Source: Oculina patagonica
Lineage: Eukaryota
NCBI RefSeq assembly: GCF_052425735.1
Contig: NC_135768.1
Span: 18,228,001-18,292,000, forward strand
Direction of reading: 5' to 3'
DNA length: 64,000 nt
Both the position numbers and the translations under genes were made by a program. The notes under the pieces were generated by a model. It saw only the letters and a list, made by a program, of their open reading frames with translations, searched no databases and was not told where the DNA came from. Position 1 is the first letter of the stretch. Every line of letters begins with the position of its first letter. Of the stretch, positions 1-64,000 are shown in pieces.

Positions 1-101
1 TAGAATTAGCATCACTGTACCTGCAATATTATTTCAATTTTACAGCACGGTTTTGCAGATTGTAGAGTAATCGTTCTTCTTCAGTTATTGACGAGACTGC
101 C

Positions 102-1037
102 ATGTACTCTAACGTGACGAATTCAGCTAAACAACCTCGGTTCAACAATAGCACTGCTTTTTATGGTGAAAATGTTGCAACTTCAGTTCTTCTCGCCCTT
201 ATCTCGCCTGTAGCAGTGGCAGGTAATGCTCTGGTTTTGGTGGCAATTTGGAGAAATCCGTCTTTCAGAACACCTTCTTACATTCTGCTCGCTGGATTGG
301 CCTTCACTGACTTTTGCACCGGACTCATCGTTCTGCCGTCTTCCGTTGCAAATGGGTTGATCTACCTAACAGACCCTCACATGAATTTAATTGACAAAAA
401 CAACTGGCCGACATCTTATTTGATAACTAGAATTATTGTCGATGTCAGTGCCACTTACTTATTTCATGTTACGATATTGGTGGTAACACTCATGTCCATT
501 GAGCGATGGCTGCACATGTCTCGTCGATCTTTGTTCACTGTTCGCCGCGCCTGTTTTGCAATTGCAATACTGTTGCTAACTCCTATCCCATTAGTTATTA
601 TTGTAGTTCAAAACACTTATGGTCGTAAATATATTGTCACGTCTCTGTCAATTTCGTTGCTTTGCATTACAACAACATCAGTAGCTTACTTCAAAGTTTT
701 TTGAATAATTCGTCGTCATCAGCAGCAAATTCAGGTCAGCGAATTGTCCCAAAATATGACGCGGCCAACGATAAACTTTGCTAAATACAAAAAATCCGTG
801 TTCACAATCCTTTATATTGTAGCTTTTTTCTACATAAGTTACTTGCCCATAGTGATCTCGTTTGGGTTATTGCTAATTTTGCCGATAAATGATTTCACCG
901 GTCCATTTGTAACCGTTTCATTGACACTTGTGTTCTTGTCTTCATCGCTTAACCCTCTTCTTTACATGTGGCGAATGAAAGATATTCGGAATGAAGTAAA
1001 ACAATTGGTCAGACGATTTTTTTGTCACGAAAACTAG
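102..1037 (+). pseudogene. Class A GPCR copy 1, full length but with one in-frame TGA (702-704) after TM5
   Basis: ORFs 102-704 and 744-1037 are in the same frame. TTC AAA GTT TTT TGA ATA ATT aligns to paralog TTT AAA GTT TTC CGA/AGA ATA ATT. GN, LAFTD, SIERW and NPLLY motifs are intact. Confidence 0.9.
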
Positions 1038-2935
1038 AAGTGTCAAACGCTGGATGAGATGTGTAAAAAATGTAACTAAGAAGAGATAGAAATAAATATT
1101 TGACCCACATGGCAAGGAATGAGGGACATTTTTCGGCGGTTTCCTGATGAAAGGGATATTTAATTCGTATGTGAGGTCATTTGGTGATATAACGGCCATT
1201 TTACTCTCCTCAGCCCCTGTTTGGAGTCTAAAAGAAATAACAGGCCTTATATCCTCCCTTCCCGCCTCCCCCACACTCCGCCAAAGATAAGTAATAATTT
1301 TCGCGCCCTCTCTTGTTTTTTGAGGCAGCCTGGAGCTTTATGGAGGGAACTGGGAACGAGGTTATATAGAGAGGTTACAAAGGCTTTAAACAAAATGTCG
1401 AGAACGATGCTGCTTCTGGACAAGATGTTCCGTATATTTCATTGTATACTTCCGTCTATAGGAAATGTTTTGACATCTTCAGGAAAGGAAAAATATGAAA
1501 AGTTTGCTGATGACGAATACCGTGGTAAGTATATGTTGGAGATATTTTGATCTCAAAGAACATGTGTTGCAGCTGGACGTCAACTTGATTAACGATCTTA
1601 TCTCGTCACTTTTGCTTCAAGGTTTAATAAGCTTGTACACAGAGCAAGATTTCTCATGGCAATGAACAAAACCATGGTGGAAACAACTCGTCAGGTTAGA
1701 ATTTTCTTGAAATTTGTTGACGTAACACTTCTACTGAACAAATCAGACTGATAACGTGATAATTATACAAAGGTTTATAGTATCAAAAAAAGTGGCTCAC
1801 CTTAATTCGATGACCATGGCCATTTTTGAACAATCGCGGTAACAGCTTCTAAATACTCCAGGGAGTTTTTGAAATTTTTAATTACCATACGAGCGGGAGA
1901 TTTGAACGATCGGCAAGACCGAAGGGTAAACAAATTTTACGCAGGGGAGTTGGTACTGGTATAGTTTGTTCGGTGCAAATTGTTACTCTCGGGTGGCTGG
2001 TAGGGTAAATGTTGCAAAAGTAAAAGCTGTCTTGTGGCTGACAAGTATGTCACCGGGATTAAATGTTCAAAGCTTTGGTTCGCGTCTTCAGTGATTTTAT
2101 CTCTCGGTCAGTCAAGTCAAAGTCTATAAAATTTGAAGATCGACTTTGTCAAGTGTCGACCGCCGCGACGCATGCAAATAATACTTAACTTCGTCTAACG
2201 CAATTTGGATGATAATCGATCTTAATTTTACTGAAAGCTTAAATATTTTACTCGAAAGCCTGCAAGCAAGGCGAGACAGTTTGGCTATCCATGCATGTGA
2301 TGAATGGTAAACTGTCATGCGAAAGGGCGGTTATGTTTGTTGTTTCTTTGTCGTTTCTATAGCTTTCTTTCCACCATGAAATAAAATCAAAACAATATTT
2401 AAAAAAACATAGCTTTTTAGATTGTTCTTTCAAATGATTCTTTTGTCTCAAAGTAATAACAAGAATTCTGGTAATTAAACATTGACCGTCAATGCAAAGA
2501 ACAAATACAATTTATGAAACCCAGGACAAAAACATTGCAAACGATAAATGTATCGATACTCTTTAAATTGTCAAAAAAAGATGTCATCATCTGCAAAACT
2601 GAGTGGCAGTTAAATCACTTTACATTTATTGTTATCAAGGGCAGTTCGGTTACCAAGAAGAAAAATCGTGCCTCACTATTTCCTTTTACATGGTGCGGTA
2701 CAAAGAAAACAGCAGCTGATGTGCTTTCAAAGGTCCTTCTTTAATATATTTTGTTTATCTTAGAGAATTATTCTCTATAATTCTGACAATAAAGTTTTTT
2801 ATGCAAAGCTGAATGCAATTACAGAATATATCACTTTTTGGACTCCCGTCCTCTTTGTTAATAGCCTTCCCCGACGACATTGGCGAAGAAAAGGCCCAAC
2901 GGAGAGATGCCCATAACAGCTTTAAATGAAAATCA

Positions 2936-4127
2936 AAGTCTCTTCGAGATACCGACTTTTTTGCATGAAGTATGAGTCGGAGGTTTATCCTGTGCATTGT
3001 TATTCGAACTTATCATTACAGTTGCTTTGTAGTTTAGTTTAACAATTTCCTATCTTCGCGGAGAAAATGCAGCCATATAATTTTGTCAAAAATGGCTCGT
3101 CCGCGCCGGGTATTTATACACATATTCCTCAACATTACACAAATAAACAGTGCAAATTTCACCGAGATCTGACAATTCTATACTTTAAAATTGCAAGGAC
3201 CTTTCGAGGCAGTCGATTACGGCAGCGAAATTAGCAAATGAAACAGCAAAATATGCGTTCGACGCTTTGTTTTTGCGACGCCATACGGTATTTGAATTGT
3301 TATAGGTAGACCGCTGTTCAATGTGTTCAAGGCCGTATCGTTACGATTGCTCCACGAAAAAGCACGAAAAAAATACGGATATTTCCGACTACTGTCGGAG
3401 AAAACATTGCGCATATAATTGCGGCGTAAACAAATTTATATGGCTTTTGTTTAAAAACAAAAGCCATATATACAGTGAATGCTTTCGAATTATATTTGAA
3501 GATGAAATACGAAAGAATTTTGCTGTCTTTGACTGAAATTCCACTCGAACTGCGTAGATACGATCGCATGTTGTAAAGCCGATTCATGCAACATTGCTGT
3601 CAACGCGAGGTCACGTCCCTAACGACCTAGGCTGATGACGAAATAGAATGGCGCTTGTAGCGACCAAATTTGGCCTAATTTTTAACCGCTCCTATGCTAA
3701 AAGAAGCCCCCACCTCTTGCATTTGTTTTAACTTCAATAATATCTTTGAAAAGAGCGAGTTTTTTGGTATGGTTTATTTTTGACGTTTGTAATTTTCAAA
3801 CGATGTAAGTGCTAGTGATTATTTATTCGTGTTTTAGCGTTAGTTACGCAATCCATTGTTTGTGCGACGCTTTTTATAGATCGCCTTTCAGACACACGTG
3901 CGTTGAGATAAGAAAGCTGACATGTCACTTTTAAAATTGTTATATAACGTTTGTAAATGTGACAAGTCACGTTTTTTCCACGAGATCGCAAGTGATCACC
4001 CACAGCGGAAAGTAATCCCTTGAGAAATTAAAAAAGTCCCTTGAGAGTAAACAAGAATGTGGTTCCAAATTTTGCCCCACATAACTGCTATTCTCCTACT
4101 TTCGCTTGTAAACAAGCAAAAAAGTCG
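2936..4127. mobile_element. ~1.2-kb insertion in the GPCR spacer with subterminal 12-bp inverted repeat
   Basis: Absent from paralogous spacers (e.g. 11085-11120). CGACTTTTTTGC at 2953-2964 matches GCAAAAAAGTCG at 4116-4127. No clear TSD; boundaries approximate. Confidence 0.45.
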
Positions 4128-4195
4128 AAAAAAATGCTTTGTTGACTAGAATGAATAGTAAAAAAAACTTAATGAAAAAAAGCAATGTGCAAGAC

Positions 4196-4250
4196 TATAA
4201 ATAGCACGTGAAATCATCTTACTTTATTTTACGGCACACTTTTGTAGGTT
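4196..4250 (+). promoter_or_regulatory. Conserved TATA box plus CANNTG core promoter of clade-A GPCR copies
   Basis: TATAAATAGCACGTGAA...TTACTTTATTTTACGGCACACTTTTGTAGG recurs at 8668-8722, 11163-11217 and 24174-24228, about 95 bp upstream of the ATG where one survives. Confidence 0.6.
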
Positions 4251-4283
4251 AAGAAACTATTTTCATTCCTTAGATATAGTCTG

Positions 4284-5178
4284 CATCGCCAACTGTCCAC
4301 CTTTCAGCAAAAATTCTGCTGTTTGTACATCAAGTCTTTCATCTACAATTCTCTTTGCCCTCTTCTCGCCTGTAGCAGTGACAGGAAATGCTCTTGTTTG
4401 TGTGGCAATTTGGAGGAACCCGTCACTCAGAACACCTTCTTACATTCTTCTTGCTGGATTGGCCTTTACCGACCTTTGCTCTGGATTAATAGCTCAGCCT
4501 TTTTTGGTTGCAAATGGGTTGATCTACCAACAGACCATCAGACCATCAGATGAATTTAACGGACTTTTTTCATAACAAGAGCTATTGCGATAGTTGTAGC
4601 TCGTACTTTTTTCTAGTTACGATACTGATAATGACATTTGTGTCGATTGAGCGATGGCTGCACATGTCTCGTCGATCTTTGGTCACTGTTCGCCGCGCCT
4701 GCCTTACAGTTGCAGTACTTTTGCTTATTCCCATCCCGTTGGTTGTGACTTACGTTCAGTATTTTCTCAGTTGGAGTTGCTAGTTTTTTAGTTTTACTAT
4801 TTTGCCTTACTCTCACATCAATAGCTTACTTAAAAGTTTTCAGAATAATTCGTCGTCATCAGCGGCAAATTCAAGCCAATGAATTGTCCCAAAATGTTGC
4901 TCAACCAGCGATCAACTTCAAGAAGTACAAGAAATCCGTTTACACAATCCTTTATATTCTAGCTGTTTTCTATATTTCATACATACCCTTATGTATCTCT
5001 TTAGGGTTAGCACTAGTTTCGTCTCTAAATGAATTCACTTTTATCTTTTTTGTCGTTTCAACATTACTTGTAAATTTGTCTTCTTTACGTAATCCTTTTC
5101 TGTATTTTGTTGCGAATGAATGATATTCGAAATGGAGTCAAGGATTTAGTTAGGAAAATGTTTCGTCATAATGTTTAG
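4284..5178 (+). pseudogene. Class A GPCR copy 2, frameshifted pseudogene
   Basis: ATG region deleted relative to paralogs. GPCR-like segments are split across ORFs 4378, 4550 and 4884, with an 8-bp GACCATCA duplication at 4533-4548 and further indels. Ancestral TAG at 5176-5178. Confidence 0.92.
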
Positions 5179-6669
5179 ATAACAACTTTTAGTTGATTAA
5201 ACACTTTCATATCGCATCTCTAACGAAGAAACTTTGGAAAGATTAAAGAGACTGAGCCCCTCTATGGTATTTTCGAAGAAATCAAAGACGCGACTATTAC
5301 CGCGGAAAAAAGGAAGATCTCAAGATTGAAGTTCGAGCTTATAGGTCTGTATAAAAGTATCCTTGAAAAGAATTAAATATCATCAATAAAATCAAACACT
5401 GACTAAACAGAACAGCGTTAATTTTCCTTGCTATTGCAAACATAATTGCGGCGAAAACAAAGTCAGCCAGTAATCCCATCATGGCTTCAGCCTCGTTTAA
5501 TTCTCGAAGACAAGTTTCATTGAGCCATTATTAACAAAACACTAGCTAAAAGACTGATTCAGGTTAAAGGGACTATGTCATGGAGATTTCGCAGAGTTTT
5601 GTTCTAAACTGTCCTGAAATTAGTGGAAGGACCTATAGAAAAACAATACCTTTGAACATCTAAAGGAAGATATAACCTTCATTAAAACAAGCCACGGCTA
5701 TAAATATTGGTTTTTTTGAAGATGCTTGGAAACAATTTGAAAACGTTTGCCTGACGTTTTCAAATTGCAATCCGACGGACTTACGAACACATGAAAGTAT
5801 ATTGCTCTTCAAGATCGGAATAGCTGCTCACCAACCGTTGTAAATGTGAAAGGACAAAACAGAAGTGGAATTAAAGGCCTCGATGTTCTTCAAAAGGCGA
5901 GTATTTATTTCGTTCTTGACAAAAACGAAATGAGTTTTACCGTTCGTGGTTTGTTGTTGTTTGTGCATTTGAAAATGATTTTCACGCCACTGCGGGTTTT
6001 CAGACTCCATTTGCGAGTGAACTGCCATGTTTTATTTGATACTATTTGCCAAAACAAAACACTATTTGCCGTCATTCAAGAAAATCTGATTCTTTAATAA
6101 AAAACGGTATAATTAATTTTCCAATATTGTACCGTGCGTGGACGACCAAACTACGCATTTCATTCAGTTTCGCGGGCCAATTTTTGACATGCATGTTCAT
6201 CAGAATAAAATTATGCTGTCAACGCAGAAATGATTTGTGTGTATAGCTTGAGAAACTGCTTTTGAGTCGGAGTATTTTAGAGTAAGAAAAATTGGCTTAA
6301 GGTGACACCCTGCGAGCAGTTCCTTTTAGAGCAGTAAAAACATAATTTTATCGGGAAGCCGAAATCCATTTACAAGTGTGTAGTTTTGTGCTGCCTAATT
6401 TCGACTTATTTCTATGCTTTCCTTGACTCTCCCAATATACGGAACCTTTCTTGAGTACGATACATTCTTAGCGAAGCCAATTTTCGAAATTAAAGAGCAA
6501 ACACTGATACTTCACTCATTCTTACCCGTCGATTTATAAATAGCCTGTGTACAGCCGTTCCGCTCGTTCAAGTTGAAATTGCACAAATGCGCGCGTACGC
6601 AAACAAAGAATTTCCAACACTTTTTCTGGGTTTCTTTTCAAAACAAACTTAAGTAGGAAAAAATAGAAA

Positions 6670-6985
6670 CGTTATTTGCCGGCCTAGGTCGGTCCGTATA
6701 GAAAAAACTGTACACTTCGATCACAGCGAAATCATCCAGGTGGGTTGTTGATCGCCCAAATTTAACGCTTACAGAGTATTCACCTGGGCGGGTAGTAAGT
6801 TATTCGCCCTAATGTTTTTATTAGTATATAAGAATAATTGGCCTTTTCTATTGTCTACGCACATTTTTATGTATTTATAGTGCTGTCTTATTTTTTTGGA
6901 AAACTGGGTATAAAGTTTAAATCCCGCTCAAGACCTCGGCCACAGCTTTTTAGACTTTTTAAGAAACGGACCTCCCGGCCGACAA
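6670..6985. repeat. Imperfect palindromic (MITE-like) element nested in the Kolobok-like element
   Basis: GCCGGCCTAGGTCGGTCCGTATAGAAAAAACTGT is partly complementary to ACAGCTTTTT...ACGGACCTCCCGGCCG. Confidence 0.45.
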
Positions 6986-7552
6986 CTTGGCAATATTTAA
7001 GCTTATGTTTTGACAAACACAACACACTGAGATCTTAACAGTAACGGTTATCTTTAATTCTCTTGAATCCTGAACGCAGAACTTTAAAAGGACATAAAAA
7101 ACAAACACATACAGCAAAACATTCAGGCTTACAGTCAGGATGTTAGTTTAATAAATTAAATCCACGGCATTTCACGTGCATGATGCTACAAGCGTCTACG
7201 TTTTCGCCGCAAACGTACGCGTTTTTGGATGCTGAATTTACCATTCCGAAAGGTCTCCATCCTATGATGATTTTCTACTGTCTCTGTGATACGTTACAAT
7301 TTGATGGCTAGCTTGATAAGGCGCAAAAAGAAATCTCTGAGCTCTGATCACAGCCGCCATGAAAGCTTCGAACTCAAACTTACGGGCCGCGCGCGTTTGT
7401 GGGATACGGCATTAAAATTTTTCTCCCCAGTCCCCCAATATGACGTCACAGATCACCTGGCAATAATGCTAGTTAACAGTTTCAGTGCTCTAACATAACA
7501 ATTTTTTTTATTAAAATAGACTGTTATTTCAAGGTGTCGTGCGACACAAATA

Positions 7553-7727
7553 CAGTTGAATCCCGATAACTCGAACCCTCAGTAACTCGAACTCCCGCTA
7601 ACTCGAACCTTTCTCGATTCCCCTTCAGGTCAGTTTCTTACTAATTTTACCCTCGATAACTCGAACTTCCGGTATCTCGAACCTTTTTCGATTTCCCGTG
7701 AAGGTTCGAGTTATCGGGATTCAACTC
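7553..7727. mobile_element. Tc1/mariner (pogo-like) MITE, TA TSD, nested in the Kolobok-like element
   Basis: TA|CAGTTGAATCCCGATAACTCGAACC ... GGTTCGAGTTATCGGGATTCAACTC|TA; internal repeats of TAACTCGAAC. Confidence 0.88.
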
Positions 7728-8763
7728 TATAACTTTTGGCTGTTTAAAATTCGGGTAGAATCCGTAACATAGTCCCCTTAATTTACTTGTCTACAGGTTT
7801 CTTGCTTCCAAAAATGAAATACAAGGAAGACTATATGACAAGATATCTTTGGATCGCACTACCTTTGCGAGGGCCTGCAAGACAGGTATAATTACTACGA
7901 AAGCCTGCAATAACGGCAAGCCATTTTCTGCTTCCATAATCTCATTCAAATTAGAACCTTACGTGTGGCATATGAATTTATTTGGTTTCTTATCACTATA
8001 TACTCGTTTACACTGAGCAGTAATAATGTTAAATCGTTTTGATAAAGAGAAAATTCAATTAGTGCAAAATCTCTTTTTGAAAGCCAACCGTTAACAACAT
8101 AACACGGATTTAATCCAAAAGAATAAGCTTAAGAGAGATATTACAATCGTAACCGCCAATTCAACTTAACAGTGCAATTAATGTATTGGTTGAGAAAATA
8201 TTATAATTGCAGTACTGTAGTGAAGAGAAACGATCTAAACATTTTACCCTATATTACGGCAATTAAAGATGAATGCTGAAAATAAGGTTTTCTGCACAAA
8301 GTTAACTGTAATTACAGAATATATCACTTTTTGGACACCTACTGTATCTGGTATTTAAATTGCCCTCCCCGACGAAATTAGCGAAAAAAAAGGCCCAACG
8401 GAGAAATATTACAAACAATAAATGCCTTTCAAAGCTATATACTTTGCTAACTAGAATGGATACGGTTTTTTCTATGCAAAGATAAATGCAATTACAGAAT
8501 CTATCAGTTTTTTGGACACCCGTCCGCTATGTAAATTGCCCTCCCCGACGAAATTGGCGAAAAAAGACCCACCGAGAAATATTACACATGGAACCATAAA
8601 GACTTTGTTAACTAGAATGGATATAAAAAAAAAAACCTTTTGTTGATGAAAAAAACGTGGGGAATGTTTCAAATAGCAGGTGAAATGATGTTACTTTATT
8701 TTACGGCACACTTTTGTAGGTTAAAGAATACTTCCTCACTTCTTGGCTACAGACCGCATCACC

Positions 8764-9699
8764 ATGTACCATAACGTGACTATTTCACCTACGAAACCTC
8801 CGCTCGCTAAAAATTCTGTCTTTTAAGCGTCAACTCTTTCATCTTCAGTTGCCCTCGCCCTTTCCTCGCCTGTAACAGTAACATTAAATGCTCTGGTTTT
8901 GGCGGCAATCTGGAGGAAACCGTCCCTCAGAACAACTTCTTACATTCTTCTCGCTGGATTGGCATTTACCGACTTTTGCAGTGGGTTAGTTAATCACCCT
9001 CTTTTGGTTGCAATTGGGATGATCTACCTAACTGACCATCAGATGATTTCAGCTGATGAAAAGAGCTGGCCGACATCTTTACTTACATTAATTGCTATTG
9101 CAAGAGCATTCAGTATGTACTTTTTTCAAGTTACGATACTTATAATGACATTTATGTCCATTGAACGATGGCTGCACATGTCTCGTCGATCTTTAGTCAC
9201 TGTTCGCCGCGCCTCGTTTATGGTTGCAGTAATTTTGCTCATTCCAATGCCGTTGGCCGTGACTCATGTTCAAGAATTCAGTATTTTCTTAGTTAGAGTT
9301 GTTGTTATCTCAATTTTGCTATTTTGCCTTTCTCTTACATCAGTGGCTTACTTTAAAGTTTTCAGAATAATTCGTCTTCATCAACAGCAAATTCACGCCA
9401 ACGAATTGTCCCAAAACGTTGCTCAACCAGCGATCAACTTCGAGAAGTACAAGAAATCCATTTTTACAATCCTTTATATTTTAGCTCTTTTCTATATATC
9501 CTACTTGCCCACAGTTATCTCTTTGGGGTCAGTGCTAGTTTTGTCGATGAATGAATTCACTTCTATATTTCTAATCGCATCAACGATACTCGTTTGTTTA
9601 TCTTCTTTACTTAATCCTCTTCTGTACTTGTGGCGAATGAATGATATTCGAACTGAAGTCAGGGATTTAGTTAAGAAAATGATTTGTATTAACAGCTAG
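8764..9699 (+). pseudogene. Class A GPCR copy 3, one premature TAA at codon 21 (8824-8826), otherwise intact
   Basis: ATG TAC CAT AAC at 8764 matches the paralog starts. TTT TAA replaces TTT TAT. The downstream ORF 8899-9699 is in frame and carries the TM2-TM7 motifs. Confidence 0.88.
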
Positions 9700-11257
9700 A
9701 TACCAAGTATTAGTTGATTGAACAGTTTCCCATTGCATCTCTAATGAAGGAAGTTATAGGAGATTTTTTGTTCAAAGAGACTCGCTGAGCTGCATTCTGA
9801 ATTAATGTTGAATAAATTTAACTTTTGAAATAATTATCGCATCTCGTCTTCAGTCTTTTTAACTCGTAAAGACAGGTTTCTTTGAGACGTCATTAACAAA
9901 ACATTAGCTAAAAGACGGACAACGGAATTTGGATGAGTGTCGAGCTTTTAAAACTGAGATGCCTTTGCTCACCAAGCAAGGCCCGAATCCAGTCGTGCAA
10001 GTTTTAACATTCTGTCAGTGTGGTAACAAAACAGTCGGTAAAAAAATCATCGACTTGTCGAGCCTAGAAATTGAAGCCAGCGAAAGCCACATTGGCACTG
10101 ATTTAATATTCTGTTCCTAATACCCGCTTTACAGATTCAGGTTACTGTTAGTGTACTTGTTAACGGGTTTCTTGCGTCCAAAAATGGAACATAGTGAAGT
10201 CTAAATGACGCGATTTCTTTGGGCGTCACTACCTCTGCGAGGTCCTGCAAGACACGTATTACTATTAAGAAAGCCTGCAAATAACGCCAGTCATTTTTGC
10301 TACCATAATCTCACTCAAAGAAGACCCATCCGTGTGGCATATACATTTCTTTGGCTTGTTCTCACGACTCGTTTACATTGAGCAGTAATAATGAGAAATC
10401 TTTTTAATACAAAGAAATTCAATTAGTGCAATATCTCTTTTCCGAAGGCCAACGGCTAAGAACATTACATATGTACTATGATTAAATTCAAAAGACGCAG
10501 CTGCAGAGAGAATTACAAACCTCCAATTCCTCTTCACAGTGCAATTAAAGGATTGGCTGAAAAAATATTATATTTGCAGCACTTTAGCAAAGACAAACGA
10601 TTTTTATCTTTTTACACCACTTACTTTCGCAAAGATAAATCGTTCGGCGATTTTCTGCTCACTCTTTAGCTCAATCTTAGACATATTCATGTACTATCGA
10701 AAAATTGTTAAAAAATAATATACTTAAAAGATATCATCATCTGTAGTAGTTGCAGGTTAGCGCATTTCATTTGTCTTTATAAAGCACAGTTCGGTTACCA
10801 AGAAGAATAATCGTGCCTTTCGCTTTTCTTTGAAATGGAAAGATACAAAGACAACAGCGGCTGCTGTGCCTTATAGATCATTCTTTAATATATCTTTATT
10901 TATCTTTGAGTAGTAATTGCTAGAATTCTGACAATAAGGTTTTCAGTGAAAAGCTAAATGCAATTACAAGAAAAATCTTTTTTCGGACAACCTACTGCTA
11001 TGTTAATTGTCCTCCCTGATGAAATCGGGGAAAAAAGGCCCAACGGAGGGATATTGCTAGCAAATCACCCAAGGGCTTAAAAGCTTTGAATGAAAAATAT
11101 GCTTTGTGTACTAGATTGGATATTAAAAGAATATTATTGAAAAAATAATCCATGAGCAACACTATAAATAGCAAGTGAAGTGATCTTACCTTATTTTATA
11201 ACACAGTTTTGTAGGTTAAAATATAGTCCTCATTTCTTGGCTATAGGCTGCATCAAC

Positions 11258-12196
11258 ATGTACCATAACATGACTAATTCGCCTACAATACCTCCTCTCG
11301 ACAAAAATTCTGTTTTTTATGCATCAAGTGTTTCATTTTCAGTTCTCCTCACCTTGTTTTCGCCTATAGCAGTGACAGGAAATGCTCTTGTTTTTACGGC
11401 AATCTTGAGGAACCCGTCCATTAGAACTCCTTCTTACATTCTTCTCGCTGGATTGGCGTTTACCGACTTTTGCACTGGATTGATCGTTATTCCTATTTTG
11501 GTTGCGAATGTGTTGATCTACCTAACAGACCATCAGATGATCTTAGCTGACACAAATAGCTGGTCGACTGCTTTTATGACAACAAGAGCTATTGGCAGAG
11601 GTTGCAGTTTGTATGTTAGCTTCCAAGTCACGATACTGACAACAACCCTCATGTCCATTGAGCGATGGCTGCACATGTCTCGTCGATCTTTAGTCACTGT
11701 TCGCCGCGCCTGGTTTACTGTTACAGTACTTTTGCTCATTCCAATCCCGTTGGTTGTGACTTACGTTCAAGATTTCAGTACTTCCTTTCTTAGGACTGCT
11801 ATGATTTCAATTTTGGTGTTTTGCCTTACTCTCACATCTGTAGCTTACTTAAAAATTTTCGGAATAATTCGTCGTCATCAGCAGCAAATTCACGCGAACA
11901 AATTGTCCCAAAACGTTGCTCAACCAGCGATCAACTTTGAGAAGTACAAGAAATCCGTTTTTACAATCCTTTATATTCTAGCTGTTTTCTACATAAGTTA
12001 CTTGCCCACAGTTGTCTGTTTAGGGTTAGCCCTAGTTTTATCGATAACTGAATTTACTTTTATATTTTTCACTGTTTCAGAGATACTTGTATATTTATCT
12101 TCTTTACTTAACCCTCTACTGTACTTGTGGCGAATGAATGATATTCGAAGTGAAGTCAGGGGTTTAGTTAGGAAAATATTTTGTCAAGACAGCTAG
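11258..12196 (+). CDS. Intronless class A orphan GPCR (312 aa), copy 4
   Basis: First ATG (MYHNMTNS) matches the paralog starts. 7 hydrophobic segments; GN, LAFTD, SIERW, SYLP and NPLLY motifs; N-terminal N-glycosylation sequon. Confidence 0.93.
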   Translation: MYHNMTNSPTIPPLDKNSVFYASSVSFSVLLTLFSPIAVTGNALVFTAILRNPSIRTPSYILLAGLAFTDFCTGLIVIPILVANVLIYLTDHQMILADTNSWSTAFMTTRAIGRGCSLYVSFQVTILTTTLMSIERWLHMSRRSLVTVRRAWFTVTVLLLIPIPLVVTYVQDFSTSFLRTAMISILVFCLTLTSVAYLKIFGIIRRHQQQIHANKLSQNVAQPAINFEKYKKSVFTILYILAVFYISYLPTVVCLGLALVLSITEFTFIFFTVSEILVYLSSLLNPLLYLWRMNDIRSEVRGLVRKIFCQDS

Positions 12197-13077
12197 ATAA
12201 CATGTATTGGTTCATTGAACAGTTTTTCATCTCTAATGAAGAAACGTTAGAGGAGATCTGATTAAGGAGACTTTCACAGACTGCATTAATTTATTTCTAA
12301 TAAATTGACTGAAATAAATATCAAATCTCGGCTTCAGCAGTCTTGTTTAATTCTTGAAGATATGTTCCTTAAAACCGTTTCTGACGAAAAAGATGGACAG
12401 CGGAATGTGCAAAACCTTCCGTGTCTTTTATAAATTTCTTCAGGTACCGCTAATACAAAATCAAAATTAAGGTCAGCAGTTTGAGTACAAATTTCAAAAC
12501 ACCGATGAAGGCGCATTTGCATGTACGCGCTTGAATCAAAAATGGCCTGGTGGTGTTTGTTTTCGTAAAATTTATAATAATTAATACGTGTTGGACATTC
12601 TATGACCAATTTCCCGGCTTGGCCGTGGTTATATTCGACACCCAAGGTTATTTAATTAATTTCAGAAAAAAGCGATCGAAAATCAATCCTTAGTTAGGCC
12701 AATGAGCCTCCAATTTTAATTCTAAAAATAATATATAAAGATAAATTCTATCTGAAATGAGATTCATTGAGAAATGCAGATCTTTCATTGAAAACACTAC
12801 TTGTTTAACTTTGAGCATAATTTTGAAAACAATCAACAACGAAAAGAAAGAAATAAAATTCAATACGATTAGTTTAATACACATAAAAAGATATCATCCA
12901 GCACAAGATGCAAGCAAATCGCTTTCCATTTAATTCTATAAGGCGCAGTTCAGTAACCAAGAAGAACAATCGTGTCTCACGCATGGCTGTGAAACAGTAC
13001 GGTTCAAAGACAGTAGCCGCTGATTTGCTTTGAAAAGTCCTTTTTGTAATCTATCTTTGTTTATCTTTTAGTAGTGA

Positions 13078-13237
13078 TTTGTCGATAACTGAATACACAT
13101 TTTTATTTTTCACTGTTTCAGCGGTGTTTGTATACTTATCTTCTTTACTTAATCCTCTTCTGTACTTATGGCGAATGAATGATATTCGGAATGAAGTCAG
13201 ACATTTATTTAAGAAAATGTTTTGTCAAGACAATTAG
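13078..13237 (+). pseudogene. 3' GPCR fragment (TM7 and helix 8 only)
   Basis: Encodes ...LSSLLNPLLYLWRMNDIRNEVRHLFKKMFCQDN*, fused directly to upstream spacer sequence, which indicates a deletion. Confidence 0.88.
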
Positions 13238-13448
13238 ATAACAAGTATTAGTAGATTTAACAGTTTTCTATCGCATTTCTAATGAAGAAACGTTAGAGGA
13301 GACTTGATACAAGAGACCGAGTCATTAGCTACACCTTAAATTCATGTGTAAATAAATTTAACTTTTGAAACAAATATCACGCCTCGGCTTCAGTCTTGTT
13401 TAATTCCTGAAGATATGTTTCTTTGAGCCGTTATTAGCGTAACAAGAA

Positions 13449-13704
13449 GGCAGCATGGCCTAGTGGTCAGGGCGCTGGACTTGTAATCCGAGGTACCTGG
13501 TTCAAATCCTCCTCCCTGCCACTAGATGGATTTGTCTTCGGTGGACCCGAATTCAACTCCTCCACCCAACTGGTTAGCCTCATGTCAGCTGGGATTTTTT
13601 AACAAGTTTCTCTTTGATTTACAATATTTGTTTCCTCAGATTTACAGTGTCAGTGAATGAAGACCCACTTTATGGAAATGCCACTGCAAACTCCCATTAT
13701 TATT
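13449..13704 (+). mobile_element. tRNA-derived SINE
   Basis: A box TGGCCTAGTGG, B box GGTTCAAATCC, non-tRNA body and ATT tail. Absent at the paralogous position 9890-9910. Confidence 0.85.
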
Positions 13705-15758
13705 AATACTAGCTAAAAAAAACGGACAACGGAATTTGGTGAGCGTCGAGCTTTTTGCTCGCAAAGCAAGGGCAGAAATCATCGACTTGCCAAGCCTAAA
13801 ATTGGTAGCCGGCGCAAGCCACTTTGGTGCAGTTTTAAACATTATTCCCAATGCCCCATATACTTATTCAGTTAATTCACTTGTAAACAGGTTTCTTGCT
13901 TCAAAAATGGAATATGGTGAAGACTAAATGACGCGATTTCTTTGCGCGGCACTAAACCTCTGCTACAAGACACGTATAACTAAAAACGCCTGTAATAATA
14001 TAGTACAAGCCACTTCGCCACTTTTCGTGCGGCATAGATTTCTTCGGCTTGGTCTTTTGAAAATCAAGATAAAGGTTAACAGCTTGATTGTAAATTTCAA
14101 AACACCACGAAGGCGCATTTTAATTTACGCGATTGAATCGCATTATGTCTGGTATTTGTTTAAGTGATATTCAATTAATACATACTGCTCATTTTATGAA
14201 CAATTTCGCTCGGCTGTGGTTATATTCAATACCCAAGGTTATTTAATTTATTTCCAGAAAGAAATGGAACACTCACCCTTACTCGGGTCAATGAGCCTCT
14301 AATTCTAAAGCCTCGAATAATATATAAACGCCGTTTCTACATGAGAATGGAATTTATTGGAAAATGCTGATATTTAATTAAAAACACTACTTGTTTATCT
14401 CTGAGCAGCCATAATGATAAATCGTCTTAAAGAAAATTCAATTAGTTTTTTTGACAGCCAACCGTTAACAACTTTACTCGGATTAAATTCAGACCTAGCA
14501 GAGAGATATTACAAATCAGAAATGCCCCTTAAGCAATAATTAAAGGATTGGCTGACAAAATATTATAATTGCAGCACTGTAGTGCAGAGGAAGGATCTAA
14601 ACTTCTTTTTACATCATGTTTTGACAAATATAAATCTCTCGGCAATCCCTGTTCAAGCGACTTGTTAAGCTTGTTAAGCTAAATGCAAGATATGTGTAAA
14701 AAACAAAAATAAATATACATAAAGGATATTTATTTTGCAAAAATAAATGGTTTTATGTAGCTTGTTTCGTGAGTATTAACCAGCTTCCGGTGAAATTCCC
14801 TCCACTATCACTTCCGGTTACATTTTCGCGGGCTTTCAGGTCATGAAGGCGCGGTTACATCGCCTTTACGCTTATGGCGTCTTCGAGTGAAGAAAAGTTT
14901 CTTGGTCGCTTGGTCAAGCAATCAACTTTAATCGCTTGTATTCTACAATCAGAGATCCAACCATTGCAGCCTGTCGAAGTAACGACTAACAAGGATGCTC
15001 AGTTTACAAGTTAAGTATCTGATTTTTGGTTGGATTGCTAGCAAGATGGCTTATTATTTTACAGTTTCAGAGGCGACCGTCAGCTTTCAGCTAGTAATTT
15101 ATAGCGAACAAGCGAAATAGCTCTCTTTCACGTCTGATCTACAGTGAATTGCTTGGTGTTTTTGTCGCCTAGGACACGTGTGCCTGCCAAACGGCATTCT
15201 TTTGGTGGTGTACTTTAAATTTACACCTTGTAATCCATCTTGCTTGCAGCATACGATATCGGCAAATCTTTAATAATTTCCTTTTGGCTTTGTTTGTTTG
15301 TTTGTTGTCCTGCAGCTATAATTTTCACTATTTTATTGAGGTTAGGATTTTATTGTCTTTTTGCTTTGCCTTGCTCGATTCAATTTTTATAACCTTCATA
15401 ATATTCCTACGGGGATTTATTTATCAACGGGGATTTGTTTATCTCTTCTTCGATGTTTAGTTGGGGATATTTGTGCCTCGTTGTATCATGCTGATACTCT
15501 GGGAGTTTATATGTTCCCCATTGTTTTTCCTTACTTACAATTTGGGAATGTCTTGTTCATACTTTACCTGTATCATATTGCGTGCCATTTTGCCTGGTTA
15601 TTTAAATTCGTTTCTAGTATAATACTTATGTTTGGGTGTTTTTCCGACTACTTCTTTTATGCTACCGACATGGTGCTTACATATTTGAGTAGACAAAACC
15701 TTGATTTTACCATGTTTACATGTCATAGTTGCATGTTATTATATAACAGGGTTATTAA

Positions 15759-17960
15759 TAGCCCATTTTCTCATGCTTCTGTGTTTGGGCTGTTTATGCC
15801 CAGCCAGCATGTTGTTTTTATATTTGAGGTTATTCATACCTCAGTTTATTTATTATCTATTTATCTATTTATTTATTATCTATTTATCTATTTATTAATA
15901 GCCCATTTTCTCATGCTTCTGTGTTTGGGCTAATTATGCCCAGCCAGCATGTTGTTTTTATATTAATTTTGAGGTTATTCATACTTCAGTTTGTCATGTT
16001 CCGTGTTCGGTTATTTATACCCTCACGACATGTACTCATTTATGGGGGTGATTATTTATATCTCCCATTTTATCATGCTTTGTGTTTGGGCTACTTATGC
16101 CCTGCCAGCATGTTGTTTATAAATTGGAGTTATTTATACTCCATTTTTGTCAGGTTTTTCAAGTCTGGGTTAATTATACCCGGCTTGTGCCTGTTTATCT
16201 ATTCACGGTGTAGCATGATTTTATCGGCCAGGCATTGTGTTTGCATTGTCATGTGCCATTCATGTGTTACGCACCGTTGTGTGAATAATTGTGATCACAC
16301 ACACTTACTATTATTATTGTTAGAATTATTATTATTAATATCATTATTGTTATTACTGTGTGAATNNNNNNNNNNNNNNNNNNNNNNNNNNNNNNNNNNN
16401 NNNNNNNNNNNNNNNNNNNNNNNNNNNNNNNNNNNNNNNNNNNNNNNNNNNNNNNNNNNNNNNNNNNNNNNNNNNNNNNNNNNNNNNNNNNNNNNNNNNA
16501 ATTAAATCTCCTAAAGGACTGGGTCTTATCCATTATTCTAGAGAACTTTAATGCAGAACTTTCCCCAGTTTTCGGGCCTTTTCTAATGTGGTTATTTTGA
16601 TTGACATCACCCCCACTACCTGTACCACCACCACCTTCTTTATGGTCAGAGGCCTTGCTAGTCAGGGAGGGTATTGGAACAATTCTTGATGCATTTGTCT
16701 TTTCAATAAATGGGGTTTTTTGTTCCCAATTGGTGTCGTTAGGTTAATCTAAGTTTTTATGTATTACACAAGTTTCTTTTCATTACATTAACAAGGTTTT
16801 GAGAATACGGCTCTGTGCCCTCCATTTAGAGTTTATTAGAATCCCAATGAAAGAATTCCAATACACCTAACTTTATATTTCAATAATTGCAAAGGAAAAT
16901 TCTTGCAATATCAACTTTATAATACAACAACTAATAGCCTCAAAGGTTCATCAGCTTATTTGCTACATATTTAAGACACTGTATATTCATCCGTTAATAC
17001 GAGGCTATTCAAAAATGCAAAGCACGTCATTAGCATTTTCTTTCCCTGCTTCTTAGCTCATTAATTTGAAGAGTTAGTCAACTACCTTAATAATTTCTGT
17101 AAGTGATGTACAACATGTATGTTGACCTTTCGGAAAGTGCAGGTACAATAATTTTTATACAATTATACAGTTCTCAATGTTGAGAATATCAGCATAAAAG
17201 GATGCTTAAATCTTGTCTTAAACATCATTTGAGCAGCATATCAGGCACAATCTGATGGATTTAGTTATATTAATCATACCTCAGCTTCTGTTTGTGATAC
17301 CCTGTCCTTAAATCCCCCAAAGTTTTTTCCTTTCATTTGATATCTTTGTATGATAAAGATGAGGATAGGTTCTATATTGCCTTTTAAACCAATGTTATAA
17401 AGTCAAAAAACCATCTGTGCAGTTGGTTGGATATTTCTTGCCTTATAACACCAAAATATTGTAATTATTTTGGTTCATCCAAGGTGTCAAAATTAAATTA
17501 CCATTATGTTAACTGGTAAACTTAATTCCTGAGATATATGTACTTTTAAGCTAAAAAAAAAACTGTTCTCATGGCGTACATATATACTGACATTTTAGGA
17601 CCTTTGATGACATTTAATGGTCTCATTTGGTTGTTTCCCTTGTGATATTTAGCTATTATTTTAGGCCAACTACCCATTTTGGAGGTTTCTATTATAAGGT
17701 TTACAGGTTTCTTCAGCTCTGGTCAGTGTACCTCAAATTATTCATTTTCTAAATGGTCAGTTCCTCCTGCTGAGCTGCATTTATTTGCCTTGCACCTGGG
17801 TTATATATACCCTCACCGCACGTACCTATTTATTGGAGTGATTATTTTTATACCCCATTTTCTCATGCTTTTATGTTTGGGCTATTTTTGCCCTGCCAAC
17901 ATGTTGCTTTTAAATTTGAGGTTAATTGTGCCTCAGTTTGTCATGTTCCGTGTTCGGGCT
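15759..17960 (+). repeat. Dispersed/tandem ~90-bp repeat (CCCATTTTCTCATGCTT..GTGTTTGGGCT...), 4 copies
   Basis: Copies at about 15759, 15899, 16063 and 17853. Confidence 0.8.
16366..16499. other. Assembly gap (134 N)
   Basis: Run of N. Confidence 1.
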
Positions 17961-18270
17961 TTCTACACCCTCATGGCGTGTACTTATTTATTGGGGTTAA
18001 ATTACCGTGTTTGTAACTGGTAAACTTCATTCATGAGATACTATACTGTTAAGGTAAAACCTGTTTTCGTGGAGTACATATATGAAGACATTTCAGAACC
18101 TGTGATGACATTTAATTGTCTCATTTGGTTGTTTTGCTTGTGATGTCTAGCTATTATTTTAGGCCTACTACCCACTTGGAGGTTTTTATTTATTAGCTTT
18201 ACAGGTTTCTTCAGCTCCGGACAGATGGACAGTTTCTCTTGCTGACCTGTATTTATTTGCCTTGTACCTG
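17512..18270 (+). repeat. ~270-bp direct repeat pair (17512-17797 and 18016-18270)
   Basis: Both begin AACTGGTAAACTT and share GATGACATTTAA..TCTCATTTGGTTGTTT and TTTACAGGTTTCTTCAGCTC. Confidence 0.8.
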
Positions 18271-18472
18271 ATGTTCCTCAAAAGTCGCTCAAGAGCCTGT
18301 CGACACTGATGCGCCGACCATCGCCTCTCTGAGACGATGATGCCGATGATGATGATTGATGATGTTCCTCAGCCCTTCAGGAAGTTATGTACATTGGTTT
18401 TCCTGCTACAGCCAGTGCAGCATTTAACGGTTTCTCCTAAGGAGTCCAGCCATAGATCATAAAGGTCCTAAC

Positions 18473-21400
18473 TAGTTTATCAAACCATGTGCGCAGGGGC
18501 CACTTGGCGTTAAACTGGTGAACATTTTTTTTTTTCAGTTTTTGTAATATAGTAGGCCTGAACTGTCACACAACAGCCATCAGTCTGAGTTAGATTTGTT
18601 CTGTTTGGTTATATAATACACTAGGTTGGAAGCACTTGCGCAGGGGCCAATTGTTTCCTATTCTTGAGAATAACTTTAAATATTAGCAAACTTTGACAGT
18701 TCATGTAGGTCATAATTAACCGGGCAGAGACTGGGCCGGGCCCGGTTCATAAATCGCCCGGAATTTTTTCGTCGTAGTAGTAGTCTTGTCGGTAAATCGT
18801 TCCAGACCCGCTCGGCCGCTTCCTTGGCCAGGATTCAAAACACGCACTTTTGATATTTACTCGGCAGGAGCTATTAAATCAATCTTCTATTTAAAATTTT
18901 ATCTAAAACCCTGATTTCTGTTAAGCGTGAAATATATGTGTTAATGTTATTCAAGCGTTTGACTCAAGAGAGTACTGGGTTGCGAAACCGGTGATTGTTT
19001 TGACAGGTCCAAACCGCTATGTCAGTCACGCAATGTTTTTGAAGCAAGCTTTACGCATATTAAACTGCTTAAAAAAGGCTGGTAGCTGGAGCATTTTTGA
19101 GCCAGAATAATTCTTTGAAGATACTTTCCGAATTAATCATGTCCATTTTCATCCGTGCACAGTTGAGCCGGCAAAGTCGCGTATCAGAGACGATTGAATG
19201 TTTGCACAGCAAAATAATCTTTAATTCTATTTTGATTCTTGAAGAAAAAGCTTTATTTCAGTGTTTACTTACACACTTCCCAAGACTTCAGAAAACAAAA
19301 TGGTAATGTATAGTTTTTCTACGAAGTATGATGGAATTTTTGAAAGGATCCGTAAAGCCAGCAAGTAAAACAAATGGTCTACAAAATGAAATCTTGGTGC
19401 CACTGCGGGTAATTTCATTAATTGTAATTAAATTCTACCACGGCATGCAAACTTTCACGGTTTTGAAATTTTCTAAATCTTTAAGCCTTTCAAAATGTTT
19501 CTTGACCCCATCTTGAATAAAAATTCATTTGAAACTTTTTTTCATGTTTCTTTCATTTGTTTAAGTTTTAGTTGGGTTTTTAGGCTTTTGAAACGAACAA
19601 GATCTATTTATAGATTGAGGCACCGTGTGATGTTTTTGATTACCTTGTTTGTCGTAGTAGTTCGCTCGGCCGCTTTCTTCTGTTTCTTGGCCAGGATTCA
19701 AATCCCGCACTCTTGATATTTACTCAGCAGGAGCTAAGATTACTCTCCTATTTAAAATTTTGTCTAATACCCTGATTTCTGTTATTAAAGCGTGAAATGG
19801 ATATTTTTGTGTTTATATTCAAGCGTTCGACTCAAGCGAGAACAAGAGCGCGAAACCGGTGATTGTTTTGACTAAGCTTTTTTTACGTCAGTCACGCAAT
19901 GTTTTTGCAGCAAGCTTCTGCTTTTAAAAACGGCTGGCAGCTAAAGCATTTTTGGGCCAGACTCTACTTTGAAGATTTTTTCTGTTTAGCAAGAATTGTG
20001 TCCATTTTGTCCATTTTCATCCGTGTACAGTGGACCGACAAAGTTGTGTGTCACAGACGGATTGAATGTTTACACAACAAAATATAAACCTTGTTTTGGT
20101 TCTTGCTCAGCTCAGAAAACAAAATGGAAATGTAAGTTAGTAATATAATAATTTCTACAAACTAGAATGGAATTTGGATCGGTAAAGCCATCGAGTAAAA
20201 TAATAGACGGCAAAAATAAAAACTTGCGCTTTGGCTAATTTTACGGCTTTAATTTAAAGTATTCAAATTTTTAATGCCATTCAAATGTTTCTTGGCCTCA
20301 TCTTGAATCTTTTTTTTTCTTTTTTCACATTTAGTTGGGATTTTTAACAGCAAATGTTATCTAGTACGTGTGATCTAATGCATGCCCTTTTTTAGTCTTT
20401 TTATTTTCGTTTGTAATTTTGTTTTGAAGTTTTTCTGTTATTCTTGATATTTATGTAACTCGTTTTATTTTTATTTAATTTTATTTATGTGACTCGTTTT
20501 ATTCGAGCAAGAGCCAATACTGTAATTTTCTAGTTACTCCACTCATTTTTGCGAGAAAGAAATATATTTTTTGGTTTTTCATTCGAGGGTTTTTAATTTC
20601 ACTCGGAACCGAACGGCGATGAAGAAATTACCTGTTATGTATCACGCAAGCAAGAACTGGCGTTTGCGTGACTGCTTCCCAAAATGCAGCATATAGGCAG
20701 GTTTTTCGATCAAAGAATCAGACTGACAAGAAGAGCTGGCGTGTTTAAAAGCTAAAAAGCTTTCTAATTTTTTATTATTCCTTTTTTTGTGCGCTTCTTA
20801 GTTTTTAACGAATTATTTCTAATTGTTTGTTTGTTTTGGCCGTAGATCATTTGTAATGCTATTCAACTGTTTGAGTTCATTTATTCAAGATAAGAAATAC
20901 ACAAAACGTATTAAACTTGTGTGTCACAGCTACTCGCCCCTAAACTACTGCTCGGCTGGCGCCATCACAAAAGTGCTGAGGAGGGCGGGGAGAAGGGTTA
21001 AGAGTAGAATGTGTTATGGGAAGGAGTAGAGTCGAAAGCTGCAGGGGATGGGGGAGGACGGAGTAGGAGGGGAGATATTCGAAGGTGATTGGCTAAGAAA
21101 AGCGGGAATGGGGGGAGGTGGGGGGGGGGTTGAATAAAAATCCATGCTTGATTATATCGCGCAACCTTTTTTTCATGGTTTTCTTATCAGAACAGCTGTT
21201 CAAAATTTTATGAGTAGTCTGCACTTTGTTAAGTGCATAATAATGATAATAATAATAAATAATAATAATATTTATATAGCGCTATTCAGCTAATCTTCCA
21301 TTATCCTTGGATAAAAACTAAAATCTAAAAATACCGAGGTTATTCATTGTTCAAAAAAATTGGAAGCCTAAGCAGGAATTTGTTCAAGCATGGACAAACA

Positions 21401-22790
21401 AACCACAGACTTGTGTGTTTCTCAATTAAATGGTATTTTAAAAGTTTTTGCTGCACTTGCCTAATCAAGTAGTTAAACATTAACTGCCCGGTTTTAAGCT
21501 TTAAGCTTTAGGCGTCTTGTTAGTTTATCAAACCATGTGCGCAGGGGCCACTTGGTTAAACATGGAAACAATGTTTAGTTTTTGTGATATAGTAGGGTTG
21601 AACTGTCATGCAATGGCCAACATTCTGAGATATACTTGTTGTGTGGCTATAAAGTTTACTAGGTTGGAGCCCTTTATGCAGGGGTGAATTGTTTCCTATT
21701 CTTGAGAATAACTTTTAATATCAGGAGAATTTGTCAGATCATAAAGTTCATAATAATTTAGTTTATCAAACTACTGTCAGTAGGGGCCACTTGGTTACAC
21801 CCGTAACAATTTTCAGTGGTTGCAATATCGCAGTGGTGAACTGTCACGTAAGGGCCAACAGTCTGAGCTACATACTGTATGTTGTGTTTGGTTACAGAAG
21901 TTACTGTAAGGTGGAAGCATTTGCGCAGGGGCCAATTGTTTCTTCTTTTAACTTTTAATTTTAGCAAAATTTGACAAAATAATAATTCTGTGGATCTCAC
22001 CATGTAAACAAGGGCCACTCAGTTAAACAGAGTGTAACTTTTCTTTGGAGCTGCTTGATTCTTGTCTAACCAATTAATTTGTGGATCAAATTGTGCGAGC
22101 AAAGGCCACTGGGATGTAGTTAGTTCCAAGTTGACGTGCATGGGCTGTAAGTCCTGGATTCATGGTTAAACATTTACTTGTAAATTAGATTGGTAGAATT
22201 CGGGCAGGGGCTAATTGCTTTCTGACCTTAAGAATAACTCAAATATTTGAGGCTACATACAATAACTTATCAAAATTTATGTTCAACCTGAATTTAAGTT
22301 AAGACCTGTCAAACATTACTTGATACTTTTGATTAATCATATGTTCATATAAGTGGGACAGCACAATTGAGCAGGGGCTAAATGGTGGTGGACCACTTAT
22401 ATTTTTATAACTTAAGCAAATTTCCTAGTTGGCATTACTCTATCCTTGACTCATATTGCAATAATTCCAGTCCCCCTTCCCCCTTTTTTGGGTGGGTGAG
22501 CACACTTGTACTGGTATAGAGTAATTAATATTTATTACAATTGAGCATAAGTTAATGCCCTGTAGGATGGGCTAGAGCTTGAGCCTTGGTTCCTACCCAG
22601 ATTTCCTGACCAATTTTTCCCTACAGGGTTTTTTGTGGCAGGTTTTTTCTGGCCTCCGTTTACTTACTAGTTATCTAGTTTGTATTTGCTCAGCTCTACT
22701 GGGGTCAATCTTTAAAGTACAGGTGTAAAAAGGGCTTAGTTGACAACCAATTATATTATAATGGTATATCACACTTGCGGAGGGGCCAAG
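18473..22790 (+). repeat. Degenerate ~240-bp tandem array with two GCAGGGGCCA motifs per unit, interrupted by an insertion
   Basis: Units begin TAGTTTATCAAAC at about 18474, 21521 and 21759. Motif variants occur at about 18493, 18640, 21541, 21678, 21781, 21925, 22010, 22204, 22371 and 22780. Confidence 0.7.
18718..21493. mobile_element. Nested ~2.8-kb insertion with 10-bp TIR and an internal ~0.7-0.8-kb direct duplication
   Basis: AACCGGGCAG (18718) matches CTGCCCGGTT (21484-21493). The array resumes after it. Internal duplicates at 18770-19590 and 19650-20345. Confidence 0.5.
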
Positions 22791-24267
22791 TGTCATGCAT
22801 GGACAGACTCTCTTGTTACAATTTACAAAACTATCTATCGGTGCAACTGGCCATGTGTACAGTGCACTTGGGCCGCTTCACAGTTATGGTTGTCTTAAGA
22901 GTGTGCTTTCAGGTTCATGTACCTTAGTTAGAAACATGTTCGTTATTTAGCGTTGTTAGCATGGACCTATTAATCTTTAGGTCAAACATTCTCCCTTTAC
23001 TGTATGTCCAATGTATCTGACCTGAATGAATCAGCGCATGAATGTGCTTATGTCTTTTACCCCCCTGCTTGGCATTTTCATACAATCTTATATCATGTTG
23101 AATAAATAGGCCTCGGATATTATTTTAGTCCTTGGCTTTATCTTAGTCTAGCAATTTCATCAGTCCAATCTATTCGCTCAGTCAGTACCTACAATGTATT
23201 ACTAGGTATGCTTTGTATGTACAGCAAATGACAAGCCAAAAATAATTAGTGTTCAAACGGATGGTTTAAAAAAAATAGCACCTCTATACTTATAATTTAC
23301 TTTGTATGGATTACAGTCTCACCTAAACTTCCCACTTGTTGTAACCTACCATTGCCATTCAGGTTGCTTATAGGTCTAAACTCTAAGTTGTGATTGTTGT
23401 GCTATTGGGTTAATTTGTCCTAAATGCTACAGTGGTCATGAGAATTTCCAGTGGCCATATTCTTCACTGTTATATGCTAGTGAAAATTATGTTCTCTTCT
23501 TTACTATTACATTGTCAGTGGGTTGTGTCCGTTGCTTTGGCTTCGGGTGGGGTGCCCGCTCACTCGTACCTCATGGCGGGCTGTGGCGGGTTCTCCCTCA
23601 CCTTTGCTGGGATAATACTTTAAGGTTTCCATATTTTAAGCTTTCTATCCTTGATATAAAAAATAAACGGCCACACCCGTGGCCAAAATCTGCCAAATGG
23701 TAGTCTTGTCTTTTATTATCCCAGCAAACAGAGCTTTGCCAAAGCAACACATACATACTTGTTTATATGCATGGTATCTAATCTAGGAGGAACAGGATAC
23801 ATAAAAAGATATTACCAATTGCAGCACTAAGAGACGAATCGCTTTCCATTTATTTTCATAAAGCGCAATTTAGTTACCAAGAAATATAATCACGCCTCGC
23901 GCTTTTCTTTAAAATAGTACAGTGACGTCTTTAAAACATATTTGACTATCTTTGAGAAGTCATTGCTAAAATTGTGACGAAAAGGTTTTAATATAAAGCT
24001 AAATGCAATTACAGGAAATATCTTCTTTTGTATAACGTACTGCTAAAGAAATCGGCCCAGCGGAGGGATATTACAAACCATGAAAGCCCTTAAAAGCTTT
24101 TATAAAAACTACGGTACGCTTTGTAAACTTGAATGAATATAAAAACCTTATGAAAAACACTGATTAGTAACACTTTAAATAGCAGGTGAAGTGTTCTTAC
24201 TTTATTTTACGGCTCAGTTTTGTAGGCTAAAGAATAATCATCATTTCTTTGCTATAGGCTGTACGCC

Positions 24268-24356
24268 ATGTACGATAACGTAACTAATTCACCTACAAAA
24301 CCTCCTCTCAACCAAAGTTCTGCTTTAAATACATCAAATTAATTATTTTCAGTTCT
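24268..24356 (+). pseudogene. 5' GPCR fragment (MYDNVTNSPTKPPLNQSSALNTSN*) with its promoter
   Basis: Matches the clade-A N-termini and is preceded by the conserved promoter block. Similarity ends at an (ATT)n tract near 24357. Confidence 0.85.
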
Positions 24357-24491
24357 TTATTATTATTATTTTTGTAGCAGCCTTTAATAGTTCACGTCTC
24401 TTCTTTCTATATTTGTCAACCAATCATATTTCATATTTTTAATTAGCACTGTTTCAAATATTGTATTTTTCCATTTTTACTTAGCTTTTTC

Positions 24492-24552
24492 AGGCCCTGA
24501 AGAAGGTTAGTTTTGTCTAGCCGAAAAATTGTGGAAAAAAAAATTTAGGCCT
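24492..24552 (+). ncRNA. Type I hammerhead ribozyme (probably from a Penelope-like element terminal repeat)
   Basis: Stem I AGGCC/GGCCT; core CTGAAGA plus one extra A; stem II GGTTAG-ttttgt-CTAGCC; GAA; stem III AAATT/AATTT; cleavage triplet UUA ending at 24547. Confidence 0.72.
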
Positions 24553-25320
24553 TTTTAGCTGTCCAATCAGCCTTCCATTTGGTTTAACGTTATATGAGAA
24601 TGTTTGTTTTTTAAGTGTTACATTGGATTTGGCTGAAAATTTTAAATGACTTAAATGTTTTAGAACATCCAAGGTTATTTGAAATATTTTGAATTAAAAT
24701 AATAATATTAAGTTAAAATAACGCATTTGCCTGGGAGAGTGAACGAGTTGAATTTTAACATCAAACGTCATTTTTGTAAACAACAAACTACAATTTTGCA
24801 AATTACTATTTGTGGAGATCAAATATTACGCAAATCATTCCGAGCTTAATTTGACAAACTCACCTGAGAAGTGTTGAAATATTAATTAAAAGAAGAAAAT
24901 TGTATTTCAGTAGGAAATGGATACACGTCATCTAAATTTACAGGTTTTTAAGAAAGATGAAAAGATTTAAACATGTCAGTAACGTTTTCATTGATAAGCA
25001 TATTCACGAATGACAAATTTAATTTTGATTATATTTTTAGGTTGTTTACTGACTTAAATTAATTGTTCTATAATTATAGGTTCATACTTCAACTTTTTTG
25101 AAATTGAGCGCAATACTGTTTGCGAGCGACGGAAGTTAATTTTATTCAATTGCTTTCACTATTCAATATCCAAATATTTAATCATGGTTACAGAGACAAA
25201 ACCATTTGCAAAATTTCCCCGAAAGTACCTGTCTTATATTCGTTTCCATACGTAAAGCAACCGAGAACAGTTTTCTTTCGGTGAACCAACCTAACTTCGT
25301 ATAACAGAAGGAAGATAAAT

Positions 25321-26295
25321 ATGTGCAATAACACAACGGCTTGGTTTAGCTTTTTTAACATGTCCCGAAACTTAGACAATGATGGGACAAACCACAACAT
25401 TTCTCTATATATGATAACTATGTCGACTTCCATTGCCATCGTCATTTTATCGCCAGTGGCAGTAGCAGGGAATGCTCTGGTTTTGGCGGCAATTTGGAGG
25501 AACCCATCTCTCAGAACACCATCTTACATTCTGCTCACTGGATTGGCCATCACTGACTTTAGCACTGGGCTCATAAGTCAGCCGTTTTATGTTGCAATGG
25601 AGTTGATCCAACTGGCAGACCCTCAGCTGAAAACAGTTGTCAACAGGCAAACGTCCTTCATAATAACAGCTATCGGAAAAGGCTCCGCCACATATTTTAT
25701 TCCTGTGACGACGTCCATTATAGCAGTTATGTCCATCGAACGTTGGCTACACATGACTCGCCGATCTTTGCTTACAGTGCGCCGTGTCACCTATACAGTT
25801 GCAGGACTATTTCTCCTTTCGATTCCAATTGTTGCATATCGCGTACTGGCCATTCTTAATAACACAATTTTTTCACCAGTTATAGACATTGCTTCTTTGT
25901 CATTCTTACTCTTTTGCCTTATTGTTACCTCAGTAGCTTACTTTAAAGTTTTCCGAATCATTCGAACTCATCAGCGCCAAATTCAGGCGAACTATTTATC
26001 TCAAGCCTCTGGTCAACCAGCGATCAACTTTTCTAAGTACGAAAAATCAGTTTTCACCATCCTCTATATTTTAGCAATTTTCTATGTTAGTTATTTCCCC
26101 ACTGCTATTGCCTTTGGACTCTATCTATTTTGGGGAAATAAGTACATATCTGCGACAAAGCCACTCTTTAATTTGTCAATGGTGTTTTTATTTTTGTCTT
26201 CTTCACTAAATCCTATCCTTTACTTGTGGAGAATGAGCGATATTCGAAATGAAGTTACAAGTTTGGTTAAAGGAAAACTCTGCAAAGTCAACTAG
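25321..26295 (+). CDS. Intronless class A orphan GPCR (324 aa), copy 5
   Basis: Intact ORF, 7 TM, LAITD/SIERW/NPILY, several N-terminal sequons. Confidence 0.94.
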   Translation: MCNNTTAWFSFFNMSRNLDNDGTNHNISLYMITMSTSIAIVILSPVAVAGNALVLAAIWRNPSLRTPSYILLTGLAITDFSTGLISQPFYVAMELIQLADPQLKTVVNRQTSFIITAIGKGSATYFIPVTTSIIAVMSIERWLHMTRRSLLTVRRVTYTVAGLFLLSIPIVAYRVLAILNNTIFSPVIDIASLSFLLFCLIVTSVAYFKVFRIIRTHQRQIQANYLSQASGQPAINFSKYEKSVFTILYILAIFYVSYFPTAIAFGLYLFWGNKYISATKPLFNLSMVFLFLSSSLNPILYLWRMSDIRNEVTSLVKGKLCKVN

Positions 26296-27376
26296 ATAAA
26301 ATGAAAATGTCTTTCTATTAGAAGTATATTATTTGCGGAATTGTTGAAATGTTAGAAAGGGAAAATAAATATGCACACGACATATTTAAATTACAAAACT
26401 ACTACATGTGGTTCTTTTTGGAGCTTGGGCAAAGTGCCGCCAGCATAAATGGATGATTTAATCCAAAGATAGAACGAGGTTTGTAGCTCATGTAAAAATA
26501 CAAAAGTAAAGATTATTAATCTGTATATATTCTGATGTAGAAATAATGCGAAGAATGTTTTCTAGATTAATGAAAATGATATGTAATCCCCCTTTCTAAT
26601 TCAAATAGCAAATTTGTGCATCAAGTATAAGCAAGAATAATCGCAATCTTTTTATTGAAATTGAAATCGAAAGAAAGGAATGAATAGACTTTTCATACCC
26701 AAGTTATTAAACCCTACATGTAAATAAATGAATAGCACCTTTTGGTCAAACAAAGTCACGATATCATGAAGATAAAACCCTGTGTACAAACTGCGTATAA
26801 TTACTAAGCTGAATAAAAGTGAGATGATTGATTGCTATATTTTTTATATTGTTATTTATTTTTCAATAGTTAATCACACTTTTAATTAAAGTTCCCTTGA
26901 CCAGCAAACGAAAACATTCTTATTTAAAATTCTAAATGTTTTTATTCAGATTGTAAGCTTTATGTTAACCTAAAATTTAATATTTATAGAAGTCAAGTTT
27001 AATAACTATTTCTTCATAAAAGTTGGAAAAGAAAAATGAATAGACATTTTATCCAAATTATTCACCTCCAAATATAAACAGATGAAGAGCGTTTCTCCTG
27101 TCTTCAATTGTTTTGCTGAATCAGTCAGTCAAACACACTTATTAAACCTAGAGATCCAATCTCTGCAAGGTAGATGAAAATTAATAAAAAAATGTCATGG
27201 AAAAATGGTTGTATATGTAATTTATTTCAACACAGTTCAGTTGATTGAAAATCGGAGGCAGTGACTTGTTCGCCCCTTCAGTGCTGTTTATAATTTTCCA
27301 TTTCATTAAACTTTTGAATGACTCAGTTTTCTTGTGTATAACTCGTGTGCTTTTTTTAATTAAAAAATGCTAGCTG

Positions 27377-27559
27377 TCTCCGAGGTTGACCCTTGCTGGA
27401 GGTAACTTTTCTTAGTAAGAAACCAAAGCTACATATTATTAACGAAAAATAGCTTTTTACTTTTTTGACTAAGAGAGCCAAAAAAGCTTGATTTTTTTTT
27501 TTTTGCTTTTGCGATCAAAGAAAAGCAGGGCATCTCCACGGTTAAGCGTTGCTGGAGAT
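27377..27559 (+). promoter_or_regulatory. Paired conserved imperfect palindrome ATCTCCAGGGTTAAGCCTTGCTGGAG upstream of clade-B GPCRs
   Basis: Pairs at 27377/27532, 29608/29764, 32691/32922 and 35116/35209, at a similar distance from each ATG. The second copies at 32922 and 35209 keep mainly the TTGCTGGAG half. Confidence 0.5.
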
Positions 27560-28117
27560 TAATAGAAATCCAAAATTACTCTGAATTCACTGATAACACT
27601 GCAAATCCTCAAAATAGACTCCTCATTGAATGGAAGGTTGACGGTGTTTCAATAACGAAGTTTCTGGATCATTCAAACAATATCCACTCAAACAACAAAA
27701 GGTTCTTTTAAATTATGAATGAATCATATAAGGATATGGTCAATTTTTAATTTGATTTTCATCTTTCACCTTTACTGAAGCTCCTCTAACGAAGTTTACT
27801 TCATTAAACTAAGAAAGACTGGATGGATTTGTCAAACACAAGGCTTTTTATGTGCCGATGAATAGAAAGTCCTATTTGTTTGCTTTGTTTTGTATACAGT
27901 TTATATTTTCATTGGTTTCCCTCTTTCTTAGGACAAACATTTAATCAAGGTAGGTAAGGTTTATTAAGATTGCACGACGTTAAAATCAATAATTCAGTTC
28001 TTGTTATTGGCGCAACGGTTAAGCTTGTAACTGGTATAGAGGAGTATGCTTTCAAAACCTAAACTTTCCTGATTTAAAGAAACTATAACATAACCTCAAT
28101 TGTCATTACCAAGAAGA

Positions 28118-29092
28118 ATGTCAATGCCGAACAACACAACATGTTTTATTCTCCAACTTTTTTTCAACACGTCCAAATTTTACTGTGATACACAAAACCA
28201 CAGCTTTGAATTCTATGAGGTTACGCTGCTTACCTTAGTTGCCATCGCTATTTTGTCACCAGTGGCAGTAGTGGGAAATGCTTTGGTTTTGGCGGCAATT
28301 TGGACGAACCCGTCTCTCAGAACACCTTCTTACATTCTACTCGCTGGATTGGCTTTCACTGACTTTTGTACTGGAATTATTACCGAGCCATTTTTTGCTG
28401 CAAATGAGTTGATCCCCTTGGTAGATCCTCTGATCAACCCACTTGACAAAAACGGTTGGCCAACATTCTATTTGATAACAAAAGCTATCGGCGTTGGATG
28501 TCTCGAGTACTTTTTTAATCTGACGTTATTTATCATAACATTCATGTCCATTGAACGATGGCTGCACATGAGTCGGCGATCACTGATAACAGTTCGCCGC
28601 CTCTATCCTGTTATTACGGTACTATTTTTCGTTCCAATTCCATTAGCAGTTTATCATGTTAAAGACCCATATAGCAAAGCATTTTGGTTTGCTAGTTTGT
28701 CAGTAATACTGATTTGCGTTTCAGTCACTTCAGCGTCATACTTTAAAGTTTTCCGAATAATTCGTCGGCATCAACAGCAAATTCACGCCAATGAATCGTC
28801 TCAAAACTCTGCTCAGTCAGCAATCAACCTTGAGAAATACAAGAGATCCGTGTTTTCTATCCTTTATATTCTGGTTATTTTTTATATAGGATACTTGCCA
28901 ATGACTATCACTCTAGGGATGATGATGGTTGGAACGAAAAACATGAAAATAATTGGGTTGTCCTTTTACGTGTCCATTGTGCTCGCACTTTTGTCTTCTT
29001 CCCTTAATCCTCTTCTTTATTTGTGGAGAATGAAAGATATTAGAAATGAGGTCAGAAAATTGTTAAAACGAATACTCTGTAAAGACAGCTAG
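28118..29092 (+). CDS. Intronless class A orphan GPCR (324 aa from first ATG), copy 6
   Basis: Intact ORF with first ATG at 28118 (alternative 28124); 7 TM, SIERW, GYLP, NPLLY. Confidence 0.94.
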   Translation: MSMPNNTTCFILQLFFNTSKFYCDTQNHSFEFYEVTLLTLVAIAILSPVAVVGNALVLAAIWTNPSLRTPSYILLAGLAFTDFCTGIITEPFFAANELIPLVDPLINPLDKNGWPTFYLITKAIGVGCLEYFFNLTLFIITFMSIERWLHMSRRSLITVRRLYPVITVLFFVPIPLAVYHVKDPYSKAFWFASLSVILICVSVTSASYFKVFRIIRRHQQQIHANESSQNSAQSAINLEKYKRSVFSILYILVIFYIGYLPMTITLGMMMVGTKNMKIIGLSFYVSIVLALLSSSLNPLLYLWRMKDIRNEVRKLLKRILCKDS

Positions 29093-30027
29093 ATGAACAA
29101 TTAATGTATACAGTCATATCTTCTCGCTTTGCCATAGTTATTAAATCACGAACTTCAGTTTTTAATTAATTTTCATCTTTCTTGTAAAGATTGTGCAGCT
29201 GACTCTTTCTCTCTCTGTTTGAGCTAAACTCGGCAGCACAACTTAATACTTTTTTTAAAATTTCGAACTTTCGAAACTTCATTTAGTAAGTTTATTTACG
29301 ATTGCTTCATTAAAGTTGAAATAGAAAAATAAATTGTCCATTCGTTTCAATTATGTACACCATATATTAACAAATGGAGAGAATTTCTCCTGCCTTCAAT
29401 TGCTTTTTCAAGTCAGTTTGTTCCAACACACTTATTATCACTTACTGATATACAATGATCGCAAGATAGATGAAAATAATTGAAAACTGCATTTGCTAAT
29501 ATACAACAATCGTGAAGCTGGAAGAAATGTTTGAATACGTCCGGTTTTTTTTTAACTACGTTCAATTGACTCAATCGGAAGCAGCGATTTAAAATTAAAA
29601 TCCTGTCATCTCTAGGGTTGAGCCTTGCTGGAGATTAATTAATTAAAAAAAATAAAAAACAACTCTAAACAAAGCTAGATACTAAAAGAACAGCATTTCA
29701 CTTTTAAAAAAGAGGCCTTAAAAAAAGTTTTTTTTCCGCTTTTTGATTAGAGAAAAGCTAGGCATTTCCAGGGTTAAGCCTTGCTGGAGGTTAATGGAAG
29801 TCCAAAGTAAATTTGCATTTTCAGATAACTCAGGAAATTATCAAACTTAAATGAAAGAAAGACTTCTTTCAAGGAAGGTTAACCCGCTTCTGTATGCATT
29901 CTAAAATTTCTCGTCTCGTCAAACTATGAGTAAACCATATAAAGAAAGAAATTGTCAATTTTAATTTTGATTTTAACCCTTTATCTTTACTATAGAGCTA
30001 TTCTTTCAAGATTTTCCACCTTATTAA

Positions 30028-30484
30028 AGTGCACCTAACCCCCGAAACAATACTTTCAAAATTGATTGTACATGAGTTAGAGAGTTGAATGGTTAAATAT
30101 TTCTTCATCTCAATGTTGCGTTTTTAAGTTATGAAGGTTTATTTTTCCAATATGTTAATGAGTATGACGTCTACCCAGTCTTCATTCAATATACAGATTT
30201 TGACTGGTTCACACAAGCAGTATTTAAAAAGCATTATCATAATACTCGCAATTTCCACAATTTTTATTGTAAATTTGGTGTCTTGTAATGGCGAGTAAAT
30301 AATGATATAAGCAAAACAAGTATGCTTAAAAGCCTGGGTAGACATCATACTCATTAACATATTGGAAAAATAAACCTTCATAACTTAAAAACGCAACATT
30401 GGGATGAAGAAATATTTAACCATTCAACTCTCTAACTCATGTAGAATCAATTTTGAAAGTATTGCCGCAGGGGTTAGGTGCACT
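30028..30484. mobile_element. MITE with ~150-bp near-perfect TIRs and TTAA TSD (Kolobok-like)
   Basis: TTAA|AGTGCACCTAACCCC ... GGGGTTAGGTGCACT|TTAA. Empty sites ACCT(A/T)ATTAAAATTTAAG occur at 33141 and 35494. Confidence 0.92.
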
Positions 30485-30837
30485 TTAAAATATACAAGAA
30501 GCACGATATTTGTAATTATATTTAGCTATGTTTACATTATTAGACGAAGAAAGAGAGTATGGATTTGTCACACAAAAGGCTTTTTATCTGCCAATGAATA
30601 GACAATTCTGTTTGATTGATTGGGTTTTTTATGTAGTTTGTATTTCATTGGTTTCCTCCTGATCAAGATAAGAAAGGTAAAGTTCATTTAAGATTTCACG
30701 ACGTTACGAACAACAAATCAGTTCTTGTTATCGAACCTTGTAACTGGTTCAGAGGTGTGTGATTTCAAAACGTTGACTTCCTTGTTAAAAAAAAACTATA
30801 AGAAAATCATCAATTTACATCGCCAAGAAAAACATCA

Positions 30838-31806
30838 ATGCCGAACAACACAACCTTACTTCTTCAAGCTTCTTTCAACGCGTTCAACATTCACTGTGAT
30901 TCAAACAAACAAACTATTGATGTCTATGAAGTATCGCTGACATCCTTAGTTGCCGTCGCCATTTTATCGCCAGTGGCAGTAGTGGGAAATGCTCTGGTTT
31001 TGGCGGCAATTTGGAAGAACCCGTCTCTCAGAACAACTTCTTATATTCTGCTCGCTGGGTTGGCTTTCACTGACTTTTGTACTGGAATTATTACAGTGCC
31101 ATTTTTTGCTGCAAATGAGTTGATCGTCTTGATAGATCCTCTGATCAACCCATCTGACAAAAACAGTTGGCCAACATCTTATTTCATAACAAGAGCTATT
31201 GGCGACGGTTTTCTGGAGTACTTTTTTCATCTGACGTCATTTATAATAACATTCATGTCCATTGAACGATGGCTGCACATGAGTCGGCAGTCATTAGTAA
31301 CAGTGCGTCGCCTTTATCGTATTATTGCGGTACTATTTTTCCTTCCGATTCCTTCATTTTTTTATCATATTAAAGACCAATTAGATAATAACACGGCATT
31401 CTATTTTGCTAGTATTTCGGTAATACTGTTTTGCCTTTCTGTTACTTCAGCGGCATACTTTAAAGTTTTCCAAATAATACGTCGTCATCAACAGCAAATT
31501 CACGCCAACCAGTCGTCGCAGAACTTTGCTCAACCAACGATCGACGTTGAAAAATACAAGAAATCTGTGTTCTCGATCCTTTATATCCTAGTTATTTTTT
31601 ATATAGGATACTCGCCAATGGCTATCAGTTTGGGGTTGCTGTTTGCTATTGAAAATTTGAAATTAATTGCGGTGTCTTTCTATGTGTCAATTGTGCTTGC
31701 AGTTTTGGCTTCTTCCCTTAATCCTCTTCTTTATTTGTGGAGAATGAGAGATATTCGAAATGAAGTCAGAAAATTGGTTAACAGACTACTCTGTAAGGAC
31801 AGCTAG
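30838..31806 (+). CDS. Intronless class A orphan GPCR (322 aa), copy 7
   Basis: Intact ORF, 7 TM, family motifs. Confidence 0.94.
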   Translation: MPNNTTLLLQASFNAFNIHCDSNKQTIDVYEVSLTSLVAVAILSPVAVVGNALVLAAIWKNPSLRTTSYILLAGLAFTDFCTGIITVPFFAANELIVLIDPLINPSDKNSWPTSYFITRAIGDGFLEYFFHLTSFIITFMSIERWLHMSRQSLVTVRRLYRIIAVLFFLPIPSFFYHIKDQLDNNTAFYFASISVILFCLSVTSAAYFKVFQIIRRHQQQIHANQSSQNFAQPTIDVEKYKKSVFSILYILVIFYIGYSPMAISLGLLFAIENLKLIAVSFYVSIVLAVLASSLNPLLYLWRMRDIRNEVRKLVNRLLCKDS

Positions 31807-32220
31807 ATGAAAAGAAAGCCAAGATTGTAAAGCTTTCCTGTTCATTCCCAACAAAGAATCTAGGAAAAGGAATAAATAGACATTGCACCCATATTATTTA
31901 ACTGTAAATAAATATATGAAAAGCATTTTTTATAAACTTTTTTGCCGAGTTTAGCTCAAACAAGAGTGAGAAAGAATCAGCTGCACAATCTTTGCAAGGT
32001 AAATAAAAATTAATTAAAAACTGCAGTTGATAAAAATACTATGGCAAAACTAGAAGATATGCTGTATACTTAAATTGTTCTTATGACGCGCAATCAAAAA
32101 CAGTGACATTTGACATGTTTAATCTGTTCGTTCTCTTAAGCTGTTTCATCAATTCTCTGTTTTATTTAGGTTGAAGAATGTAAATAGTTTTCTTATTTCA
32201 TTTTCATTTTAATTCTTAAT

Positions 32221-32310
32221 TTTAGCTCATTTTTAAGCGCAACTGAGTATTTATATATAAGTTACGCTATATAAATTTTAATTATTATTATTATTATATT
32301 ATTATTATAT
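32221..32310 (+). mobile_element. 3' tail fragment of a non-LTR retrotransposon with (ATT)n tail
   Basis: AAGCGCAACTGAG...CGCTATATAAAT followed by (ATT)n, absent from the paralog at about 34840. An antisense copy of the same tail lies at 21241-21283. Confidence 0.5.
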
Positions 32311-32848
32311 TGGTTTTCGTTTCGAAACGTGGCTAAAGGGCAGTGCATCTTTAAGAGGAAGCCAGCATCAATAGAACAACAATTTTTCAATTGTCCTTCT
32401 CAACATCAATTAATCTTTTTAAGTTTTGTATTACTATTTAGAGAATAATATTTACATTACAATATGTGTAGAAAAGAAACCGATCGCTTCTAAGTATGTA
32501 GCGAAGCTTTTCCTTCCTTAGTTAATATTTTATATTTTGGAAAAAACATGCAGCAAGGTTTTATTTTGTTTTATTTTAGGAATCATTCTTCTGTTTATTA
32601 AATGGCTACACTCTTTGGATTGCTCTGCCACTCATGTAAAAATCCCTGTTAATAAAAAGTTGGAATTTTATAATTAGAGGAAAGCTAGCCATCTCCAGGG
32701 TTAAGCCTTGCTGGAGGTAGCTTAATGTACTAAAAAAACTAAAACAATCTGAAAAAAGCTAGATATTAAAAGAAAAGCATTTCTTTCTTTCTTTCTTTCC
32801 TTCTTTTTTCATTTGACTTGTGTGAGAACCCCCAAAAGTACGATTTTC

Positions 32849-32849
<1 letters not shown>

Positions 32850-32888
<39 letters not shown>
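32850..32888 (+). repeat. (GTT)13 microsatellite
   Basis: Direct reading. Confidence 0.95.
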
Positions 32889-32889
<1 letters not shown>

Positions 32890-33504
32890 GGTACTGATCA
32901 GAGAAAAGCTACGCATCCTAGCATCCCGGTGCTTGCTGGAGGTAGTTTTATTTAACTATAATAACTTTGAAAAAACAATAGGTCTGTAAATAATTAAAAA
33001 TTAATGAGACCTTCCATTGAGGAGGGGAGAAAGGAAAAAAAAACAAACTTGCTTTTAAAATATGAATGAACCATATGAGTTATTTTTGATTTTTACTGTT
33101 TTTTTAATAAAGCTACTCCATTACAGTTTTTTTAATTTCGACCTAATTAAAATTTAAGCCGCACGACATTTGCTATTGAATGTAATCATGTCTACTTTAT
33201 TAACCTAAGAAAGGCTTTATATATGCAGTTCAATTGTCAGTTCCGTTTGATCAAGTCTATAGTGAATTGTCATTTGTATTTCAATGGTTTGCCTTCCTAA
33301 GAACAAACATCCAATCACGATAAGGGAGGTAAAGATAATTAAAAATTCGGCCACATTATGATAAGAAATGAGTTCTTGTTATCGGCCCAAAAGTTAAGCT
33401 TTTAACTGGTTCAACGGAGTATTCCTTCAAAAGGGTAACTTTCCTGATGTAACGTAACTATAAGGACAATATAAGCTCAACTGTCATCACCAAAAAGAAT
33501 ATCA

Positions 33505-34464
33505 ATGTCGAACAACACAACGTGTTTACTTCTCCAACCTTCTTTCAACACGTCTATCTCTCACTGTGATCCAAAAAACCACATTTTTGATTTATATAAA
33601 GTATCCCTGCCATCTTTAGTTGCAATTGCTGTTTTGTCGCCAGTAGCAGTAGTGGGAAATGCTCTGGTTTTGGCGGCAATTTGGAGGAACCCATCTTTCA
33701 GAACACCTTCTTACATTCTGCTCGCTGGATTGGCTTTCACTGACTTTTGTACTGGAATTATTACCGAACCACTTTTCGCAGCATATGAGTTGATCCGCAT
33801 CCTCTGATCAAACGATCTAACAATGACAGCAGTCCACATTTATTTAAAAAGATCTATTCGTGATGGTTGCCTCGAGTACTTTTTATTCACGACGTTATTC
33901 GTCATAACATTCATGTCCATTGAACGATGGCTGCACATGAGTCGGCGATCATTGGTAACAGTTCGTCGCCTCTATCTTATTATAACAGGACTGTTTCTCC
34001 TTCCAATTCATTTGGTTTTTTATCGTGTTAAACGCACTTTTAGTTATGAATACTTGTTTGTTACAATGGCAGTTGTACTGTTTTGCTTTTTTGTTACTTC
34101 AGCAGCTTACTTCAAAGTATTCCGAATAATTCGTCGTCATCAGCAGCAGCAAATTCACGCCAATGTCTCGTCCCAAAACGCTGCTCCATCAGCAATCAAC
34201 CTTGAGAAATACAAGAAATCTGTGTATTCTATCCTTTATATTTTAGGTATATTTTATTTAGGATACTTGCCAATGGCTATATGTTTGGGGTTGCCGTTTG
34301 TTACGAAAAAAAATAGGACAACATTTTTGGTGTCTTTCTATGTGCAATTTATGTTTGTATTTTTGTCTTCTTCGCTTAATCCCATTCTTTATTTGTGGAG
34401 GATGAAAGATATTCGAAATGAAGTCAGAAAATTGGTTAGGCGAATACTCTGTAAAGACAACTAG
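33505..34464 (+). pseudogene. Class A GPCR copy 8; compensating indels in ECL1 with one in-frame TGA (33805-33807)
   Basis: ORFs 33505-33807 and 33823-34464 share a frame. ECL1 DNA shows small deletions relative to 28410-28480. Confidence 0.88.
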
Positions 34465-35171
34465 ATGAAAAGAAAACGATCAAAAGAAAAGATTGTAAAG
34501 CTTTCCTGTTCATTCCTAACAACGACTCTAGGAAGGAATAAATAGACATTCCATCCTTATTCTTTAACTGTAAATATACACGTGAAAAGCATTTCATTTT
34601 TACTAACTTTTTTGCCGAGTTTAGTTCAAACATAGTGAGAAAGAATCAGCTGCACAGACTTTGCAAGGTAGATGAAAATTAATTATAACCTGCAGTTGTT
34701 TAAACAACTATGGCAGAGCTATAAGATATGACTGTATACATAAATTGTTCAATTGAAGCGCAATCGAAAGCAGTGACATTTGACCTGTTTAATCTGTTCG
34801 TTCTCTCAGTGTTTTTTCAGCAATTTTCTGTTTCATTAAGGTTGCATTGGTTTTCTTTTTAAAACGTTGCTAAAGGACGCTGCATCTTCAGCCAGCAAGC
34901 CCACACCAATAAATTTTTTTTTTTCTTCCTTAGTTAATGTTTTATATTTTGGATATAATTTTATATTTTCTAAAACATGCAGCATTTTTTTTTTCTTTTT
35001 TTATGAATCATTTCTCTGTTTGTTCTTTAGCTACACTTGGTAGATTACTGTGCCACTCATGTAAAAACCCTTTTGATGAAAGGTTGAAATTTTTTTAATT
35101 AGAGAAAAGCTAGCTATCTCCAAGGTCGAGCCGTGCTGGAGACAGCCTCATTTACAAAAAAAGCTTGCAAG

Positions 35172-35202
<31 letters not shown>

Positions 35203-35852
35203 CCTAACATCCTGATGTTTGCTGGAGATACTTTTACTTTACAGAAAACTAAAATAACTTTGAAAGAACGAATAGGTTTGTAAATAATTAAATATTAAGG
35301 ATAGACCTCCCTTTGAATGGAAAGTTGTCAGGCCTTCAACCACAAAATGATATTAAATTCTAGCGCTATTATAACAAAAAACAAACTTGCTTTCAAAATA
35401 TGAATGAATCATATAATTAAAAGATCAGTTTTAATTTTGATTACTACGAGTTTTTCTTTCATAAAGCTACTCTATTACAGTTTTTTTATTTAGACCTTAT
35501 TAAAATTTAAGCTCCACAACATTTGCTTGTAATCATGTTTACTTCATTAAACTAAGAAAGGCTTTGTATGTGCCGATGAATAGTATGTTTTGCTTGTTTG
35601 ATTGTATTTATATATATTTGAATAGTAATTTTTATTTCATTCGATTTGCCATTTCAAGAACAAACACATAAGGGCGGTAAAGTTGATTAAAAATTCTACG
35701 AAATTACGATCAAGAAATCAGCTCTTGTCATCTTTGAAAACGTTAAGCTTGTAACTGGTCCAACGGAGTATTCTTTCAAAAAGTTAACTTCTCTGATATA
35801 AACATTTCAAAGCTTAATATAGTCTTAATTGTCATTACCAAGCAGAATATCA

Positions 35853-36809
35853 ATGTCGAACAACACAACGTGTTTTCTTCATCAACCTTCTTCCAACGAG
35901 TCTAATTTTTACAGTGATGCACAAAGCCACAGCTTTGATTTCTATGGAGCGTCCCTGCCAGTTTTAGTTGCCATTGCTATTTTATCACCAGTAGCAGTAG
36001 TGGGAAATGCTCTGGTTTTGGCGGCAATTTGGAGGAATCCGTCTCTCAGAACACCTTCTTATATTCTACTCGCTGGAGTGGGTTGTGCTGACTTTTGTAC
36101 TGGAATTATTACCGAGCCATTTTTTGCTACAAATTATCTTGTATCCTGGGTATACCCTCTGATCAAGCTGTCCGAGAAAAAAGACTGGCCAACATTCTAT
36201 TTGATAACAAGAGGTATCGGCGATGGTTGTTACGAGTACTTTTTTAATCTGACGTTATTCATCATAACGTTCATGTCCATTGAACGATGGCTGCACATGA
36301 GTCGGCGGTCCTTGGTAACAGTGAGTCGCATCTATCGTATTATTGCGGTACTATTTTTCCTTCCGTTTCCTTTAGCTCTTTATCGTATTAGTGACCATAA
36401 TAGTGTTGCTGTTTATTATACTGGTATACCGGTTCTACTGTTCTGCGTTATTGTTACTTCAATAGCTTATTTCAAAGTGTTCCGCATAATTCGTCGTCAT
36501 CAACAGCAAATTCACGCCAACCAATCGTCCCAGAACTTTGCTCAACCAACGATCGACTTTGAAAAATACAAAAAATCAGTGTGGTCGATCTTTTATATTC
36601 TAGTTATTTTTTATATAGGTTACTTGCCGATGGCTATCAGTATGGGATTAGTGTTTGTCACGAGGAATGTGAAAATTATTATGGTGTCTTTCTATGTGTC
36701 CAGTGTGCTTGTATTTTTGTCTTCGTCACTTAATCCTCTTCTTTATTTGTGGAGAATGAAAGATATTCGAAATGAGGTCAAAAAATTGGTTAAACCAATA
36801 CTCTGTTAA
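35853..36809 (+). CDS. Intronless class A orphan GPCR (318 aa), copy 9
   Basis: Intact ORF from the first ATG. TM2 reads GVGCAD instead of GLAFTD. An AAA>TAA change removes the last 3 residues relative to paralogs. Confidence 0.92.
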   Translation: MSNNTTCFLHQPSSNESNFYSDAQSHSFDFYGASLPVLVAIAILSPVAVVGNALVLAAIWRNPSLRTPSYILLAGVGCADFCTGIITEPFFATNYLVSWVYPLIKLSEKKDWPTFYLITRGIGDGCYEYFFNLTLFIITFMSIERWLHMSRRSLVTVSRIYRIIAVLFFLPFPLALYRISDHNSVAVYYTGIPVLLFCVIVTSIAYFKVFRIIRRHQQQIHANQSSQNFAQPTIDFEKYKKSVWSIFYILVIFYIGYLPMAISMGLVFVTRNVKIIMVSFYVSSVLVFLSSSLNPLLYLWRMKDIRNEVKKLVKPILC

Positions 36810-37251
36810 GACAACTAGATAGAAAGAGGACCAATGCTGTAAAGTTTCCCTTATCATTCCCGGCTTAGAAAGACTGCGTAGTAATAAGAAATCGATCGCA
36901 AACATCATCATGTAGTAAGTGTTATAATCAATGCACAATCCACGGACTTTCAAGCTTAGTCAAACACCCGGCATCCAGCTCCAAACCTTGATTAAGTTTC
37001 TGTTATTGAAAGACACCTTGAAAATGAACTGTTAAGGCTTCTGTAAATTAAAATCACTTTATTATGATTTGATTGATCTACAGTTTTAGTTTTAAGTATG
37101 ACAGGTGATGTGCAAGCGGCATATTTGACAAAAAATCGTATACTTTTGATCCAAATAGTTGAATACTACTTAAGTGACTATCTCCGTTTTACTGAGTACG
37201 GACTATCTATTTTTTCGCATCACCTTAAGTTTACCTTGGCTAAACAGCTGT

Positions 37252-37420
37252 CAGGGCCCTTACCTAGCGGGGGACAAGGGGGGCAGTTGCCCCCGCCAGG
37301 AATTTTCAACAAAGTGTTTGATTTTGCTGGGCTATTACTTGTAGCTATATTGGAGTATGCCCCGCAGCGAAGTTAAGCGGAGTTTGCCCCGAAGACAAAA
37401 AAATCCTACGTACGGCCCTG
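37252..37420. mobile_element. Short MITE with CAGGGCC termini
   Basis: CAGGGCCCTTACCTAG ... CTACGTACGGCCCTG, with GCTGT on both flanks. Confidence 0.65.
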
Positions 37421-38007
37421 GCTGTTGCTTCATTAAAAAGGCAACAACAGGATTAAGTTTTCAAAGCTTCAACGGCCATTCTATGTTGCAAACCTTGTCA
37501 ACTCAAACGTCTTTGTAGATACTTTTAATCTGTAAACAATGTTCGAAGAAAATGTAATTATAATCTAGGGTACAATTGGTTAAAGTTCAACAGCCAATGT
37601 TGATGTTTACCGTGTAATTTTTCAACAACGTTATATTGAGGTGAACGAATTGCCGTAAAAAACAAATTAACAATAATCCATCCAAGATATATATTCTTGT
37701 ATTCGTGTAATGGAAGAATTGTCTTTGAAGGAAGTAGTACATAATTAATAAAGTTAATCAATAGTAAGGGCGTACAGCTTTCTAAAATGTATAGGAAATC
37801 CTTCATAAGCCTTTTAGACAACCCTCAGAAATCCGGTTCTTTTAATGAATTCGCGATAGGTGTCTTGGATTCAATTTCACTCTTATAATTGTTTACTCAT
37901 GCAAAAACAATAAAGAAGAGGTGACTCTTTGATGTGCAAATTTACATCACAGAAAGAAGTTTTATGATTACTTCTCTTGTGGCAACATTTTAACCGGTCT
38001 GCACAAG

Positions 38008-38934
38008 ATGAGCAACATGGCAAACAACACTACTATCTTAGTTACAATGAAAAGAACAAATGCGGCTTGTTTTGTGTTAAATTTTCTTTATCCTTTAACC
38101 AACCATGTTACAATTGTAACAACTGTCATCAATGTGATCTTGTCGCCTGTTGCCGTGGTGGGAAATGTTCTAGTTTTGGTGGCGATTTGGAAGAACTCAT
38201 CTCTCCGTACACCCTCCTTCATTCTTCTTGGTGGATTGGCATTTACAGATTTGTGTACAGGACTTATCACCCAACCCTTCTACGTTCTTTTCAGAGTGGC
38301 TGCATTGATGGATAACCTGAAATTATTTTGTTTGGGCCATTTAATTTCCCAAACCGCTGGGCTGTACTTCTCATCTGTTACTGTAGCAAACATTGCCTTT
38401 ATGGCCATTGAGAGATGGATACATATGACTCGTCGATCCCTTTTAACTAAACGTCGCGTTATTGTCATATATGGAGTTCTTCTGTTGAGTCCGATGTTCT
38501 TTGTCCTTGGCCTTTCTTTTAACACGCGTGTGACCTGGATAACAGCCTTATGTCTAGGTGTCCTTTGCATAACAGCAACGTCCGTGGCATATCTGAAAGT
38601 TTTTCAGATCATCAATCGCCATCAAAGACGGGTTCGGATGAACAACTTGTCGCAAAATTCTCAGAATACGCCAGCCATAAATCTCGCGAAGTACAAGAAA
38701 TCAGTTTTTACAATTTTGTACATCATGGGTTTATTCCTCTTGTGTTATCTTCCCTTTGTTTGCTGTGCCGTTATTATTTATCTGTCCAAAGATGTAAGAG
38801 AGAAATCTTTAACGGCGCTTGACGTTTGTACAACTGCATTATTTGCCTCCTCTTCTATAAACCCTCTTCTTTATTGTTGGCGAATCAAAGATATTCGTCA
38901 AGGAATTAAACGGTTAGTTAGAAAATTATTTTAA
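38008..38934 (+). CDS. Intronless class A orphan GPCR (308 aa), divergent copy 10
   Basis: Intact ORF; LAFTD, AIERW, CYLP, NPLLY. Confidence 0.94.
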   Translation: MSNMANNTTILVTMKRTNAACFVLNFLYPLTNHVTIVTTVINVILSPVAVVGNVLVLVAIWKNSSLRTPSFILLGGLAFTDLCTGLITQPFYVLFRVAALMDNLKLFCLGHLISQTAGLYFSSVTVANIAFMAIERWIHMTRRSLLTKRRVIVIYGVLLLSPMFFVLGLSFNTRVTWITALCLGVLCITATSVAYLKVFQIINRHQRRVRMNNLSQNSQNTPAINLAKYKKSVFTILYIMGLFLLCYLPFVCCAVIIYLSKDVREKSLTALDVCTTALFASSSINPLLYCWRIKDIRQGIKRLVRKLF

Positions 38935-39300
38935 TTTCTACATCTTTCGTTTATTATTAATTTATACAATAGCTAGTGTAAGCGAATTTATGCAGTTCTA
39001 TTTAAGTTGTGGTATGATACATTAATTACGTGTAGCTGAAAAGCACTCTCGAATAGTCACGTAAGTAGATCACAAAACAATCGTCAGTTTGACATTTTGG
39101 CACGATTATATTCTTGACAAATACAAAACAGGAACCCATAAAAAAGCGAGGATAAAAATAGTTTGCAATTTGTCAATTCAAAGAGATTAAAATTCTCTGA
39201 AAACTTTGTCAAGACTAAGAAAGCATATGAAGAAAATCTATTTATAATTTTTATTCGGCGGAACTAAACTGTAAGTGGCCGGGAGAGAGGAATGTAAATA

Positions 39301-39891
39301 CCTTATTCTCACTTAATTTCGCGAGTACTAAATTTCGCGATTTTCGCGATTTTGAAAAAATCGCGAAATTTAATACTCGCGAAATATAGGACACGCGAAG
39401 TTTAAAATCGCGAAATTTAATATCGTACTGATAAAAATTATATAAAAAAATAATGAAACTCGATGTATTTTATCATAGTTATTCTAACATGTCTGAGCTT
39501 CATGTTTAGGAGTTTCTTGTTTAATTTTAATTTGTCCATTAGTTATCTCCCACTCTATCAGTCGCACTGTTCGAACTGTTCTCTGCCGCCAAGTTCCTCA
39601 AAATCTCGCTCTTGCAGAAGTAGATGAACTTATTAGAGAATTAGACTGTTGAATACCTTATGTTTTGTTATGCGTATACTGTTTTGTTTGCTGCTTTTAT
39701 GATGACTTTCATATTAATTATGTTGTTACAGTTTCGAGGTCAAGCTTCATATAAAAGAATAGGTAAAAATCGCGAAATTTAATACACTCCAATTGTACCT
39801 TCCTCTCAAAATCGCGAAATTAAGTACTCGCGAAATATGGCTCTTGAATTTTCGCGAAATTAAGTACTCGCGAAATTTAGTGAGAATAAGG
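39301..39891. mobile_element. TA-flanked MITE with ~40-bp TIRs and many TTTCGCG/CGCGAAA subterminal repeats
   Basis: TA|CCTTATTCTCACTTAATTTCGCGAGTAC ... GTACTCGCGAAATTTAGTGAGAATAAGG|TA. Confidence 0.9.
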
Positions 39892-39934
39892 TAGTTTCCT
39901 ATTGGTATGAATGCACGAAAGCTGATATGGCGTT

Positions 39935-40122
39935 AATAGGCCATTTCCGAGTTCCCCTTTGCCTCTGTTTCATAACGAGTGTACGTGCGAAACCATTCAA
40001 ATGAATATGAGTTTGATCTGCATAAAAATGGATGTGTTGGTGAAACTCATTCTCATATGAATGGTTTCGCACGTAGACTCGTTTTGAAACAGAGGCCACG
40101 GATAACTCGGAAATAGCCTTTT
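39935..40122. mobile_element. Palindromic ~185-bp MITE
   Basis: GGCCATTTCCGAGTT..GCCTCTGTTTCA..ACGAGT..ACGTGCGAAACCATTCA is mirrored at 40057-40118. Confidence 0.85.
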
Positions 40123-40519
40123 GACTCAAATGATTTATATAAGGTCTAAGTGATGGTTGTGATGTAGTCATCTTAGATCTCGAACTTTTCAGCTTTTGTT
40201 TTATTACACTATTGTTATTTTGTACTTTACCTGCGCCTGCTTTTGGTTTGGGGGTACGTTCCTATTTTTTCCACTGGGATTTTGAGTTTTCGTACCAGGT
40301 GGCGCACAGGCTTGTAGTCAGAGTAATATTTCACTTTTGTATGTTTGAACAATGTAACTTTACAACGACAGCATTAAATACTCGTACAGAGCAAATTCAT
40401 AGAACACCGACATGGATAGTACATAGCACACCCATTTTTTTGTTTAATAGTTATGAATATAAATAGAAAGAATAATTGCTTATCCCATGGATCAGGCAGC
40501 CCAGCCCCTCCGCCGACAT

Positions 40520-40693
40520 CTTTTCACGTTGCCGTTACGATTTACCGGTACTACTGTTAGGTGGAGAAAGGCCCAGTGAAAGTTTATACCTGTCTTGCCC
40601 AAAAACATAATTAAAAAACCCACCCAGGGCTAGAACCCCGACCTATCGATCAGGACTCCAACTCAATAACTTGTTTAACGCCATCTCGCCTCC
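40520..40693 (-). mobile_element. Degenerate tRNA-derived SINE
   Basis: The minus strand begins GGAGGCGAGATGGCG, with a B-box-like GGTTCTAGCCC, then a body TTGGGCAAGACA...CACTGGGCCTTTCTCCACC. Confidence 0.6.
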
Positions 40694-41057
40694 AAAGTTA
40701 GAGTGATATTCTATCATAAATACCGTCTCCATGAGTCTTATCTTGAAAATAAGAATTCTTTAAAAAAAAAAGTTTCAAATCTGATGTATATTAGTCGGCC
40801 GAAGTTATTATGCTTGGCTATGTTAATAACCAATAATAACCTGAAAAATCTTCATTGTAAATTTTGTATATCGCACCGCTTTGCAGCTGCCCTTTAACGC
40901 ATACGCAATCAGCGACATCGTTTGTTTAGTTATCGGATTTTTCGAAATTAAACTTTGAACTTCCTTCTACACTAAACATTGTCTCTCTACTGTCATTTAC
41001 GAAATTCTTTTTATTGCAACGCATCCTTAACAAAGAACATTCAAAGGCAACATGTAC

Positions 41058-41415
41058 CCCGGGGGGGGGGGGGGTTACTCCATATAATGGCCTATACGGG
41101 GAGGCTCCGCCCGAAAGGGGTACCTTTTTCAGGCTTCAGGTATATAAAAGGGTAGGGATTTCACAAGTTTAGGTATATGAAAGGGTATGTAAATCTGTCA
41201 TTCTGGTTTTTAAAAGGGCCTTGAATTAAAATATTTCGAACAGACGCACTTTATGCCATGTCTTTTAGGTATATGAAAGGGGTAACTTTTTTCAGTAAAA
41301 GGTATACGAAAGGGGTACAATTTCTGTGAAAATGGTATATAAAAGGGTAAGGGGTAAGAGCTTGGGGCGGAGCCTCCCCGTATAAAACTTTTTTGAGTGC
41401 CCCCCCCCCCCCGGG
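41058..41415 (+). mobile_element. MITE with CCCGGG(G)n termini and 8-bp TSD ACATGTAC
   Basis: TSD at 41050-41057 and 41416-41423. A second copy lies in inverted orientation at 62675-63097. Confidence 0.9.
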
Positions 41416-41762
41416 ACATGTACACACCGACATGTTGGTCGATAAAGGATTGTTGAAACTACCAAAATACTCCCACTTACATATTTACTGAGATTGTTGG
41501 CAGACACAGAGAAAAGGATATTGCTTATGTAGATTACGACTTGTACTACAGTCATCTTTGGTGCATATAGTATGCTTAAAAAGTTCGACGTTTCAGCTTT
41601 CTGGCATCTGCGGTCGGTTACCAATATTAAGAGCATTTACCCAAAAAAATAGCGCAATGTTTTTCTGAAAGAAATCGTAAGGTGTGATAAGATTCATGTA
41701 AATCCAACTGGGACACAACTTGTATATTCTGTGTTTGTTTATCATAGTCGATTATATGTGTC

Positions 41763-42171
41763 CCCAGGGAGGGTACTCTGGCTTGTAAATGACGGGGATG
41801 ATCGAAGGATTTTTTTAGGTTTGAAATTTTCAATTGCGGGATTTTTTTGGGTTGGAAAATTTGGCAAGTATTTTTTTGGGTGACTTGATTTAAATAGGGG
41901 ATTTTTTGGGTATTAAAAACGAATTAAAGTGCCTTGGCGTATTTATGGTATGATGAATAAACAAACACGAGCTTTCAATTTGTTATGGTTTTCTTTGTGT
42001 TTTGTGCTTTCTGTTTTTAGGGGTAATTTGACAAGGGATTTTTTTGGGGGTTATTTTTGGTCCAGGGATTTTTTTGGGTAATGTCTGAAGACTTAGGGAT
42101 TTTTTTGGGTCTTGAGTTTTGCCTCCATTCGATCATCCCCGTCATTTACAAGCCGGAGTACCCCCCCTGGG
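41763..42171. mobile_element. MITE with CCCAGGG termini, ~45-bp TIR and 8-bp TSD TATGTGTC
   Basis: TSD at 41755-41762 and 42172-42179. GTACTCTGGCTTGTAAATGACGGGGATGATCGAA is mirrored at the right end. Confidence 0.9.
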
Positions 42172-43047
42172 TATGTGTCACGTTTCTGACAACTGACTGC
42201 ATGATCAAAATTGTTTGTTTTCGTCAAAAGACTGAGAAATTAAATAAACCGAAACTGAACCCAGCTGTTTGGACACAAAAAAATTGAATCGGTTTTTGGA
42301 TCGATTCATCTGAAAAGAGAAAGAAAAGAAAATCTGAACGGTGAGAAAAATCAGTACATAAATTCTTGGAAGCGCTTTTTCAGTAGTGAAAAAGCTGACT
42401 GCTAAGATGGATGAAATCCATAATTACAACCTAATTCTGATTGTCTTTAGTTAGAAATTTCATTTAACTGTACTTGCAGTGGGTGTAAGGTTTGTTTAGA
42501 GCGTTGACTTATATTAAAAAATAATCAAAATACGGTGACGGCGGATGTTAAATGTAACATTTTTGTTAAGTATCTTGTAAATAACACCAATAATAATACA
42601 CAGTTTCAGTTTTATTAAAAATAATCAAAATTTGTCTTTTTTATCTAGTGAATGCGGTGAGAACGATGTAAGATTTAACATTTTTAAATAAAGCAAGTAT
42701 ATAATGACAAACTAACTGAAATGTCAACAATTGGGCGTATATCGTATAAATTATTTTAAATAAGATGTCAATAGTTCTGAAGAAGGATCAGGGTTGAAAG
42801 ATCTTGCTGCATTCAGTTATTCCAGTCGTCGTTTTAACGTTCGATAAATCTTGGATAAGCAAAGTCCTCCGTTTGTCGTGACCACGTTTAACAAGCATCA
42901 CTGGCCGGAGAAACAAACAAATGACACCGCCTTTAAAGCAAAGTTTTAAAATTTTATGTAGAAGCGACAATTGCCGAAAGAAAACGGCTTGCTTTTTTCG
43001 AAGAAGAATTTAAATTGTTCAATCGTTTGGCATTCTTTCATTTTGCA

Positions 43048-43941
43048 ATGCCGGCAATCGTCTCTTATGCTATTACTGTGGCAACCTGTGTGATCAACGC
43101 AATCATCTCGCCTGTAGCAGTGGCTGGAAATTCTCTCATTTTGGTTGCAATTTACAAAAAGCCGTCACTTCGTACTCCTTCTTACATTCTTCTTGGAGGA
43201 TTAGCGATCACTGACTTCTTTATGGGCCTCCTAACTCTGCCAGCCTCTACTGTATCAACCGTGTTGGTTGAATCATTACACAAGGGGTCGCCACGCTTGT
43301 GCCTTATGACTGGCATTTTCGTGAACGGAATTGGCAGCTATTTAGGTTTTATCACAATCTTTGTGATCTCGTTCATGTCCGTTGAAAGATGGTTGCACAT
43401 GAGCCGCAATTCCACGATCACCGTGCCTCGTGTCTTCAAAGCATACATGGTCATCTGCCTGCTTCCAATCCCATTCATTTCTGCCCGTTTGGTTCAATCT
43501 TTGGATGGTTGTATCTTCAACAAAATAGATGCTATCGAAGGGATCGTGGTCTTCGTCTGTCTCCTGATTACAACGGTTTTCTATTTTAAAGTCTTCCAAA
43601 TTATCCGCCGTCACCAACTCCAAATTCAAGCGAACCAACCAGCCCAAGCTTTTGGCCAAACAACAATCGACTTCACAAAGTACAAGAAATCCGTGGTAAT
43701 GCTTCTCTATATTTTAGCATTGTTTGCTGTATGCTATCTTCCCTCTGCTGTCTTCCTTGAGGTTATGTTATTTTATCAAGATTTCCAGTTGACAGAACAG
43801 ATAAGCATAACGGCAAACGTTCTATCCACATTGTATTTTTTATCTTCCGCCCTGAACCCTCTTCTATATTGCTGGAGGATAAGGGATTTACGCATTAGTG
43901 TAAAACAACTATTAATGAAGATATTCCAACAGGATGTCTGA
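43048..43941 (+). CDS. Intronless class A orphan GPCR (297 aa), most divergent copy 11
   Basis: Intact ORF from ATG 43048; LAITD, SVERW, CYLP, NPLLY; Cys at the top of TM3 and in ECL2. Confidence 0.92.
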   Translation: MPAIVSYAITVATCVINAIISPVAVAGNSLILVAIYKKPSLRTPSYILLGGLAITDFFMGLLTLPASTVSTVLVESLHKGSPRLCLMTGIFVNGIGSYLGFITIFVISFMSVERWLHMSRNSTITVPRVFKAYMVICLLPIPFISARLVQSLDGCIFNKIDAIEGIVVFVCLLITTVFYFKVFQIIRRHQLQIQANQPAQAFGQTTIDFTKYKKSVVMLLYILALFAVCYLPSAVFLEVMLFYQDFQLTEQISITANVLSTLYFLSSALNPLLYCWRIRDLRISVKQLLMKIFQQDV

Positions 43942-44093
43942 AACAGTTGGTATACAGCAATTTTCGTAAAACCAAAACCAAAGTAATCACCTTGGCAAAA
44001 AAAAGGACACAGACAATCCAGTGAACCAATCAAATCTTGAAGGAAATAAATGAAGCAGGCGGCAAGCGATAGAAAACGTGTGCGAGCGAGTCA

Positions 44094-44257
44094 CAATAGC
44101 CCAATTTCGATATTTTAAAATTCAGCCTAAAACAATAGACATCACAACGAGGCTCCGGGGAATTAAACGCCACAAACTCTATAGTTTAGTCCCCGGAGCC
44201 TCGTCCTGAGGTCTATTGTTTTAGGCTGAATTTTAATATATCGAAATTGGGCTGTTG
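44094..44257. mobile_element. Palindromic MITE inserted into an older dispersed repeat (about 43960-44375)
   Basis: CAATAGCCCAATTTCGATATT..AAAATTCAGCCTAAAACAATAGAC is mirrored at 44211-44257. Confidence 0.85.
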
Positions 44258-44567
44258 GAGTAGTTTTACTTCTGATTGGCTGAGAGAGTGGCTCGAGATT
44301 TTTCAATGAAACACCAAGTGTTGTAATACAAAGACAAAGCAAATGCGAATTACACTACACAACTATGAGAATAACACTGTCAATTGATTCTTCGTAGAAA
44401 AACTGCTGTGTTTGATGTCTATTTCGCAAGTGACTGTCGATTATAGACCTTTGTCAAAAATCCAAGATGGCCGCCATCAGAAGGCTACCAAAACGAGGCA
44501 CTGGGGCGTTGTCAAACCAAGATGGCCGCCATGAGCGTCACCATGTGGGCCTCCAAAAGGAGGCCTT

Positions 44568-44760
44568 CAGGGGCGTTCCTAGGCTTTTTTTGTTTGTAAG
44601 CCCTGGCGTGGCATAATTCAGAATATTGGCAATATGGGCGCGAGAGCGGGGGGTCCGGGGGCATGCCCCCGGAAAATTTTGAAAATTTAAGTACTCTGAG
44701 ATGCAATCTGGTGCAATCTGGACGCTTAAATTTGGCAAATGTCAGGATTCCATATTGAAC
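44568..44760 (+). mobile_element. Truncated DNA-transposon end (CAGGGGCGT terminus, GGGGGCATGCCCCC hairpin)
   Basis: Terminus motif and internal palindrome; no matching right end found. Confidence 0.4.
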
Positions 44761-45870
44761 AAGAAATGTTAAATATTAAACAAAATGCAGCTGTGGTCAA
44801 AGAAGTAACGAGAACGTCATAAATCAATAGGTTTAATTAGCAAAGCTGCACGTGCATCATGCATTTTCGTACATTTCTTTGCCGTTCTCTGCAAAACAAC
44901 AACGTCCAATGACCAAATTCAAGGTTTAAAAGAGAACGTGAGCACACGACGGTTAATTTTCTTTTCTCTATCTGAACTTAACACAGTCCCTACGAATTCG
45001 GCTCACTCACAATTCAGTCACATTAGACAAATTAAACAAGTTGGAATAAATACGAAGTAACAACAGTAACAACTTAAACTTAATGACCTGACTAGTGATC
45101 CAGTAATGCTCTTGTAAATACGCCTTTCAACAAGTTTACACTAAGTCGTGAATCGTTCTAATACAACTTAAAAAATTATTATACCGTCCGAACGACTTGT
45201 AAGCCCGTGCTTATTTGCTTAAAGGCAGGTACGCGCCTGCCCCTTGGGACAATATTTGGAGATGGGAACATAAAATTCGTTTACTAGACGTCTTGAGAAT
45301 AACAAAATGTAAGTTAGAAAAATATGTTATGTGGTTGCATGGAAACCCCATCTTCCAACTCGACTTAACTGGAAGGTTTGTTTAAGATTCGCGGCAATTG
45401 TAAACCATTTTCCACTTGATTGGCTTTTTTAAACGGGTATTGTTTTAGTCTTGGTGGCCATTGTTGTTCAGTCAAAAGCTTAAAACAATAGCTCACTTGC
45501 TCGAAGCGCGCCATTTTCAAACGAAAATACAACTAGCAGTTTTCAAACCAAAAAAAAGGTGGTTCCTGTTCACCAATTTTAAAACTTTAAACGGATTCTT
45601 GTAAAGAAAAGATCAAAGTTTCATTTTCCACGCGTGCATTTTAAAAATTCAGTAAAGATTTTCAGAAATTCGCTTTCAAAAACGGCTTCCATACAAAAAT
45701 GAATTTATTTGCCGCCAAATAAAAATGTTTATGACTCCTATCCACTTCTTTTGTTAATGATTACATGTAACTATCAAAGTTTAACAAAAATGATAAGCTA
45801 GGGAGGAATGGCAGTGCAGGGTTCAACCAGAGGGGGATAGAGTGTATTTTGTGTCCAGTGAAACAACGGA

Positions 45871-46254
45871 TTGAGCAATAGTCACAAGACTATCTTGTGA
45901 CTTAACTAACAATAAAGATTCATTGAGCAATAGTCACGAGGTGACTCGGAAAAGTACATAGCCTCGTTTCCATTAAGAGCTATAAGACGTGGCGTGTTAC
46001 TTGAGTTCGTCCTCTTTGTCTCCAGACCTTACACTCTGCGAGTTCAACCCTCCTCCACCCTTCCTCCACCTCGTATACTTTTATTTAGATGTATTGGGTA
46101 ATTTTATTCTGGGCCTTTTTTCTAGTGCCCTCACCTTTGCTAGAGCTTTACGAACAAAAGAATCGTAAGTAATTAAGTTAATTTGACTTTGTAGGATCTA
46201 ATCAATAAATCGGCCACCTCGCGTGGCCAAAATTAATCCCAACACTTGACTGGT
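45871..46254 (+). mobile_element. Terminal-repeat fragment related to the 3' end of the 9-kb insertion
   Basis: TTGAGCAATAGTCAC occurs twice with hairpins. CCCTCACCTTTGCT and AATAAA(T)CGGCCAC...CGTGGCCAAAAT are shared with 23595-23690. Confidence 0.55.
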
Positions 46255-47376
46255 CTACATTCCTTTCACCGCTCTTTGCAAACAAAGCTCGGCTGTTGAC
46301 CAAATAATTGAGTATATCTTATTGATAAATTTGTATTCAAATTGCATCTGGTATAAGGAGACATAAAAGGCCAATTTTACTGTATTTTCAAGTGCAAAAG
46401 AACATGCCTTATGCTTGTTCAATCTTCTTCGTTTTAGCCTTAAAATGTAGATCCCAACATTAATCTTCAAAAATTCGTGCGTGCATTGTTAGATATTTAC
46501 TTCCTAAAATCAGATAATTGAGTTTTATCAACGCTACTGGGCCGATTTATGCCCTTTCTTCTCTTATTGTGGACGCGCTCGCGTTCAAATTTGCCGCTTC
46601 GCTGATTGTTAATAATTAATGATGTCCATGCATAATGCCCTATGTATAAGAAGGGGAGAGTGATGTGTGGTTAAGAATAACAGGAAAAAGATTCTTAACC
46701 TCTGCTCAACTCTCCCCCGCTCCCCTAAGTCCCCAAGCAGTGACGCCTTTAGATTATTCTGCATCATTAGTTAAATAAAAAACATAACCAAAGGCATTTT
46801 TTACAATTTATTATTAATTTACATGATTTATGACAAAGAAATAATTGTTTCTTAAAAATATAAAGATCGTTTCATCCATTTAAATAGAATGTTTGAGTTT
46901 ATTTTCATTACATACTCAGTATTTGCTTAATTGGGAAGCCAAGTTCTGATCTAATTCTAATCTGGGCTGACCTCATGGTCTTCGCTTTCGGCGCCTTTGG
47001 AATCATTAAAAAGAAATATGAAATGTCTCTGGATAAAAACCACAACATTAATGAAATCCTATTTTTTGCTTATCGTTGTTGCAAATGTAAACACCACGTG
47101 TGTTAGATTCGAATCCTTTAAGGTTAATGTCCACATACCCTTACCGAGTGTACTTCTTCGCTTGATTTTCTCAATATGACAGAAAACCTTTTTCAACACG
47201 CAGTTACAGTTTGGGTCGAATTTTATACTTGTTTTACAAATGAAACTTGCCACGTATTGAAAGTTTGCGACTGTTTATTTCACCTATAATACCACTCAGC
47301 ACCATCTTGCAGGGATGTCGTTTCCCCACATGCTCGCATGCCTGTTAACCGCTGATTATGAGTGAGTGTCGACGTC

Positions 47377-50300
47377 TTAATGTCTTCTCCCCAAGAACCG
47401 CTTCATGTTTTGAAGACGAGCTATACCTCCTCTTCGGGCTGGTGGGTGTTCTATGAAGGAAAATAAAATGTCATGTAGACACTTGGTTATTGTAGACTTC
47501 ATAAGACTGAAGTGCATGCGTTTTCAGGTTAGTCTTACGTCATTCAAGGGTTGGATTTATTCTATGTGTACGTTCACTAATATTTAGCAATTAGACTGCA
47601 AGATCGAGGTTTCTATATTCTGATAATTAACAGGCAAGGGAAAAAGTCCCGAGTCAGCCACCAAAGTCGACAGAAACCGTGAACGAGAGGTCGTATTGTT
47701 TAGCATAAGACATTGGATGATCTATTGAACAATAGGATGTCGATACAACTGATTTAATGACGATTTTGGTTGGTATTTTTCGGCAACAACGCACTGTACA
47801 TGGAAATCACGCTCGCGCTCTAAGGGTCTTTTATCGATCGACAGATAGCACTTACCTAAACGATAAAATTGAGAGTTTGCTTAAAGTCAGGCCGTTTTTT
47901 ATGTTAAATCACTTCAGCCGCTGTCATTTTTTTAACTATTCTTAGTTCAGTTATTTATCGACTTACTTGTAAACTTGTACACTTCCATACTCCAAGGTCC
48001 CCCTCTTCCATCTGCCTTACACGCACTTGAGGCTCCGTACATATTGTATGTTTGTAGGATATCCTTCCCGCCTAAACACTGACCGCCATTTTCCAGGGCA
48101 AAGGCAGGAAATCCTTGAACTCTCGCTATGGTTGAACATTTTTTAATTGCAAATTTGCGTAACATATAGTCGTTTCCGTCTAACATTGGGAATATTCCTT
48201 CTAGACTAGGTAGCGCTCTCTCGGGTTGATCTCGCCAGCAACCGATGCTAAAATAATCTGTGGAAGAAATACAGGGAAAGTCAGTGAATTTCTGTCACTT
48301 GCCGAATCTTCATATCTTTAATTTCGTTTCCAGAGCTTGCGTTTCTCCTGACCAGCGGTCGAGAAACGTATTTTTCGACCGCTGGTCAGGAGGAACGCAA
48401 GTCCAAAACCAAGATTGAACATGTTTAGTTTCTTAACAAAGCTGTCACGCAATATTGTGGTGTAAAGAATCTGTAAAGAATCAGCAATTAGGTTTTCATT
48501 ATACACACAAAGATTTTTTTTTGTACTGTGGGATAAATGTCCTCTAGTTTTAACTAACTATCAAAATTATGTACAATTCTATGCTGGGCTACCTACCTGG
48601 AGCATGTGTGTTCTTGTTCATGGCGCCTGGAGAAAAACAGAAAATACATCGTTAATATTCTTCGACTTTTTGGAAAACATTTGTTAATGTTAGTTCTGAA
48701 AATTTTGTGGTACATCAAGAAAATATTCCCTGGTTGATAATTGTCTTTTTTTCCCACCAACTGTATTGATTTTGTAGGGAGAAATTATTGGTGAATTACT
48801 TCTATTATCTATAAGTTAAGGCACATCACTCTACCTCGTGGTCGAGACGGCTGGAACTTTCTTTCCCTTGTATTATCAATAGGTTCTATAAGATACAAAT
48901 ATAGTAAAAGTCAAGATCTACCCAATGACTGATTCACTTCAAGTCTACAGTGTACATAGATCTTTTATAGTTTCGGTTCTGTGAAGCCAAATTAAGACGT
49001 ATAACTTTGGTTTACCGTAAACTTTCTTGTAATTGTGATTATCTTATTAGCTCAACTGCAAGGCTTTGAGATTTAAAGCCAAGGGCTTCTACGTGTCCTT
49101 TTTTAAACCTGGACTGCATTTTTTTCCAAAGAAGAATCAAACATTGCTATGCAGTAACTGAGTTTACAATGTAACTTAAGATGCTACGCCCATTATGATT
49201 GGTCAATAGCTATGCACCGTTGAACCACTATTGTAGCAATTTTTGTAATTAGAGAATGCAAAAGGTAGTACCTGGGAGTATTTGTGCTAAGTTGTTCAGC
49301 TGAAGTGGATTAAGCAACCGCTGACCTCCCGCTGTTTTTATGACTTGCGGCTTCAAAGGCAAGTTGAAATGTGGTGCTAAAGCAAAAAAACAAACAATCA
49401 TCGGTATAAAAAGCTTATTTGTTTAACTGCAGGTTATTTAACATGTATCTCTTACGTGAGCGTGGGTAGACATTTTTTTTTCTTACTTATCTTCATAACA
49501 CCTAATAATCCTAGTTGAGAAGAATCGGTCTCTGTAACATGGTAATCTTGGTAAGTGTTCATTTTCCTAATTCGGAACATTGATCATTTATTACGATTCG
49601 CTTTTAAGGAAATTCTATGCACATTTACTCTATAGGTCTCTCGGTAGCTCAGTGAATAGGGCGCCCGCCCGATGTTTGGGAGGTCATGGGCTCGAATCCC
49701 GTCGGGGTCTCAGTTTTTTCTGTGTTTCATGCTCGTGAAATGATGACATTACATCTTCTGTAAGTTATGTACTGTCACTTTTAGCATATTGCACATATTT
49801 TTTAAAGCACTCGGCGTGTTCATGGCTGAAAATCAATGTTTTCGTTCTAGTAAAAAGCTGAAATTAACGGAAAATTTCTAAGTAAGTCTTTTTATTCTTC
49901 TTCTCACGTGACAACACTTTATTTAACTATTTGTCTTTTTCCCTACTTGGACTTGATGATGTTTCATGCTGTTTTATGGCAGGGACCGGGATATCATTGG
50001 CCCCTAATACGTGCATGCGTGTCTCTCCCTTGGAACCTTGGGTGACAAGATGAGGAACATTTCAGCTGCTTAGATGAACCAATGTACATCATAGCTTAGA
50101 TAGGTTAAGACTAACACAGCGCACTTTCTCTAGGCCGTTAAAAAATTGTTATTGTCATTAGCATTCCTCCGTTGTTTACGTTCAGTTGGTAACCGGATCG
50201 GCATCTTATAACATGAGGCCCCGTCCACTCTGACCCGGGTAAATTTGAAAACGGAGAAATTTGAAAAGCCGGGTAAAATTTTTTCCGTCCTTACCCGGGT

Positions 50301-53300
50301 ATTTAAATTTTTTTTTTTTTGAAGGCGGAAAATTTTGGGTGGGGGCTGAGTTTAAGCTAGTGGCACGGGGTGTTATAAACCAGTTATTGAGCTCATCAAA
50401 CGTCAAAATGTGTATGCATACTTATAGTGGATAAGTAGACAAATAGAAATCAATACAAGCAATTAAGCCCCGTTGAAACGACTAATTTTTTGTCTGTATC
50501 GATCCTCCAAAATTGTTTACTCTCGACCTTAACTATTTATTCACTACTGATCTGTACAAAGTATGCTGTATTCTGAACAAACTGCTCTGAAGGCGCACAC
50601 AAGGCTATTTTATAAGCTTGATTACGCTCTTCTCACCTGAAGTTTGGTTTGGTGTGATAACGGCTGCTTCTGCAATTTTAACATATGTAGTTTAATACTG
50701 TTACCAAAGTTCTAAAATGATTAAAGTCGATTTAAACCAAACTACTGTTAAAGAGGCCCAAATAAATGAACATTTTTGCGAAATAGAAAAAAGAAACTAA
50801 TGGTCATTGCATGCCGTCGCGATCTCTTTTTTTTATCCCCTACAAAAATAGTTCTGAGATTTAAGCCAACAAATTTCAAACTGATGACGCAGTTTTTGCC
50901 AGGCTAGGATAGTGTCTCTCATTGGTCAGTTGTTACTCCAGTGCAACCAATCAAAGATACTTCCTTTTCTTTTGTCTATTTCAAAAGTGCTAAAATTGAT
51001 ATTCCTAAATCTTAAAGAAGTTGAGGGGACATTGAGTTGTTAGGTATCTTAATTTTTCTCCAATTCGCTACAAATGATTTTTAATAAGAGGATGATGTTA
51101 GTTGATATGGCGACAAAATATAAGAACACTTGTACATACCTGGAATTTTTATTTTTAATCCTGGATTTAGTAAATTCTGTTTACCTGTGAAATATATCAA
51201 AAAATTTTGGTAACAGAGGCAAAGGAAACTCGAGAATGGGTTACTTTCTTCAAGTGTTTTTGGTCTAGAAAACGTGTTATAAAACAGCAACAACAATTGT
51301 GATACTAATCAGAAAATTTTAAGACTTAACTCTACCTTTGTCCTTCTTTTTCTTGGTTAGAGAGTTAACTTCCATTTCGGCCTGTTTTTCAAGTTCTGTC
51401 AAAGAAGGTGTATCGTCTTCCACGGGAGTTTTCTTTTGCGCGGCCTGGGTTGACGGAGTAGCCGGTTTTGGCAACGGGGGCTTGGGACTCGCCGAGGTAG
51501 GAGATGGTTTGTCTGACTCGACAAGGGCTAGCAAGTCTGTACCCAGGTCTGCTAGAGTATTTGACTTGCCGGACGGTTTGTTCCCGTCGGCATCAGGAAA
51601 TTTGTGAATATAAATTAGTTTCTTGACACCTGTAGTAAACAAAAACAAGTGCATAATCATTTAGCGTTCTGATGTGACATCTAGAGTATCTTATTTTAAA
51701 ACGTGAAAGCATGAGCCTCGCATTTATTATAGTCCATTTTTATTCTCTCCATCGTTAGTCTGGGGAAAACACATGCTAAATGCCTTTCCCGCTTGGGATT
51801 ACCCTGCGATTAAACCCAAAATGACACTACAGACACTACACGATGAAGAGCTACGTCATCAATATGAACTTTGAACTCGAACGTTTCTCTTGAGGGACGA
51901 ATTGGGTGCAAAGAGACTGGGGACGATTGTTTAGTCAGGGTACATCCATGTTTTTGCCATCCTAATTTCCTAGCTAGCCCCTGACAATATCAAGTGGCAT
52001 TCTGCAAAATCCAACCATTTTTTAGGGGTTTCATTCTCCAGCAATGCTTTTGAGCTCTTCGAGATAATGTCAACAATTAATTCCATGACGAAATGTGGCC
52101 GATTGTAAAAATAAGGTACAATCAACTCTCTCTTAACGGACACCTCCATAAGTCGGGTACCTCTATAAGACGGGAAACTGATGTTTTTCCCGTCCCTGCC
52201 GTTTTTCAGTCATTTATTTTACTGTAACTAAACTCCCTATAAGACGGACAACTCTCCGGTAAGACGGGCAGTTGGTGCCAGTCCCGAATGTGTCCGTTTT
52301 AGAGAAAGTTGACTGTAGTTGGGTTTTTTTCGTACTTCTAGACACCTGACCTTTTCTTTTATTAGCCTTAGCAGCTTCAGTTTGCAGTTCCCTAATCGCT
52401 TGTTCAGTCGCCCTTTTCAAATCTTGCAGTGTGTCCATCTCTGATTTTTCCGATTGCTCCTCGTCCTCGGAATATTTGTATTCGGATTTCAGTTTACGCA
52501 GCTTCGCTCGAAGTCTTCTTAGCTTCATTTTTAAATCCTGGTAAAAACAATATTAGGAGTCTGTTCATGAATCATTATGTGCGATCAGTGGCGAGACTTG
52601 ATTGTTATTGTTAAATATTTAGAGTTTTTCTGAATGATAAATGTCGGCCTCTGTAAAATAACATTTCTGCTTGAAAAACTTATATTCTAAAGGCACAATT
52701 GACGTCGAAAATTTTAATCCGGTCATCAAAAGTGATTTTTTATGGAATACGTTCAGCATTCGTTCCAGATGATTTTGTGTAATCATGTGTCAGTAAACTG
52801 GACATGTGTAAACCAAGCAATACTAAGTTTCTAACAAAGTAAATGAATCGTTCATCATTTTCAAAAGTCATCAAATCGTTCAAATCGTTCATCATTTTCA
52901 AAAACTATTTCATCGAAACGTCATTCGAAATTATTATTGCTGATTTTTATTCTTAATGCAATTTTTGCAGAACATATTATTCTCCTTTAAAGTTACACAA
53001 AGATGTACTAAATAAATCGAGAGTTGAAGTTGTTTTTCATTTCGCTTTCAAGAGACTACATATTTTTGTCACCTTCAGTTTCTTTTGATGTTCTCTATTA
53101 GCCTTTATTTGAACCTTCAGCGCCATTTCTGCTGGTGAGAATAGAGCTGTGGAATAGCTTGGACGCTTAGGCTTGTCACTGGCATGCGCATGCACAGTTT
53201 GACCTGGCACGATGGGTGCAATGGCCAGCGGACGCTGCATATAATTTGGCAAACTTTGCTCGTCGGGAGCGTTAGAAGGCTGGGAATCTTCCATCTGAAA

Positions 53301-56300
53301 CAAAAACAAACCATTAAATTCAAGTGTGGACGTCACTTTCTTAGTCCTTTGTTTGCAATACTTTGACCTATCGAAAGCGAAAGTGCCGACCTGGTAGAAG
53401 GTCGCTAGCTGGCAATTTACGTCAGCATTGCAAGATGATGAGTTCGGGACCACAATGCTAGACCCCCTGCTAGTTGTCTGAGCGTAGAGTTTGAACATGG
53501 TACCCACTGCAAGCTCACGACTCGGCTCTTTCGCTCAAAGTTGTATACCACTAAAATCCATATTTTACTTACAAATTTGTTTAACCCTTTAACTTTAAAG
53601 TCGAGTCGACATAAGTAATTTCCAGAAATTATGAGAAACTTATACATAACTGGAATAACTAACGTCTTCAGCTTTTGACTAAAAGGGTTTACTGTCTACT
53701 GTTTCAACCTTGACAGTTTGTAGCGGAGCTCCCAGCGGGCTAAATCTATTTAATGCAATAATTATTCATTCTAACTACATATGGTAGTAACTGTCGTTTA
53801 TTATTCATTATAAATGCTCACTTGCCTCTTGGTTTGTGTCATCCTGGCTTCCCATCGACCCTGCAGCATGGCCCCCGATGTTCATTCCACCAATTTTCAT
53901 CCCATGTCCCATTCCTCCCATCCCCATTCCCATCCCCATCCCCATACCATTCATACCATTTCCCATACCATTCATTCCATTTCCCATACCATTCATCCCA
54001 TTTCCCATACTATTCCCCATGCCTCCCATACCCCCGAGTCCTTCTACCCCGCTGTCCATTCCATTTCCCATCCCATTTCCTACCCGACTCCCCATTCCAT
54101 TTCCCATCCCGTTTCCCACCCCATTTCCCATCTCAAGATTAAGCCCCAGTGATCCAAGATCAAGATTGTTTAGGTCCCCTCCCATGTTATCGTTGTTGCT
54201 GCTCATACGTCCACCACCACCTCCCATTCTTCCTCCCCCGCCCCCTCCACCTCCGCCTCCTCCTCCCCCTCCGGTCATCATTTGTCCCAGGAGCTGCTGC
54301 AGGGCATTATCGGACATGCCATTGCCACCAAGCTCGCCGTCCATGCCAAGATCCATTGCTGTAAAGAAGAGACATAGACACGTATTTTGCATTGTACTTC
54401 CACAAAGCACATTTCCAAAACATAACTGAACTAAACCAAAATTCCATTGCTGCATACATTGGCCTGCAAAGGCATGGGCTGCTACCAAAGCCTTATTCAC
54501 TCGTACATAGCAAGAATAACCCTTTTTTCTTTTCTATCAGGCATCGTTTGCTCAATAGATAGGAAACGCTATCCACAAATCACTATCCAACAGGAAACCT
54601 TTGCTTGTTTTGCCAGCACGTATCAACTGGTAAGCGATGAAAACACTTGTCAACTGGTTAGCGATTTGTTAACTCTTATAGACTTATTACCGATTTATCA
54701 GATGAATAGCGTTATCCAGCCTTTGGGCAACTGGGCCCATGCTTCTTTGAAGCCTTTTTTCCTTGCACGTGTCATCACCTGACAACATATTTCAAAATTT
54801 TGTTGTCATAAACCTTCATACCTTAGCACTTCGGGATAAGCAATATTTTGTTCCAGGAACAAGTACCAATCTAACTGAATTGCAGTTAGACATGACACGC
54901 GATTTTCTTACTATGTACTAAAGGGAAAAAATATTTTAAATAAAGAAGTTCGAAAAGGAAAGGTAGAACTTTGAGATCTTTTAGAAAATTCAGAAAAACA
55001 CAGGTTTAAATTTCAACCTACATCCACCGCCGATTCCTTGTCTGCCTCCTCCGCCTCCCATATTTAGTTTCTCTTCCAAGGAGTTCACCAAATTATCATT
55101 TCCATCTCCATACTGCTGACTTTGTGACATTCCCCCTGTGAGTGACTCCAGCCCGGTCAAACCTGTTGAGGCAGTATTTGCCGTATTTCCTCCCAACACA
55201 TCCAAGCCGTTGTTCTGATATGAGCTTATAGGGTTCAACGAATTTAAGTTAGATGTCCCTCCTCCAGCTAAGTTTGATACATAAGAGTTTAAACCAGCGT
55301 AAGAATTACCGCCTGTTTGCCCTGGACTTAAAGAGCTCAGACCCGCAGCGGAAAGGTCGCTCAATGTCGTCTGACTTTGACTGTTGCTGGTAGTACCTCC
55401 ATAGTTTGTGCCAAAGTTGTGTCTGGCGTCTAATACCGCATTAGAACCCAACGCATTCGCACCGGCCGTTCCGTAACCAGTAGCAAGCATTGTCCCGACG
55501 CCAGCTCCATAGTCGGTGGAGAGACCCGTACTAAGACCCGTCCCGTAAGCACCTGCGCCGTAACCCGTCCCTAATCCCGCTGCAAGACCCGCGCCATAAC
55601 CGTCCGCTGCTACGCCTGTTAGACCTAACCCTAGTCCATTTCCTAGACCTAAACCTCCCCAATTTGCAACTATGAATTGCTTTTTCTTCTTATGTTCTCC
55701 CCTACTTCTCGTCCATCGTGGGTTAGACGAAAGAGTCGCCTTTTTAACTTTTGTTCTGTGTCGCAGCGATAACGGCGCGTCTTTGTTCACTGAAGAGAAT
55801 TTATTGCTGATTAAGCGTTTCCTGGCCAATGGAAACGTCGCTGCAGTCTTCGCACTAGGTTGTGGCGTCCAATATGATTTGGAAGCAAAGTTTTTGGCAT
55901 TAAATATTGTTTTCTCTGTACGGGGATCAACCTTCCTTGGAATGCTTTTAGTATTGTATCTATTTCGATAGGCATCATATCGAATCTTTGTAGGAACATA
56001 ATGACGACTCCAGTAATCGTTCCTTGTAGTTCTGGGCCTGAATGAGCTATACGAGTTTTGTGCAACCTGATTTCTGGCTCTTGGGGACAGCTGGTAGGTT
56101 CGACTTGTGTATGATTCTTGAAGAGGCGGTGAAGCTGTAAAAAGTGAATTATATTTTTGCGGTTTACTGCACTGGATTTCTGAATCTAGTAAACAGCCAT
56201 TTCAATTAACGTCGCCCGACCAAAGCTTAAAGACAAAACCGAAAGGTAGTATGGGTAGAAGAAGAGAGCACCTGCACGTGTTGAATACTAATACAAAAGC

Positions 56301-57121
56301 AAATTTGCACTAATTCTATTCTTTCTTTGCAGACACGTGGAAACAAGGTACTTTAAGTCTCACTGAATTTTAGAAGACTTTTCAAAACTCAAAGCCACGC
56401 GACAGTGAACGGAAAGCTACAGAAAAAGGCCTCCTGGGAGGAAAACAAATTTAAGAATTCTTCACGAGCAAAAATACAAAATTGCACATTTCTTATAGAT
56501 CAATATGCAAATTCCAGTGAATAACCAGACCGCCAATCGGTCCATTCTTTAAGCTTTAACCTTTGATCTGAAAACGTAAATTGAAATAGCTGTATAGTAG
56601 GAAAATTCTCAAAAAGCATGATAAGGTACGGAATTTCATAGGTTTAAATATTTGTTCCAAATCAAAATCTGTCTGCATAACACGCAGCCATAACAAGACA
56701 TGACACGGCTTCGTAATTTAACCGGCGCCATTTTACAGATTATCAAAACACTTAACTGATTGGTTTTATTGTCTCCATAGTGAGTAAGTGACACGAGCTA
56801 GTTGACCCAAACTGCCGTTTTCTTTAGTTGTTGAAGTTCCTTAGCAACCATACGTTACTAAGCAACGTTGGGTTGTGTTATATCCCAACGTTTCCTATTT
56901 GCGTTACGGTTTTGCAGTACGTGTGCCGTTTTGAATAGAATATCAAGAATGGAGACTCGTAGGGTGCTTTAACCAGTCACAAAAAGTACGAAAAACTTTT
57001 AAAAAAGGTATTTTCCCCCACCACCCCCGACTATTTTCAAAGAAATTGAATTTAGTTTACCTGATCTTGTCAGAGGCCATTCCACCAGTAAAATGGACAA
57101 TAAGGCCAGTAAATTATTCAT
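47377..57121 (-). CDS. Secreted Gly-rich low-complexity protein with coiled coil and C-terminal WSC-like domain (15 coding exons, 1071 aa)
   Basis: Exons, all GT-AG and phase-consistent: 57121-57061, 56134-55022, 54358-53822, 53506-53391, 53294-53073, 52537-52351, 51629-51336, 51184-51140, 50669-50637, 50003-49947, 49376-49272, 48885-48835, 48626-48597, 48257-47967, 47450-47377. Total 3216 nt. Signal-peptide-like MNNLLALLSILLVEWPLTRSA. Minus-strand AATAAA at 46812-46807. Confidence 0.82.
47967..48257 (-). CDS. Exon encoding a WSC-like Cys domain (YFSIGCWRD...KKC...FALENGGQC...YGASSAC...GGPWSMEVY)
   Basis: GCxxD start, C...FA+ExGxxC and C...GG.W...VY pattern resemble the WSC domain. Confidence 0.7.
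48337..48400. repeat. Intronic hairpin (24-bp arms)
   Basis: GCGTTTCTCCTGACCAGCGGTCGA / TCGACCGCTGGTCAGGAGGAACGC. Confidence 0.75.
49643..49759 (+). mobile_element. tRNA-derived SINE fragment (intronic, antisense to host gene)
   Basis: A box TAGCTCAGTGA, B box GGCTCGAATCCC, non-tRNA 3' body. Confidence 0.7.
50217..50297 (+). mobile_element. DNA-transposon end fragment (GGCCCCGTCCAC..., AAATTTGAAAA repeats)
   Basis: Terminus-like sequence and repeated CCGGGT/AAATTTGAAAA; no partner end. Confidence 0.4.
52119..52315. mobile_element. Tc1/mariner (pogo-like) MITE, TA TSD, intronic
   Basis: TA|CAATCAACTCTCTCTTAACGGACAC ... GTGTCCGTTTTAGAGAAAGTTGACTG|TA; internal TAAGACGG repeats. Confidence 0.85.
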
Positions 57122-58184
57122 TACAAGCAATGATTTCTTGCAGTTCCTTCACATGGCTTTTGCCCTGAGAAAAGAAACAACAACCAACTGTTAGAATTAT
57201 AAAAGACTTGAACAATTTTTAGTTCTTACAAACTTGAAATTAAAGACTAAACCATTTTGTAAGCCCAAAGGCTGGTTCGTACTAAGCCGTGTCAACATGT
57301 ACAAATAAAACCGGTGGTCATTTTCAGGATTTGAAACTGACCCAACCGGATTGAAAACCCCAGCTAAAATGAGCAACAAACCATGAAGAAAAGGGCAAAC
57401 AGGATTGTCAGAAATATATCTTACTATCATTGCCGAGTCAATATATAAGAACGGTGTTTGAGTGAATATCAAGTGATATTCATAATTGTCAGCTAAAAAA
57501 GCAATTAACACTAGGAAACTTAATTGCCAGAGGATAAACATAATTGACTATCTGTATTTTTCGATCGATATTGGACCCAAATCTTATGTTGTTTGCAATT
57601 GTTTGTTTCTGTTTATTTATTTCACCCCAAATCACAGTCCCTTGATAGCATTTTTGTTAAATTAAGTGGAAGATATAAAAACAAACATGCAAACTAATAT
57701 ATTTGTGTGAACTTGCAAAATAGATTCTCTTTTGCATCTTTCAACACACTGCACTGTAATTGCTAACTCCTGTTTGAGTTACATCTTAAACATAAAATGT
57801 TCTGTTATAAAATCTTCACGACTCTGATTTGCTCTAATGAGCGAATCAAAAACGTGAACACAAATTTTAAGATTTGTCATTTAAACGGAATAAGAAGTCA
57901 ATTTTGTCTTTACTTTAAATTAACTTCGTTTTAACCCATCGATTACTAACCATACAGGTTAACTTTCTAAAGCATAAATTAAAAACATGAAAACCCGAAC
58001 AAGGTAGCTTTAGAGGTGATGAAAAGTCATAATCGGCCGATAATTATGACATTATCTTTGCACCGCCAATTTCGTAATTCATAAACACAGACTAGACCTT
58101 TTAAATGATGTCGTGCGACAAAACAAGATATATTATCGTAAATATTTTCCCCGTATTCTTTATACATATTTTTTAATCACTTAC

Positions 58185-58260
58185 CATTTATAACAACTTC
58201 CTAGACACAACATTTCATTCGGTGGTCCGCCATTATTTCCCAAGACCCGCGATGCATGCG
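58185..58260 (-). other. Probable 5' UTR exon of the secreted-protein gene
   Basis: Perfect donor ATG|GTAAGT at 58185/58184 and ATGGCGG (YY1-like) at 58233; next acceptor TTTCTCAG at 57165. The 5' limit is unknown. Confidence 0.55.
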
Positions 58261-59333
58261 ATATCACGAATTATGGGCCCTGTCGATGACTTCCAAGTTT
58301 GGACATGGAAAATTATCTGATACTTGATTTCATGAATTACCTCAGTAACGCATGGACGTTAAGTCTGTAGGGCGGCACTGAAATTTTGTATCACAATGTT
58401 AGATGACAAATTTTTGGCACACGAATCCCCGTGGTCACACCCATATGAGATACGAGAAGTGAAAAAACTTTTGAGTTGAAGACACCAGTTCGTACCAGTT
58501 TTACTGGTGGCATTTCTCGCATGAATAAGAGCAATGATGGCTGCTACTGACGAAAAACGAGTCATTAACCAGCAAAGGAATAAGGAAAATCATTGTCCTT
58601 TGAGAGCTAGAGACTATTGCGTTCTGTCTTTTTATTCTGCACCTTGTTTGGAAAGCATCTTTTGTCCTTTGCTGTACACATTGTTAGGTAAAAACAGGGC
58701 GATGTTTTTCAACAGGTCAGAAGCGTGAATTCAGCCACCCGTAACAATATTAGTTGGTTTTGACCTCTTTTTGTAGGACGCACTTATAAAAAGAAAGAAA
58801 GTTATCTAAGTGTAAACAGAATAATGGGTGTCCGTTATTATGGGTTTAAGACACTTCTTTCTTATGATGACTTGTGGGGATAATTTTTGCATGGAAACTC
58901 GCCTTATGCTATGGACGGGCTATTATATTCTTGATTGCATTCTACAACTTCTGATTTTCTTTGACTTACTTCCTAAACCCATGCTTGAGTTTTATTTTAT
59001 GCTACGTGCCTGCGAGGAAGATAAAGCCAGAGAATCAATTCGATCTATCAGTCATTCCAATCGTTCAAAATCTATTTTTAGGGTGTCTTACTCTGGAACT
59101 TGATCCAGACCGAAAGTGATTGAATTGGTTACTATTTTCGTCACGAATGTACTTCTCCAATTTTTCGATGGAACAGAAGTGCTTATTTAAAATTAGTTTC
59201 TAAGTTCATTTTTTTCTTTTCTGACAAAAAATATCACGTTATGAATGATATGTTTGAGTAGGATTTTTTTTTCAAAATTTGAGAAAGGAGAAACAGGGAG
59301 ACCCTAGGGACGACAAATAAGCCATCTTAGTAA

Positions 59334-60248
59334 GGGACTGGTCAATAAGTAGAGGGGGGGTGGGCCGGAGCAGAAAGGGGGTGGGTCATCAGTTTTTGAG
59401 CCCTCGAAAAGGGGTGGGTTATGTAATTTTAAACTACACGTAGGGGTGGGTCAGCTTATTTATTCACTTACTTCTAACTGTTATAGTTCCAAGAAAAGTT
59501 GCATTCACCAGTATATAAAATTGATAAATTTCTCCATCTGAGCAGTTTTAAACGAATTTCTAGTGGTTTCAGAAGGCCCAAATATAAAATTTCCCTGGGG
59601 AGCATGCCCCCTGACCCCCCCTAAATGGCTTGTGATCATAACATCAGTTTTTCCTGTCTCTCTTCAACCTGCATAGATTCAGGCTGGGCTTTAGGCCTTT
59701 TAATACCAGTAAACTCTTTTCTCAAACACTTTGCAAATATGAATGATGGACAGTAGTTGTAGTTTGTTATCAATTTCTGTATAAAAATATGAACTCTTCA
59801 ATAAGTGTTTATAAATTAATATTACATACTGTTTTAGTTTTCGCATATGTTTGTGTCCAAATTTTCCCATGGACTTTACACACAAATATGTGAAAAACAT
59901 ACAAAAGGCTAGTATAAGAAGTGATAAATTTATCCTTCTTTGGTGTGTTAAGAAACGGGAAAAGACGTACATGGAACAGTAATATCCATCAGGGTGGTCT
60001 ATGTAGGGAATTTCACTTTAAAAGCTTGCATCAAATCAAAAACCTCCAACTCCTAATAGATGATAAAGAAATTATTGGTCCCTTGATTTTTTTTTAGCAA
60101 AAGGGGTTGGTCATTTAATTTTCAACCTCCTATCAGGGGTGGGTCAGTCGGTTTTGAGCCAGAAGGAAGGGGTGGGTCACAAATTTTCGAGCCACCACTA
60201 TTCCAATTGCTCCGGCCCACCCCCCCCTGGTACTTATTGACCAGTCCC
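59334..60248. mobile_element. PIF/Harbinger-like non-autonomous element, TAA TSD
   Basis: TAA|GGGACTGGTCAATAAGTA..GGGGGGGTGGGCCGGAGCA ... TGCTCCGGCCCACCCCCCC..TACTTATTGACCAGTCCC|TAA. Confidence 0.9.
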
Positions 60249-61453
60249 TAAATAAATAGAAATATTTTATAAATACTACTGTCTCCATTTGATTGTTTCT
60301 TCAAAATATTTGTTACAAATATTTACTTGTAAAGCTCAAGGCGAGCTTCCATCAAATTTGCAAATGCTGTTCTGAACATGACAATGAGCAATCAACAGCA
60401 AATAATTTTAATTTATTCATTTGAAGTGTCACGAATTATATCATGCGCCGAACAATTGTGCAAATGCTGATGTTAACTCTGTTCTTCGACAACGATTCGC
60501 TGATGGTCTAGTGGTTGAGGTTAAGTCCCGGTAAGAAGCTCTTTCTATCATTTGAAAGCATTTGGTGTAGTGGTTATAAATCCTACGGGATAAAAGGACG
60601 CCTTACTTTGAAAGAATATTATTTTGGCAATCAACAGCAATGCTTGCGGAAGAAATTCGCAAATACGTAAGTGCATAAACTACATCGTTGAGACATTTAA
60701 GTCTTTGCACTGTGGTAGGCTTTGTATAGTAGTAGAGTTTTTGAACACACGAGCATTTTTGGTGAAACGTTTCACCGTTGACGGCATCGCTGTAAACAAG
60801 TTGTTTGTAATTTGTTTACTTATTTGACCGGGCAATTTGAATTCGGTGGCAAACAAGCTTCCCACCACTTCAAAACGAGTCATACGGCATGTAAATAAAC
60901 GGTACTTACACAAGATCGATTTTCTCGAGCAATTGTAGATTCTTGAAAGGCATACGACACAAATATTTTTTTCATTTGGGCTAAATTACAGAATACAGGG
61001 CGACCTATTTTGCATGTCATTAAATACGAAACGCCTCTATTGTGTTATGTCTCGTTCTACAAAGGGGCCCGCCACCTTTAAATGAGGTGGTCCAAAGTGG
61101 CCTTGGTTGTATTGAAAGTGAAATGGGCCTTTTCCACGCGATGTTCCCACAAATCCACCACAACGGTGTATAATATTTATGCATTGACTGATTTTGACAG
61201 GACAAATCTGACAAACAACGGAATTTTGTTCTTGAATATACCGGTCTGGCCAGCCAGTTCTGATGGAAAGCGCCCTTGGTAACACATACAAGTGATATGC
61301 TACGCTGTGAAATCATGCCTCATTTTCATACCGTTGGTGGATGTGTTGATAACGGCTCAGTTAACCAGTTAAAGCATTGATCACATTTTCCCATAGTATA
61401 TACTCAATATTAATAAAAAACATAGAAATGAACAAAAAAAATATAAGATTCTA

Positions 61454-61745
61454 AGCCTGGTTCATACATGCGACGCAAATGCAAGCGACGCTCACACGTA
61501 GAACGCAAACGCAAGGAACGTATAATACGCAGACGCAGTTGAAGATGGCGGACAAGTCACGCTTCGCTTGCTTGCGTTTGCGCTTGCATTTGTGTTAGCA
61601 AAGGAAGTGCAAATACAAGCGCAAGCCAGGTGCAAGAAAACTTGCGCTTCTATTTCTGTTTGCGTTGTGCTAGTTCGCACGTGTTTTTCCTTGTTTTTGC
61701 GCTTGCATTTGCGTTTCTGTTTGCATCGCTCGTGTGCACCACCCC
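61454..61745. mobile_element. Palindromic MITE rich in ACGCAAG/CTTGCGT repeats
   Basis: TGGTTCATACATGCGACGCAAA at the left end mirrors TTTGCATCGCTCGTGTGCACCA at the right end. Confidence 0.6.
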
Positions 61746-62674
61746 ATAATACTGAGGCCTCGAATCTCTCAAGTGCTTGTAATTGAAATGACTGATTAAA
61801 CATTATCTATGGTTATTTCCCATCAGGCAGGAAAATCAAAGTGAATGTAACTTACGAAGATGAAAGAAAGATGATCCAGTCAACGATTTTGGAGTGATTT
61901 CAGTTACAAGGTGAGGGCTTGTCTTGAGCTCGTTTGACGTCATAATTGTCAAAATGGCTACGCGCGGGAATTAGAAAACCCAAAATGGCCGGCACTTGAA
62001 AAATAAGTTGACGACATTTGTTACAATTAAGCAAAATTTTTTCATTAGCAGTGGAAGCTTTCGTTTTAAAATAAAGGCAATTAAGTGCATGAACGGTTGA
62101 TGTATCATCTTCATCATTATCATCATCATTCGTCATTTATTAGCCACTTTAAGATTTGAATATTACAGTAATAATTATGGTAAGGCGAGGAGACCTCCAA
62201 GAAACCAACAGGCTTATAGAGGAGGCCACCTCGGTTGAGCCCCAGATGTTGTGAAGCTTATGCATGGGGTCTCGAAAGAAAATTTTTAAATGTTTCTGGG
62301 TCCGCACAAATTCGTTCGACTTTCTCGCGTCTAATAGGCATGTTGCATCTCATTAAGTAGATTTGGACACAAAGAATACAAGTCGTTGCGTAATTGAAGG
62401 GACAGAACTAGACTAGGTATTACGCTGTGTATTTAGTCGTGGAATAAACTGTGATCTAAAGCAAAGTGTTTTGTGCAACATGGTAATAGCAGTATTTTCA
62501 AAACATTTTATTTACAAAAGCGTAATACAGAGGTTTTGACAAGAAAATAATCAGAATTGCCAAGTACAGTAAGTGTAAAAGTATATGTGACGTTATTGTG
62601 CATAATTTCAAGCGTGATTAGCCCGGGCGCATTACGAAAGGGCGGCTTTTTTGTGGATTTTTGTATGCTTTTTT

Positions 62675-63097
62675 CCCGGGGGGGGGGGTACTCAAAAAAG
62701 TTTTATACGGGGAGGCTCCGCCCCAAGTTCTAACCCCTTACCCTTTTATATACCATTTTTGACAGAAATTGTACCCTCTTCGTATACCTTTAACTGAAAA
62801 AAGGTACCCCTTTCATATACCTAAGAGACATGGCGTGGACTTAAAATACAGCGTTTTCTTGTCATTTTTATGTAGCGCTTAATAAATTAAAATAATACAG
62901 CCATAAATTGCCTCTGTTCGAAATATTTTAATTAAAGGCCCTTTTAAATAGCCAAATGACAGATTTCCATACCCTTTCATATACTTAAACTCGTGAAATC
63001 CCTACCCTTTTATATACCTGAAGCCTGAAAAAGGTACCCCTTTCGGGCGGAGCCTCCCCGTATAGGCCATTATAGGGAGTACCCCCCCCCCCCCGGG
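62675..63097 (-). mobile_element. Second copy of the CCCGGG MITE, 8-bp TSD GCTTTTTT
   Basis: TSD at 62667-62674 and 63098-63105; reverse complement of 41058-41415 with a longer interior. Confidence 0.9.
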
Positions 63098-63437
63098 GCT
63101 TTTTTCCCAAAGTAGAACAAGAAACAATCGTCGGAAACGTAGATTTAGCAAGCAATCATGAATATAAACAATCATTATGACATTATACGGAACTGTTGCG
63201 TATAAACAAGATTTTTTTGCTCCTAAACGGGTATAGGGATTCTCCATTTCCAAAGTTTGACGAAAATCTTACTGTAGGCTCTATTTCAGAGGAATAACCT
63301 TAGTGTGAGTAAACTGATAACTGAGTTAAGATTGAAGTATTCGTAATAAATTTTTGCTATAAAACAAAGCACGATACTGTCGGTGTCATTGCTGTCGAGC
63401 GTCATGCTTGCTAAATAATGACCAGAAATTCTGGTAT

Positions 63438-63793
63438 TTATCTTTCGTCTGATGGCCAGTAATTGTATCCATTCCCCTCCTGTTCTGCCTCTTCTTCATT
63501 CGGGAGCTCTTCGTCTGCACGACTTGCAGGGAATGGCATCGACTCGTCCGCGTCCACCTCGCGTCCAATGTCTTCAATGCGTTGACTTTGTTCGTCTGTG
63601 TCACGTTGTATTTCATCTCCTAAGTTGGCCACCTCTTGACCTTGTTCGCCTATCCGGGAACTCATTTCGTCACCAAAAACCTCGGTTTGATGCGACAAAT
63701 AGTTGACCCCACGCCCACCCGGAAGGACCGCTGGCACTGGTACATAAAAGGGATCGCCCGTTTCGATTTGGTATGGAGCTGGACGTGAATTGA
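63438..63793 (-). CDS. Terminal coding exon of a small acidic, probably secreted protein (5' exon(s) outside window)
   Basis: Acceptor TTATTACAG at 63794. The open frame (x)NSRPAPYQ...YNYWPSDER* is more GC-rich than its flanks and D/E/Q-rich. Confidence 0.7.
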
Positions 63794-64000
63794 CTGTAAT
63801 AAGAAAAACGCATAACACGTTTGTTACAAATTAACAAATTTCTGTCAAATAACCTTCAGTAGTAAATGCTCGAATTATGGACAACATATGCAAAGCATTC
63901 CGATTTATAATTCTGTTCCACTGTAATTTTTAAAACGCAGGTGTAAATTAAATTTATTGAATATAATTTGTTTAAAAGCACTCCTTGTAAGCACTTTATC

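Follow-up and report, generated by a model that had tools for sequence, protein, structure and literature searches.

A decayed 3' tail attributed to a Penelope-like element, with a degenerate minimal hammerhead motif, at a broken receptor gene copy of Oculina patagonica

Minimal hammerhead ribozymes borne by Penelope-like retroelements (PLEs) have been documented in animals, and by the thousand in stony corals (PMC4209133, PMC7229834), Acropora millepora being one of the species in which they are reported (PMC7229834). In the metazoan motifs, helix I is short (4-5 bp) and helix II long, the G10.1-C11.1 pair is conserved, and a nucleotide stands between positions 9 and 10.1; a palindromic tetranucleotide takes the place of helix III, and a dimer, built from two copies in tandem or inverted, is presumed to be the active form (Cervera & de la Pena 2014, PMC4209133). 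The activity of intact examples in vitro is low; it was observed with dimers, and with molecules given an engineered helix III it was seen mostly at non-physiological Mg2+ (PMC4209133). For an anole PLE, cleavage depended on the protein of the element, and insertion in vitro did not require it (PMC11167929). Another related system is that of the non-LTR retrozymes of corals and other animals, in which units of 170-400 bp, each with a canonical type I hammerhead, are repeated in tandem (Cervera & de la Pena 2020, PMC7229834). For A. millepora alone, the reported number of type I hammerhead motifs exceeds 6000 (PMC7229834).

The locus described here lies in a window of 64 kb, by which we mean the whole stretch of DNA analysed, and all positions are those of the window. 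A preliminary description had placed a complete type I hammerhead at 24492-24552, just downstream of the point where a receptor gene copy is truncated. In our reading, an old PLE retrotransposition very probably left a decayed 3' tail in place of part of that receptor, and the fold drawn at 24492-24552 consists of fortuitous stems on an inherited ribozyme core. The relevant features, all on the + strand, are as follows.

23928..24267, + strand: upstream (promoter-like) block of a receptor paralog, 72-76% identical to the upstream regions of receptor open reading frames (ORFs)
24268..24342, + strand: receptor 5' remnant, ATG, 23 further codons and TAA (translation MYDNVTNSPTKPPLNQSSALNTSN, then stop), from alignment to paralog starts and translation
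24350..24603, + strand: 5'-truncated 3' tail (3' UTR / pLTR part) attributed to a Penelope-like retroelement, a dispersed repeat whose longer copies reach a GIY-YIG frame
24493..24534, + strand: decayed ancestral PLE minimal hammerhead, from the 29-copy alignment and its consensus
24493-24496, + strand: ancestral helix I, 5' strand, GGCC (consensus GCCC)
24497-24503, + strand: ancestral core CTGAAGA, followed by an extra A at 24504
24505-24510/24517-24522, + strand: helix II, followed by GAA at 24523-24525
24526-24529, + strand: former palindrome, AAAT (consensus ATAT)
24530, + strand: U17, with the ancestral cut site at 24530/24531
24531-24534, + strand: ancestral helix I, 3' strand, GTGG (consensus GGGC)
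24526..24552, + strand: copy-specific stem III, A17 (24547) and 3' strand of stem I, created by substitutions private to this copy (24494, 24527 and 24542-24548) as against the consensus
24604..25320, + strand: native upstream region of the intact receptor gene, unique except for one paralogous copy 212 kb away
25321..26295, + strand: intact intronless rhodopsin-type 7TM receptor ORF of 324 aa, from the ORF list (Pfam 7tm_1, E=2.4e-17)

When the tail region was compared with the genome by BLAST, as the preliminary description had suggested, 24360-24620 proved to be a dispersed repeat with at least 52 matches in the 529-Mb genome. A plain core pattern of 34 nt, with up to three mismatches allowed, retrieved at least 64 family copies from the genome and none in the reversed control. 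The copies share a common 3' end near 24600 and vary in their 5' reach, most of them measuring only 120-430 bp; head-to-head inverted pairs, 50-140 bp apart, are found on C12, C7, C6, C2 and C3, and tandem arrays of the family were not seen among the genome matches, which comprise solo copies and head-to-head pairs only. The window copy stands apart from its nearest genomic relative at only 86% identity. Longer copies extend upstream into a decayed reading frame with a stop codon. In one of these (L008), the frame encodes a decayed GIY-YIG domain that matches the GIY-YIG frame of locus L050 (blastx, E 6e-25) and also residues 926-968 of the 1047-aa frame of locus L074 (blastx, E 4e-10), which scores for both RVT_1 and GIY-YIG in Pfam and is therefore taken as a full-length PLE. 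The window copy begins about 20 nt after the family's stop codon and thus comprises untranslated tail only. A reverse transcriptase (RT)-bearing master of this exact tail family was not found among the copies retrieved. By these sequence relationships, 24350-24603 is assigned to a Penelope-like element.

GIY-YIG matches are frequent in this genome (at least 150), many of them as inverted pairs. The full-length locus L074 (G000:C11:8543300-8547400) has a 1047-aa open frame flanked by identical minimal hammerheads at 439 and 3841, about 130 nt outside each frame end, and is probably a young, possibly active copy; motifs in both flanks of the frame agree with what has been published for PLE pseudo-LTRs. 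A further group of at least 10 GIY-YIG matches with frames of identical length (1371 aa) was considered as PLEs and rejected, as these are helicase+GIY-YIG genes in which Pfam finds no RT and which have no hammerhead nearby; they combine an SF1-type helicase (AAA_19/Viral_helicase1/AAA_30) with GIY-YIG, as in L072 (G000:C3:1323200-1328000, minus strand) and also L040-L049. Two mirror-image loci 400 kb apart, L005 and L006 (G000:C3:20760163-20763370 and 20359191-20362398), each hold a head-to-head pair of PLE tails, one arm of which is broken by an insert of about 270 bp with a tRNA-like T-arm (GGGTTCGATTCCC).

The consensus of the family, built from an alignment of 29 copies, reads ...CAGCCC CTGAAGA A GGTTAG-TTTTGT-CTAACC GAA ATAT T^GGGC AATAAAATTTATTTAGCC, with the cut after U17. 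It has a 4-bp helix I, an extra nucleotide after A9, the G10.1-C11.1 pair, a 6-bp helix II and a palindromic AUAU replacing helix III, and thus carries all layout features of the published PLE minimal hammerheads (PMC4209133); its place is 3' of a GIY-YIG frame, and like the published families, this one occurs as many dispersed and head-to-head copies. About half of the sampled copies have a complete helix I (GCCC/GGGC), and the ATAT palindrome is kept in all but about 4 of 64 genomic core matches.

When a descriptor of our own was used, which matches consensus-like copies and not the window copy, some 11 further families at PLE loci proved to have the same layout, with helices that differ in sequence and covary. 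Examples from three of these families are GCTC CTGAAGA A GGCCG..CGGCC GAA ACGT A^GAGC, TCACC CTGAGGA A GGCCGG..CCGGCC GAA ATAT A^GGTGA, and ATCC CTGATGA T GCCG..CGGC GAA AGCT T^GGAT. From the beginning of the GIY-YIG match to the minimal motif, the usual distance at PLE loci is 370-560 nt, and motif and reading frame share a strand. In a search for the core alone, which set no condition on pairing, 121 kb of PLE loci yielded 38 cores, 29 of them with helices I and II of at least 4 bp; the 2 cores from reversed sequence and the 8 from the window all lacked such helices. The PLE that comes closest to the window family is L050 (G000:C12:19560086-19563349). At about 2080-2130 it has the motif GGCC CTGTAGA A GACTAG..CTAGTC GAA ATAT C^GGCC, whose helices I and II covary with those of the window family; a T stands in place of A6, and this core substitution would be expected to abolish activity.

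Relative to this consensus, the window copy shows 12 differences in 87 nt. One falls in the 5' strand of helix I (24494 C>G), one in the palindrome (24527 T>A) and two in the 3' strand of helix I (24532 G>T and 24534 C>G), which leaves one of the four ancestral helix I pairs (GGCC/GTGG). Kept are the extra A24504 between positions 9 and 10.1, the G24505-C24522 pair and the 6-bp helix II. No second family copy or other minimal hammerhead, and hence no dimer partner, was found in the 64-kb window. Unlike intact PLE minimal hammerheads, the window copy is thus solo and lacks helix I as well as the palindrome. Judged against the alignment, it is a decayed member of the known class, deficient in helix I and palindrome where the family has every feature, and it would be catalytically dead or nearly so.

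As letters, everything listed in the preliminary description for 24492-24552 is present: AGGCC (24492-24496) and GGCCT (24548-24552) for stem I, CTGAAGA (24497-24503), GAA (24523-24525), a 6-bp stem II with one G-U pair (GGTTAG 24505-24510/CTAGCC 24517-24522), and AAATT (24526-24530) with AATTT (24542-24546) for stem III, which makes A24547 the would-be cleavage nucleotide. The extra A at 24504, between A9 and stem II, had gone unmentioned. The generic core (C3 U4 G5 A6 N7 G8 A9, then G12 A13 A14) occurs in order around helix II, and three helices with A15.1-U16.1 and H17 can be drawn only by use of the copy-specific stems. Core and helix II of the 'complete type I hammerhead' are inherited, whereas stems I and III and the cut site are private to this copy. 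None of the 29 other aligned copies has this stem I, stem III or cut site, and none of the 21 core-keeping copies that could be tested for the fold forms it. The private changes that break the ancestral ribozyme are the same that create the AAATT/AATTT stem and, together with those at 24542-24548, the GGCC/GGCC pairing.

The proposed structure lies 1.3 kcal/mol above the minimum-energy fold, in which U4-A7 of the core pair with UUUA before the 3' GGCC, and its stem III, five A-U pairs closing an 11-nt loop, has a pair probability of about 5%. The 69-nt segment as a whole folds no better than shuffled sequences (z = -0.9). When the inherited core was kept and the downstream 74 nt were dinucleotide-shuffled, an equally good fold was obtained in 0.28% of shuffles, a low rate for any single copy, though with so many tails in the genome one such case is to be expected. 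A hammerhead search, also suggested in the preliminary description and run here with the Rfam models, yielded no match at the gathering score in the whole window, none at E<=10 with lax filters in 24300-24700 (401 nt), and none in 20 family copies. As a control, a canonical type I motif in locus L037 was weakly detected (25.8 bits to HH9), and the bona fide PLE minimal motifs in L034 and L035 were missed; since the models overlook this class, the blank on the window is weak evidence.

The extra A has a counterpart in a viroid: in the CChMVd (+) hammerhead, de la Pena and Flores, in 2001, reportedly described an additional A located between A9 and G10.1. The window motif has its extra A at the same core position, where it is tolerated in an active natural hammerhead; in contrast to the window motif, that of CChMVd is a viroid type III ribozyme with stable helices, and the two are not linked by evolution. 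Since the fold at 24492-24552 retains every core nucleotide that is strictly required, weak self-cleavage at high Mg2+ is possible.

On the + strand, the window contains a tandem array of intronless rhodopsin-type 7TM ORFs (ORF list and Pfam, 64-kb window). The region 23928-24337 is 72% identical to 10882-11327, a stretch that includes the beginning of the receptor ORF at 11180 and the sequence before it, and it matches three further paralog 5' regions, belonging to the ORFs at 8899 and at about 4290 and to the window start (37-160). A TATA-like TTTAAATAGCA at 24174-24184 aligns with TATAAATAGCA of the paralogs, and the ATG at 24268 and the N-terminal codons line up with the paralog start codons. 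The orphaned receptor 5' fragment of the preliminary description, with promoter block and 24-codon ORF, is therefore real as sequence. The frame ends at TAA (24340-24342), within receptor-derived sequence and about 10 nt before the junction with the PLE tail, and the alignment shows TATA box and reading frame of the remnant already mutated relative to the paralogs. On conservation alone, 23928..24267 may be a promoter. Receptor homology ends at about 24352, and the hammerhead begins about 140 nt later on the same strand. A tRNA pseudogene or a repeat derived from a tRNA may lie elsewhere inside the receptor array, at 13449-13517 (+), where the tRNA match is weak (31.3 bits, barely over the gathering score) and several pairs are non-standard.

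The junctions of the PLE tail lie at about 24350-24357 on the left and at about 24601-24604 on the right. To its right, 24596-25320 has one other genomic match, at 84% identity, 212 kb off and in inverted orientation. This match belongs to an inverted paralog of the two-receptor block, L031 (G000:C11:18036000-18043500), located 212 kb upstream of the window position, with which 24590-26790 is collinear (4453-2306 of L031, 82% over 2.2 kb). L031 has, in this order, a homologue of 24196-24356, a receptor-like stretch of about 820 bp, a further 400 bp or so, and the homologue of 24590-26790; it contains no copy of the PLE-tail repeat. Relative to it, about 1.2 kb of receptor coding and 3' sequence are missing in the window, exactly at the PLE tail. 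Since every ORF in L031 is shorter than 200 aa, its two receptors are apparently pseudogenes, and this decayed paralog shows architecture only and does not stand for an intact or empty 'before' allele. The claim that a PLE end broke the receptor copy holds on this comparison, since the tail sits, in sense orientation, precisely where the receptor sequence is missing.

Insertions of 5'-truncated retroelements with target-site deletion are well known for L1 and other elements that insert by target-primed reverse transcription (TPRT). The window locus resembles these in that the element meets the target with its canonical 3' end and is truncated at its 5' end, about 1.2 kb of target are gone and no target-site duplication is found at the junctions of 24350-24603, the last being expected if target DNA was lost; it differs in that the comparison is with a paralog instead of an empty allele. 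The deletion of about 1.2 kb may have happened at integration.

The course of events that we favour would begin with an old retrotransposition that left the last ~250 bp of a PLE within one G protein-coupled receptor (GPCR) gene of the tandem array. The tail would have brought the element's own minimal type I hammerhead, thought to work only through palindrome pairing between two copies and to process element transcripts. Neutral decay would then have destroyed helix I and palindrome in the window copy, and three private changes would by chance have supplied a new 5-bp A-U stem and the downstream GGCC/GGCC pairing, mimicking a textbook monomeric hammerhead.

Against this stands the proposal that 24492-24552 works as a monomeric type I hammerhead: RNA started at the orphan promoter would be cut after 24547, with the effect of insulating the receptor at 25321 or of releasing a defined short RNA. 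It draws on the complete set of core positions and drawable helices, on a fold rarer than chance for this copy, and on the sense orientation between the conserved TATA-like block and the intact receptor. However, the conserved ribozyme of the family is of the dimer type and would cut after 24530, and the substitutions that make the private fold are those that break it; stem III is seldom paired and the minimum-energy fold ties up U4-A7; Rfam gives no match; and even PLE hammerheads with an artificially extended helix III cut mostly at non-physiological Mg2+ (PMC4209133). The promoter end of the proposal suffers from the mutated TATA box and frame of the remnant and from two ATTAAA signals between the remnant promoter and the receptor. 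In one sequencing run, guessed to be RNA, 6% of the sampled words were found, and its contigs were 90-99% alike; they look like other copies or relatives and not like the window locus, as is indicated by loose ends such as ...GGGCAATAAAA, in the consensus-type letters of other family copies. With the ancestral motif broken, no partner copy and a marginal replacement fold, insulation and short RNA are unsupported, and a working ribozyme at this site is highly improbable. Equally slight is the chance that, through the three private substitutions, a PLE minimal hammerhead once dependent on dimerisation has become a monomeric type I ribozyme that needs no partner, has its own 5-bp helix III and cuts at 24547/24548. 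If it were so, a sense-oriented ribozyme between orphan promoter and intact receptor could trim or terminate read-through RNA, and the rewired hammerhead would be a natural case of ribozyme re-registration and exaptation. As it stands, we infer no role of the tail for the neighbouring receptor.

Two further explanations concern the origin of the letters. The tail could be a copy of a short non-autonomous hammerhead element that moves by means of PLE enzymes, either a retrozyme or one resembling a SINE, like Sm-alpha in Schistosoma, as would suit the shortness of most copies, the missing RT-bearing family master, the retrozyme-size tandem units with canonical type I hammerheads that adjoin PLE ends in this genome, and a 2026 preprint that derives animal retrozymes from PLE pLTRs (10.64898/2026.07.22.740005). 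Yet a common 3' end with variable 5' reach is what 5' truncation would give, the longer copies enter a recognisable GIY-YIG frame ending in a stop codon, and no tandem arrays of the family were seen, which together make this origin improbable, if somewhat less so than a working ribozyme. Hardly any probability attaches to the explanation that the hammerhead-like letters arose by pure chance in AT-rich intergenic DNA with no ribozyme lineage: while the Rfam result and the fold z-score would agree with it, and seven other CUGANGA...GAAA core strings occur in the window by chance, the core and helix II are inherited from a family whose consensus is a full PLE minimal hammerhead, and the same arrangement, its helices covarying, is seen in other families at a set place 3' of the GIY-YIG frame, by which pure chance is refuted.

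The likeness to non-LTR retrozymes (Cervera & de la Pena 2020, PMC7229834) extends to a short AT-rich unit of about 230-250 bp, a type I hammerhead and a coral-type genome. Unlike these, the window family is not tandem, has a minimal hammerhead with neither loop 1/loop 2 contacts nor a real helix III, and runs upstream into a PLE reading frame; as the family has no tandem arrays, the window tail is not classed as a retrozyme. Units that look like retrozymes are nevertheless present elsewhere in the genome. At L058 (G000:C7:21242002-21244800), a PLE minimal hammerhead at +554 precedes two canonical type I motifs of the same strand (+826 and +1069, helix III ACAGTACTGT), which are 243 nt apart, and L054 has the same type of arrangement (+527 and +772, spacing 245 nt). 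Both look like a retrozyme-size tandem unit abutting a PLE 3' end, and tandem units of 243-245 nt with canonical type I hammerheads fit the figures published for Acropora (PMC7229834).

The feature is thus a real but ordinary instance of an already known kind and, as an old, decayed and solo PLE tail, has little significance beyond annotation. A descriptor match may combine a truly inherited ribozyme core with fortuitous new stems, and since such a combination can mislead, the family consensus should be checked before a cut site is named. For the receptor array, the tail provides a clean example of a PLE tail lying exactly where part of a tandem-array gene is missing.
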